From an uncultured delta proteobacterium (lineage in GTDB: Bacteria > Myxococcota_A > Polyangia > Fen-1088), in NCBI GenBank assembly GCA_963796685.1, contig CAWCMR010000017.1, positions 1 to 52,045 on the forward strand: 52,045 nucleotides of DNA. The letters are read 5' to 3'. Position 1 is the first letter of the stretch; the number at the start of each line of letters is the position of its first letter. The position numbers and the translations under genes were made by a program. Positions 1 through 52,045 of this stretch are shown piece by piece. A model generated the notes under the pieces. It did no database searches. It was not told the origin of the DNA and saw only the letters and a program-made list of their open reading frames with translations.

Positions 1-86
1 CGCACACCACCTATGGAGCGATCGGTGTGAAGTGCTGGATCTTCAAGGGCGAGGTTTTGCCCCAACGGGCAGGTCGTCTGGCCTAG
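1..86 (+). CDS. rpsC: 30S ribosomal protein S3, C-terminal fragment (truncated by window edge)
   Basis: Frame from nt 3 reads HTTYGAIGVKCWIFKGE...; TAG at 84-86; directly upstream of rplP. Confidence 0.93.
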   Translation, partial: HTTYGAIGVKCWIFKGEVLPQRAGRLA

Positions 87-117
87 TCGATAGCGGCTCA
101 AGCGACGAGAGGAAGTC

Positions 118-534
118 ATGCTAGCACCAGATAGAGTCAAGTGGCGCAAACAGCAGAAGGGCAAGATGCGCGGGGTTTCCAAGGGGGGGACCACGGTGTC
201 CTTCGGGGAATTCGGACTGCAGGCCATGACCTGCGGTTTCGTGACGGCCCGCCAAATCGAGGCCGCCCGAACAGCAATCTCGCGTCACGTGAAGCGCGGC
301 GGAAAGCTCTACGTGCGCATCTTCCCCGATAAGCCGATTTCGAAGAAGCCCGCCGAGACGCGCATGGGAAAGGGCAAGGGGACTCCGGAAGAGTGGGTCG
401 CCGTGGTAAGGCCTGGTCGGGTTCTCTATGAGCTTGAAGGCGTTTCCGTGGAGCTCGCCAAGCAGGCCTTCCACTTGGCAAGACACAAGCTGGCGGTCCA
501 GACGCGCGTGATTGGCCGGGAGCAGATGCTATGA
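118..534 (+). CDS. rplP: 50S ribosomal protein L16
   Basis: [15 protein letters not shown]...RIFPDKP...RMGKGKG motifs; S10 operon order. Confidence 0.98.
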
Positions 535-761
535 AAAGCAAGATTCAAGCGAAGGATCTGCGCGGTAACGAGACCGCGGAGATCGAACGCACGCTGAAGA
601 AGCTGCGGGAGGATCTCTTCCAGCAACGTCTCAAGCACAATACCAACCAGATTGAAAACACGATGGTGATTCGCAACACGCGTCGCGACATCGCCCGCAT
701 TTGCACCGTGCTCGCCGAACAGTCGAAACAAGCGGCGGTGGCGACTGCCAAGGAGAAATAG
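531..761 (+). CDS. rpmC: 50S ribosomal protein L29
   Basis: AKDLR...LREDLFQQR...[14 protein letters not shown]; ATGA overlap with rplP. Confidence 0.95.
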
Positions 762-764
762 GCC

Positions 765-1079
765 GTGGAGAAAGAACACGCAACGTCTACTGGCAGCGCG
801 GCACCCGCGGAAACGGGGCGGGCACTGGGCTCGAAGCGGAAGCTTGTCGGTATCGTCGTCGGCGACAAGATGAACAAGACCCGCGTGGTCGTGGTCGAGC
901 GACGTCTGGCGCACTCGAAGTACGGCAAATACATGACCCGTAGGACGAAGTACAAGGCCCACGACGAAAAGAATGAATTTCGCGTAGGCGATAGGGTGGA
1001 GATCGTTGAATCACGTCCGCTGTCGCGTGAGAAGCGCTGGCGCGTGGAACGACTTCTGGAGCGGCCGCAGGAGGGCTAG
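765..1079 (+). CDS. rpsQ: 30S ribosomal protein S17 with N-terminal extension
   Basis: [11 protein letters not shown]...KYKAHDE...RPLSREKRW; GTG start with GGAG upstream. Confidence 0.97.
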
Positions 1080-1117
1080 ATCCTCCCAGGTTCTTTCAAA
1101 AGACTGCAGGTTTACAC

Positions 1118-1486
1118 ATGGTCCAAACGACAACAAACCTCGATGTAGCCGACAATTCGGGTGCCAAGAAAATCATGTGCATCCGCGTGCTCGGCGGCAC
1201 AAAGCGAAAATACGCATCCTTGGGCGACGTAATTATCGTTTCCGTCAAGGAAGCTATCGCCAACTCCAAGGTCAAGAAGGGCGAGGTCGCGCGGGCGGTG
1301 ATCGTGCGGACGAAGAAGGAAATCTCGCGCCAGGATGGCTCGTACATCCGGTTCGATTCCAATTCGGCCGTGCTCGTGGACAAGGACAACGAGCCCATCG
1401 GGACGCGTATCTTTGGCCCGGTCGCCCGCGAGCTGCGCGCAAAACGATTCATGAAGATCATCTCGCTCGCGCCGGAGGTCCTCTAA
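1118..1486 (+). CDS. rplN: 50S ribosomal protein L14
   Basis: VADNSGAK...[13 protein letters not shown]...SLAPEVL. Confidence 0.99.
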
Positions 1487-1803
1487 TGCACGTTCACAAG
1501 GGGGACACCATCGTCGTCATGGCCGGAAAAGAGAAGGGCAAGCGCGGTAAGATTCTGCGTGTCATGACGGACAAGGATCGGGTGGTGGTGGAGCGCGTGA
1601 ACATAGTCAAGCGCCACACCAAGCCGACGCAGGCCAATCCGAGCGGTGGCATCCTGGAAAAGGAAGGCACTATCGCGATGTCCAATGTGGCTCTGTGGTG
1701 CGGAAAGTGCGGCAAGGGAAGACGAGCCAAGGCGGACATTCGGGAGGGGCAGAAGAAGAGGCGACTTTGTGTGAAGTGCGGAAGCCCGCTCGAATCGGCA
1801 TAA
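1486..1803 (+). CDS. rplX: 50S ribosomal protein L24 (two CxxC motifs)
   Basis: ATG overlaps rplN TAA; [26 protein letters not shown] motif; CGKC...CVKC. Confidence 0.96.
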   Translation: MHVHKGDTIVVMAGKEKGKRGKILRVMTDKDRVVVERVNIVKRHTKPTQANPSGGILEKEGTIAMSNVALWCGKCGKGRRAKADIREGQKKRRLCVKCGSPLESA

Positions 1804-1831
1804 GCGCTGACGGCTAGAAGGAACACTGACG

Positions 1832-2575
1832 ATGGCTGAAGAAAACGAGAAAGCCGAAAAGGCAGCAGAAAAGCCTCAGAAGGCTGCGAAGCCGGCGCAG
1901 ACGCCGGAGCAGGCAGCAGAGGCCGCGGTGAAGAAGGCGGCACGCGCCGCCGGCAAGGGTGGCAAGGGCAAGGACGCTGGCCGGGGCGGTGGGGCAAAGC
2001 CCGAGCTCGCGACCGAAAAGGTCAAGCGATCCGAGGCTGCCCGCCTGCGCAAGGTGTATGAAACGGAGGTGCGCGGCAAACTGCTGACCGAGCTTGGCCT
2101 CAAGAACATCATGCAGGCCCCGCGCATCCAGAAGATCACCGTCAACATGGGGCTCGGCGAGGCCATCACCAACCCCAAGATCCTTGATTCCGGTGTCGAG
2201 GATCTTGCGGCCATCACCGGACAGCGGCCGGTGGTCACGAAGTCGGCCAAGGCCATCGCAGCGTTCAAGCTCAAGGGCGGTCAGAAGATCGGCGCCATGG
2301 TGACGCTTCGCCGCGACAGCATGTACGAATTCCTGGATCGCCTGATCACCTTCGCCTTGCCCCGCGTTCGCGACTTCAAGGGCGTGTCGCCCAAGGGGTT
2401 CGACGGCCGAGGGAACTTCACCATGGGCGTTCGAGAAGGCAGCATTTTCCCGGAAACCGGCGTCGACAAGCTGGAGAAGCCCAAGGGCATGAACATCACC
2501 ATCACCACCACCGCGCGCACCGACGAACAAGGTCGCGCCTTACTGCGCCACCTTGGAATGCCGTTTAGGAGCTAG
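1832..2575 (+). CDS. rplE: 50S ribosomal protein L5 with Ala/Lys-rich N-terminal extension
   Basis: [11 protein letters not shown]...LPRVRDFKG...FDGRGN...GMPF. Confidence 0.97.
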
Positions 2576-2580
2576 CGAAC

Positions 2581-2760
2581 ATGGCGAAGACGGTCGATCT
2601 CTTTCCCAAAACCCCAAAATTCAAAGTGCGCAAGCACAGTCGGTGCAAGCAGTGTGGCCGCTCTCGCGGCTACTACCGCAAATTCGAGTTGTGCCGTATC
2701 TGTTTCAGATTGTTCTCCCTCCGAGGTGACATCCCCGGTGTCATCAAGTCGAGTTGGTAG
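2581..2760 (+). CDS. rpsN: 30S ribosomal protein S14 type Z (59 aa, not in ORF track)
   Basis: Translated by hand: [43 protein letters not shown]...IPGVIKSSW. Confidence 0.96.
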
Positions 2761-2762
2761 CC

Positions 2763-3158
2763 ATGACTGATCCAATTGCCGATTTCCTGACACGCATTCG
2801 CAATGCCATCCTGGCCCGCCGGGCCGACGTGACTTGCCCGTCTTCGACCCTCAAGGTCAGACTGGCGGAAGTCATGAAGGACGAAGGCTATATCCAGGGG
2901 TATGACGTGCGCCCCGGTTTCGACGGTCACAGCGAAATCATCGTTCGCCTGCGCTGGGCCGAACCGGGCGCGAATGCCATCACGGGTTTGCGCCGACGCT
3001 CCCGTCCCGGGCAGCGCGTGTACGTCGGGCATGACCACCTCGCCAAGGTGCGATCGGGTCTTGGCGTGGCCATCCTTTCAACCTCTCGTGGTCTCATGAC
3101 CGACCGTGCGGCGCGCAAGGCGGGCATCGGTGGCGAGCTGCTCTGCGAGGTTTGGTAA
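2763..3158 (+). CDS. rpsH: 30S ribosomal protein S8
   Basis: MTDPIADFLTRIRNA...SRPGQRVY...ILSTSRG...GGELLCEVW. Confidence 0.98.
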   Translation: MTDPIADFLTRIRNAILARRADVTCPSSTLKVRLAEVMKDEGYIQGYDVRPGFDGHSEIIVRLRWAEPGANAITGLRRRSRPGQRVYVGHDHLAKVRSGLGVAILSTSRGLMTDRAARKAGIGGELLCEVW

Positions 3159-3712
3159 TGTCACGCATCGGTCGCAAGCCCGTGACGATCCCCAAGGGGG
3201 TCACGGTGGTACAGAAGAGCGGCCAGTTCGCGGTCAAAGGGCCCAAAGGCGAGCTGGCCAAGCACATGCCCTCGGGCGTCTCCATCAAGGTCGAGGGCGA
3301 CAAGGTCGTCGTGGGCCGGGCCGACGATTCCGGGCCGAACCGGGCAAGGCATGGCCTCGTCCGTGCCCACTTGGCCAACATGGTGAAGGGCGTGACCGAG
3401 GGCTGGAAACGGGAGCTCGAAATCAACGGCGTCGGTTATCGCGCCGAGGTCTCCGGAGATTCCATCACCTTCGCGCTTGGCTATTCGCACCCTATCGTGT
3501 TCAAGTTGCCGAAGTCGATCACCGCGAAGGTCGAGAAGAATCGACTGACCTTGGTGTCGTCCGACAAGGATGAGCTGGGACAGATCTCGGCAAAGATTCG
3601 CGAGCTGCGTCCCCCCGAGCCGTACAAGGGCAAGGGCGTGAAGTACGTCGAGGAAGTCATCAAGAAGAAGGTTGGAAAAGCCGCTGCAACAGGCGGTGGT
3701 TCGGGTGGATAG
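3158..3712 (+). CDS. rplF: 50S ribosomal protein L6
   Basis: MSRIGRKPV...GVGYRA...[13 protein letters not shown]; ATG overlaps rpsH TAA. Confidence 0.98.
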
Positions 3713-3753
3713 GCGCTAGGGCAATCTCGGAAGAAACGGGAAGAAGAACATTC

Positions 3754-4125
3754 ATGGCCACGAAGAGCAAATTCGACTCGCGCAATCGAAGGCATCGTTC
3801 GATACGCAAACGTCTCTCGGGTACGCCCGAGCGACCCCGCCTGGTCGTCTACCGCAGCGCCCGCCACATCTATGCTCAGATTATTGACGATCTCAGCAAG
3901 AAGACCTTGTTCGCCGCCTCCGATCTCATCCCCAAGAAGGAGATCCCCGCGGATGCTCCCAAGGGAAAGAAGCGCGATCGGGCCAAGCAGGTCGGAGCCT
4001 TGGTCGCGAAGAAGTGCCTGGAAAAGGGCATTTCGCAGGTGGTGTTCGATCGGGGCGGTTACCGGTACCATGGTCGCGTTTCGTCCGTGGCGACGGGCGC
4101 GCGCGAAGCAGGGTTGAAGTTCTAG
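3754..4125 (+). CDS. rplR: 50S ribosomal protein L18
   Basis: RPRLVVYRS...[14 protein letters not shown]...AREAGLKF. Confidence 0.98.
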
Positions 4126-4164
4126 GGTGTGTAGTTTCAAAGGCACTGAGGTCTAGGAGCAAGA

Positions 4165-4671
4165 ATGGCGATTAACTACGAAGAGGTCGGCGAGCTGGTC
4201 GACAGCGTCGTGTTCATCAACCGCGTCGCGAAGGTCGTGAAAGGTGGCCGCAGATTCTCATTTTCGGCACTGGTCGTGGTCGGCGACCAGCACGGTTACG
4301 TCGGGGCCGGTTTGGGCAAGGCCAACGAAGTTCCCGAGGCGATCCGCAAGGGAACCGAGCAGGCCAAGAAGAGCCTGTTCAAGATTCCCCTCGTGGGAAC
4401 CACCATCCCACACGAGGTGAAGGGAAACTTCGGCGCGGGGACCGTCGTTCTGCGTCCAGCGAGCCCTGGAACCGGTGTCATTGCCGGTGGCGCGGTTCGT
4501 CCAGTTCTCGAGGTCGCGGGCGTGCAGGACATCCTCACCAAGTGCATCGGGACGTCCAACCCGCACAATGTCATTCACGCCACCATCGACGCGCTCAAGC
4601 GCCTTTCCAGCGGCGAGGCCGTGGCCGCCCTTCGTGGCAAGCGCCTCGAAGACATCTTGGCAGCGGGGTAG
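4165..4671 (+). CDS. rpsE: 30S ribosomal protein S5
   Basis: [24 protein letters not shown]...PGTGVIAGG. Confidence 0.99.
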
Positions 4672-4674
4672 ATC

Positions 4675-4860
4675 ATGGCAACGAAGCTGAAAGTCACGTT
4701 GGTTCGCAGCGGCATCAACCGCCCTCTACCGCACAAGCTGACGGCCGCGAAACTGGGGCTGGGCAAGCGCGGTCGAACCGTGATACTGCCTGACAATCCG
4801 GCGGTACGCGGCATGATTCGGTCGATTTCACACCTTGTGAAGGTCGAAGCGGCGGAGTAA
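4675..4860 (+). CDS. rpmD: 50S ribosomal protein L30
   Basis: LKVTLVRS...LGLGK...DNPAVRGMI; lies between rpsE and rplO. Confidence 0.95.
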   Translation: MATKLKVTLVRSGINRPLPHKLTAAKLGLGKRGRTVILPDNPAVRGMIRSISHLVKVEAAE

Positions 4861-4893
4861 GGAACGCGCAAGATTTCCGAAAGGGACTGAGAT

Positions 4894-5349
4894 ATGGGCA
4901 CGACGTTACATGATTTGAAAGGTCCTCGCGGCGCAACGAGAAATCGCAAGCGCGTGGGACGTGGTCCAGGTTCGGGAACGGGCGAGCAATCCGGGAAGGG
5001 CGTGAAGGGCCAGAAGGCCCGCACGGGCCATCATGGTGCGCGTTTCGGCTTCGAGGGTGGTCAGATGCCGATGCAGCGGCGTCTACCCAAGAAGGGGTTC
5101 AAGAATATTTTTCGCAAGGAAATCTTCGCCGTGAACCTGTCCGACATCGATGCACGCTTCGAGGCCGGCACGGTCACCATCGACGAGCTCAAGGGGGTCG
5201 GGTTGGTACCCCGTCGCTGCGATTGCATCAAGGTGCTGGGCGGCGGCGAGCTGACGAAGAAGTTCGTCGTGAAGGCCGATGCCTTCTCGGCCAGCGCCAA
5301 AGACAAGATCGAGAAAAAGGGCGGACGCGCCGAGTTGGCCAATGGCTGA
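4894..5349 (+). CDS. rplO: 50S ribosomal protein L15
   Basis: [11 protein letters not shown]...[15 protein letters not shown]. Confidence 0.98.
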
Positions 5350-5376
5350 TGAACTTGGCCCAAGATTCGACCGGAT

Positions 5377-5415
5377 CATCGCGGGAGGGCATGGGAACCT
5401 TTTGAGGGTTCCCAT
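5377..5415. repeat. Partial REP-like element (family A)
   Basis: catcgcgggaggg-catgggaacc-ttttga-gggttcccat; shares sequence with 25719-25794 and 51855-51932; ATGGGAACC/GGTTCCCAT stem. Confidence 0.65.
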
Positions 5416-5430
5416 CTCCAGGAGGAACTG

Positions 5431-6777
<1,347 letters not shown>

Positions 6778-6887
6778 GTTTGCAAACCGAAGAAGACCCA
6801 TCTCATGGCCAACCGCCTACCACATCACGCCGGTTCAACCGCCGTTGCAAGCTCGTATGTCGTCCCGCACGGACGCATGAGGTGCGC

Positions 6888-7643
6888 TTGAAGGGTATCG
6901 AGCTCAAGACCGCGGCGCAGATTGCCAAGTTGCGCGAGGCAAATCTCATTGTCTCGGAGGTGCTCGATGCCATCGCCGCTGCCGCAGCCATCGGGGTCAC
7001 CACCTGGGATCTCGAGCTCGTGGCTCGACGCCAGCTCAAGGAGCGCGCTGCGGAATCGGCATTTCTCGGGTATCGCGGCTATCCTGCCGTGCTGTGCACC
7101 TCGGTGAACAGCGTGATCGTCCACGGCATACCGCGCAAAGACGTCGTCTTGAAGGACGGCGACATTCTTTCAGTCGACTTTGGCGCCTACAAGGACGGCT
7201 GGTGCGGCGATTCGGCGCGCACGCTGCCGATTGGCACCATTTCCGACAAAGCTCGCGCCCTGATGGAGGCGACCCGGATCAGCCTGGACAAGGCCATCGA
7301 GCAGTGCGTGCCCGGCAACCGACTGGGCGATATCGGCTGGGCCGTGCAGGCCTATGTCGAGAAGCGCGGGTTCTCGGTGGTCGAGCAGTTCGCCGGACAT
7401 GGCATCGGGCGCCGCATGCACGAACCGCCACAGGTCCTGAACTACGGGCCAGCCGGGCGCGGCCCCCGTCTCAGCGCAGGGATGGTGATTGCCATCGAAC
7501 CCATGGTAAACGAAGGCGGCCCCGAGGTCGTCATCGAGGACGACGGGTGGACTGCTGTAACGAAAGATGGTAGCCTCTCCGCCCATTTTGAGCACTCGGT
7601 GGCGATCACCGAAAATGGCCCGATGGTTCTCTCGCGGGCGTGA
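6888..7643 (+). CDS. map: Type I methionine aminopeptidase
   Basis: [38 protein letters not shown]; TTG start at 6888 with GAGGTG upstream (ORF track extends to 6780). Confidence 0.96.
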
Positions 7644-7659
7644 AACGGAAGAGTGTCCT

Positions 7660-7773
7660 ATGAAGGTCAGAGCCTCAGTCAAGAAGATCTGCGACAAGTG
7701 CAAGGTCATCCGGCGACGCGGAGTCGTTCGGGTCATTTGCGAGAATGCCCGCCACAAGCAGCGGCAGGGCTAA
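7660..7773 (+). CDS. rpmJ: 50S ribosomal protein L36 (zinc-ribbon type)
   Basis: [37 protein letters not shown]. Confidence 0.98.
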
Positions 7774-7806
7774 GCGGTAGAAGTTCAGGAAAGGAATCCC
7801 AAGCCG

Positions 7807-8196
7807 ATGGCACGCGTAGCAGGCGTCGATCTCCCACGAAACAAGCGCATGGAATTTGCGCTGACCTACATCAATGGCATCGGCCTGACCAGGGCCCGCG
7901 AGGTGCTCAAGGCAGCGGGTATCTCGCTGGACAAGCGCAGCGACGCGCTCGACGATGCCGAATCCCGACGCATCCGCGAAGTCATCGAGCAGATGGGGCT
8001 CAAGGTCGAAGGCGACCTGCAGCGCGAAATCTCGATGAACATCAAGCGGCTGATGGATCTGGGGTGCTACCGTGGACTTCGTCACCGCAAGAGTCTGCCG
8101 GTGCGCGGACAGCGAACCAAGACCAATGCACGCACGCGCAAGGGCCCGCGCAAAGGGCAGATGATCAAGCGCAAGACCGAAGGGACTGGCGCCTAG
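7807..8196 (+). CDS. rpsM: 30S ribosomal protein S13
   Basis: [10 protein letters not shown]...[24 protein letters not shown]. Confidence 0.99.
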
Positions 8197-8242
8197 GATT
8201 TCGATCGAGGTAGCGGAACCTTCAGCATAGAACGGACAAGAC

Positions 8243-8653
8243 ATGGCGACAGAGAACGAAGCAGCAGCGAAGCCGGCAAAGGTCAAGGTCAAGAAGGCGC
8301 GCAAGAGCGTCCAGAGCGGTATCGCGTATATCACCGCGTCCTTCAACAACACCATCGTTACCATCACCGACGTTTCCGGGAACGTGGTGTCCTGGTCCTC
8401 GGCTGGCGTCAAGGGCTTCAAAGGTTCGCGCAAGTCGACCCCGTTCGCCGCCCAACTTGCGGCCGACGATGCGGCCCACAAGGCGATGGAACACGGAATG
8501 AAGTCGATCAACGTCTTCATCCGTGGTCCGGGGTCGGGCCGCGAGTCGGCGCTGCGCGCGCTGGCTTCGGCCGGGTTCAAGATCAACGTGATCCGGGATC
8601 TTACCCCGATACCGCACAACGGTTGTAGGCCGCCCAAGCGGCGCAGGGTCTGA
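8243..8653 (+). CDS. rpsK: 30S ribosomal protein S11
   Basis: [12 protein letters not shown]...[14 protein letters not shown]...[13 protein letters not shown]. Confidence 0.99.
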
Positions 8654-8707
8654 TGGGACTTGGTTGGGTTTCTAGGACAGTGAAAGAACGAGGAAGGTAA
8701 AATACCG

Positions 8708-9337
8708 ATGGCGAAGTATTCCGGTCCGGTTTGCCGCTTGTGTCGCCGGGAAGACACCAAGCTCTTCTTGAAAGGCGACCGTTGCTATACCGACAAGTGC
8801 GGCTACGAGCGGCGGGCCTATGCGCCCGGCCAGCACGGGCAGGCGAGACGTAGGAAGCTCTCGAACTACGGCTCGCAGTTGCGCGAGAAACAGAAGCTCA
8901 AGCGCATGTATGGCCTCGCCGAACGGCAGTTCCGCGGCTACTACCAGAAGGCGACGCGTATGAAGGGGGTTGCCGGCGAGAATCTGCTCCAACTTCTCGA
9001 GCGCCGACTGGACAACGTCGTCTACCGCCTGGGGTTCGCCTCCGATCACGCCGAGGCCCGCCAGTTGGTGCGCCACGGACACTTCATGGTCAACGGCAAG
9101 AAAGTGAATATCCCTTCGTACCTCTGTGGCTTGAACGACGCCATCGTCGTCTGCGATCCTTCGAAGAAGGTGACGCGCATCCTCGAAAGCCTGGGTGCGG
9201 TGGATCGTCGGGGCGTGCCCAAGTGGCTGCAACTCGACAAGGACAATTTCCAGGGCAAGCTCGTGACACTGCCGTCGCGAGAGGATCTCACGATGACGGT
9301 CAGAGAGCAGCTCGTCGTCGAACTTTATTCCAAGTAG
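8708..9337 (+). CDS. rpsD: 30S ribosomal protein S4 (Zn-binding form)
   Basis: CRLCRRE...RCYTDKC; [22 protein letters not shown]; VVELYSK. Confidence 0.99.
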
Positions 9338-9387
9338 CCACCGCCGCTGCGAAGCTATTGATTCCTAGAATCGAACAGGAGAACAGG

Positions 9388-10434
9388 ATGTCGACCGCTA
9401 GTGCTCAGACCACCGCCGTCACGCCGTCTGCATTTATTGCAAGGAACTGGCGCGACCCCATCAGGCCACGCAAGCTTGAGGTGGACGCCGAATCGCTGAC
9501 GCCGAATTATGGCAAATTCGCCTGCGAGCCGCTCGAACGTGGTTTCGGAACCACCATCGGCAATGGCATTCGCAGGGTGCTTCTTTCGTCGTTGCAAGGC
9601 GCCGCCATCACCGCCGTGAAGATCGAAGGCGCCGTGCACGAGTTTACCTCGCTGCCGGAGGTCGCCGAGGACGTCACGGATATCGTGCTCAACCTGAAGG
9701 AAGTCATCATCCGTTCCCACGATGGCAAGCCGCACACGGTTCGCATCGACAAGGACGGTGAGGGCAAGGTTACGGCCAAGGATATCCAGTGCCCCGAGGG
9801 TATCGAGATCCTCAATCCCGACCACCACATCATGACCTGCTCCAAGGGCGCCAAGGTGCGCATGGAGCTCGACGTCGGAATCGGGCGCGGCTACGTTCCC
9901 GCCGACCGGAACAAGCAGCCCAACATGGCGGTTGGGGTCGTTCCCATCGACTCGCTTTTCTCGCCTATTCGCAAGGTCAATTTCAGCGTGACCAATGCGC
10001 GTGTCGGGCAGCAGACCGACTACGACCGCCTGACCCTCGAGGTGTGGACCAACGGCACGGTCAAACCCGAGGACGCCGTGGCCTATGCGGCCAAGATCTT
10101 CAAGGATCAGCTGTCCATCTTCATCAATTTCCAAGAGGGTGCCGAGCCGGCCCCCGAGGCCACGGTCTCCGAAGAGCAGCAGAAGCTCAACGAGAACCTG
10201 TGGAAATCGGTCGACGATTTGGAGCTGTCGGTGCGTTCGGCGAACTGCTTGCAGAACGCCAACATTCGCTACATCGGCGAGCTGGTGCAGAAGACCGAGT
10301 CCGACATGCTCAAGACCAAGAACTTCGGGCGCAAGTCGCTCAAGGAGATCAAGGAAATCCTCGCCGGCATGGGGCTTTCCCTGGGAATGAAATTGGAAGG
10401 CTGGCCTGGTGACGGCCCGCCGAAGAAGGCCTAG
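9388..10434 (+). CDS. rpoA: RNA polymerase subunit alpha
   Basis: [22 protein letters not shown]; [10 protein letters not shown]; [11 protein letters not shown]; ATG 9388 after AGGAG. Confidence 0.99.
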
Positions 10435-10527
10435 TCTGTCGCGGCGATCGTGCCAGCGACAGCGACAGCAAGGCGAAGCAGAGGCAGAAATTCCAACCAC
10501 GTAGATCGAGCGAGTACCTAGGCCAAC

Positions 10528-11169
10528 ATGCGACACAAGAGAGCTGGACTTCATCTTTCCCGAACGGCGGCCCACCGCAAGGCGCTGTTCTCCAACATGG
10601 TGTCGGCGCTGCTGACCTACGAGCGTATTCGCACCACGGCGGTCAAGGCCAAGGAGATCCGTCGCCTTGCCGAGCGCGCGATTACGTGGGCACGCAGGCT
10701 TGGCCCCATTCTCACCAAGAAGCCGGAGAAGCGCACCGACGAGGAGCGCTCCCGCGTGGTGCATGCCATGCGCATGGCCCTGCGGGTCGTTCGTGATCGC
10801 GACGCGGTCCTCAAGCTGTTCGAGGAGATCGGACCGCGCTTTCTCGCCCGTCATGGTGGCTACACGCGCATCATGAAGGTCGGTCAGCGGCCAGGCGACG
10901 CCGCCCCCATGGCGCTGTTGGAGCTGATCCCGGACGAGAACAGCAAGGCGGAGCCCAAGACCGCTCCCAAAGACAAGGGAACCAAGGAAGCCAAGGAGCC
11001 CGCCGAGGCCAAGGGCAAGGGCAAAGAGGCAGCTCCTGCCGAGCCCAAGGCCAAATCGAAGGCGAGGGCGGGGGCTGCGCCGAAGGTGAAGAAAGATGCT
11101 GGCGCTCGCGCACCGGCGAAGTCAGCCGCCACCATGAAACGCTCTGGCCGCAGCCGCGGTGGGGAATAG
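10528..11169 (+). CDS. rplQ: 50S ribosomal protein L17 with Lys/Ala-rich C-terminal tail
   Basis: MRHKRAG.HLSRT.AHRKAL...GGYTRIMK...GDAAPM. Confidence 0.97.
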   Translation: MRHKRAGLHLSRTAAHRKALFSNMVSALLTYERIRTTAVKAKEIRRLAERAITWARRLGPILTKKPEKRTDEERSRVVHAMRMALRVVRDRDAVLKLFEEIGPRFLARHGGYTRIMKVGQRPGDAAPMALLELIPDENSKAEPKTAPKDKGTKEAKEPAEAKGKGKEAAPAEPKAKSKARAGAAPKVKKDAGARAPAKSAATMKRSGRSRGGE

Positions 11170-11236
11170 TCAGCCGCGCTGGCGAGAATCGCCAGGGCGA
11201 AAAGACAGCGCGACTCTACCGCCGGTTCCGGGGGCG

Positions 11237-11266
11237 TTGACATGAGGCGTGTGGTGGCGGTAAGTC
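11237..11266 (+). promoter_or_regulatory. Putative sigma-70 promoter giving a leaderless fliO transcript
   Basis: TTGACA (11237-42), 18-nt spacer, TAAGTC (11261-66); predicted +1 falls on the A of ATG 11273. Confidence 0.45.
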
Positions 11267-11272
11267 CCAGGT

Positions 11273-11635
11273 ATGGGTGGTGCGCCGGGATCCGACCTCC
11301 CCAGCCTGGGGAGCTCACTTGTGCTGTCATTGGTTTCGCTGGCCCTGGTCTGCTTTGTCGCGTTCTTCGTCCTGCACTGGCTTGGCCGCAAAGGCGTCGG
11401 ACGTTCTGATGCCGGTGTGCGCGTCCTGGCTCGGTGCTTGCTCGAACCGCGACGTTCCGTCTATGTGATCGAAGCCGGAGGGCGCTGCTTCCTTGTTGGG
11501 GTGGGCGAGGGAGCCATGAGCCTGCTTGCGGAGATCGACAAGGCGGCTCTTCCCGCTCCACCCATTGACGCTGGCAAGATCCCGTCGAGCTTTGGCGATG
11601 TGCTCACCAGGGTGCTGCGGAGGCGCGGCCGATGA
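11273..11635 (+). CDS. fliO: FliO-like export-gate assembly protein
   Basis: Single N-terminal TM, then VRVLARCLLEPRRSVYVIEAGGRCFLVGVGEGAMSLLAEI (FliO pattern); precedes FliP-like gene. Confidence 0.8.
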   Translation: MGGAPGSDLPSLGSSLVLSLVSLALVCFVAFFVLHWLGRKGVGRSDAGVRVLARCLLEPRRSVYVIEAGGRCFLVGVGEGAMSLLAEIDKAALPAPPIDAGKIPSSFGDVLTRVLRRRGR

Positions 11636-12360
11636 ACCCGTTTCTCGCCACCGCAGTTTCGAATGGGGCGGGCGTGAACGGCACCCAGGGGCTTGCTTCG
11701 AGGCCGGTCCTGCTCTTCATCGCCATGGCCGCGGTTTCGATTCTGCCTTTCATCCTTCTTCTCATGACAAGCTTCGTGAAGATCGCGGTCGTGCTCTCGA
11801 TCTTGAAGAGTGCCCTCGGCGCGCCCCAGATCCCTCCCTCGCAGGTCATCACCGGGCTGGCCCTGATTCTGACCCTGTACGTCATGGCGCCGACCGGCGA
11901 GCGGATGTTCCGCGCCATCGCGCCAGACCTTGCCCAGGGCACCAGCGCCGATCTCGTGAGTGGACGAAGCCTCGAGGTGCTCCGCGGTGCGGCCGACAAA
12001 GCCAAGGAGCCCCTGCGTGAGTTTCTGCTCAGGCACGCGTCGTCCCGGGATCGCGGTCTGTTCCACGCCATGGCCTTGCGCATGCGAACGGTCGACGAGC
12101 GTGCCGGCATCACGGATCGCGATTTTCTCGTCCTGGTGCCCGCCTTTCTTACCTCGGAGCTACGCCGGGCTTTCGAGATCGGCCTGCTCCTGTTCATCCC
12201 ATTCCTGGTGGTGGACATGGTGATCTCGAATTTGTTGCTCGCCCTGGGCATGCACATGCTCTCGCCCACCGCGGTTTCGTTGCCATTCAAGTTGCTGCTC
12301 TTCGTGTTGGCAGATGGCTGGCAGCTTCTTCTGCGAGGGCTGGTGGAAAGCTATGTCTAG
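11632..12360 (+). CDS. sctR: Type III export gate subunit SctR/FliP
   Basis: MTSFVKIAVVLSILKSALG.PQIPP; PAFLTSEL..AFEIG; PFKLLLFVLADGW; SFVKI resembles SctR more than flagellar FliP (SFTRI). Confidence 0.9.
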   Translation: MNPFLATAVSNGAGVNGTQGLASRPVLLFIAMAAVSILPFILLLMTSFVKIAVVLSILKSALGAPQIPPSQVITGLALILTLYVMAPTGERMFRAIAPDLAQGTSADLVSGRSLEVLRGAADKAKEPLREFLLRHASSRDRGLFHAMALRMRTVDERAGITDRDFLVLVPAFLTSELRRAFEIGLLLFIPFLVVDMVISNLLLALGMHMLSPTAVSLPFKLLLFVLADGWQLLLRGLVESYV

Positions 12361-12631
12361 CCTCGCGACCACCGATGTCGTGTTGCGCGCGGTTCGGGAG
12401 GGTCTAATTCTCGTCCTGCTCGTCTCGGCCCCACCGCTGCTCGCCAGTTTGCTCGTTGGTCTCGTGGTCGGCGTGCTGCAAGCGGCGACCCAGATTTACG
12501 ATCCGGCCGTCGCGTATGTGCCGAAGTTGATCGCCGTGCTGCTGGTTCTGCTCGTGTCGGGGCCGCTGCTCGGGGCGCAGGTGGTGCGCTTCGCGCAGGC
12601 CTTACTGTTGGCCATTCCGACGGTCCGCTAG
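12353..12631 (+). CDS. sctS: Type III export gate subunit SctS/FliQ
   Basis: SAPPLLASLLVGLVVGVLQAATQI...VPKLIAV; ATG 12353 overlaps the sctR end. Confidence 0.9.
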   Translation: MSSLATTDVVLRAVREGLILVLLVSAPPLLASLLVGLVVGVLQAATQIYDPAVAYVPKLIAVLLVLLVSGPLLGAQVVRFAQALLLAIPTVR

Positions 12632-12632
12632 A

Positions 12633-12986
12633 CTGGCCCGCATCGTTCATCACGGATAGGATCACTAACGGGAATGCACAAACAGACTGGTCTCCAATAC
12701 AGCGAAGAGTGGCGGGCTAGCCTGGATCGTCATGGGAACCCTGACCTGGAACCACCTCGCCCCGCGCAGCGGGGAGAGGTCGCCGCGCGAAGCGCGTCGG
12801 GTGAGGGGCTGTCACGTTTCATGACCGAAGGATCCGGGCCTTGGGCCCGGCGGCGGTACTGGAAGGGTTCGCAAACCCTCCCGCGACGCTTCGCTGCCGG
12901 CGAAGCCGGCAGGCTCCGCACGCGCCTTCCTAGCCCGCATAGACGTAGACGTCGAGTTGGTGCGACTCGTGAATGATGCGGGCTAG
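12633..12986. mobile_element. Composite MITE-like element (copy 1) with nested insertion
   Basis: Aligns by eye over its length with the reverse complement of 51798-52024; ends ctggcccgcatcgttca / tgaatgatgcgggctag; extra ~118 bp at 12744-12861. Confidence 0.75.
12742..12811. repeat. REP-like palindrome family B
   Basis: tgacctggaa..cctcgccccgcgcagcggggagagg...gggtgaggggctg, also at 36761-36890. Confidence 0.8.
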
Positions 12987-12999
12987 GGAGTCTCTCGCT

Positions 13000-13782
13000 T
13001 TGTCGCCCACGGATATCCAACATTTTCTTGGTGCGCTGGTAATCGGATCGGCGCGCACGCTTCCGATGGCATGGTCGATCCCGGCGTTCGGGGGGCCGCA
13101 CTTGCCGGGGCGGATTCGTGTTGCGATTGGGATGGCTCTTTCGTTCTTGTGCTTGCCGGTGCTTGCCCATTCCGAGCCGACGGGCGGAGCCGTCTTGTGG
13201 GGGCTGCTCCTTGCCCGCGAGGTGATGGTGGGAATCGTGATGGGCTTTGTCGGTGCGTGCATGTTTCGCGCAGCGGAGGCCGCCGGCTATCTCACGGACA
13301 TCTTGCGCGGAGCCTCCATGTCCGACGCACTTTCGCCCATGGGCGCGGGCAAGAGCAGCCCCTTGGGCGCGCTGATGCTTCTCCTATCCATCGTCGTGTT
13401 TTTCGAGATCGGCGGTCCGGTACATTTGACCGCGGCTCTGGTACGCAGCTACGAGGCCATCCCATTCGCCGTCCCTGTTGGTTTCGGCGGGCGGCCCAAC
13501 ACCATGGCGATGGTCGCCATTGCGGCGTCGGCCAAGCTCATCGAAGCGGCTGTCGGATTGTGCGCTCCCGCCATCGTCGCACTGCTGCTAGCCGATATCG
13601 TGCTCGGGATGGTCGGGCGAGCCGTCCCACAGATCCCACTCTATTTTGTCGGAATGCCCCTCAAGGCGCTGCTCGGCGTGGGCGCGTTTCTGCTCGGGCT
13701 GGCCGGCATGGACGCCGCCATGCAGCATAGTCTTCACGGCTTCTTCGATCTGCTGGGCTCCGCGTTTCAAACCCGTCCATGA
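13000..13782 (+). CDS. sctT: Type III export gate subunit SctT/FliR
   Basis: PAFGG..LPGRIR; REVMVGIVMG; AEAAG.LTD.LRG; RAVPQIPLYFVGMPLK; TTG 13000 after AGGGAG (ATG 12973 of ORF track lies in the MITE end). Confidence 0.88.
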   Translation: MSPTDIQHFLGALVIGSARTLPMAWSIPAFGGPHLPGRIRVAIGMALSFLCLPVLAHSEPTGGAVLWGLLLAREVMVGIVMGFVGACMFRAAEAAGYLTDILRGASMSDALSPMGAGKSSPLGALMLLLSIVVFFEIGGPVHLTAALVRSYEAIPFAVPVGFGGRPNTMAMVAIAASAKLIEAAVGLCAPAIVALLLADIVLGMVGRAVPQIPLYFVGMPLKALLGVGAFLLGLAGMDAAMQHSLHGFFDLLGSAFQTRP

Positions 13783-13797
13783 TTGGTTTCACCCGCC

Positions 13798-14853
13798 ATG
13801 GCTGAAGCGTCTCCTGAAGAGAGAAACCAGGCGCCGACCTCGAGACGGATCGCGCAGATGCGTGGTGCCGGCCACGTTGCAATCAGCCGCGATCTTGCAT
13901 CGGCCATGGTCATGGCCTCAGCCTGCGGGGTGCTGGTCGCGAAGGCGAGGGCTGGGACTGCGACGCTTGTCTATGCCATGCGCGAGGCGCTGATTGGTGC
14001 GACGAGCCCAGTCGAGTCTTCCTCGATCTCCACAGCCGTGCGGGCCGGGGCCGAGGTGGCGGCGACGACGCTGGCTCTGCCTCTCGGCGTGCTATGCCTG
14101 ACGGCATGTCTCGTGGTCGCGGCGCAGACGCGAGGGCTCGTGACCGCCAGGCCGTTGCGACCGGCCCTAGGGCGGATCGTTCCTTCCCTCGCCAGGGTGT
14201 TGGGGCGCGACAAGCTGATCGAGGCGGGCAAAGGGATGCTGGGCGTGGGCCTCCTTCTTGTCGTCGCATGGTGGTGCCTCCCTCCCGCCCTGGCGACGAT
14301 CGTTCCCCCAGGCACGCCGAGCGCGGCCCAGATCCTTCGCGCCGTGGGGGCCGTCGCGCGGCACCTGGGAATCCGCCTGACGCTGGCCATGCTGGCGATG
14401 GGAGCCGTCGACTACTATTGGCAGCGCCATCGGCACGGGAAAGCGTTGCGCATGAGCCGAGACGAGGTAAAGCGTGAGCTCAGGGAAATCGAAGGCGAGC
14501 CGGCGTACAGAGCAGAACGGCTTCGCCTCCATCGTGAAGGCATGCAGGAACAGGCGTTAGAGGACGTGCTCAGGGCGAATTTCGTCGTTGTTCAATCCGG
14601 GGTCAGGGCCGCCGCCATCCGCTACGAAGGTGGCGGAGGGTTGGCCCCGTTCGTGATGGTCCGGGGCACGCACCTTCGGGCGCAGGCCATCGAGGACGTC
14701 GCGCGAACGGCCCAGGTGCCCGTCTTCGTCGATCCCCATCTCGCTCGCGCGCTCTCGGCCGTGGACGATGGCGAGGAGATCCCCGAGGCACTCTACGAAC
14801 AGGTCGCCGAGTGGCTGGTGCGAGCTCGCAGCTTGGGCCGCTCGTCCAACTAG
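13798..14853 (+). CDS. sctU: Type III export switch protein SctU/FlhB, lacking NPTH
   Basis: ERNQAPTSRRI..R..GHVAISRDL; LRMSRDEVKRELREIEGEP; LARAL...GEEIPEALYEQVAE. Confidence 0.88.
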   Translation: MAEASPEERNQAPTSRRIAQMRGAGHVAISRDLASAMVMASACGVLVAKARAGTATLVYAMREALIGATSPVESSSISTAVRAGAEVAATTLALPLGVLCLTACLVVAAQTRGLVTARPLRPALGRIVPSLARVLGRDKLIEAGKGMLGVGLLLVVAWWCLPPALATIVPPGTPSAAQILRAVGAVARHLGIRLTLAMLAMGAVDYYWQRHRHGKALRMSRDEVKRELREIEGEPAYRAERLRLHREGMQEQALEDVLRANFVVVQSGVRAAAIRYEGGGGLAPFVMVRGTHLRAQAIEDVARTAQVPVFVDPHLARALSAVDDGEEIPEALYEQVAEWLVRARSLGRSSN

Positions 14854-14862
14854 GAAGCTGCA

Positions 14863-17152
14863 GTGGGATCCAGGCAAGCCTCTCCATTCGCGAAGGCGTC
14901 GGGCGCGCAAGCACTGCTCGAGGTCGCGGTGGCGCTGCCTCTGGCGGATGTCTTCACCTACCGTGATTCTCCGAGGGACGCGCCGCTTGCCTTGGGATCG
15001 CAGGTGATCGTGCCCTTCGGCCGAAGAACCGTGACCGGCTTCGTTGTCGGGTACGCCAAGAGTGACGGCGCGGGTGCGGACAAGGATGTGCGCGAGATTC
15101 TCGAGGCCGTGGGCACCGGCCCCGCCCTGGATGAATCGCTGCTCGCTCTCTGTCGTTGGGCTGCCAGCTACTACCTCGCTCCACTCGGCGAGGTCTTGAA
15201 CGCCGCCCTTCCGAGCGGCGAGCGCGCCTCCGCCTCCAGGCGCGTGCGGCTGACAAGAGCGGGGCTGGCCGCGGTGGCGGAAGGGAGGCCCTCCGGGCTT
15301 GCCGCGATGGCGCTCGACGCTGGAGATCGCGCGCTCTTGGCCCGACTCCAGAAAGCCCGCACCCTCAGCCTGACGGGAATTGCCCGCGCCTCGTCGGCGG
15401 AATCGTCGCGCGTGAGCTTTCTTGTCGAGCGAGGGTTTGTCGAGATCGCGAACACCGTTCGTGGGGCCAAGCGAAAACGAGGCGCTGACGATGACGGCGC
15501 GCTGCCCGCTGTTGCCGAGCCAGACCAGCTACCCACGCTCAACGACTGCCAGCGGGATGCGTTCACGGCTCTGCTCGGCGCTCTTGGCCAAGGCTACGCA
15601 ACCTTCGTCCTGCAAGGAATTACCGGCTCGGGGAAGACCGAGGTCTATCTGAGGATCATCGCCGAGGCGCGGAAGCGCGGGCTCGGCGCGCTGGTCTTGG
15701 TGCCGGAGATTGCGTTGACACCGCAGCTTGCCGCCCGTTTTCGTGCTCGTTTCGGTGACGATGTGGCCGTTCTGCACAGCGGCTTGCCCGCGGGCGAGCG
15801 GGCGGCCTCTTGGCGGCGGCTGCGCCGGGGCGAAGTTGGCATCGCGGTCGGCGCGCGCTCTGCGGTGTTCGCACCCGTGCGCGACCTTGCCGTGGTCGTG
15901 GTCGACGAGGAGCATGATGGCTCCTTCAAGCAAGAAGACGGCTTTCGCTACAACGCGCGCGATCTGGCGGTCATGCGCGCCAGCCTTGGCCGTGCCATCG
16001 CCATCTTGGGCTCGGCGACCCCTTGTCTCGAAACCTATCGCAACGTCATGGTCGGCCGCTTCACCAGACTGCTTCTGCCCGTGCGAGCGAACCCCGCTGC
16101 GGCCAAGCGACCACTGCCACCGGTCGATATCATCGATCTGCGCCGGCACCAGGTAGGGCCCGACGGGCTGCTTTCTCCGCCGCTTGTCATGGCGGTGGAG
16201 CAAGCGCTGGCGGCGGGAGAACAGTCGATCCTGTTTCTCAACCGACGTGGCTTTTCCACCTTCGTCCACTGCGTGGCGTGTGGTCACGTCGTGCGCTGCC
16301 AGGACTGCGCGGTTTCGCTCACCCTGCACCAGGCGCGGGGGCGCCTGCTCTGCCACTACTGCGGCCGCGCCGAGCCTGTCCGCGACCTTTGTCCGGTGTG
16401 CAAGGGCAAGAGCCTGCAGGGAATGGGAAGCGGCACCGAACGCGTGGAGGCGCTCGTCCGCCAGCGCTTTCCACAGGCGCGCGTGGCTCGCCTCGATCGC
16501 GACAGCGGGGTCAGCGGGCGTGGCCAGGCTGGAGGCGTTTCTCGACCGGGTTCACCGACGCGAGATCGACATCTTGGTTGGGACCCAGATGGTGACCAAG
16601 GGGCACGACTTCGGTGGCGTGACCCTGGTTGGCGTCCTTCAGCCGGACCAGGGCATCCACCTACCGGACTTCCGTGCCTCCGAGCGTGCGTTCCAGATCA
16701 TGGAACAGGTGGCGGGTAGGGCAGGGCGCGGCGAAAGCCCGGGCCGCATTCTCGTCCAGACCTACAACCCCGAGCACCCCGCTATCCGTTTCCTTCAGCA
16801 ACATGACTACGAGGGCTTCGTGCAAGACGAGCTGGGGCATCGGCAGGAGGCGCACTACCCCCCGTACGCGCGCATGGTCGTGTTGCGCCTGGACGGGACG
16901 GACGCCGGCGCCGTCCGAGAAGCGGCGAGTGCGACGGCATCCCGCGCGCGCTCGGTCGCGGACTCGGCGGTGCGCGTCTTGGGACCATCCGAGGCACCCA
17001 TTGCGCGCTTGCGGGGACGAGCCCGCTTTCAGGTCTGGCTGTCGAGCAGCGATCGGGGGAAACTACTCACCGTGACCCGAACAACGCAACGTGTGTCGCT
17101 TCCCCGAGGCGTGCGTCTTGAGGTAGATGTAGATCCACAGAGTGTCCTGTGA
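14863..17152 (+). CDS. priA: Primosomal protein N' (PriA), split by a +1 frameshift near 16507-16510
   Basis: GITGSGKTEVY, LVPEIALTPQ, VDEEHD, CxxC clusters in ORF 14863-16719; ILVGTQMVTKGHDF...QVAGRAGR...DVDP in ORF 16184-17152. Confidence 0.93.
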
Positions 17153-18369
17153 TGAAGCCGAGCAATGAAGAGCCGACCAGGTTGCTGGGACGTCTGGCGG
17201 AAAATATCGACGGCATCCTCGACGCCGAGATGTCGACCGCCTTGCAGAACCTGGTGGACGACGGTCCGGTCGGGGGCGGAGATCTCGCGGATCGCGACGT
17301 ACCGCTCTTGCTGGGGCGGGCATTTGGCGAGGGCATGACCGGCCGCCTTCGCATCCGCAACCAAGGGGTGGAGAAGTCCATCTACTTCGAGGCCGGGCTC
17401 CCGGTGATGGCCGCTTCCGACGATGCGGCGGACCGGATGCTGGCCATGCTCGTTCGTGAAGGCGTCATCGACGGTCGCCAGAGCGAGGAGACCGCGCGTG
17501 TGGTCGACGCCACCGGGCGCAAGGTCGGCGCCGTTTTGGTGGACCTCGGTTTCCTGCGTAGCGATGAGCTGTTGCCCGCCGTTCGCCGCCACTATGAGAG
17601 CATCATTCTCTCGCTCTTTTCCTTGAGCGCCGGGACCTGGCAGATCGATCCCGAAGTGACGGCGGGGCCGGACCGAACCCGGCTGCTGCGCCACCCGGCG
17701 GCGCTGGTGCGCGAGGGGCTCAAGAAAGGCTATCCGCAGGACAAGGTTTCGCTGCGTCTTGGTGCGGGCCGGAAGGTCTTCCTGCTCGACAACTCGACCA
17801 ACGCGGCCGACATCACGGCCCAGGCACTGACGGAGCGGTCGGAGATGCGCGTTCCCATGCTTTTCGACGGCGTTCGCTCGATCGAGGACGTGGCGCACAC
17901 CACCGGGCTTTCCGAGCCGACGGTGCGAAAGATTGCGCTGACCCTATCCTGTTTCGGGGCCTTGCGTCCGGTGGATGCCGACGGAAGCTCGCGGGGGGGA
18001 GCACGCGTGGGGTTGCGCGACCTGAGCATCGACCGCGAACGCATCCAGGCCCGCCATGCCCTGGCCAACGAAGGCGATTACTTCCGCGTTCTAGGGGTCG
18101 AGCGGACCGCGGACGTGGGCGACGTGCGCCGAGCCCACGCCCGTCTGTGCCGAGAAATCGCGCCCGAGACCCTTGGTCCGGAGCTCTGGCATGAGCTGCG
18201 CCAGCAAATCGCGACCATTCAGGAAGTGCTCGACGAGGGCGTGCGCGTCCTTTCAACTCCCACGCTTCGGGCGGCCTACGAATTCAATCTGGCGCACGGA
18301 CCGGATGCCGATGGCGAATCAGAGACATCGGGCGGAACGCCATCCCCCTCTCTGATTTCGAGGGGGTAA
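17149..18369 (+). CDS. DUF4388-like protein with C-terminal J-like domain
   Basis: GDLADRDVPLLL...TGRLRI...KSIYFEAG (DUF4388 pattern); DYFRVLGVERTA...VRRAHARL..EIAPE...LRAAY (J-like, no HPD). Confidence 0.7.
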   Translation: MMKPSNEEPTRLLGRLAENIDGILDAEMSTALQNLVDDGPVGGGDLADRDVPLLLGRAFGEGMTGRLRIRNQGVEKSIYFEAGLPVMAASDDAADRMLAMLVREGVIDGRQSEETARVVDATGRKVGAVLVDLGFLRSDELLPAVRRHYESIILSLFSLSAGTWQIDPEVTAGPDRTRLLRHPAALVREGLKKGYPQDKVSLRLGAGRKVFLLDNSTNAADITAQALTERSEMRVPMLFDGVRSIEDVAHTTGLSEPTVRKIALTLSCFGALRPVDADGSSRGGARVGLRDLSIDRERIQARHALANEGDYFRVLGVERTADVGDVRRAHARLCREIAPETLGPELWHELRQQIATIQEVLDEGVRVLSTPTLRAAYEFNLAHGPDADGESETSGGTPSPSLISRG

Positions 18370-18374
18370 CCGTC

Positions 18375-19298
18375 TTGCGCATTGTCTTCTTCGGATCCCC
18401 GGATTTCGCGGTTCCGGCGCTTGCCTCCCTGGCGGATCGCCACGAGGTGGTCTCCGTCGTTACCCAGCCCGACCGCCCGGCCGGCCGAGGCGCGAAACTC
18501 CAGCCGCCTGCGGTGAAAGCTCTTGCTTCGGGCCTTGGCCTCCCGGTTCTCCAGCCTGCCAGGTTGAGGGATGGGGTTCTTGCCAAGGAGTTGGCCTCGC
18601 TTACCCCCGATCTGTTCGTGGTCGTCGCCTACGGCAGGATCCTGCCGCCCGATCTCCTTTCGCTACCCAGGCTCGGCCCTTGGAACGTGCACGCCTCGCT
18701 CTTGCCCAAGTTTCGGGGCGCGGCGCCCATTCAGTGGTCGGTGATTCGGGGGGAAAGCGAAACCGGCGTGGCCGTCATGCGCATGGAAGAGGGGCTCGAT
18801 ACCGGACCGGTGGCGGCACTTGCGCGCGAACCAATCCTGGCCGACGACACGGCGGGCTCCCTATCCGCACGCCTCGCGCCTCTCGGTGCGCGCCTGTTGG
18901 TCGAGACCTTGCCCAGCATTGCGGACGGCACCGTGGCTCTGCGCGAGCAGGATCACGGTTTGGCCACGCTCGCGCCACCGCTGGCCAAGACGGACGGCCA
19001 GCTCGACTTCAAGCAGCCCGCCCAAGTCGTGTCTGCGCGTGCGCGCGGCGTGGATCCGTGGCCGGGTGCGACCGTTCTGCTCGATGGCCAGCCGGCCAAG
19101 GTGTTTCTTCCCTCGGTTGTCGAGGCAGGCCAAGGTCGGCCCGGAGAGGTTCTGGGACTTCGGCCACAGGGACTTGCCATCGCCTGTGGCACGGGTGTCA
19201 TAGCCTTTTCGGAAATCCAGCTACCCGGGCGCAAGCGGCTGCCGGCCAAGGCCGTCCTGGCAGGCCATCCTATCCCGCCCGGAACGATGCTGGGGTGA
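18375..19298 (+). CDS. fmt: Methionyl-tRNA formyltransferase
   Basis: RIVFFGSPDFA, VVTQPDRPAGRG, NVHASLLPKFRGAAPIQ, GLDTG. Confidence 0.98.
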   Translation: MRIVFFGSPDFAVPALASLADRHEVVSVVTQPDRPAGRGAKLQPPAVKALASGLGLPVLQPARLRDGVLAKELASLTPDLFVVVAYGRILPPDLLSLPRLGPWNVHASLLPKFRGAAPIQWSVIRGESETGVAVMRMEEGLDTGPVAALAREPILADDTAGSLSARLAPLGARLLVETLPSIADGTVALREQDHGLATLAPPLAKTDGQLDFKQPAQVVSARARGVDPWPGATVLLDGQPAKVFLPSVVEAGQGRPGEVLGLRPQGLAIACGTGVIAFSEIQLPGRKRLPAKAVLAGHPIPPGTMLG

Positions 19299-19336
19299 AG
19301 GGCGCGGGTTGCCGCGGGTTGGGCTAGGACGCGGTC

Positions 19337-19382
19337 GGTTGTCTTTGCAGTCGGCCACGGCCACGGCCGCGGTAAGCCGTCT
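19337..19382. repeat. Short hexamer-rich repeat (family D)
   Basis: ggttgt..ttgcagtcggccacggccacggccgcggtaagccgtct, similar to 45234-45291. Confidence 0.5.
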
Positions 19383-20998
19383 TACAATATTTCGCGCTTG
19401 GCCATCGCCTTGCGCATCTTGCCCAAGGCCTGCTCTTGCAGCTGGCGCACGCGTTCGCGCGAGAGGCGGTACTCGTCGCCAATTTCCTTGAGCGTCCGCT
19501 CGTGATCGTTGATGAGCCCGAAACGCTTGCGCAAAATGTCTGCCTCGATGGGCTTGAGCACGCTCAACAGCTTGAGCATTTCCTGCTGGGTTTCGCTGCT
19601 CATCATCTGTTCGGGCGGGCTCGGGGCCTCGTTGGGGTCCACGAGCACGTCGATGAGTCGCCGCCCGTCGTCCTCGGACAGGGACCGGTCGAGCGACACC
19701 GGGTTGTCGGCCAGGAAGGTTCGCATCTTCTCCAGCTTTTCGGCTTCAATCCCGGTCACCGAGGCAATCTCCTCGGTGGTGGCCGGGCGTTCGAGCTTCG
19801 ACTGCAATTCACGCTCGGACTTGGCGATGCGATGGTAGGCGTCGATCATGTGGACGGGAAGACGCACGGCGCGACCCTTGTCGGCAAGGGCACGGCTGAT
19901 GGCGTGTCGAATCCACCAACTCGCGTACGTCGAGAAGCGGAACCCACGACGATAGTCGTAGCGCTCGACCGCCTTCATCAGGCCGATATTCCCTTCCTGG
20001 ATCAAATCGGGAAGGGGGAGCCGGCCGTGGTTGAATCGTCGCGCGATGGAGACTACGAGGCGCAAATTTGCCTTCACGAACTCGTTCTTGGCTCGCTTCA
20101 CCACACCGGATTTCTTGGTGATGGTCGCAGCAAACTCCTGGAACGATTTTGTCTCGGTGTTGAAGCCGAGCCCTTCGATGGGGCGCCGCATGCGGGCCGC
20201 CCCGCTCAGTCGCTGCAGCTCCGTCAGAGCGGCGTCGACGAATACCCGATCGATGTCCAGCTCTTTGATCTGGCTCGAAAGGGAAACGAACAACTTGGAC
20301 AGCTTCTTCTTCTCCGTGCTGCTGCTTTTGCGCGCCACCCGCTCGGAGAGCATTTTGAACGTCTTGAGATCGGGCAGCGTGCTTCCCATCGCGGTTTCAA
20401 CGGTCGCGACGAGATGCCCGGCCCAAGGAGCGTAACCAAATAGGGCCTGCCACAGGTCGAGCTCCAATTCCTCGATGTGCCTTGCGGTCTCGAATTCCTG
20501 TTCGGGCTTCAAGACCGAAAGCTCGGCCATGTCGCGGAAATACATGGCGAGGAAGCTCTGAGGCTCGTCCGACTTGGGACTTCCAGCGGTGGTTGGCGCG
20601 ACTTCGTCATCCGGCTCGCTTTCCGCGCCCAACTCCTCCTCTGCCTCTGCCTCCGCCTCTGCGTCCGCATCCTCGCTCTCGTCCGGTGCCTCGGGCAACT
20701 CCACTGCGGAGTCGGTTTCCACGAGCGCTCCATTGGCCACCAGGGCCTCTGGCAGCAGCTCGTCACCCAGGTCAGGCTCCACAGTGGCCAACGTTTCCGC
20801 CACGGCGTCCAAGTCAGTCACGACTCCTTGCGCAAATTCTGGATCCATCGCCGAATCCACAGCGAAATCTATGTCGACACCGGTATCGTTCGCAGGTCGA
20901 CTGAATGGCGCGCCAACCGTAGCCTTTGACTCATCAAGTCTTTCCGGCTTACGCCGACTCCCCGACCGGGTTGGTCGGCTTTTTCTATTGCTCTTCAT
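19382..20998 (-). CDS. RpoD/RpoS-like alternative sigma-70 factor with acidic N-terminus
   Basis: LAMYFRDM (1.2), ANLRLVVSIA, DLIQEGNIGLMKAVERYD..RGFRFSTYASWWI, VRLPVH, RTLKEIG...SRERVRQ; start uncertain (20998, 21019 or 21070). Confidence 0.92.
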   Translation of the reverse strand: MKSNRKSRPTRSGSRRKPERLDESKATVGAPFSRPANDTGVDIDFAVDSAMDPEFAQGVVTDLDAVAETLATVEPDLGDELLPEALVANGALVETDSAVELPEAPDESEDADAEAEAEAEEELGAESEPDDEVAPTTAGSPKSDEPQSFLAMYFRDMAELSVLKPEQEFETARHIEELELDLWQALFGYAPWAGHLVATVETAMGSTLPDLKTFKMLSERVARKSSSTEKKKLSKLFVSLSSQIKELDIDRVFVDAALTELQRLSGAARMRRPIEGLGFNTETKSFQEFAATITKKSGVVKRAKNEFVKANLRLVVSIARRFNHGRLPLPDLIQEGNIGLMKAVERYDYRRGFRFSTYASWWIRHAISRALADKGRAVRLPVHMIDAYHRIAKSERELQSKLERPATTEEIASVTGIEAEKLEKMRTFLADNPVSLDRSLSEDDGRRLIDVLVDPNEAPSPPEQMMSSETQQEMLKLLSVLKPIEADILRKRFGLINDHERTLKEIGDEYRLSRERVRQLQEQALGKMRKAMAKREIL

Positions 20999-21299
20999 CC
21001 TGGCTGCAGCTCTATGCATAGCGCATTCCGTTTCCGCGGTGTCGCGACTCTGAATGTATATCCTACACAATATACTGATGTGGGAGAATGGATATTCCTG
21101 GCCTTATCCTTGTTTCGTTCTACGATTAGATGCTTGCGCATGAGGATCGGTTGTATTGGGACGGCAATTTAGGTGCCATCACTAGGTTGGTACCGCCAGT
21201 GGACCTGGGTTGTTCAACTGCAGGGCATCTCAGTGTGACGGGGCTCACGGAGCTGCCCTGCCTAGCCGATGGGCTTTCCTGTTCGCGCAGAATGGCGGG

Positions 21300-23180
21300 C
21301 TAGGGAGTTGGCCGCTCGCAGACCGCGATGATGTTTCGGGAGGCCGCGCCAAAAAACCTGGATTTGGTGGCCAGTCCTCCGGACACATCGAGCACTCGCA
21401 GTCCGGCCTGGCGCAACAACTTGCCGACTTCGTGCAAGCTGTAGGCGCGCAGGGATATCTCCTGCTCGCTTTGGCGACCGTTTCCGAAGACTACCGAGCG
21501 CCGAATGAGAACTCGGCTTGTGTGGTAGTTAAAGTCCACTTCCTCGAGCACCACGCACCCGTCGCCCTCCCACCAGACCCGACTGGGAAGATCGCCGACG
21601 ATGTAGTCCCGGTTGATGATATCGAGCAAGAACCGACCGCCAGGTTTGAGTGCCCGGCAGATCGCGGTGGCCACACGCAGGTTGGTTTCCTCGTCGAAAT
21701 ACCCGAACGAGGACAACATGCAGTAGGCGGCGTCGAATTGACCGCTGTAGGTCATTTCTCGCATGTCGGCGTGGACGAAGTTGACCGAAAGGCCACGCCG
21801 CTGGGCATGATCCGCCGCGTGGATGAGCATGGGCAAGGAAAGGTCTAGACCAGTCAAGCAGAACCCCTGTTGAGCCAGCTCCAAGGCATGGCGGCCGTAT
21901 CCGCAGCCCACATCGAGAACCTCTCCGCCTTTGGGTAGCGATAGCGAGTCGCGAATGAAATCGGCTTCGCGTGTGGTCTGCTCGGCGGTCATGAAGGGCA
22001 GCGTGCGCAGGAAGTCCTCATCGAAGACCTCTTCGTACCAAGGCTTGGCCCGTTTCTTGAGAGGTCGGCGGGCCAGGGCTTCGGGGATCAAATCCGATCC
22101 ACTCGTGGGTGTTTGGTACTCGTCGAACAGCGCGGCCGCGATGGCCAACGGCCGAGGCGGAGGAATGGCGGGCGCCGCGGGGCCGGCCGCGGGGCCGATT
22201 GGTGTCGCCGGGGCGGTGGGAGGAGTCGGCACGCGTGGCGTCGTCGGGACCGACGACGGCGTCTGCACGGGCGGCACCGGCGCTACCAAAGGAACCGGAG
22301 GTGGCGCCTGCGCGGGCGAAACCTGCACGTCCGGTCGATCCACGCCCGTCGATGTTGGGTGCTCTGCCGATTCCAGCATCTCGACGGCGTCGGGCTCGAC
22401 CTCGCGGGGTTCGGTCGGCCCTTCGGAGACGACTGGCAGGGATGCGCCGAGCTGCAGTCTGTCGCGAGGCGCATCGTCGGGAATTGGCTCGGTTGGCTTT
22501 GCCGCTGCCGCAGCCTGATCTTTCTCTGCTGCTGTCGAGAGGGGGCGCGACTCCGGGGCTGCACTCTCGGTTGTCGCTGGGATCAGCTCGGACGCATCCA
22601 CGGGCAGCTCGGCGTCGCTACCCAAGGTCTCGGACAAAACAACGATGGGCGCGCCCCCCGTCCCCTTGACCGGCGCAGCTGAAGTCGGTGGAGGCGGCGT
22701 CGAATCCGCCGAGAAGAAATCGGCAGGGGTGGCGCCTTGGAAAACTTCGACTGCGGGTGCTGCGCCTTGGGTAGCCACCGGGGGAGCCGGCGGCTCGCTC
22801 GCAAGGGGCGGCTTGGTAGTCGGCATTCGGGGCGTCGCGACAACGGGCAGCAAGGGCGTCTTCTCCGCGATTGGCTCCTTGGCAAGCGGAGGCGGGGTTG
22901 GAATATTCGCAGCCGGTTCTGGCAGGACGGTCCTCCGCTTGTTCTCCGATGGAAGAGGTGGAGGCGTGCGCTCATTGGGCTTGAAGTGGATGGTTGGTGG
23001 CGGAACAGGCGGCGGGGTCTTCTGACCGCCTTCGACGAGATCGGAGATGATCCACTTCAACGTCGGATCGTGATCGACCAGCCCATCTCCCCCATTCTGG
23101 ATGGTCGCTGGGCGCGCGCCGACGGAGCCGGACCCGACTGGCGTGGTGGGAGCTTGGGGCGTGTCGTTGTTACGGTTCAT
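21300..23180 (-). CDS. Class I SAM-dependent methyltransferase with long Pro-rich N-terminus
   Basis: VLDVGCGYGRH, GLDLS, DMR, FDAAYCMLSSFGYF, LKPGGRFLLD; roughly 370-aa Pro/Ala/Thr-rich region upstream. Confidence 0.85.
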   Translation of the reverse strand: MNRNNDTPQAPTTPVGSGSVGARPATIQNGGDGLVDHDPTLKWIISDLVEGGQKTPPPVPPPTIHFKPNERTPPPLPSENKRRTVLPEPAANIPTPPPLAKEPIAEKTPLLPVVATPRMPTTKPPLASEPPAPPVATQGAAPAVEVFQGATPADFFSADSTPPPPTSAAPVKGTGGAPIVVLSETLGSDAELPVDASELIPATTESAAPESRPLSTAAEKDQAAAAAKPTEPIPDDAPRDRLQLGASLPVVSEGPTEPREVEPDAVEMLESAEHPTSTGVDRPDVQVSPAQAPPPVPLVAPVPPVQTPSSVPTTPRVPTPPTAPATPIGPAAGPAAPAIPPPRPLAIAAALFDEYQTPTSGSDLIPEALARRPLKKRAKPWYEEVFDEDFLRTLPFMTAEQTTREADFIRDSLSLPKGGEVLDVGCGYGRHALELAQQGFCLTGLDLSLPMLIHAADHAQRRGLSVNFVHADMREMTYSGQFDAAYCMLSSFGYFDEETNLRVATAICRALKPGGRFLLDIINRDYIVGDLPSRVWWEGDGCVVLEEVDFNYHTSRVLIRRSVVFGNGRQSEQEISLRAYSLHEVGKLLRQAGLRVLDVSGGLATKSRFFGAASRNIIAVCERPTP

Positions 23181-24079
23181 GGACGCTGGGCTTGTCCGCG
23201 AGCTTGTCCGGATATGATACGGCCAACCGGCGTTCCCATCTCAATTTGTGCATGAGAAACCAGCTCGTTGAGCTCGACCCGACCTGGCTCGAAGATTGTG
23301 ATGGTCGTGGACCCGAGGTTGAAGACTCCAAGCTCTTGTCCGCACTTGACGGGAATGGGCGAGGTGAAGGTCTTGTGGCGCACAGAGCCATTGACGAGCT
23401 TCCTGTCATGCGTCGCGACCTCGGGATCGTAGCTGGCCGTGATGTGGCCAACGCCTACTGCCGCCACCATGACGACCACGTAGCGTCCGATCGGACTATC
23501 GACGACAGTGACGAACCGCTCGTTCTTTCCAAACAGTCCTGGCTCCCGCTTGACGCTTCGGGGACCGACGGGGAATAGCATGCCCGGGATGTGGCTCCAG
23601 GCGACAACCTTGCCGCTCGCCGGGAAGTGGACGCGATGGTAGTCGCGCGGTGATAGGTAGATGACAACATAAGGGCCGCCGACCAGATGCGCCGCCAAGG
23701 CTTCGTCGGCCAACAGGGTTTGCAGGGTAAACGTCGAGCCCTTGGCCTCGAGCAGCTTTCCCGCCGTGGCCAATCCGGCCTCGCAAATGACGCCATCCGA
23801 TGGAGCGACAATTGATCTCTCGTCAGCCGGGGGCTTGCGTGCTCCGGGTACCAGGCGGCGCGTGAAGAACGCCTGCAAGGTGGGATAGTGCTCGATGGCA
23901 TGTTCCGCCTCGGCACTGTTCAGCTTGAACGCCTTGGCGTAGGAGCGCAGGACCAAGGTCTGCAGTCGTTTGGGAAGCCTGCGCCTCGCCCCCCAGCCAA
24001 TCGCTCCGGAGAGCCATCTCTTCGGCGCTACTCGCCACGCGCCTTGCGCGATTCGCTCGCCAAGTGAAAGGTTGGGCAT
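23177..24079 (-). CDS. psd: Phosphatidylserine decarboxylase proenzyme
   Basis: FFTRRL, APSDG, YLSPRDYHRVH, KNER, FNLGST self-cleavage motif. Confidence 0.95.
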   Translation of the reverse strand: MPNLSLGERIAQGAWRVAPKRWLSGAIGWGARRRLPKRLQTLVLRSYAKAFKLNSAEAEHAIEHYPTLQAFFTRRLVPGARKPPADERSIVAPSDGVICEAGLATAGKLLEAKGSTFTLQTLLADEALAAHLVGGPYVVIYLSPRDYHRVHFPASGKVVAWSHIPGMLFPVGPRSVKREPGLFGKNERFVTVVDSPIGRYVVVMVAAVGVGHITASYDPEVATHDRKLVNGSVRHKTFTSPIPVKCGQELGVFNLGSTTITIFEPGRVELNELVSHAQIEMGTPVGRIISGQARGQAQRP

Positions 24080-24192
24080 CGTGCTACCGACAGGGGGACA
24101 ACGGGACCAACTCTAGGGCAGGCCGTTGCGCTCGTGCAACGGATTTAGCACTTGGTCGAACGGAGCCCTGACAGAATTCGAGCTCCGTACGC

Positions 24193-24226
24193 AAGAAAGC
24201 CCACCGGTGACGATGGGCTTCCTTTT
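24193..24226 (-). terminator. Probable intrinsic terminator after glnA
   Basis: Minus strand aagcccatcg-tcac-cggtgggctt then tcttg; T-run also on plus strand. Confidence 0.55.
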
Positions 24227-24245
24227 GATTGTATGTCTTCAGCGA

Positions 24246-25658
24246 CTACGAGTCGAAGTACTGCGCGAACTCGAAGGCCGTCGGGCGGAGGCGCGAGGGC
24301 TTGAGCTCGTTCTCTTCCTTCCACCAAATCCAAGTCTCGACGACTTCCTTCGTGAAGACGTCGCCCTTGAGCAGGAAGGCATGGTCCTTCTTGAGGTTCT
24401 CGAGTGCCTCTTCGAGCGAGCCGGGCGCCTTGGGGATGTCGCGGAGCTCCTCGGGTGGAAGCTCGTAGATGTCTTTGTCCATCGGGTCGCCGGGCTTGAT
24501 CTTGTTCTGGATCCCGTCGATGCCGGCAAGCAGCATGGCCGCGAAAGCCAAGTATGGATTGGCCATCGGATCCGGGCAACGGAACTCGATGCGCTTGGCC
24601 TTGGGCGAGGAGGCCACGGGCACGCGAATCGAAGCCGACCGGTTACGCGATGAGTATGCCAAGTTGACTGGCGCCTCGAAGCCGGGCACCAAGCGGCGGT
24701 AGCTGTTGAGGCCGGGGTTGGTGATGGCGAGGAGGGCAGGGGCGTGCTTGATGAGGCCGCCGATGTAGTAGAGCGCGGTCTCGGACAGCCCGGCGTACTT
24801 GTCGCCGGCGAAGAGGTTCTTCTCGGCCTTCCAGATCGACTGATGGCAGTGCATGCCCGAGCCGTTGTCGCCGAAGATGGGCTTCGGCATGAACGTGGCG
24901 GTCTTGCCCCACTTGCGGGCCACGTTCTTGACCACGTGCTTGTACCACATGGTGCGATCGGCCATCGTCACGAGCGGACCGAAGACCATGGAGAGCTCGG
25001 CCTGACCGGCGGTCGCCACTTCATGGTGGAAGACTTCCACGGTGATACCGAGCTTCTCGAGGGTCAGCGCCATCTCGGCGCGAATATCGACTTGGGTGTC
25101 GATAGGGGGCACCGGGAAGTAGCCGCGCTTGTAGTCGACCTTGTAGCCGAGATTGCCGCCCTCTTCCTCTTTCGCGGTGTTCCAGCGTCCTTCCTTCGAG
25201 TCGATCTTGTAGAAGGAAGTGTTCGGCCCTTCACCGAAGCGGACCTCGTCGAAGATGAAGAACTCGGGCTCGGGACCGAAGTACGAGACGTCACCGAGAC
25301 CAGTCTGCTTGAGATACTGCTCGGCCTTCTTGGCGATCTGACGCGGGTCGCGTGCGTACGGTTGATGGGTGACGGCGTCCGCGATGTCCACGATCAGCGA
25401 GAGCGTGGGCTCCTTGATGAAGGGATCGATGACCGCAGTGGCGGCGTCGGCGATGCAGGTCATGTCCGACTCGTTGATCGCCTTCCAACCGCGAATGGAG
25501 CTTCCGTCGAAGTTGAAGCCCTCGGTGAACGTCTCTTCGCTCAGCTTGTGGATAGGCATGGTGGTGTGCTGCCACTGCCCGAGAAGATCCACGAACTTGA
25601 AGTCAACCAGTTTGACTCCATTCTTCTTTGCGAACTCAAGAACCTCGGCTGGGGACAT
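24246..25658 (-). CDS. glnA: Glutamine synthetase type I (GSI-beta)
   Basis: [59 protein letters not shown]; adenylylation-site Tyr in [10 protein letters not shown]. Confidence 0.99.
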
Positions 25659-25718
25659 AGTGCGGTTTCCCTTCTGCGCTGATCGCGCGGTGCGTTTATT
25701 CTACGTTGGAAAGTTGGT

Positions 25719-25794
25719 CGCGTGGGGGAGCCGGCGGGCTTTGCCGGCGAACCATCGCGGGAGGGTTTGGGAACCCTCCCGCGATGGTTCCCAT
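25719..25794. repeat. REP-like family A copy forming a perfect 19-bp hairpin
   Basis: gaaccatcgcgggagggtt-tggg-aaccctcccgcgatggttc (25749-25790); flanks match 51855-51932. Confidence 0.8.
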
Positions 25795-25840
25795 TCCGAC
25801 CGCGTAGGCGTGGCCGGACTTTCGGTTTTTCTTGTTCCTA

Positions 25841-26227
<387 letters not shown>

Positions 26228-26312
26228 TCATTGTGCGAAGACAGGACGAAGACTAGCGTTCCAAGGTTTCCGGCGTATTTCACGTCCGAAAACTTTTGGT
26301 AAAGGTGTGCCG

Positions 26313-27269
26313 CTATGGCTTGGTTTTGAGGGCGCCGACCAGCTCACGCAGGTCGACGATGGAGTTTTGGCGGCAGAATTCCTCCACTTCGCGAACGATT
26401 CGTTCGGCGGAGGCGGGGTCGATGAAGTTCTGCGTGCCCACCTGTACGGTGCTGGCACCCGCCAAAAGGAACTCGACGGCGTCGAGGCCGGTTTGGATGC
26501 CGCCGATCCCGCAAATAGGGATGCCGAGCTTCGCGCGGTGGATTTGATACACCATGCGCAAGGCAATGGGTTTGATGGCCGGGCCCGAGAGCCCACCGAA
26601 GATCGTGGCCAGCTTGGGCCTGCGGGTGCGCACGTCGATGGCCATCGCGGTGATGGTGTTGATGACTGAAACCGCATCGGCTCCGTTTTCGGCACAGGCC
26701 CGCGCCAAGGCGACGATGTCCGACGTGTTGGGCGTGAGCTTGACCCACAGAGGTTTGGTGATGACCTTGCGGCATGACCGGACCAGATCGCCAAGCACTT
26801 GGGGATCGCGGCCGAACTCGATGCCACCGGCCTTGATGTTGGGACAGGAGACGTTCATTTCCAGACCGTCGACGCCGTCCAGCCTTCCCAACCGCTGCCC
26901 GCAGTCGACGTAGTCGTCAAAAGTAGTCCCGAAGAAATTGACCAGAACCTTGGTACCGCAGTCGCGTAGGAACGGCAGTTTCCCGGTGGCGAAGCCCTCG
27001 ACCCCGACGTTTTCGAGTCCTATGGAATTGAGCATTCCCGACGCCGTTTCGCAGATACGAGGCGCGGGATTGCCAAAGCGCGGATTCGGTGAGATCCCTT
27101 TGGTCACCAGCCCGCCGAGCGCGGTGAGGGGCATGAGGCCCTCGAATTCCTTGCCGTAACCGAAGGTCCCCGACGCCGTCAGCACGGGGTTGCGAAAGTC
27201 GATGCCGCCGCAGTGGATGGCCATGGCCGGCTGCTTGCTCGCCACGAAATCGACGGGCGTGGCGGTCAT
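26313..27269 (-). CDS. pyrD: Dihydroorotate dehydrogenase class 1B, catalytic subunit
   Basis: NPVLTASGTFGYG, GMLNSIGLEN, EMNVSCPN, VKLTPN, GGLSGPAIKPIAL; ATGA overlap with pyrK. Confidence 0.96.
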   Translation of the reverse strand: MTATPVDFVASKQPAMAIHCGGIDFRNPVLTASGTFGYGKEFEGLMPLTALGGLVTKGISPNPRFGNPAPRICETASGMLNSIGLENVGVEGFATGKLPFLRDCGTKVLVNFFGTTFDDYVDCGQRLGRLDGVDGLEMNVSCPNIKAGGIEFGRDPQVLGDLVRSCRKVITKPLWVKLTPNTSDIVALARACAENGADAVSVINTITAMAIDVRTRRPKLATIFGGLSGPAIKPIALRMVYQIHRAKLGIPICGIGGIQTGLDAVEFLLAGASTVQVGTQNFIDPASAERIVREVEEFCRQNSIVDLRELVGALKTKP

Positions 27270-28096
27270 GTCGTCACCTCTGCAGCATGGCCAGGGGCGG
27301 GCGGAATGATGAGGTCGGATGCCATGAACACGGGCCCGTCGCTGCACACGTAGCGAAATGGCCGCGAACGGGCCGGGATGGCGCATCCGAGGCACACCCC
27401 GATCCCGCAGGCCATCTGCTCCTCCATGGAGAGGTAGCACTCGATTCCGTGCGGCTCGGCGATGCGCGCCACGGCCCACAGCATCTCCCGGGGTCCGCAG
27501 GCGAATACCCGGAGCTCTTGTTGGCGATTGGCAGCGCGATAGTGGTCGATGCGGGCCTCCAGCTCCGACGTCACGCGCCCACGCCGGCCGACCGAGCCAT
27601 CTTCCGTGACCAGGCGGGTAAAGAGGCCCATCCCGCGCATTTCACCCAGCAAGACCAGGTCGCGCGAAGTTCGGCCTCCGTAGAGCATCTCGCAGCGGTC
27701 GACCAGTCCGCGCCGCGCCGCGTGCTCGGCTTGCATGAAGAGAGGGGGCATGCCCACTCCACCCGCCACGAGAAGGTCCACACGGTCGGGCGTCGGCTCC
27801 GGAAAACTGTTCCCCAGCGGCCCAAGCACGGATACGCGCGTTCCCGGTAGAGCTGATTCCAGAAGCCGTGTTCCACGACCTACCGATTTCGCCAGCAGGT
27901 CGGCCCGACCTTCGGGGGCAACCGCCAGCAGCGACACCGGCCGCGGCAACAGCGGATCGCGCCCCCAATCGCCGCGAAGCATTATAAATTGACCAGGACG
28001 GCTTTGCGCAAGCGAGTCACAACCGCCCATTCGGAGGACGAAATAGCCATTACCCAGTGCGCGATTCTCAATGATTCTTGCGTCAAAATAGCGCAT
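27266..28096 (-). CDS. pyrK: Dihydroorotate dehydrogenase electron transfer subunit
   Basis: PGQFIML, RPVSL, GPLGN, AGGVG, CGP, MACGIGVCLGC...VCSDGPVF. Confidence 0.93.
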   Translation of the reverse strand: MRYFDARIIENRALGNGYFVLRMGGCDSLAQSRPGQFIMLRGDWGRDPLLPRPVSLLAVAPEGRADLLAKSVGRGTRLLESALPGTRVSVLGPLGNSFPEPTPDRVDLLVAGGVGMPPLFMQAEHAARRGLVDRCEMLYGGRTSRDLVLLGEMRGMGLFTRLVTEDGSVGRRGRVTSELEARIDHYRAANRQQELRVFACGPREMLWAVARIAEPHGIECYLSMEEQMACGIGVCLGCAIPARSRPFRYVCSDGPVFMASDLIIPPAPGHAAEVTT

Positions 28097-28159
28097 TTGT
28101 TGGTCTGTACCCTCTTCTACACCCTTTGGTTGGCTTTGCGCCACGGGGCGGCTCGGGAG

Positions 28160-28250
28160 AGATGATTGTTAAAGTTATGTGTGACCTGTGATCAATAACA
28201 ACAAGTAATAATTAAACTATATACACATCTTCAGAAACGAATTAACATTT
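28160..28250. promoter_or_regulatory. AT-rich divergent promoter region
   Basis: ttgttaaagttatg...aataacaacaagtaataattaaactatatacac...attaacattt in otherwise GC-rich DNA, between divergent pyrK and the 28345 gene. Confidence 0.55.
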
Positions 28251-28344
28251 CCACCTCGACCAGCGCCGGGCCAACAATCGGATTTGTTGCAGGTCCGAAG
28301 CTAACGTGTTACTAGGCGAAATCATAGAGAACCGGGGCACAACC

Positions 28345-29175
28345 ATGGACTTCATGTTCGAGGATGATGTCGACGAGGTAGGGTCTGACGTAGAGGCGTA
28401 CTGCCCTAAGTGCAAGGCCGACACGACCCACGTTGTCATCTCCAAATACGAAGACGAGATTCGGCGCGTTCAGTGCAATCCTTGCGGGGACGTGCACTCC
28501 TTCCGCAAGCCTCGGGGCGAGGCCGAGGAGGACATGCCCGAGCCTGTGGCGGCGCGCAAACGCGCGCTCCTCAAGAAGCTGACGTGGGAAGAGTTCTTCG
28601 CCAAACACGGCGAGCGCAACGCCAAGCCCTACGAGTTTCGCGACACCTATCGCGAGAACGCCATCGTGTTTCACCCCAAGTTTGGCAAGGGCTACGTGTC
28701 CGAGGTGGTCTCCGAAAGCAAGGTGGAGATCACCTTCTCGGACGCCCGGCGGATCCTCGTGCACAACCGGAAGGACATTCCAGGTTCCCCCGTGGGCAGG
28801 GAAGACGATGGCTTGCCGTCCACGGCTGTCCCGGCGAAGGGGGCTGGCAAGGGGGCTGCGAAGGCGCCCGTGAAGCAGGCAGGCAAACAGGCCACGGATT
28901 CGGTGCCCAAGTCGTCCGCCGTAGCCAAGGTTTCTGGGAAGAAGGTCGAAGACAGGAAGGCGGACACGGTGGAAGGCCCGAAAGCCGAAGCGAGGAAGGC
29001 AGCGGCCAAGAAGCCCGCGCCGTCCAAGGCTTCGGTGGCGAAGCCCGCCGCTTCCAAACCGGCTGCGAAGAAGGTTGCTGCGAAGAAGCCGGCGGCCCCA
29101 AAACCTTCCGCGAAGAAGCCTTCGGGCAAGAAGCCGGTTGCCAAGAAGCCGGTTGCCAAAAAAAAGTCCAAGTAG
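28345..29175 (+). CDS. Hypothetical protein: Zn ribbon, Tudor-like domain and histone H1-like tail
   Basis: CPKC...CNPC; IVFHPKFGKGYVSEV...KVEITF; C-terminal PAAKK/PVAKK repeats. Confidence 0.8.
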   Translation: MDFMFEDDVDEVGSDVEAYCPKCKADTTHVVISKYEDEIRRVQCNPCGDVHSFRKPRGEAEEDMPEPVAARKRALLKKLTWEEFFAKHGERNAKPYEFRDTYRENAIVFHPKFGKGYVSEVVSESKVEITFSDARRILVHNRKDIPGSPVGREDDGLPSTAVPAKGAGKGAAKAPVKQAGKQATDSVPKSSAVAKVSGKKVEDRKADTVEGPKAEARKAAAKKPAPSKASVAKPAASKPAAKKVAAKKPAAPKPSAKKPSGKKPVAKKPVAKKKSK

Positions 29176-29272
29176 TCGCGCACCCGCGAGGTAGCCCCGG
29201 GGCGGTTGCGACTCCACACGCCGCGCTCTCAAGAGGTGTCCGGAGATCGGAGCGGTTCTTGGGCAGGAGGGC

Positions 29273-29983
29273 TCAGCGGATGACCAGGACGAAGATGTCG
29301 TAGAAGGCGTGCGTGTAGACCGCGACGGCGAAGCCGCGCAACTTGAACAGCACACCGAAGACGATCCCGGCCAGCACGCGGAAGGTGAACGAGCCGAAGC
29401 TGAACGCATCGCCGGTCGGGGGCAGGTAATGCGCGAACGAGAACACCGCCGAAGAGAAGACGAACGCGCCCAGGACCGCGGCCCATCGACTCATGCCAAG
29501 CAGCTTTTCCAGAGCTGCAATGCTGCCGCCAAGCAGGCCCAGTCGGAACACGGTCTCCTCGTACACCCCGGCGCCGAGGGACATCACGAGCCGGGTGCCA
29601 AGGCCCTGTTCGGGCAGGCCCACGGCCAGGTTGGGCGGGAATCCGAGCACCTTCGTCATGAGCAAGACAATCACCGACCCCATGGTCAGGGCGTAGACAG
29701 AGCTTTCAAGGAGGACCGGCACAAGCACCTTGCCGTTGAAGTGCTGCTTGCGCTTGAGCAGGGCGAGGGCCAGCGCGAATGCCCCCACCACGGCGGCGAG
29801 GAAGAGCAGGTAGCCTTTGAGGGTCAGGCCCAGCGAGGCGAAGAGAAAGGTCGTCACGAAGTCCGCCCCGTTGAGCATGGGCAAGGTGAACAGGACGCCG
29901 ACCTGATAGATGAGAAACAGGGGAAAGACCAGGATCAGGCTGGTCAGCAGATTGCGCGGGCTGGCTTGCTGGGCAGGAGGCAC
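29273..29983 (-). CDS. CPBP (Abi/CAAX) intramembrane glutamic protease
   Basis: Multi-TM; EETVFR, FSFAHY, HAFYD motifs. Confidence 0.88.
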   Translation of the reverse strand: MPPAQQASPRNLLTSLILVFPLFLIYQVGVLFTLPMLNGADFVTTFLFASLGLTLKGYLLFLAAVVGAFALALALLKRKQHFNGKVLVPVLLESSVYALTMGSVIVLLMTKVLGFPPNLAVGLPEQGLGTRLVMSLGAGVYEETVFRLGLLGGSIAALEKLLGMSRWAAVLGAFVFSSAVFSFAHYLPPTGDAFSFGSFTFRVLAGIVFGVLFKLRGFAVAVYTHAFYDIFVLVIR

Positions 29984-29989
29984 GCTTCG

Positions 29990-32807
29990 TTACTTCCAGT
30001 CGGGTTCGGTTTGGCCGGCAACCCAGGACGGCGCGGCGGCAGGACTGTCCGAGACGCGAAACGGGGATCCGGAGTGGCTGGCCCGCGCGGCCGCGCGGGC
30101 GGCTCCCGGCGACGCGGCGGGCGGCTTGACCACGGCAGTGACTTCCCGCTGCGGGTCGAGGTACTTGCGTGCGGCGCGCGTCACGTCAGCGACCGTGACC
30201 TTCATGATGTTGTCCCCGTACTGCCGGTAGGACTTCCAGCCTTGACCATAGGCCTCGTGAAAGGCCAGGGCTGCGGCCAGCGCGCTCTTGCGCTGCAGCC
30301 CGATGGCGTGCACGCCGATCAAGTAGCGCTGGGCGCGCGCCAGCTCGTCGGAGGTGATGCCCTTTTCGGCCACCTCGCGCAACTCGCGGTGCACGACCCC
30401 GACCGCCTCATCCAGGTTTTCCGGGCTGCTCGCAAGGTAGACGGCGAAGTAGCCGGGGTCGAGCCCCTCGACCGAAAACGCGCTGACTCGGTAGGCGAGG
30501 GCGCGCTTCTCGCGAATTTCGGTGAACAAGCGGCCGCCTTGCCCCGACAAGACGTAGGCTAGAACCTCGAGCGGAAAGCGGTCCGGGCTCGAAAATCCCA
30601 CGCCTTGGAAGCCGAGCACGAGGTGTGCCTGCTCCTTGGACATGAGCTTGAAGACCTGTGTCGGTTCGGTGCGTTTGCTCTCGACCGGGACGACCGGCTT
30701 TTCCAGGCGCTGTTCCGTCGCGTTGGCGAACAACGCCGCGACCTTGGCCTTGACCCGTGCGGGATCCACATCGCCCACCACCGCGATGGTCAGATTGGAG
30801 GTGCTGTAGCGCTGTTTGAAATAGTTGATGAGCTTGCGGCGGGTAAGGCCGGCGACCGTCTGCGGCGTGCCCATGGGATCGAGGCGGTAGGGATGCTTCT
30901 GCCACATGGCCGAATGGAACAGCTTGAACGCGACCTGGCCCAGGTTGTCTTCCTGGGCGTGGATGTCGTCGAGCACGATCCGCCGCTCTTTTTCCAGCTC
31001 GTCTTCGGAGAAGGTAGCGTTGAGAATGCAGTCGGCGACCAGGTCGAAGCCACGCTCGAAATAGCGGGAGAGGAACTCCGCCTGCACGCCCAGGCTGTTG
31101 CGCCCAGAGTACCCCGTGAGCGCGCCCGCCATGCCCTCGACATCGTTCATGATCTGCTCTGCGCTACGGGTCTTGGTTCCACGTACGAGCAGGGCCGCCA
31201 GCATGTTCGAGATCCCGTTGGAGCGGTCGTCCTCGTAGCGCAGACCGCCCACCCACGTCGCGCGCAGGGCCACGACCGGCACCGAGGCGTCGCGCATGAT
31301 GAGCAGCTTGAGGCCCGAGGGAAACACGTGACGGATCACGTGATCGGCATCGGGCGCCGAGGCCGCCGCGCGGGCAAAGCGCGCGGCTACGCGTGCTTCC
31401 GCGTTTTCCGCTGTCGTGCGCACGCGTTGCAGGACCTTTTCCGTCTTGTCCGGTTGCCGGCCGGTACCCTTCGCCGGCACCTGGACGTAGATGGACAGAT
31501 TGGATGCGTGCAGGTATTGACTGGCCACCCGACGCAGGTCGGCGGCGGTGGTCTTCTGCAGAGCCGCCAGGTAGTGCTCCTCGAAATCGGGATCGCCGGC
31601 GATGGCGGAAAAGAATCCCAGCTTGCGGGCGTAGCCCTGGACGGTCTCCTTGTCGTAGACTCGGTCGCTTTCCAGGATGGTCTTGGCCTTGGCCAACTCC
31701 TCGGCCGGAACCTCCTCGAAGGCCATGCGAAACACCTCGTCCAGCACGGCGCGAACGGCCTCTTCGATGCGGACAGGCGGCAAACCAACGCCGATCACCA
31801 AGGCCCCCGGATCCCTGGCCGAGAACAGGTACGCCGAGGTGCTCGTGGCAAGCTGCCGGTTGCGCACGACCTCGAGATTCAGTCGCGAGCTATCGCCCTG
31901 GCCGAGCAAGACCGCGAGCAAGTCGAGGATCGCGATATCGGGGTGGTCGATGGCAGGGGTGCGAAAGCCAAACAGAACCTGGGCTTCCTTGACGTCGCGG
32001 GCGGCGCCCTTCACGCGCAGCCCATGTTGCTCGGGCTGGGCTGGGCGAGGTCCCTCCGCCACCCCGCGGGCCATGGGTGCAAAGCCCTTGGCGATCTTGG
32101 CCCTGGCAACCTCGATGTCGAAGTCGCCGACGACCACCAAGGTCACGTTGCTGGCCACGTAGTGCTTGGCGAAGAACGACAGGATGTCCTCACGGCGCAA
32201 CTTGCGCACCGTGGCTTCGTTGCCGATGATCGGGCGCCCGTAGGGGTGAACGTCGAACACGGACTGAAAAAGCCCCAGACCGGCCTGCCGCTCCGGATCG
32301 TCGATGCCCTGTTTGATCTCCTCGAGCACGACATTGCGTTCGCGCTCCAGCTCGCCGGCGTCGAAGCTGGAGTTCATTAGCGTGTCGGCCAGGATGTCGA
32401 GACCGGTGTCGAAGAACCGACTGGCCAGCACCAGGTGGTAGACGGTTTCGTCGTGGCTGGTCCAGGCGTTGATTTCGCCACCCGAGCTTCTCGACCTCGC
32501 GGGCAATCTGGCCCACGCCGCGCTTCTTCGTGCCCTTGAACAGCATGTGCTCGAACACATGGGCGATGCCGGCCAACTCGGGGGGCTCGTCGGCGGAGCC
32601 GATCTTGACCCATGCCTGAAAAGCCACGACCGGCGCCGCATGATTTTCTTCGAGAACTACCTCAAGGCCATTGTCGAGTTTGAATACCACGCGCTTGGGT
32701 CTCCCTTCCGCATCCACTGAGTGCCCCTGCTTGCCCGCTGGGACCGCGAGTCTTCCGGCGCATCCGGCGAGCATCGCAAGGACGAAGCAGGCAGCTGCAG
32801 GTTTCAC
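29990..32807 (-). CDS. M16 (insulinase/pitrilysin) zinc protease lipoprotein, split by a +1 frameshift near 32481-32490
   Basis: Lipobox LAGC, LDNGL, GIAHVFEHMLFKGT in ORF 32190-32807; GEINAWTS...HPYGRP...RLFTEIREKRALAY in ORF 29990-32641. Confidence 0.9.
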
Positions 32808-32878
32808 GGCGCAACCGTAGCACGAGGCAGGCGCCTTGGGTGCCCTTGGCGGACATCTGGCATGCTAAAACATCCATC

Positions 32879-33085
32879 ATGGCAGAGCCTTCCAAGTGTC
32901 CCGTGTGCAAACGCGTGCTTCCGACCCACGTGGGCGCTCCGGCCTTCGGCCCCTTTTGCTCGGCCCGCTGCCGGTCCATCGACCTTGGTAGCTGGCTCGA
33001 AGGTCGTTACAGCATCGCCGGGACACCGGAGGAGACCGAGGACGAGGAGGCCTGGGTGCCCCCTGGCGAGGACGGCGAGTCCTAG
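32879..33085 (+). CDS. yacG: DNA gyrase inhibitor YacG
   Basis: CPVC...PFCSARCRSIDLGSW..GRYSI, acidic tail. Confidence 0.9.
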   Translation: MAEPSKCPVCKRVLPTHVGAPAFGPFCSARCRSIDLGSWLEGRYSIAGTPEETEDEEAWVPPGEDGES

Positions 33086-33212
33086 TCCGTCGTCGATGCA
33101 AAGTCCTTGGACTTTTTTGTGGCGACGGAACCCGTTCGTGATAACTTTCGCCGCCTTGACGGCGGGGCGGGGCCAGGGCTTCGGCTCGAACCCCCGTGGG
33201 CAGGTGAAAATT

Positions 33213-33286
33213 CGGGGCGTGGCGCAGTCTGGTAGCGCGTTCGGTTCGGGACCGAAAGGCCGGAGGTTCAAATCCTCTCGCCCCGA
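33213..33286 (+). tRNA. tRNA-Pro (anticodon CGG), CCA not encoded
   Basis: Cloverleaf: CGGGGCG/CGCCCCG acceptor, GCGC D-stem, TTCGG-TTCGGGA-CCGAA anticodon arm, GGAGG-TTCAAAT-CCTCT T-arm. Confidence 0.97.
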
Positions 33287-33325
33287 CAAAGACAACTTTT
33301 CACGACCGCTTGACGAGATCCCAGT

Positions 33326-35794
33326 ATGCAGCTCGCATTCTGGGCCGCCTCGCTGACGGCCGGCATCCTGGCCGGCTTGGTCGCGGCACCGCCGCAAGTC
33401 TGGGTGTTCGCCGGCATCGCCTTGGCGGCATCTGTCTTGTTCCCGTGCCTGCACGCCCGGAGCTTGGGGCTGGCCTGCCTGGCCATGGCTTGCGGCATCT
33501 GGCTCGGACATCGCGAAGTGGTTCACGCCTTGGCATCGCCCGAGGTGATTGAAGACACGCCGGTCGAGATAATCGGACAAGTCGTGGCCGGCGCCGACGT
33601 GGCCGACCGACCGGACACGGGTGCCATCGAGAGCTCCAAGGAGCGGACTGGCGACAAGCAGCGAGCTGATTCCAGCCGCTGTCATCTGCGCATCGGGGTC
33701 CAGGCGGTCGAAGGCAAGCCCGTCGTCGCCTCGCTTTCGCTGCTGGTCCTCGATGGCGTGCCGGACTTGGCTCCTGGCGATTGGGTCCGCTTTTCGAGTC
33801 GTCTCTACGTGCCGAGGGGATTCGCCAACCCCGGGCTGCCAGACGCGCGACTGCTGGCGCGCGCCCAAGACATCGACTTGCTGGCAGCAGTTCGCTCGCC
33901 GTCGGATCTGCACCGCGTATCGGGGCGGCCGAGCGCGCTCGGCCTTGCCAGGCGCTGGGCCTTTCATCTCCGCCAGGCCATGGCGCGCGCGATCAATCAT
34001 CGGCTGTCCGAAGTGCCTGCGGGGTTCGTTCGCACCATGGTCCTCGGCGAACGCACGGACGTGCCGGTCGAGGTCGAGGACGGCTTTCGGGCGGCCGGCG
34101 CCACACACGTCCTGTCCGTGTCCGGCCTTCACCTGGCGGTGGTCGTGGCGCTGGTCTTTCACGGCCTCAAGCGGCTCATCGCTTGTTTCCCATCCTGGTC
34201 CCTGCGTGTGCCACCGAAGGTTCTGGCCTCGGCGCTTTCGTTGCCCGCCTGCGCCTTCTACACCCTTCTCACCGGCGAGGCCGTGGCCACCGTGCGCTCG
34301 GCCCTCATGGCAGCCGTGGTTCTCGGTGCGGCTGTGGTCAATCGACCGGTCACGCTGGCCGCCAGCATTGCCGCTGCGGCGATCGTTCTCCTCGTCCGGT
34401 CGCCCCTGGCCATTCTCGACGTGTCGTTTCAACTTTCGTTCGCCTCGGTCATTGCGCTCGGACTGTTCGCCCGTTGGCTTCTGCCAAGTGGTGCCGAGGA
34501 AACGCCGAGACATTCGAATCGCGCGCTCATTTGGCTCTTGCGCTCGCTGTCGGCTAGTTTCGCTGCCAGCTTGGTGACTGCCCCGCTTGTTGCGCACCAC
34601 TTCGGTCAGGTCACCCCGGCCGCGCCGGTCGGCAACCTGGTCTTGGTGCCGGTGGTGGAGCTGGTGGTCTTGCCGTGCGGGCTGGTGGGGGCGTTGCTCG
34701 CGCTTCTGCACCCCTGGTTGGGGGCTCTTCCGCTCGCGCTCGCGGGCCTCGCGTCGCGCGTGGCGATCCTGCTGGCCGGAATCTTTCGGCGGTTTGCGCC
34801 GGTGCTGCTGGTTCGCTATCCGACCTGGTGCGAATGTCTCTTGCTCGTCGCCGCAGCGGCGTTCCTTCTGCAGGCATTGGTGTCGAGGCGGCGGCCCGGC
34901 AAGCGGTGGCTGGTTGCCGCGGCCGTGGCCCTGATCCTTGCCGGGACGAGCCTGCTTTGGCGCGAAACCGTCCGGCGCACCCGCGACGATCTACGTGTGA
35001 CCTTTCTCGATGTCGGACAAGGAGACTCTGCCCTGGTCGAGGGGCCGGGCGGATTCGTGGCGCTTGTCGACGGCGGCGGGCGCTACGACGACGGTTTCGA
35101 CACCGGCACGCGCATCGTGGAGCCGGTGCTGCGCGCACGCGGGATCGCAAGACTGGACTTGGTCGTGCTGTCCCATCCCCACCCAGACCATATAAACGGC
35201 CTGCTGCCCATTCTCGCGCGGTTCCGCGTGGGCGCGCTTTGGACCAACGGCGACGATGGCAAGAATCCCAAGTATCGGGCTCTTATGGCGTTGGCGACCG
35301 AGAACCACGTGAGCACGCCACCACCCGCGGCGATGGCATCGGGTGGATTGACCGTGACGCCCTTGAGCCCGTGGCTGGATGGCCGTATCGGCGTGCCTCC
35401 CGGGCTTGGGACCAATGACGCTTCCTTGGTGGTTCGCGTGGACTACGCCGGTCGACGCCTTCTGCTCGCGGGCGACATCGGCGAGGAAGGGGAGGCCGAG
35501 CTTCTCGATCGCCGCGTCGCCGGCATCGAGGTCGCCTGCGACGTGCTCAAGATCCCGCATCACGGAAGCCGTCACGCCTCGGGCGAGGCGTTCCTCGATG
35601 CCGTCTCGCCGAGCCTGGCCGTGGTCTCCGCCGGGAAATACAACCGCTTCGGTTTGCCCAACCCGGCCGCACTGGCACGCTATGCGCAGCGCGGGATCGA
35701 GGTGCTACGCACGGATCGCGACGGCGCGGTGGGCGTCGTGGTGGATAGCTCAGGCGGCATCAGCGCGACTTGCATGCGGGGTTGCCGACCATGA
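33326..35794 (+). CDS. comEC: DNA uptake channel ComEC/Rec2
   Basis: NPG, GATHVLSVSGLH, SFQLSF, FLDVGQGD, SHPHPDHING, KIPHHGS, RTDRDG. Confidence 0.95.
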   Translation: MQLAFWAASLTAGILAGLVAAPPQVWVFAGIALAASVLFPCLHARSLGLACLAMACGIWLGHREVVHALASPEVIEDTPVEIIGQVVAGADVADRPDTGAIESSKERTGDKQRADSSRCHLRIGVQAVEGKPVVASLSLLVLDGVPDLAPGDWVRFSSRLYVPRGFANPGLPDARLLARAQDIDLLAAVRSPSDLHRVSGRPSALGLARRWAFHLRQAMARAINHRLSEVPAGFVRTMVLGERTDVPVEVEDGFRAAGATHVLSVSGLHLAVVVALVFHGLKRLIACFPSWSLRVPPKVLASALSLPACAFYTLLTGEAVATVRSALMAAVVLGAAVVNRPVTLAASIAAAAIVLLVRSPLAILDVSFQLSFASVIALGLFARWLLPSGAEETPRHSNRALIWLLRSLSASFAASLVTAPLVAHHFGQVTPAAPVGNLVLVPVVELVVLPCGLVGALLALLHPWLGALPLALAGLASRVAILLAGIFRRFAPVLLVRYPTWCECLLLVAAAAFLLQALVSRRRPGKRWLVAAAVALILAGTSLLWRETVRRTRDDLRVTFLDVGQGDSALVEGPGGFVALVDGGGRYDDGFDTGTRIVEPVLRARGIARLDLVVLSHPHPDHINGLLPILARFRVGALWTNGDDGKNPKYRALMALATENHVSTPPPAAMASGGLTVTPLSPWLDGRIGVPPGLGTNDASLVVRVDYAGRRLLLAGDIGEEGEAELLDRRVAGIEVACDVLKIPHHGSRHASGEAFLDAVSPSLAVVSAGKYNRFGLPNPAALARYAQRGIEVLRTDRDGAVGVVVDSSGGISATCMRGCRP

Positions 35795-35867
35795 GAACCT
35801 CTCCTTGCTGGCGTCGACCCGAACACGGGTGGACGAACCTTCGAGGAGCGGCGGAAGGGGCCTCGGC

Positions 35868-36123
35868 TCAACTTTCCGCGTAGAGCTTCAACTGCTCGCC
35901 GACGACACCTTCGGTCAAACCCGTGCGCAGGCAATCCTGCAGACAGTCGGCGAGGGTAATCTGCATTTCCTCGACCCCGCCATCTTGCATTATTTTGTTC
36001 AGCAACGATCGAGCCTCGGGCGATTCCTCATCGCGGAGGAATTCCTTGACCATATCGATCGGTGAGCTCGCCCGAAAAGTCGAGCATCGCGTGGTCAAGG
36101 AGATAGGCGATGAGCTGTTTCAC
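35868..36123 (-). CDS. Small hypothetical protein (about 84 aa), split by a +1 frameshift near 36054-36085
   Basis: GGAGG-N5-GTG at 36123 gives MKQLIAYLLDHAMLDFSGELT; next frame continues IDMVKEFLRDEESPEAR...KLYAES*; span 256 nt = 3n+1. Confidence 0.6.
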
Positions 36124-36373
36124 AGGAACCTCCGGCGACTTGGATTGAAAAGCGAAACACTGCTAATACCTCGTAAACGCAGCACAAATCAAGGATATTG
36201 CAGGTCTTCCAGGTCGATTTGTGCGCTTTGTACCGACACTTGCCTACCCAGTGAGCTTCCCCGTCTCGAAACGGGCTCGCCAAGCCGGGTCCGAGGGGGG
36301 AGGCAAGCCAGATAGGCGTGAGAGCGTCATCCACTTCTTGACTGATTTCTCGGATTTTTTTACCGTCCAGCAC

Positions 36374-36718
36374 GTGCCGCCCCGTCGCCAGTCTTGGGCG
36401 CTCGCGCTGGGATTCCTACTCCTTTCCGGCTGCGGGCCCGTCGTGTATCTGAAAGAGGTCAGCACACGTGCGGCCGCAGCCTTGAGCCAGGCCAAAGTCG
36501 AGGGAGCGGACAAGCAGGCCCCGTACGAATACACGAAGGCCAGCCTGTATTACGAGAAGGCACGTGAAGATGCCGGGCGGGCGTATTTTCAAGATGCCAT
36601 CGATTGGGGACGCCGCAGCCAGGACTGTTCCCGACGAGCATCGGCCCTCGCGAGGTCCGCGCAGACCATCCACGCCGAGGGGGCTCCCAGGCCGAACCAG
36701 ACTTGCGGGGAGCTCTGA
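36374..36718 (+). CDS. DUF4398-like helical lipoprotein
   Basis: Lipobox LSGC; AALSQAK..GADKQAPYEYTKA..YYEKARE; GTG start chosen just before the signal peptide. Confidence 0.72.
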   Translation: MPPRRQSWALALGFLLLSGCGPVVYLKEVSTRAAAALSQAKVEGADKQAPYEYTKASLYYEKAREDAGRAYFQDAIDWGRRSQDCSRRASALARSAQTIHAEGAPRPNQTCGEL

Positions 36719-36760
36719 CGGTGGCGAGGCTTTCGCGGCGAATGACCGAAATGGAACCCA

Positions 36761-36890
36761 TGACCTGGAAACACCTCGCCCCGCGCAGCGGGGAGAGGAC
36801 AGACGCGAGAGAATCTTGGCCGCGAAGCCCACGCCTCGCCCCGCGCAGCGGGGAGAGGTCGCCGAGCGTAGCGAGGCGGGTGAGGGGCTG
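36761..36890. repeat. REP-like family B, tandem pair
   Basis: cctcgccccgcgcagcggggagagg at 36774-36798 and 36834-36858, second followed by ...gggtgagggg; also at 12755-12779. Confidence 0.8.
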
Positions 36891-36909
36891 CCGCATTTCG
36901 GCCTCCGCG

Positions 36910-37923
36910 ATGGTATGCGCCGAGCGAAGCTCGTCAGCTTTTCTGGCGCTGGTGCTGGCTCTTCTATTCGGTTGCGCCGGTTGTGCCGGGGCCGATTCTG
37001 CAAGCGGCGTCGGCAGGGTTCGGGAGCAGCTGGCAACGGCCCGCAGCCATGGTGCATACCGCTGCGCCCCTCGCGAATTGGCCAGCGGCGAAGCCAACGC
37101 CGAGTTCGCCGAGCGCGACTTCGACGAGGGTAGGTATTTTCTGGCCAAGGATCGTCTTGCTGCGGCTCAGGCAGCGGCCGAGGAGGCATTACGCTTGTCC
37201 TCGGACGAACGGACCTGTCCCAAGGAAAAGCCGCCGCGGCGCCAAGAGCCCGTACCCAATCCGCTGGCCGATCGGGACGGCGACGGCATTCCCGATGTTC
37301 GCGACAAATGCCCCAACGAGCCAGAAGACAAGGACGGGTACGAGGACGACGACGGGTGTCCCGATCCGGACAACGACCAAGACGGTATCCTGGACGCCGC
37401 CGACAAGTGCCCAAACGAGCCCGAGGATTTCGACGGTTTCCAGGACGAAGACGGATGTCCGGATCCGGACAACGACCAGGACGGTGTCCCCGACGCCAGC
37501 GACAGGTGCCCGAACGAGCCCGGGCCTGCGTCGAATGGCGGCTGCCCGCCCAAGCTCGAGCTCGTCACCGTCACGCCGGAAAAGATCGAGCTCAAACAGG
37601 CCATCTTCTTCCGAACGGCGAGGGCGGTCATCATGCCGAGGAGCTTCGGCATCCTCGACGAGGTCGCCACGGTCTTGAACGCCCGACCCGATATGCACGT
37701 GCGCATCGAAGGACACACCGACAGCCGGGGCGGCCACGCCTACAACGTTCGCCTCTCGCAGGCCCGAGCCGATTCCGTGAAGGCCTATTTGGTTGGCAAG
37801 GGAATCGGTAGTGATCGGATGGAAGCAAAAGGGTATGGTCCTGATCAGCCGATCGACAACAACAAGACGGCGGCGGGTCGCGAACGCAATCGTCGCGTCG
37901 AATTCATGATCACGCAGCAATAG
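36910..37923 (+). CDS. OmpA-family lipoprotein with TSP3-like Ca-binding repeats
   Basis: Signal and lipobox (LFGC/AGC), DRDGDGIPD..DKCP repeats, IEGHTDS...LSQARA..V, NRRVEF. Confidence 0.9.
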   Translation: MVCAERSSSAFLALVLALLFGCAGCAGADSASGVGRVREQLATARSHGAYRCAPRELASGEANAEFAERDFDEGRYFLAKDRLAAAQAAAEEALRLSSDERTCPKEKPPRRQEPVPNPLADRDGDGIPDVRDKCPNEPEDKDGYEDDDGCPDPDNDQDGILDAADKCPNEPEDFDGFQDEDGCPDPDNDQDGVPDASDRCPNEPGPASNGGCPPKLELVTVTPEKIELKQAIFFRTARAVIMPRSFGILDEVATVLNARPDMHVRIEGHTDSRGGHAYNVRLSQARADSVKAYLVGKGIGSDRMEAKGYGPDQPIDNNKTAAGRERNRRVEFMITQQ

Positions 37924-37938
37924 GAAGGAATCGCTACC

Positions 37939-39639
37939 ATGGCCAACAAGGAACTAGGGCGGTCGGCCGCACGGCTGAGTGCGGTTCGGTTTCTCGCACT
38001 CACCCTGAGTGTTTCCACCGTGATACTCGCGCTCACCACACACACGGCGTACGCGATCGACCAGAAGAAGGCGCGCGACAAGATTGTCGATCTCAACAAG
38101 CAGGCCCTGCTTTCCTATGAAGCCAAAGACTTCGAAACCGCCAAGAATCTCCTGAACAAGGCGCTCAAGGAAGCCAAGGAGGCCGGCCTCGACGACGACA
38201 AGATGACGGCGCGAACCTACCTGCACTTGGGTGCGGTCTATTGGGTCGGCTTCCAGGACCAGGCCCAGGCGTTGCAGAACTTCACGTTGGCCAAGAAGAT
38301 TCGTCCCGACATCCAGCTCACGCCTTCCATCGAGACCGCCGATCTGAAGTCGGTTTTCGATCTGGCCGTGGTCGAGCCCGAACAGGCGCCGGAGCCGGCG
38401 CCGGCGCCTTCCCCGCCGCCGGTTCGCGCCCAGCCCCAGCCTCGAGCACCCTCCCCGCAGCTCTCGGGCGACGAGGGCGGCGAGCCCGATCTGCCGGCGA
38501 CCATGAGCTCGCCGCTGATGTGCGCGGTGCCGGATGTGGTCCCGCCTGGCCGGGAGCTGTCGATCCGCTGCGCGCTGAAGCCGGGCCTGAACGCCAAGGT
38601 CGTGCAACTGCACCACCGTGCCCCCGGGGTCGAGGCCTACCAGGTGTTGCCCATGCACAAGACGGCCAAGGGCTGGTATCTGGCGACCCTACCCGGTCAC
38701 ATGATGAAGCCCGGCGACCTGCAGATCTACTTCGACGCCCGCGACGCCAGCGACAAGGAAATCGCCAGCAATGGGCAAGTCGACAGCCCCACGATCATCG
38801 AGATTCGCAAGAAGGGTGGTGGCGGTCAGCGCGGCGGGGGCGACGAGGAAGATCCGTTGAACCGGATCCGTACCCAGCAGCGGGACGAGGCCTACGAGAC
38901 TGGCTTGCACCGCCGCCGCGCGGGTGCGGTTTGGTTGGGAGTGGGGGCCGGCGCCGGCTGGGGTTATGCGCCGGCTGGAAAGCTAGAGTGGGAGAAGTAT
39001 ATTCAGGTCAGCGCCATCACCACCTCGACCGGCCAGTTTCATCTGCTGCCCGAGGTTGGCTATATGTATTCGGACACCTTTGGGCTCGCTGTGCAGGCGA
39101 GGTGGGAGTTCTTCAAGCAGCAACAGAGCGCAACCGGCGGTCCGGACGGCGCACCGGCAACCCAGGCGTTTGCCGTCTTCGGACGCGCCATCTGGTACAC
39201 GGACTTGTCGAGCGACGGAAACTTCGAGCTATCGTACTCGGGTGACGTCGGCGGTGGCTTCATTCGCTTCCCGGTGAAGCCCGTTGTCGTGTACAAGCCC
39301 GACACAAACAACCCGGGAGGACCGGATATTACCGACCCGGCCAAGACCATCTACAGGACCGATACACGGCAGGTGGGCCCGGTTTTGGCTGGCGCTAGCG
39401 TCGGGCTCATCTATCACGTTTCGCGACACTTCGCGCTTGCTCTCGATGGTCGTTTCGTGACCGGCCTTCCTGCGTTTGGCGCTGTGCTCGAAGGTGGGCT
39501 TTCCGCACAGGTCTCAATCGGCGGCACGAAGGGACCAGCGCCAGCGGATGAAGAGGGCGAGGGCGGCGAAGGTGGCGGGCCAGGACCCGGAAACGACGCA
39601 CCCCCGCCCGAAGAGTCGTCTTCCGACGACGGGGAGTAG
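37939..39639 (+). CDS. Exported TPR-containing protein with probable C-terminal beta-barrel
   Basis: Signal peptide (AYA), TPR-like helices (ARTYLHLGAVY), Pro-rich linker, amphipathic beta-strands at C-terminus. Confidence 0.7.
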   Translation: MANKELGRSAARLSAVRFLALTLSVSTVILALTTHTAYAIDQKKARDKIVDLNKQALLSYEAKDFETAKNLLNKALKEAKEAGLDDDKMTARTYLHLGAVYWVGFQDQAQALQNFTLAKKIRPDIQLTPSIETADLKSVFDLAVVEPEQAPEPAPAPSPPPVRAQPQPRAPSPQLSGDEGGEPDLPATMSSPLMCAVPDVVPPGRELSIRCALKPGLNAKVVQLHHRAPGVEAYQVLPMHKTAKGWYLATLPGHMMKPGDLQIYFDARDASDKEIASNGQVDSPTIIEIRKKGGGGQRGGGDEEDPLNRIRTQQRDEAYETGLHRRRAGAVWLGVGAGAGWGYAPAGKLEWEKYIQVSAITTSTGQFHLLPEVGYMYSDTFGLAVQARWEFFKQQQSATGGPDGAPATQAFAVFGRAIWYTDLSSDGNFELSYSGDVGGGFIRFPVKPVVVYKPDTNNPGGPDITDPAKTIYRTDTRQVGPVLAGASVGLIYHVSRHFALALDGRFVTGLPAFGAVLEGGLSAQVSIGGTKGPAPADEEGEGGEGGGPGPGNDAPPPEESSSDDGE

Positions 39640-39642
39640 CCC

Positions 39643-40845
39643 CTGATCCCTCGACGGCGACAGGCCTTTTCCGTCATCGGGGGACCGGTTGAAACCTGGG
39701 GCGAGCCGTCCGCGGCTCGCCTCGTCGGATCGCTTTTCCATGCCGATCCGGGGCTCTCCCGCGCCCTGACCCACGGATTCCACAGCTACGCGGGCCGCAT
39801 GCACCCGTCGACGGCCCGTACCGCCATCGCGGCCTTGTGCAAGCCCGGCCAGCGCGTGCTCGACCCCTTTTGCGGCAGCGGTACCGTCCTGGTCGAGGCC
39901 ATGGTCGCCGGTCGCGTGGCCGTGGGCGTGGATGCCAGCCCCTTGGCCATCCTTATCGCCAAGGTTCGTTCGACCCTGCTCGACGAGGCGGCTTGCGAGC
40001 GTTTGGTCCTGACGGCGCGGGAAATTTCGACCGAGGCCGCCGAGCGCGCGCGCAAACGCATTCGGCCCACCATCCCGGCCTGGGCCAGCCGCGAGAAGGA
40101 GCGCTTTTCTCCCCATGTCGCGCTGGAATTGCTCGGCCTGCGCGAGCTTCTGAGCGAGACCGGCGAGGATCCTGTCGGTTACGCCCTGCGCGCCTGCTTC
40201 TCGTCGATTTTGGTCAAGTTCATGCGCCAAAAGGAGGTGCCGAGCGAAGGCGAGCCCGGCCAACGCATCGGACGGGGCGTTCCGTCGCGATTTTTCGCCG
40301 GACGGGCCGAGGAGCTGGCGCGGTCGCTGATGGTGCTGGCGCAGAAGACCCCTTCGGGAACACCCGAGCCCGAGATCCAGCTCGGCGATGCGCGAAAGCT
40401 TTCCCACCTGCCCGATGAGAGCTTCAACCTGGTGTTGTCTTCTCCGCCCTATGCCGGCACCTACGACTACGCCGATCTCCACGACGTGCGTTTCCTCTGG
40501 CTGGGGCTGCCGCGCGAGGATCTCGATCGAAGGCAGGTCGGCGCGCGCCATGAGCTGCTCGGCTCGACCGAAAAGCGCTGGCAGAAGGACCGGCGCCGCT
40601 GGCTGGGCGAGATGGGCCGCGTGGTGCGACCGGGCGGCTCGCTGGTGCTGGTCATCGGCGACGGCGTGGTTGGCAACCAGCCCGAGGACGCCGCCGAGGC
40701 TCTGCGCCTGGAGGCGCCGAACGCGGGGCTGGTCCTCGTCGCCACGGCCTCGCAAATGCGCCCCCCGCGCGACCGCCGGCTCAGCGCCATCTTCGCCGGC
40801 CACCCCCGGCGCGAGCACATCGTCCTGCTTCGGCGAGATGGCTAG
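39643..40845 (+). CDS. Orphan amino (N4-C/N6-A)-type DNA methyltransferase, alpha-like motif order
   Basis: THGFHSYAGRMHP, VLDPFCGSGT (motif I), LSSPPY (motif IV); frame open from 39640, probable CTG start 39643. Confidence 0.75.
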   Translation: MIPRRRQAFSVIGGPVETWGEPSAARLVGSLFHADPGLSRALTHGFHSYAGRMHPSTARTAIAALCKPGQRVLDPFCGSGTVLVEAMVAGRVAVGVDASPLAILIAKVRSTLLDEAACERLVLTAREISTEAAERARKRIRPTIPAWASREKERFSPHVALELLGLRELLSETGEDPVGYALRACFSSILVKFMRQKEVPSEGEPGQRIGRGVPSRFFAGRAEELARSLMVLAQKTPSGTPEPEIQLGDARKLSHLPDESFNLVLSSPPYAGTYDYADLHDVRFLWLGLPREDLDRRQVGARHELLGSTEKRWQKDRRRWLGEMGRVVRPGGSLVLVIGDGVVGNQPEDAAEALRLEAPNAGLVLVATASQMRPPRDRRLSAIFAGHPRREHIVLLRRDG

Positions 40846-40849
40846 CGCA

Positions 40850-41971
40850 CTAACGGGGCACGAGCGTCGTTGGGCGGTGTCCTTCCTTCGCGAGTTGGAT
40901 GAGGCGGATGAACGAGCTGCCGACGGTGGTGCACAGGGCCTGCAGCTCGCGCACGTAGGCGTCGGGCATGCTGGTGCTCGCGTGCGCGTAAACGAGGTTG
41001 ATGATGCGCTCGCCGATGGCGATGGGAATGACCAGCACGGCGGCCGGGGCTTCGCAGCGCAGGTATTTCCAGATTTGGGCGTGCAGGCTCGCGCCCTCGG
41101 CGGGAGGCGATCCGCGGAAGGTGACTGCGCGCTCCTTGGCGTTGCGAAACATCGACGGCATGGATAGGGGGAAGGCGATGGTTTCGATGGCGCGCCCGTC
41201 GACGCCCGGGGCGTATCCGCGCCACACATGGGCGTTCGTGCCGCGCAGGATGAAGATGAGACCGCAGGCAAAACGCGGCAGCATGAAATCGATGACGATG
41301 TCCGCGATTTGTTCGCGGTGCTCGGCGACCGACAGGTGGTGAACGGCGTCTTCGAGGGCCACGGCCGCGCCGGGTGGTGGCGCAAGGGCGTGCGTGCCTT
41401 GCGCGCCCCCGTCCGACAAGGCGCGCGGGGCCTCCTCGTGCGCGGCCAGCGGCGCCAGTCCCGCCAGCGCCGGAATTTCGCGCGACAGCGATGAACCGGC
41501 GGAGACGCCGGCGGGCCGGGCCGGACGGGTCAGCTTGATCTCGACGTTGTAGAACCGCTTGAGGTTGCGCGCGATGGCCAGCTCGGACGCGATCATGGGC
41601 TCGACCCGCGCGCCAAGGGCGAAGGAGACGTCGTCGATGACCAGGACGTCCTGGGGCGTGGTCATGGCCACCACGATGCGCTTGGCGCCGGACTTGGCCG
41701 CGACCAGGGGGATGGCCATGTAGCGCGCCGCCAGGTTGGGCTTGAGCAGACCTACGATAGCCGGGTTGGCCTTGTCGAAATGGCGCTGCAGGGCCGCCGG
41801 CATGCGCATCTGACGGCCGAGGGCTTCGGAGACCTGATCCGTGTCGAGCAGGCCGCGCTCGACGAGTTGCGTTCCCAGTCTGCCGCCGAGCAAGGATCGG
41901 TCGTTCAGAATCGCCTTCACCTGGTCGGGTGTCAGCATTCCGAGCTGGATGAGGATTTCGCCAAGCTTCAT
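40850..41971 (-). CDS. MshEN/GspE-N-domain protein without ATPase, with C-terminal GAF-like domain
   Basis: KLGEILIQLGML... and RLGTQLVERGLL...ALGRQ tandem motifs; AIPL..VAMTTP; C-terminal VLVIPIAIGERIINLVYA. Confidence 0.75.
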   Translation of the reverse strand: MKLGEILIQLGMLTPDQVKAILNDRSLLGGRLGTQLVERGLLDTDQVSEALGRQMRMPAALQRHFDKANPAIVGLLKPNLAARYMAIPLVAAKSGAKRIVVAMTTPQDVLVIDDVSFALGARVEPMIASELAIARNLKRFYNVEIKLTRPARPAGVSAGSSLSREIPALAGLAPLAAHEEAPRALSDGGAQGTHALAPPPGAAVALEDAVHHLSVAEHREQIADIVIDFMLPRFACGLIFILRGTNAHVWRGYAPGVDGRAIETIAFPLSMPSMFRNAKERAVTFRGSPPAEGASLHAQIWKYLRCEAPAAVLVIPIAIGERIINLVYAHASTSMPDAYVRELQALCTTVGSSFIRLIQLAKEGHRPTTLVPR

Positions 41972-42008
41972 GTCGCGGGCGGCCCATGCGACGCCGTCCC
42001 ACCCATGA

Positions 42009-42767
42009 TTGTCGCAGGAGTCGGATCAAGAAACCAGCGCGCTTCGCGCCCATCCAGGGCAATATTCGCCCGTGTCAGCCCAGGGAGGATTGCCGCTCGT
42101 CGTGCCTCGACGCACGCCCTTGGAGGCTTTCACCCAGGCACTGTCCGGCGCCTACGGCGCGCAGGGGTGGTGGCCGCTCTTGGGGCACGCGGGAAGCAAC
42201 CCGACCTTGACGGGGCGGCTGACCGGCTACCATCCCGGGGATTTCAACTTTCCGCGCACGGATGCAGAGCGATTCGAGATCTGTTGTGGTGCGATTTTGA
42301 CCCAGAACACGGCCTGGACCAACGTCGAGCGGGCCCTTGACCAACTCGCCCGCAGGGAGTTGCTTTCGCCCGGCGCTATTCTTTCGGCCAAGGATGAAAC
42401 CCTGGAGGGCGCCATCCGTTCTTCGGGCTATTTCCGCGCCAAGGCGAAGAAGTTGCGCGCGTTCTCGGATTTCTACCGGCGCCTTCGCGGCAAGCCGCCG
42501 ACGCGCGATGAGCTGCTCGGCGTGTGGGGCATTGGACCCGAGACCGCCGACAGTATTCGCCTCTATGCCTTCAAGGAGACGGAGATGGTGGTCGACGCCT
42601 ACACCCTGCGCGTGCTGCTTCGCCACGGCTACTGCCGCCCGCCGCTCGACTATGCGCGCGCCAAGCGCTACTGCGAGCGCCACCTCCCGCCTTCGCTCGA
42701 GGGCTACCAGGAATTCCACGCCCTCATGGTCGAGCATGCCAAGCGCCTGGGAAAGCGCACACCATAG
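42009..42767 (+). CDS. HhH-GPD family (endonuclease III-related) DNA glycosylase without Fe-S motif
   Basis: GWWP, FEI..GAILTQNTAWTNV, LLGVWGIGPETADSI, VVDAYT, QEFHAL; true start probably 42090 or 42102. Confidence 0.88.
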   Translation: MSQESDQETSALRAHPGQYSPVSAQGGLPLVVPRRTPLEAFTQALSGAYGAQGWWPLLGHAGSNPTLTGRLTGYHPGDFNFPRTDAERFEICCGAILTQNTAWTNVERALDQLARRELLSPGAILSAKDETLEGAIRSSGYFRAKAKKLRAFSDFYRRLRGKPPTRDELLGVWGIGPETADSIRLYAFKETEMVVDAYTLRVLLRHGYCRPPLDYARAKRYCERHLPPSLEGYQEFHALMVEHAKRLGKRTP

Positions 42768-42777
42768 AGACACGGGG

Positions 42778-42926
42778 GTAAGGGCGGGTTTCAAACCCGC
42801 CCACACTGGGACGCACGACACCCATTGATGATGCCTTCAACCTGATTTGGCACGACGACAGCCTGTTTTGGCGTTGCGAAGAGGGCGTCCAACCACCGGA
42901 GGGGCGGGTTTGAAACCCGCCCCTAC
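42778..42926. repeat. Inverted REP pair (REPIN-like, GTAG-type)
   Basis: gtaagggcgggtttcaaacccgccc (42778-42802) and gggcgggtttgaaacccgcccctac (42902-42926). Confidence 0.8.
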
Positions 42927-42982
42927 CGATCATGTACCGATCATGGGGGCATCGGGGCGGGTTCAACTCCCCAGGGCGCGCT

Positions 42983-43870
42983 CTAGCGCAGGATCTTCGC
43001 CAGCACGGCGTCGAGCTCGTCGAGGGAGGTGTAGTAGAGCTCCAGGCGGCCGCTCTTGGGGCTCGACTCGACCAACTTCACCCGCGTGGCGAGCGCCTGT
43101 TCCAACCGGCGGACCAAGTCCCGCGCTGCGGGCGAGGCCGTGGTCGGGGCCGGGGCCGGGCGGTTGTCGTTTGCGCGTTCGCGCTTGACCAGGGCCTCGA
43201 CCTGCCGGACCGAGAGGCCGCGGCTGGCTGCCTGGCGCGCCAGGCGTTCGATGGCCGGGTCGCTTTCGAGTCCCAGCAGGGCCCGTGCATGACCCATGTT
43301 CAGACGACCTTCGATGACCATGCCGCGAACCGCGGGCGGCAGCTTGAGCAGACGGAGGGCGTTGGCGACCGTGCTGCGATCCTTGCCCACGCGGGCCGAG
43401 AGCGATTCCTGGGTGTAGCCGAACTCGGCCACCAGGCGCTGGTAGCCCTCGGCCTCCTCGATGGGATTGAGATCTTCGCGCTGCAGGTTTTCGACCAGGG
43501 CCATTTCGAAGGCCTGCGACTCGGCCACTTCGCGGACCACCGCGGGCACCTGGTGCAGGCCCGCGCGCTGGGCCGCCCGCCAGCGGCGCTCGCCGGCCAC
43601 CAGCTCGAAGCCGCCGCCTTCTCGCACGCGCACGACCAAGGGTTGAATGATGCCCTGGCTGCGAATGGATTCGGCCAGCTCGTCGAGGCGGCTGTCGTCG
43701 AAGTGTTTGCGCGGTTGCTTGCTCGAGGGATGGATGCTTTCGATATCGAGCGTGCGCAGCCCGCTGCCGGCCGGGGCGGGCCCGCCGGAGTCGCTGGTGG
43801 ATTCGCTGGCGTTCGGAATCAAGGCCGCCAACCCGCGTCCCAAGGCTTGTCGCTTGCCGCCGGAATTCAT
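42983..43870 (-). CDS. parB: Chromosome partitioning protein ParB
   Basis: ALGRGLAALI, QPRKHF, LVAGERRWRA, ENLQREDLNPIEEA, GKDRSTVANALRLL. Confidence 0.97.
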   Translation of the reverse strand: MNSGGKRQALGRGLAALIPNASESTSDSGGPAPAGSGLRTLDIESIHPSSKQPRKHFDDSRLDELAESIRSQGIIQPLVVRVREGGGFELVAGERRWRAAQRAGLHQVPAVVREVAESQAFEMALVENLQREDLNPIEEAEGYQRLVAEFGYTQESLSARVGKDRSTVANALRLLKLPPAVRGMVIEGRLNMGHARALLGLESDPAIERLARQAASRGLSVRQVEALVKRERANDNRPAPAPTTASPAARDLVRRLEQALATRVKLVESSPKSGRLELYYTSLDELDAVLAKILR

Positions 43871-44667
43871 GCGGGTGTTCCCCCCTCGGCTTGGCGGGTG
43901 TGGCGGGTCAGGAACTCGCGTGCGGCTTCCATGTAGCTCTTGGCACCTTTCGAAGCCACATCGTAGAGCAAAATGGGCTTGCCGAACGAGGGTGCTTCGG
44001 ACAAACGCACGTTGCGCGGAATGGGTGTGTCGTAGACCCGGTCGCCGAAGTGGTTGCGGACCTCGCTCGAGACCTGCTCGGTCAAGTTCTGCCTCGTGTC
44101 GACCATGCACAGAATGATGCCTTCGATGTCGAGGCCGGGATTGAGCGAACGGCCCACCAACCCGACGGTGGCGCGCAGGTCCGACAGTCCCTCGAGCGCA
44201 TAGTATTCGCACTGCAAGGGCACGAGGACGCCGTCGGCCGCGCACAGGGCGTTCAGGGTGAGCAAGCCCAGCGAAGGCGGGGTGTCGATGATGATGAAGT
44301 CGTACTCGGGGGCTGCCAGGCGCAACGGATCGCGCAGCTTCATCTCGCGGCCGGGCAGGGAGACGAGCTCGATTTCGGCTCCGGTCAGGTCCTGGCCCGA
44401 TGGCACGAGCTTGAGGAATGGCAACTCGGTGGCGCGGGTGACCTCGGCGATGCTCTTCCTTCCGATGAGCACGTCGTAGACGCTGCCGCCGTCGCCACCG
44501 GCCGATTGGCGCGCCTGTCCGAGTCCCGAGGTGGCGTTGCCCTGCGGATCCATGTCCACCAGAAGGACACGCTTCTCCGCCACGGCGAGTGAGGCCGATA
44601 AGTTGACTGCGGTGGTCGTCTTGCCGACGCCGCCCTTCTGGTTCGCAACCGCGATGACCCGGCCCAT
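43867..44667 (-). CDS. parA: Chromosome partitioning ATPase ParA/Soj
   Basis: ANQKGGVGKTTT, DMDPQGNAT, DTPPSLG, QCEYYALEG, IPRNVRLSEAPSFG. Confidence 0.97.
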   Translation of the reverse strand: MGRVIAVANQKGGVGKTTTAVNLSASLAVAEKRVLLVDMDPQGNATSGLGQARQSAGGDGGSVYDVLIGRKSIAEVTRATELPFLKLVPSGQDLTGAEIELVSLPGREMKLRDPLRLAAPEYDFIIIDTPPSLGLLTLNALCAADGVLVPLQCEYYALEGLSDLRATVGLVGRSLNPGLDIEGIILCMVDTRQNLTEQVSSEVRNHFGDRVYDTPIPRNVRLSEAPSFGKPILLYDVASKGAKSYMEAAREFLTRHTRQAEGGTPA

Positions 44668-44859
44668 GAAATGTCGTCGCCCAGGCGTTGGGGAGCACCC
44701 TCCTAGCACCAACGCCATGAGGTTTTCAACTTCGTCCGTGGCCTGCGTGTGCGGCGGCGAGAAAAAAGCGAAAAATTGACGACAGCCGCAGACGTCGTAC
44801 TACTTGTACCTACATGTAGCATTTTTCCCTGCAACCCCAGCCAACGAGGAGAACAGGAC

Positions 44860-45039
44860 ATGAAGTACGGCGACCAGAGGATTTACCGGACCTTCGAAGA
44901 GTTCGAACGCGAAGAGCTGCGTAGGACAGACGGATTGAGCAGCGGGATGGATGACATGCTCGGCGAGATGTTCGCCCAGGAGCTCGATTTCGACATCAAG
45001 TCGTCGCGCCGGGAAGCCGTCGACGACGAAGAAGATTGA
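44860..45039 (+). CDS. Small acidic hypothetical protein (59 aa)
   Basis: GAGGAG RBS, ATG 44860; MKYGDQRIYRTFEEFEREELRR...DDEED. Confidence 0.65.
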   Translation: MKYGDQRIYRTFEEFEREELRRTDGLSSGMDDMLGEMFAQELDFDIKSSRREAVDDEED

Positions 45040-45053
45040 GAGAAGCAAGGCGA

Positions 45054-45154
45054 GGTGCATCTGCCTCGCTCCCGTTTCCGGTCCTGTCGTCGCCCTTCGG
45101 CGTCGAAACCCAACAGCAGCCGGGAGCGGGGACGGGAGGGAAGCAGATGCCACC
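45054..45154 (+). other. Long imperfect hairpin (about 33-bp stem)
   Basis: ggtgcatctgcctcgctcccgtttccggtcctg pairs with cgggagcggggacgggagggaagcagatgccacc, including three G-U pairs. Confidence 0.6.
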
Positions 45155-45180
45155 ACCATAATCCCGCGAAGGACGCAGAA

Positions 45181-45306
45181 GGTCGTGGTCGTGGTCGTGG
45201 CCGTAGCCGTGGCCGTGGTCGTGGCCGTGGCCGGGTTGTAATTGCCGTCGGCCACGACGGCGAAGACGCCTACGGCCACGGTAAGCCGTCTACGTCCACG
45301 ACCACC
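45181..45306. repeat. Hexamer tandem repeats (GTGGYC)n with opposed CACG units (family D)
   Basis: ggtcgtggtcgtggtcgtggccgtagccgtggccgtggtcgtggccgtggcc ... ggccacg...ggtaagccgtct...ccacgaccacc. Confidence 0.7.
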
Positions 45307-45589
45307 AATCATCGCGTCGATTGGGTGCGTGGATCCGTCGTGGAAAGGTGTCGCGTGCAAGTGGTATCGAAGCGTTCGATTTGGCACGCGCGGTGTTGAG
45401 GATTCCCCACGGCTGATGCGACGGAAACGCGTGCGCGCCGACGATCCTTCGCAAGGACGGCGTTCTTGGCTTGGGCGGAGACGATCGGAGGGCCAAAAAC
45501 TTTTGGAACGCCGATTGCTTCCTGTATATGGGAAAACCCTTCGAGCCTTCGTCGCGTCCCCTACGATGAGGTTCGAACCGGAAGTCCAT

Positions 45590-46741
45590 ATGCGAATTGC
45601 TCATCTCTGTACGTTCTGGCCCCTTACCACCGGTCTTTCCCACTACGCGGACGCGCTGATTGGCGGGATGCGCGCCTCTCGCCCCGGTCGACACATCGTG
45701 CTTGCCGAAGTCGGGTCGCTGGCCACCGAGACCGATGCCTACGAATGCGTTCCCTGCTACAAGCGAGACGACGACTACGTGGATGGCATCGTCGAGGCCG
45801 CCCGACGCAAGCAGGTGGAGCTGCTGGTCATCCAGTACGCGAACGACCTTTTTGGCGACGACAACCGCCTGCCGCGCCTGCTGGCCGCCTTGCGACCGCT
45901 GGGCATCAAGACCGTGGTCAATGTCCACTCCGTGTATCCGGCGACGTGGCGCACGGGCTATCGGCCCGGCCGCACATCCGCTGACTTCGACCGCGCCGTA
46001 GGTGACCATGCTTCGCTTGTCACCGTGCATACCCAGCGCATGAAGAGCGATCTGGTTTCGCGCGGCCTTTCCCCCGAGAAGATCGCCGTGATTCCGCACG
46101 GCACACCGACCATGCCGGTGCTCGACAGGGCGGAATGCAGGAGCAAGCTCGGCCTGCCCGCGAACGCCAAGCTGGTGCTGTTCTTCGGTTTCATCTGGCC
46201 GGGCAAGGGGCTGGATTTTCTGCTCAAGGTGTTCCGGGATGTGCAGAGACAGGTGCCCGAAGCCTTTCTGCTGGTGGGTGGCCACACCCGCAGCCGTCTG
46301 TGGGGAAGCTACGTGGACTATCTGAAGCTGCGGGCGCGGTTGATGGGGCTTGCCTCGCACAGCCGTTTTTGGGGCGGCTACGTGGCCGAGGAGAAGGTGG
46401 CCGAGCTCTATTCCGCCGCCGATCTGGTGGCCATGCCGTACCAGCAGGAATACAGCTCGGCCAGCGGCGTGGTTCATCAGACCGCCGCCATGGGAAAGCT
46501 CATGCTGTGCTCGCGCATCGCCAAGTTCGACGAGGTGGAGACCGCCATCGATCCGGACTTGACTGTCGCGCCCGACGATCGTGCGGGGTGGACGCGCGCC
46601 ATGGTGCGCTTGCTTTGCGACGAGGCATGGGGCAAGCGGCTCACGGCGAAGATTCGCGATTTCGCCCAGGCCACGAGTTGGGCCAACGTGGGCAGGATGC
46701 ACTGGGCGCACTACACGCGTCTGATGGACTCGCCGCGATGA
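45590..46741 (+). CDS. Glycosyltransferase family 4 (GT-B)
   Basis: MRIAHL..FWP...GLSHY, VIPHG, LFFGFIWPGKG, ADLVAMPY...SGV. Confidence 0.9.
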   Translation: MRIAHLCTFWPLTTGLSHYADALIGGMRASRPGRHIVLAEVGSLATETDAYECVPCYKRDDDYVDGIVEAARRKQVELLVIQYANDLFGDDNRLPRLLAALRPLGIKTVVNVHSVYPATWRTGYRPGRTSADFDRAVGDHASLVTVHTQRMKSDLVSRGLSPEKIAVIPHGTPTMPVLDRAECRSKLGLPANAKLVLFFGFIWPGKGLDFLLKVFRDVQRQVPEAFLLVGGHTRSRLWGSYVDYLKLRARLMGLASHSRFWGGYVAEEKVAELYSAADLVAMPYQQEYSSASGVVHQTAAMGKLMLCSRIAKFDEVETAIDPDLTVAPDDRAGWTRAMVRLLCDEAWGKRLTAKIRDFAQATSWANVGRMHWAHYTRLMDSPR

Positions 46742-47709
46742 TCCCCAATCGCTACCACTTCGTCTGGTTCGGCCGCGAATTCCCTTTTACCCACGCCCTG
46801 GCCATTCGCTCGCTGGCGCGCACGTGCGCGCCCGAGGCCATCGTGCTTCACGTCTCCGAGGATCTCGCGGGTCTGACCCATTTCGACGCGGTCGCGGCCG
46901 ATGTTCCGGTGCTGCGCCAGCGCCGTTTGGACATCGACCAGCTCTTGACGGGCTGTGAAGGCTTCGATCTTTCCGCGCTCAGGTCCGCCTATCTCGATTT
47001 GCAGGAGCGCAAGCGCTGGGCGGCCCTGTCGGACCTCTTGCGCTACCTGATCCTGCTGCGCGAAGGCGGCGTGTATCTCGATTTCGATACTCTCGCCGTA
47101 CGCGACCTGCGACCGATCCTGCAATCGTGCCGGGGTTTCTGCGGTCGAGAACGCATCCTGGTGCCGGCCCGTGTGCACCGGGGACGACGGTGGACCAGTT
47201 ACCTGCGTACCGGCCCGCTCGATGTGCTACGCCTGATTTGCTCGCGCACCACGGTGGGCATCGATTGGTGGAGGCGCGTCGAGCACCTGTATCCGGCGGC
47301 CATCAACGGCGCCGTTCTCGGGCTCGTGCCGGGCCATGCGCTGGCGCGCGAGGCGCTGGCGGCCGTGCCTGCCCTCGTGCCGGCGTTGGAGCGCCGGCGT
47401 CCCGCCATGGGTCCGGACCTGCTCCAGGACCTCATCGATGGCGGCGGGCGCACGGACATGTTGGTCTTTGATGCGCCAGCATTCTACCCCTTGGGGCCGA
47501 CCATGGCGGTCCACTACTTCCGACAAACGCGGAACGTCGAGACGGTGGCGCGCAAGGTGGTGACCGACGCGACCTACGTCGTGCACTGGTACAACGACAA
47601 CTTGCGCAAGCAACCGCGGCCCGAGAACGCCGAGGCGCTTGCCGCTCTCGCGGATCGCCAGCTGTTCGCGCACCTCGCCCAGCGCTTCGCCCAGGCGGGC
47701 CAGCCATGA
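46738..47709 (+). CDS. DXD-motif glycosyltransferase (GT32-like)
   Basis: MIPNRYHFVWFG, SDLLRYLILLREGGVYLDFD, GPDLL, VVHWY; ATGA overlap. Confidence 0.85.
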   Translation: MIPNRYHFVWFGREFPFTHALAIRSLARTCAPEAIVLHVSEDLAGLTHFDAVAADVPVLRQRRLDIDQLLTGCEGFDLSALRSAYLDLQERKRWAALSDLLRYLILLREGGVYLDFDTLAVRDLRPILQSCRGFCGRERILVPARVHRGRRWTSYLRTGPLDVLRLICSRTTVGIDWWRRVEHLYPAAINGAVLGLVPGHALAREALAAVPALVPALERRRPAMGPDLLQDLIDGGGRTDMLVFDAPAFYPLGPTMAVHYFRQTRNVETVARKVVTDATYVVHWYNDNLRKQPRPENAEALAALADRQLFAHLAQRFAQAGQP

Positions 47710-48704
47710 GGCGCAAGACCATCGTGCAGCTCGTGTGTGTCAGCGCGTCGCTGGCCGCGTTGCTGTGGTTGCTGGAGCGAATCGGGTGGGCCATCATTGG
47801 TCACGCCCTCGGCCAAGTGGGGTGGAAGGGACTGGGGGCGCTCATGCTGCTCGGCTGGATCGAGAGCTTCTCGGACGGCACGGCCTTGTGGGTGGTCATG
47901 GGCCAGCGACTGCGCTACGGGTTCGGCATTGCCGTCAACGCCGCCGGCTCCATGCTGAATCTGATCTTGCCCTGGGAGTCGGGCGAGGTGCTCAAGGGCA
48001 CGCTGCTGCGCGGGCAGTTCGGCACCCAGTCCGCCGTATCCGGCACGATCATCTGGAACTACATCTTCAAGATCTCGCGTCCGGTCGTGTCCTTGACCGC
48101 CGCCTTGTGCGGCTGGGCATTCTCTCACGACAGGGATGGCTTCCACCTTGGCCTCATCGTGCTCGCCAATCTCTTTTCGTTCTTCCCGTACCTCGTGTTG
48201 CGCGTGCTCATCCGCTACGGCGCCGCGGCGGGGCTGGTGCGCGTTCTTGGCCTCCTGCCGGTGGTGCGTCGCCATTCCAGCCATTGGATCGAGAGCGCGC
48301 GCAACATCGACCGCGAGGTCAGACAGTTCTGGCACGATCGCCCCGCCGATTATCTGAAGGTGTTCTGCCTGCAATTGGTGGCACGGGCCACGGGCTGGGC
48401 GAGCATCTACGTGGCGCTCAATGCCATGGGAACGGATTGCACGTTCGGGCAGGCCTCGTTGCTGTACGCGGCGGTGAACGTGGTCGACTACCTCGTCGCG
48501 GTGCTGCCCGCTCGCGTGGGCGTCTCCGAGGGAACGTCCTACTTCATCTTCAAATTCCTGGGCATGAATCCTGCCACGGGGGTCATCATGTACGTCGTCT
48601 TGCGTATCCGCACCATCCTGGCAAACGGGCTTCTGACCCCGGCGGCGTTCTTCGACTGGAAGGCCCCTGTGGTCCGTGACGATCCGCAGGCTCGATGTGG
48701 TTGA
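47706..48704 (+). CDS. Lysylphosphatidylglycerol-synthase-TM / flippase-like membrane protein
   Basis: Multi-TM; NLILPWESGEVLK and LPARVGVSEG patterns typical of this family. Confidence 0.7.
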   Translation: MRRKTIVQLVCVSASLAALLWLLERIGWAIIGHALGQVGWKGLGALMLLGWIESFSDGTALWVVMGQRLRYGFGIAVNAAGSMLNLILPWESGEVLKGTLLRGQFGTQSAVSGTIIWNYIFKISRPVVSLTAALCGWAFSHDRDGFHLGLIVLANLFSFFPYLVLRVLIRYGAAAGLVRVLGLLPVVRRHSSHWIESARNIDREVRQFWHDRPADYLKVFCLQLVARATGWASIYVALNAMGTDCTFGQASLLYAAVNVVDYLVAVLPARVGVSEGTSYFIFKFLGMNPATGVIMYVVLRIRTILANGLLTPAAFFDWKAPVVRDDPQARCG

Positions 48705-48758
48705 TCCTCATCCCCTCATCGCGATGCCCGAGGGCGACCTTGTGGTAGTGTGAGCGCG

Positions 48759-50201
48759 ATGCAAAAGAAGGCCGTGCTTGCTCTGCTCGTCGACGGTGCC
48801 CGGGCCGACGTGTTGGCGCGCATGGCGCAGGCCGGAGAGTTGCCTGCGCTGAAGGAACATTTCGTGGACCGCGGTGGGCTTGCCACGGCTACCTCCGTGT
48901 TCCCGACGGTCAGCGGGCCGGCCCACCTGCCCTTGTTGGCGGGGGTACATCCGGGCGCGGCGAACTTGCCCGGCATCCGCTGGGCCGAACGGCCGAGCGG
49001 TCGGCGGGGATGGTTCTTCGGCCGTACCCGTTCCTACATGGCTCCCTTTCGCGCCTGGAAGCTCGAACGCGATGTCCCCGCGCACATCACCACGCTCTTC
49101 GCGCACGTTCCGGCCATGGCCGACGTGAATACCTGGTTCGTGCGCGGCTGTCCGGGACCGGCTCGCCGCACGCGATGGTCCAAGCCGACGGCCTTTATGC
49201 GCAGCCTGGTCACGCGCAACTGGCACCGCTCGGAGGATCAGGCAGAAAAGGCGTTGCTGGGCGCCCTCGAACGAGGCTTTACCTCCGTGCACGCGGTCTT
49301 TCCCGCCATCGACGAGCTCGGCCACCGCTTCGGGCCGCTGTCCGAGCCCAGCTTCGAAGCCTACCGGCGCTTCGACCGGGCGTTGCGTAGGATCCTGGAG
49401 GCGCTTGCCCGGCGCAAGCAGCTCGATGAAACCTTGATCGTGATTTCCTCGGACCATGGCCAGACAGCGACCCACACCCACATCGACATCGACAAGGTGG
49501 TGTCGAGGGTCTACCCCAAGACCGTGTGCTATCCCAAGATCTGGCGGCACGCCTTCTCGGCCGAGGCCGCGGTCATGGTTTCGGGCAATTCCATGGCCAA
49601 CGTGTATGTCCAGGGTGCCGAGGGCTGGCAGGCGCGTCCGGATTTCGATGCGCCGTCCTCGCGGGCCGCGCAGCTCAAGGCGTGTCTGCTCGAGCACGAG
49701 GCCATCGAGCACGTCATCTATCGCGGGGCGGTGCCGGGCGTGTTCGTCGTCGCCAACCAGGAAGGCGCCTTGCGCGTGGAGCTCGTGGACGGCGAGGGCG
49801 CTGTCGGCCCGCGGCTGCGCCTTTCACGTGAAGGAAGAGATCCGCTGGGGTACGGCGCGCTTCCCGACCTTGCCGGGAGCAAGGAGATCGCGGAATGGTC
49901 TGCGGATTCGGCATATCCGGATGCGCCCTGGCAGATCGTCCGCTTCTTCGCCTCGCGCCGTGCAGGGGATCTGGTGGTGTGCGCGCGGCACGGGTTCGAT
50001 CTGCGTGCGAGCTTCGAGTACCAACCGCACAACGGTTCGCACGGCGGTCTACACCGCGATCACATGCTGGTCCCGGCCTTGACCAACGGTCGCTGGGCGA
50101 AGGGCCGCATGCGCACCGTGGATTTGTTTCCATCCATGTTGGCGGCGCTCGGCAAACCGCTTCCGCCCGGCATCGACGGCGAGCCGGTGGCCATAGAGTA
50201 G
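48759..50201 (+). CDS. Alkaline phosphatase superfamily phosphodiesterase/nucleotide pyrophosphatase
   Basis: LLVDGAR, SVFPTVS, DELGH, SDHG, GSHGG metal-site motifs; no signal peptide. Confidence 0.85.
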   Translation: MQKKAVLALLVDGARADVLARMAQAGELPALKEHFVDRGGLATATSVFPTVSGPAHLPLLAGVHPGAANLPGIRWAERPSGRRGWFFGRTRSYMAPFRAWKLERDVPAHITTLFAHVPAMADVNTWFVRGCPGPARRTRWSKPTAFMRSLVTRNWHRSEDQAEKALLGALERGFTSVHAVFPAIDELGHRFGPLSEPSFEAYRRFDRALRRILEALARRKQLDETLIVISSDHGQTATHTHIDIDKVVSRVYPKTVCYPKIWRHAFSAEAAVMVSGNSMANVYVQGAEGWQARPDFDAPSSRAAQLKACLLEHEAIEHVIYRGAVPGVFVVANQEGALRVELVDGEGAVGPRLRLSREGRDPLGYGALPDLAGSKEIAEWSADSAYPDAPWQIVRFFASRRAGDLVVCARHGFDLRASFEYQPHNGSHGGLHRDHMLVPALTNGRWAKGRMRTVDLFPSMLAALGKPLPPGIDGEPVAIE

Positions 50202-50205
50202 TCGC

Positions 50206-51786
50206 TCACCGAGCCTTGGCGGAGGCGATCCCCTCGCATCCGCGCCGGCGGAAAATCCGCACCGTCCCGACCGTGTCGACCACGTCGTAGTGGGCTTTCA
50301 AGTAGTCCATCATGCGCGGGAAATGCTCGATGGGGAAAGCCTTCCAGTTGGGGAAGGTGTGCGAGCCGTCGAGGATGTAGGTCGCCCGGCTGCGTTCGAG
50401 ATCGCCCATGAGCTGGTCCCAGTGGTCGGGCCTGATGACGTCGCTGGCTTTGACCCGTCCCGACCGAATGGCCCAGTTACCCGGGACGTAGCCGCAAATG
50501 GTGGCGTAGGGACCGACGAAGCGGCTGGCCAGGGCCAGGTCGGCGGGGTAGACGAACATGGCCCCCGGCCCCCAGGTGAACATGGACGCACCCTCGTGGC
50601 ATGCGTCCGCGTGCAGAACCTCGGCGACTCTGCGGTACTCCGGGTTGTGCTCTTCCCACGGGAATGGGTGTCCGCTGAGATAGAGGATTCCATTGGCCAC
50701 GCTGAAACAGAACCAGCTTGCCAGGGCGTAGGCGAGGGTCAGCTTGGCCCAGCGGCCGAGGGGGGGCGCGAGCAGGGCCGAGAGAACCGGGCCCGCGCCC
50801 AGTGCCAGCGGCGTGTAGAGCGGGACGAAGTAGTGCGGATACATGCGGAAGCCGACGAAGACGATCGGGAAGGTGCAGACCAGGACGGCGGTGATGAAGA
50901 CCCACTGGTAGCGCGGCAGACGCGAGCGCGAGCGGAGGGCCAGCACCCACAGCCCGATGGTCGCGGCGATGAAGGGCAGGAAGTACTTCGCGATCCGTTT
51001 GAGGATCTCGCCCGTCTCCATGGGTTGCTGGGCGTAGCTGAAGTTGTAGAGCACGGTCCAGTAAAGGAAGGGCTGCGCGTCGCCGAGCGCGACGAAGACG
51101 GCATAGGTCGCGGCGAGCGGAACCAGCAGGCCCAGAGTGAGCGCCAGAAGCGATGCGGCTACCCTCCGCGGCGCCGGTCGGTTGGCCAGGACGGCCGCCA
51201 GCCCCAACGCCGGAAACCAAGCCAGCGCCTGCTGCTTGAACAGCGTGGCGATGCCGAGCAAAGCCCCGCTGAAGAACAACCAGGCCAGCTTTCGCGCGCG
51301 CGCTTCGTCTGCGAGCACGGCCACGGCCCAGGTGGCGGGCAGGAGCATGAGCATTTCGCAGTTCACGGAGTGCATGTCGTGCGCGAGATAAGCCGCGCCG
51401 AAAACCAGAAAGGCCATGCCCGCCAGCGCGCCACGACGGTCGTGGGCAAAAAAGGCCGAGACGCCGAGGGCGGTGAGGGGAATGGTGGCCACCACGGACA
51501 GCAAGTGGATGGCGAACATTCCGCGGCCGAACAGAAGCTGGGCAAAGGCGTAGTAGAGGTAGAGGAGCGGGGGCTTGTTGTCCACGAAACCGACGTACAG
51601 GTGCTTGCCGCGCAGAAGCTCCCACGAGCCCACGATGTGCATGGCCTCGTCGACGTCCAGGATGTCCACGCCCATCAGGAAGCCCCGGGTGACGAGGCTC
51701 GTCGCCACGAAGAGGAGAAACAGCGCCCATCCCGGGCGGCGATGGTAGAAGCTTCCGGCCTTCTGGCGAAACTCGCTGGGACGCAT
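50206..51786 (-). CDS. GT-C fold membrane glycosyltransferase (ArnT/PMT-like)
   Basis: DVDEAMH after TM1, LY...VDNKPP, LFKQ, YPHYF; about 11 TM plus soluble C-terminal domain. Confidence 0.82.
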   Translation of the reverse strand: MRPSEFRQKAGSFYHRRPGWALFLLFVATSLVTRGFLMGVDILDVDEAMHIVGSWELLRGKHLYVGFVDNKPPLLYLYYAFAQLLFGRGMFAIHLLSVVATIPLTALGVSAFFAHDRRGALAGMAFLVFGAAYLAHDMHSVNCEMLMLLPATWAVAVLADEARARKLAWLFFSGALLGIATLFKQQALAWFPALGLAAVLANRPAPRRVAASLLALTLGLLVPLAATYAVFVALGDAQPFLYWTVLYNFSYAQQPMETGEILKRIAKYFLPFIAATIGLWVLALRSRSRLPRYQWVFITAVLVCTFPIVFVGFRMYPHYFVPLYTPLALGAGPVLSALLAPPLGRWAKLTLAYALASWFCFSVANGILYLSGHPFPWEEHNPEYRRVAEVLHADACHEGASMFTWGPGAMFVYPADLALASRFVGPYATICGYVPGNWAIRSGRVKASDVIRPDHWDQLMGDLERSRATYILDGSHTFPNWKAFPIEHFPRMMDYLKAHYDVVDTVGTVRIFRRRGCEGIASAKAR

Positions 51787-51797
51787 CGGCTCTCCTG

Positions 51798-52024
51798 CTA
51801 GCCCGCGCTATTCACGAGTCGCGCCAACACGATATCCCGTGCGGGCTGGGCAAACGCGTGCGGAGCCTGCCGGCTTTGCCGGCAGCGAAGCGTCGCGGGA
51901 GGGTTTGGGAACCCTTCCAGGGTTCCCATGACAATAGTCTAGCCCGCCACTCTTCGGTCCACAGAAGACAGTCCGCTTGGGCATTTTCGTCGGCAATCCT
52001 TTCGTGGTGAATAATGCGGGCTAG
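51798..52024. mobile_element. Composite MITE-like element (copy 2, uninterrupted)
   Basis: Terminal inverted repeats ctagcccgcgctattcac / gtgaataatgcgggctag, internal gcgggctgg and ctagcccgc, central REP family A; homologous to 12633-12986. Confidence 0.75.
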
Positions 52025-52045
52025 CGGCCCGGCATCAAGACTGAC

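Follow-up and report, generated by a model that had tools for sequence, protein, structure and literature searches.

The operon fliO-sctR-sctS-sctT-sctU, which encodes the inner-membrane gate of a T3SS (type III secretion system), is very likely one piece of a core that is complete but scattered, has neither secretin nor needle, and is of the 'Myxo'/T3SS*-like kind found in Myxococcota. Because the partner genes are dispersed over the same genome, the operon reflects an atypical arrangement of a system whose kind is known rather than a lone orphan. Our evidence covers the genes present, their lineage and conservation, the purifying selection on them and a lost motif; the window, that is, the whole stretch of 52,045 nucleotides that was analysed, is the entire contig C17 of this genome (G000).

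The five gate genes are intact and co-oriented between rplQ and priA, as an earlier note on this DNA had claimed (Table 1). The four gate membrane proteins are contiguous and exceed their Pfam gathering scores, and the fliO product, slightly below the NCBIfam FliO cut-off (53.0 versus 55.25), has orthologues at the equivalent position in relatives and is presumed to be an assembly chaperone of the R subunit. SctR matched the NCBIfam SctR model with 216.8 bits (cut-off 208.6) and the FliP model with 201.2 bits (under the cut-off of 217.45). Its TSFVKIAVV motif, which the note had called SctR-like, resembles TSFVKFAVV of YscR and is unlike the three flagellar FliP sequences compared, including TSFTRIIIV from the same genome. 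For the other subunits neither competing NCBIfam model reached its cut-off: SctT scored 135.0 as SctT and 126.5 as FliR, SctU scored 195.1 as SctU and 182.7 as FlhB, and the S subunit scored 78.4 as FliQ and 61.4 as SctS. The sctS start is probably the internal ATG near 12353, since the G001 orthologue has a stop codon 5' of that ATG; for sctU the likely start codon is the ATG at 13798. Whole-genome scans placed no FHIPEP, FliP, YscJ_FliF, FliI/YscN, FliMN_C, flagellin, secretin, SctF needle or rod/hook family match on this contig besides the gate, in agreement with the note's statement that the 52 kb hold no other T3SS gene; as the window is the entire contig, that statement extends only as far as the contig ends.

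Table 1. Features of the gate locus (positions in the window).
Feature	Position	Strand	Evidence or remark
rplQ (ribosomal protein L17), last alpha-operon gene, upstream neighbour	10528..11169	+	Pfam Ribosomal_L17 107.9 bits
Promoter-like footprint TTGACA-N18-TAAGTC	11237..11266	+	conserved in 11/13 aligned upstream regions
fliO-like gene, 120 aa	11273..11635	+	Pfam FliO 51.6 bits (cut-off 22)
sctR, 242 aa, export-gate pore subunit	11632..12360	+	Pfam FliP 221.6 bits
sctS/fliQ-type gate subunit, about 92 aa	12353..12631 (ORF opens 12314)	+	Pfam Bac_export_3 79.3 bits
Short interspersed repeat insertion, 341 bp, between sctS and sctT	12632..12972	.	184 blastn matches genome-wide
sctT, 269 aa, gate subunit	12973..13782	+	Pfam Bac_export_1 157.5 bits
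sctU, 356-aa ORF, switch-type gate subunit	13783..14853	+	Pfam Bac_export_2 228.4 bits
QSGV replacing the NPTH autocleavage motif of SctU/FlhB, residues 271-274	14593..14604	+	alignment and tblastn read-out
priA (primosomal helicase)	14863..17152	+	Pfam PriA_3primeBD, DEAD, PriA zinc ribbon

The surroundings of the gate are conserved. Upstream lie rpoA and rplQ, and priA begins 9 nt 3' of sctU, spanning two frames in the assembly with a +1 insertion at 16527 relative to G002 and G010. The rplQ-gate-priA synteny, proposed earlier as a check, was borne out by priA lying 3' of sctU in 14/14 relatives' gate loci and rplQ lying 5' of the gate in 11/14; rplQ is also found upstream in three named Myxococcota/Polyangia MAG loci. 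The spacer between rplQ and fliO could not be aligned except for TTGACA-N18-TAAGTC, which ends 6 nt 5' of the fliO ATG and which we infer to be a promoter giving a very short leader or none. A sigma-70 consensus scan did not call this footprint. G010, in which the gate has no rplQ upstream, retains it as well; DNA similarity there begins at window position 11235. The repeat insertion between sctS and sctT is partly common to G002 only; it is missing in G010 and others, in which sctS abuts sctT. A 100-aa ORF at 12674-12976 was rejected as a gene, being located inside this repeat and having no Pfam or NCBIfam match.

The core partners SctV, SctN, SctL, SctJ and an SctQ-like protein were all found at four housekeeping-flanked loci outside the window, giving five sites in total: C17, two on C14 (about 20 kb apart) and two on C25 (about 0.5 Mb apart). 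On C25, the SctV gene (FHIPEP match) adjoins hisD at 1.13 Mb, and a FliA-like sigma factor gene accompanies sctJ at 1.62 Mb. The latter encodes a short YscJ-type lipoprotein of 245 aa that scored 148.5 as SctJ and 36.9 as FliF (NCBIfam). On C14, a FliH/SctL gene lies with that of the ATPase SctN and with orf291 between typA and a HIT gene (20.6-23.6 kb), and a divergent sctQ is situated beside two FHA proteins (41-45 kb); this SpoA-domain protein scored 28.9 bits (cut-off 23.8) and its G001 orthologue 42.4. In the case of R, T, U, V, N and J, Sct models outscored their flagellar counterparts, and SctR and SctN exceeded equivalog cut-offs. The product of orf291, directly upstream of sctL, had no Pfam or NCBIfam match; its AF2 model (pLDDT 84, pTM 0.75) was closest among 48,161 chains to PscK (Z 5.5, rmsd 3.5 A, 123 residues), with FliG domains at Z 4.4-4.9. 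Foldseek listed FliG first (E 0.63) and PscK at E 1.3, and FliG clusters of the Atlas gave 0.91; these weak fold scores, below the safe level for helical proteins, make orf291 a candidate SctK/FliG-like adaptor.

These loci bear directly on the view that FliO-SctRSTU works as a stand-alone, repurposed exporter devoid of SctV, ATPase and rings. That view, expressed in the note as an 'orphan' gate, drew on the missing partners in the 52-kb contig and the housekeeping genes on both sides. It is extremely improbable, as Sct-type V, J, L, N and Q occur elsewhere in the genome, co-occur in relatives and share the phylogeny of the gate, and as Archangium and other MAGs hold the same parts in one cluster. 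The note's second option, in which a system of the Myxococcota kind has its locus split, matches the arrangement that we found.

Several components were not detected. The two secretin genes of the genome encode PilQ (417.6) and GspD (449.8), adjoin PilM and GspE/F, and lie on contigs other than C17; no SctC-type secretin was found. The SctF needle family PF09392 had no match at E <= 0.1 genome-wide, a search that short, fast-evolving proteins may escape. Likewise, the genome yielded no SctD carrying a transmembrane ring domain, no SctI, no SctO and no substrate. With the genome 88.6 % complete, the absence of secretin and needle reads as 'not found'.

We investigated the lineage of the gate with a concatenated R+S+T+U alignment (48 rows, 904 columns) under LG+G4 and LG+C20, using quick tree searches; the topology was equal under both models. 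Window-type gates formed one clade of 16 rows (SH-aLRT 95), in which all 15 relatives of the window gate lie beside rplQ and/or priA. This clade is nested in a 24-row Myxococcota clade with Archangium/Myxococcaceae clusters (SH-aLRT 98-99), which represent the Myxococcia side in trees that hold no M. xanthus sequence. The gate lay apart from the reference systems Ysc, Mxi-Spa and Rhc, and the tree of the ATPase SctN mirrored that of the gate. The nearest named relatives are Myxococcota/Polyangia MAGs, which together with the gate's grouping upholds the note's assignment to Myxococcota. Compact clusters with the same parts are present in Archangium, in Myxococcaceae and in certain further MAGs, and the sigma factor heads four of them.

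The flagellar sequences formed a separate clade of nine rows (SH-aLRT 100) that includes the C8 set of the same genome. The note had named a complete flagellar set with the window genes branching inside it as evidence against its reading; such a set exists on C8, but the window genes do not branch within it. A paralogous FliOPQR-FlhB gate serving the C8 flagellum, as a spare or under particular conditions, would account for the presence of FliO, the higher FliQ than SctS score of the S subunit, the accompanying FliA-like sigma factor and the flagellated state of the genome. It is nevertheless very improbable, because the complete C8 cluster has its own FliO/P/Q/R/FlhB/FlhA, the window genes fall outside the flagellar clade, the ring partner is SctJ-type rather than FliF, and the set is kept in relatives that have no rod/hook, FliF, FlhA or FliI genes. 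Rod/hook genes were found in 0/5 tested relatives, which keep single, Sct-type U/V/N/J copies, and the rod/hook matches of G000 are confined to the C8 cluster. G004 has the gate and the flagellar cluster on a single contig, which assigns both to the same organism.

The scattered set has been retained across relatives. G000 and the 13-14 relatives examined all have the five gate genes in intact form; an intact SctV was seen in nearly all relatives, the closest ones among them, and the SctJ-type gene occurs in 18/18 family genomes. Four-way dispersal of the T3SS parts was also seen in G001 and G021, and the sigma factor gene adjoins sctJ in 12/13 relatives' loci. The dN/dS values of the gate genes ranged from 0.07 to 0.48 (fliO, 0.15-0.22; sctR, 0.07-0.15; sctT, 0.18-0.31), compared to 0.01-0.17 for rpoA, rplQ and priA; the least constrained gene was sctU, with 0.36-0.42 overall and 0.29-0.48 by domain. 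The fragmentation together with the gate position beside priA, conserved over several families, appears to be undescribed, as does the retention of a scattered T3SS by relatives without flagellar genes.

The cytoplasmic domain of SctU lacks the NPTH autocleavage motif, as judged by alignment and tblastn. The systems that have been studied cannot switch without this motif. NPTH is present in the flagellar FlhB on C8 and at other flagellar/injectisome loci, and Myxococcota-type kin have NPDH or NPEH; within the genus the site degrades stepwise, ending at QSGV. Such decay from NPDH/NPEH to QSGV under purifying selection appears not to have been described. Since SctU has no autocleavage site in the genus, export is probably limited to one substrate class, with no specificity switch.

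A decaying relic, namely scattered leftovers of a once-compact T3SS under loss with a non-working gate, would fit the SctU, which lacks an NPTH-type site and whose dN/dS (about 0.4) exceeds that of the other genes, the repeat element inserted between sctS and sctT, and the frame-split SctV and SctQ-like genes in G000. Moreover, loci of M. xanthus were formerly annotated as relics, according to the account in PMC3459982. Relaxed selection pointing to decay, which the note had listed as evidence against its reading, was not found, and we regard the relic as improbable: gate genes and SctV remain intact as detailed above, dN/dS is far under 1 for every gate gene and both SctU domains, and the SctJ-type gene and the promoter footprints are conserved. 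The frameshifts (two +1 insertions in SctV, with the SctQ-like gene and priA likewise frame-split) match the assembly background, where 18/138 tested genes (13 %) are frame-split; those in SctV look like assembly noise, and real decay of SctV in G000 alone is conceivable.

For the scattered functional core that we favor, we infer the following course of events and mode of assembly, expression and export. An ancestral compact cluster, sigma-J-K?-L-N-Q-O-R-S-T-U-V, an arrangement that the compact clusters named above still show, would have been broken up early in the lineage, probably in the class Polyangia, with the pieces fixed afterwards; the gate piece would be expressed from its own conserved promoter-like footprint and continues directly into priA. 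By analogy with solved T3SS structures, FliO would assist assembly of an R5S4T1 pore with SctU, which would be encircled by SctV and the SctJ ring, with SctN/L/K?/Q docked below. Substrates would be moved through the inner membrane to the periplasm, or be passed to another envelope machine; the constitutive export to the periplasm that the note suggests is a candidate mode.

M. xanthus reportedly possesses a needle-less T3SS* of the 'Myxo' kind encoded by MXAN_2434-2464, as described by Thiery et al. in 2022. A comparable prey-lysis machine, with a Tad-like Kil pilus as partner and lytic effectors delivered on contact, is a possible but unlikely role for the present system. Its sequences belong to the same lineage as the Myxococcia clusters in the gate and SctN trees, the T3SS* of M. 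xanthus is reported to be required for prey lysis and recruited by the Kil system (PMC12075869, PMC10433427), and FHA-domain proteins adjoin the SctQ-like gene, as FHA proteins are reported in Kil clusters (PMC10433427). Against this role, G000 has PilQ and GspD as its only secretins and no third one of Tad/Kil type at its present completeness. Of the two M. xanthus variants, the 'long' one for prey lysis and the 'short' one, either may be the counterpart of the Archangium clusters in the trees and of the present system. A bolder reading to which we give similarly little weight is that of a living flagellum-injectisome intermediate, needle-less and secretin-less, more indispensable than the flagellum, with flagellar-style accessories (FliO, the FliA-like sigma factor and a FliG/SctK-like adaptor) and wired into housekeeping operons, the gate promoter leading into priA; with an SctU that lost autocleavage naturally in the genus, it would be a switch-less, one-class periplasmic exporter whose general function in the cell envelope has nothing to do with injecting hosts or prey.

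Detectors that rely on gene clusters, be they rules in the manner of TXSScan or homology searches with the cluster of M. xanthus, would overlook a scattered T3SS or under-call it. Non-Myxococcaceae Myxococcota have been reported to be poor in T3SS genes (PMC11821767), perhaps because such detectors overlook the dispersed parts. A conserved, fragmented Myxo-type system, probably of Polyangia, is useful for examining the role of a needle-less T3SS outside the predation model of M. xanthus, as are its retention without flagella and the natural SctU variant series from NPDH to QSGV, which allows one to ask if autocleavage is of consequence in a machine without a needle to measure.

Compared to the flagellar gate FliOPQR-FlhB, the present one has homologous proteins, the same O-P-Q-R-FlhB order, FliO and a nearby FliA-family sigma factor, whereas it differs in its separate clade, SctR-type motif, SctJ-type ring instead of FliF and lack of NPTH; rod, hook and filament genes are not nearby, and the set persists in relatives without a flagellum. 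As in the T3SS of Chlamydiales, a complete core is split over several chromosomal loci; however, chlamydial systems possess a secretin and needle and inject eukaryotic cells, and in the reference tree, which holds no chlamydial sequences, a long distance separates the window gate from the injectisome references. The closest match is the secretin-less, needle-less 'Myxo' non-flagellar T3SS of Cystobacterineae described by Abby & Rocha in 2012 (PMC3459982), such that the note's 'undescribed system' was already on record; its 'hybrid' label also loses its force, as FliO within Myxococcota non-flagellar T3SS has been published (PMC12403147). The two share a lineage in gate and ATPase trees (no M. 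xanthus sequence among them), the R, S, T, U, V, J, L, N and Q-like core with FliO included (PMC12403147), and the lack of secretin and SctF, with flagellar rod/hook/motor genes lying outside the scattered set. The NPDH/NPEH site of SctU is kept in the wider clade and lost in the genus of the window. The host is also flagellated here, while some relatives have no true flagellum. In contrast to the described loci, which are compact and conserved in gene order, the parts occupy five sites with the gate fixed by priA, a scattering of the sort that Abby & Rocha tie to constitutive expression (PMC3459982).

The gate (the fliO-sctR-sctS-sctT-sctU operon between rplQ and priA) consists of five co-oriented, unbroken reading frames, all of which scored above the Pfam gathering scores: FliO for fliO (51.6 bits), FliP for sctR (221.6 bits), Bac_export_3 for sctS (79.3 bits), Bac_export_1 for sctT (157.5 bits), and Bac_export_2/FlhB-SctU for sctU (228.4 bits). 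Upstream lie rpoA and rplQ, and the priA start is located 9 nt past the sctU stop. The window spans contig C17 from end to end. The junctions are tight, with a 4-nt overlap of fliO and sctR, an overlap of sctR and sctS, and abutting sctT and sctU; the sole loose junction is a 341-bp gap from sctS to sctT. The true sctS start is probably an internal ATG near 12353, because the orthologue in the relative G001 has a stop upstream of that ATG, and sctU probably starts at 13798. The longest rpoA ORF is N-terminally extended: the rpoA of relatives shows no in-frame match before about residue 40-60, which probably puts the true start downstream of its GTG. The sequence of the sctS-sctT gap is one member of a family of short interspersed repeats, built of units some 50-220 bp long, for which blastn gave 184 matches in the genome under study (G000). 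At this position the repeat is found only in G000 and, in part, in its closest relative, G002; it is missing in G010 and others. A 100-aa ORF in the gap, orfX100, was rejected as a core part since it sits in the repeat and matches no Pfam or NCBIfam family. The distance from sctT to sctU is 0.8-3 kb in several related genomes, which suggests that insertions into the operon have recurred at the T/U junction.

The earlier note had read the gate as an orphan and a candidate for an undescribed system. Whole-genome family scans of G000 revealed two sets of T3SS core genes, and the second SctV, YscJ-type, SctL, ATPase, and SctQ-like set, dispersed elsewhere in the genome, removes the orphan status. 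The other set is a classical flagellar cluster encoding FliF, FliI, six rod/hook-family proteins, two flagellins, FliM/FliN, its own FliO-FliP-(FliQ)-FliR-FlhB-FlhA, FlhF, a MinD/ParA-type FlhG, and a bona fide FliA. The divergent SctQ-like gene is frame-split in G000; its intact 538-aa G001 orthologue scored 42.4 bits against FliMN_C. Head-to-head with it are genes for two FHA/zinc-ribbon proteins, both of which also pass the Pfam Yop-YscD (SctD) cytoplasmic-domain model; the pair could tie the sorting platform to signalling or replace SctD. Two ORFs flanking the YscJ-type gene have no Pfam or NCBIfam match and were rejected as core parts, given tblastn matches only in G002, G010, G006, and G011 (orf265) or only in G002 and G010 (orf174). 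No SctC-type secretin was found in G000, whose two secretins are PilQ and GspD; SctF had no match in the genome, and the analysis identified neither an SctD with a ring domain nor SctI, SctO, or substrates there. In compact Myxococcia clusters, a 90-aa gene resembling the FlhB C-terminal domain alone lies 3' of sctU; no counterpart was seen adjoining the sctU of the window.

Coordinates of the gate operon, the scattered partner genes, and related features
Feature	Location	Remarks
Gate operon	window 11273-14853, + strand	
Longest rpoA ORF	window 9223-10434	403 aa, GTG start
sctS-sctT gap	window 12632-12972	
Other repeat copies in the window	25719-25780; 36753-36899; 51812-52024	
priA insertion	window 16527	one +1 insertion
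Classical flagellar cluster	C8, about 65-106 kb	family scans
SctV	C25:1,129,913-1,131,960	between hisD and aldehyde-dehydrogenase-like gene
SctV insertions	C25:1130981, 1131757	two +1 insertions relative to G002
sctV upstream block	C25:1,129,860-1,129,890	about 90 nt upstream, in spacer shared with divergent hisD
Sigma factor, orf265, 245-aa YscJ-type protein, orf174	C25:1,622,812-1,625,634	
orf291, FliH/SctL, T3SS ATPase	C14:20,573-23,618	between typA/bipA and HIT gene
Divergent SpoA-domain SctQ-like gene	C14:~43,455-45,042	FliMN_C 28.9 bits, cut-off 23.8; frame-split over 43.4-45.0 kb
Two FHA/zinc-ribbon proteins	C14:40907-43394, minus strand	
sctT-sctU separation in related loci	L036 (G026) 8216-9561; L062 about 4.4-7.2 kb; L063 about 4.3-5.1 kb	
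90-aa FlhB-C-like gene	L064 10937-11218; L065 10913-11185; L068 10901-11176	Archangium/Myxococcales MAGs

When NCBIfam equivalog models were compared, most parts of the dispersed set scored higher as Sct than as flagellar proteins: R (SctR 216.8 vs FliP 201.2 bits, above the SctR cut-off of 208.6), T (135 vs 126 bits for FliR) and U (195 vs 183 bits for FlhB), with both models under cut-off in each of these two cases, the N-terminal half of V (SctV 491 vs FlhA 417 bits), N (SctN 605.8 vs FliI 572.8 bits, cut-off 604.75), and J (SctJ 148.5 vs FliF 36.9 bits). For S the flagellar model was higher (FliQ 78 vs SctS 61 bits). The R motif TSFVKIAVV resembles TSFVKFAVV of YscR, and three flagellar FliPs, including the C8 copy, have TSFTRIIIV. 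In a tree of concatenated R+S+T+U (48 rows, 904 columns), the gate of the window fell in a clade of 16 window-type gates (SH-aLRT 95), and all 15 relatives in this clade adjoin rplQ and/or priA. That clade is nested in a 24-row Myxococcota clade that also takes in Archangium and Myxococcaceae clusters (SH-aLRT 98-99), apart from the flagellar clade holding the C8 set (SH-aLRT 100) and from the Yersinia Ysc, Shigella Mxi-Spa, and Bradyrhizobium Rhc references. The trees were quick IQ-TREE searches, and the gate topology was unchanged between two models, one of them a mixture model; the SctN/FliI tree shows the same pattern. The alternative raised beforehand, that these genes belong to a complete flagellar set elsewhere, has in its favor that such a set exists on C8, but the genes of the window branch outside the flagellar clade. 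A search of named genomes with SctU alone returned no relative, and one with an SctR alignment did; the nearest named relatives of the gate are MAGs labelled Myxococcota or Polyangia, and the host class is taken as Polyangia from those labels only.

In Archangium and Myxococcales MAGs the parts occupy one locus in the order J ... L-N ... Q-like ... FliO-R-S-T-U ... V. Four further loci, labelled Pseudomonadota, Deltaproteobacteria, and Bryobacterales/Bryobacteraceae, hold a sigma-J-L-N-Q-(O)-R-S-T cluster that begins with a homologue of the C25 sigma factor (34-42 % identity). A formerly single cluster was probably broken up, with its pieces then stably inherited. Conservation of the rplQ-fliO-sctRSTU-priA order, put forward in the earlier note as a check, held throughout on the 3' side, with priA following sctU in 14 of 14 gate loci from relatives, and less strictly on the 5' side, where 11 of 14 loci have rplQ before the gate. 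Of the other three, G010 has a different upstream region, G023 yielded only sctU-priA, and the G025 locus lies at a contig start. Three named Myxococcota/Polyangia MAGs have the rplQ/priA arrangement in common. The same four-way scatter is seen in G001 (9 contigs) and also in G021, a member of a different family. The sigma factor adjoins sctJ in 12 of 13 relatives' loci (the contig of G011 ends before the sigma position), and the orf291-sctL-sctN order is kept in at least seven relatives. An SctJ-type gene was present in 18/18 genomes of the family, seven of which (G001, G003, G005, G008, G009, G013, and G017) show only single, Sct-type copies of U, V, N, and J; rod/hook genes were found in none of the five tested among these seven, with G000 as positive control. 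Flagella seem to have been gained or lost within one family, as a complete flagellar cluster was present in 11 of the 18 relatives and not found in seven. A binning artefact is ruled out by G004, whose gate and flagellar cluster share a contig.

The N/PTH autocleavage site of SctU/FlhB drives substrate-specificity switching in the flagellar and injectisome systems that have been studied. NPTH is present in the flagellar FlhB of G000 and at every other flagellar or injectisome locus that was examined, and NPDH or NPEH in Myxococcia clusters, Polyangia MAGs, G016, G017, G021, and G025. Within the genus of the window the SctU motif decays stepwise, from NPHV (G007) through EPGV/DPGV/EPGR (G009, G005, and G008, respectively) and ERGV (G004) to QDGV (G001) and QSGV (G010, G002, and G000); in G026 the loss was independent. 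Without the asparagine there should be no cleavage, and loss of the site fits a machine without a needle or hook to measure.

Relaxed selection, which the earlier note had held out as a sign of decay, was not borne out. Pairwise dN/dS for G000 against G002, G010, and G001 was 0.07-0.48 across the gate: 0.07-0.15 for sctR, 0.09 for sctS (leaving out the G000-G001 pair, in which the extracted ORF took in an upstream stop), 0.15-0.22 for fliO, 0.18-0.31 for sctT, and 0.36-0.42 for whole sctU (0.29-0.48 per domain), with controls at 0.01-0.02 (rpoA), 0.05-0.13 (rplQ), and 0.13-0.17 (priA). The G000 assembly is rich in single-base insertions, including those in SctV and priA, and gene calls there need care. 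Of the G002 ORFs that are intact, reach 200 aa, and have a clear orthologue in G000, 138 in all, 18 (13 %) have a split frame in G000, and in two of these the frame is broken more than once. Given this background, and because SctV is intact in nearly all relatives, the frameshifts were not read as decay and the reading of SctV as a pseudogene was set aside; decay confined to G000 is possible.

A TTGACA-N18-TAAGTC footprint, with its end 6 nt short of the fliO ATG, is kept in 11 of 13 genomes, across which the rest of the rplQ-fliO spacer cannot be aligned; it is also kept in G010, whose upstream gene is not rplQ. From this conservation we infer that the gate has its own promoter with a very short leader or none, which probably reads through into priA. 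In a promoter/terminator scan, the spacer showed neither a sigma-70 promoter nor a terminator on the + strand; after the rplQ stop comes a 7-bp inverted repeat that lacks a T-run. The C25 sigma gene, whose product is FliA/WhiG-like but under the family cut-off (145 vs 189.6 bits), has a similar upstream footprint, kept in 9 of 10 genomes, and both fit TTGAC[A/G]-N18-TA.GTC. A shared-motif regulon was not supported, as this motif was not seen upstream of the sctK-like/sctL/sctN operon and its relaxed form occurs 3 times genome-wide vs about 6 by a rough composition estimate. The block upstream of sctV contains a palindrome, CCGATATCGG, and a sigma-28 -10-like element, CCCGATAT, and is found only in G000, G002, and G010 of the four closest genomes; G004 keeps the flanks, with the core CCCGTCAC.

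The gene kept upstream of sctL, orf291, has no family match, and its predicted fold is confident (pLDDT 84). Its best structural match was PscK/SctK (Z 5.5, the sole chain of 48,161 with Z >= 5), followed by FliG domains (Z 4.4-4.9), with Foldseek E values of 0.6-1.3 for both, scores that are weak for a helical protein; a language-model lead agreed with these matches. Together with a gene position as in fliG-fliH-fliI and sctK-sctL...sctN, these weak fold scores make an SctK/FliG-like adaptor the probable identity of orf291.

The function of the scattered system would be read from homology. M. xanthus needs its T3SS* alongside the Kil Tad pilus to lyse prey (PMC12075869, PMC10433427), and FliO within Myxococcota non-flagellar T3SS has already been reported (PMC12403147). 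Our literature search found no fragmented Myxo-type T3SS with a priA-fixed gate across families (supplementary tables may list such loci), no retention of a Myxo-type T3SS where flagellar genes are missing, and no natural SctU series losing the cleavage motif; these three features are apparently new. The tree position of the window's gate is the intermediate one described for the "Myxo" NF-T3SS in PMC3459982. As described there, the secretin-less, needle-less Myxo T3SS of Cystobacterineae forms compact 'short' and 'long' loci, whereas the parts in G000 are dispersed, with the gate fixed beside priA across families; in being scattered, the G000 set resembles the T3SS of Chlamydiales, known from the same source.
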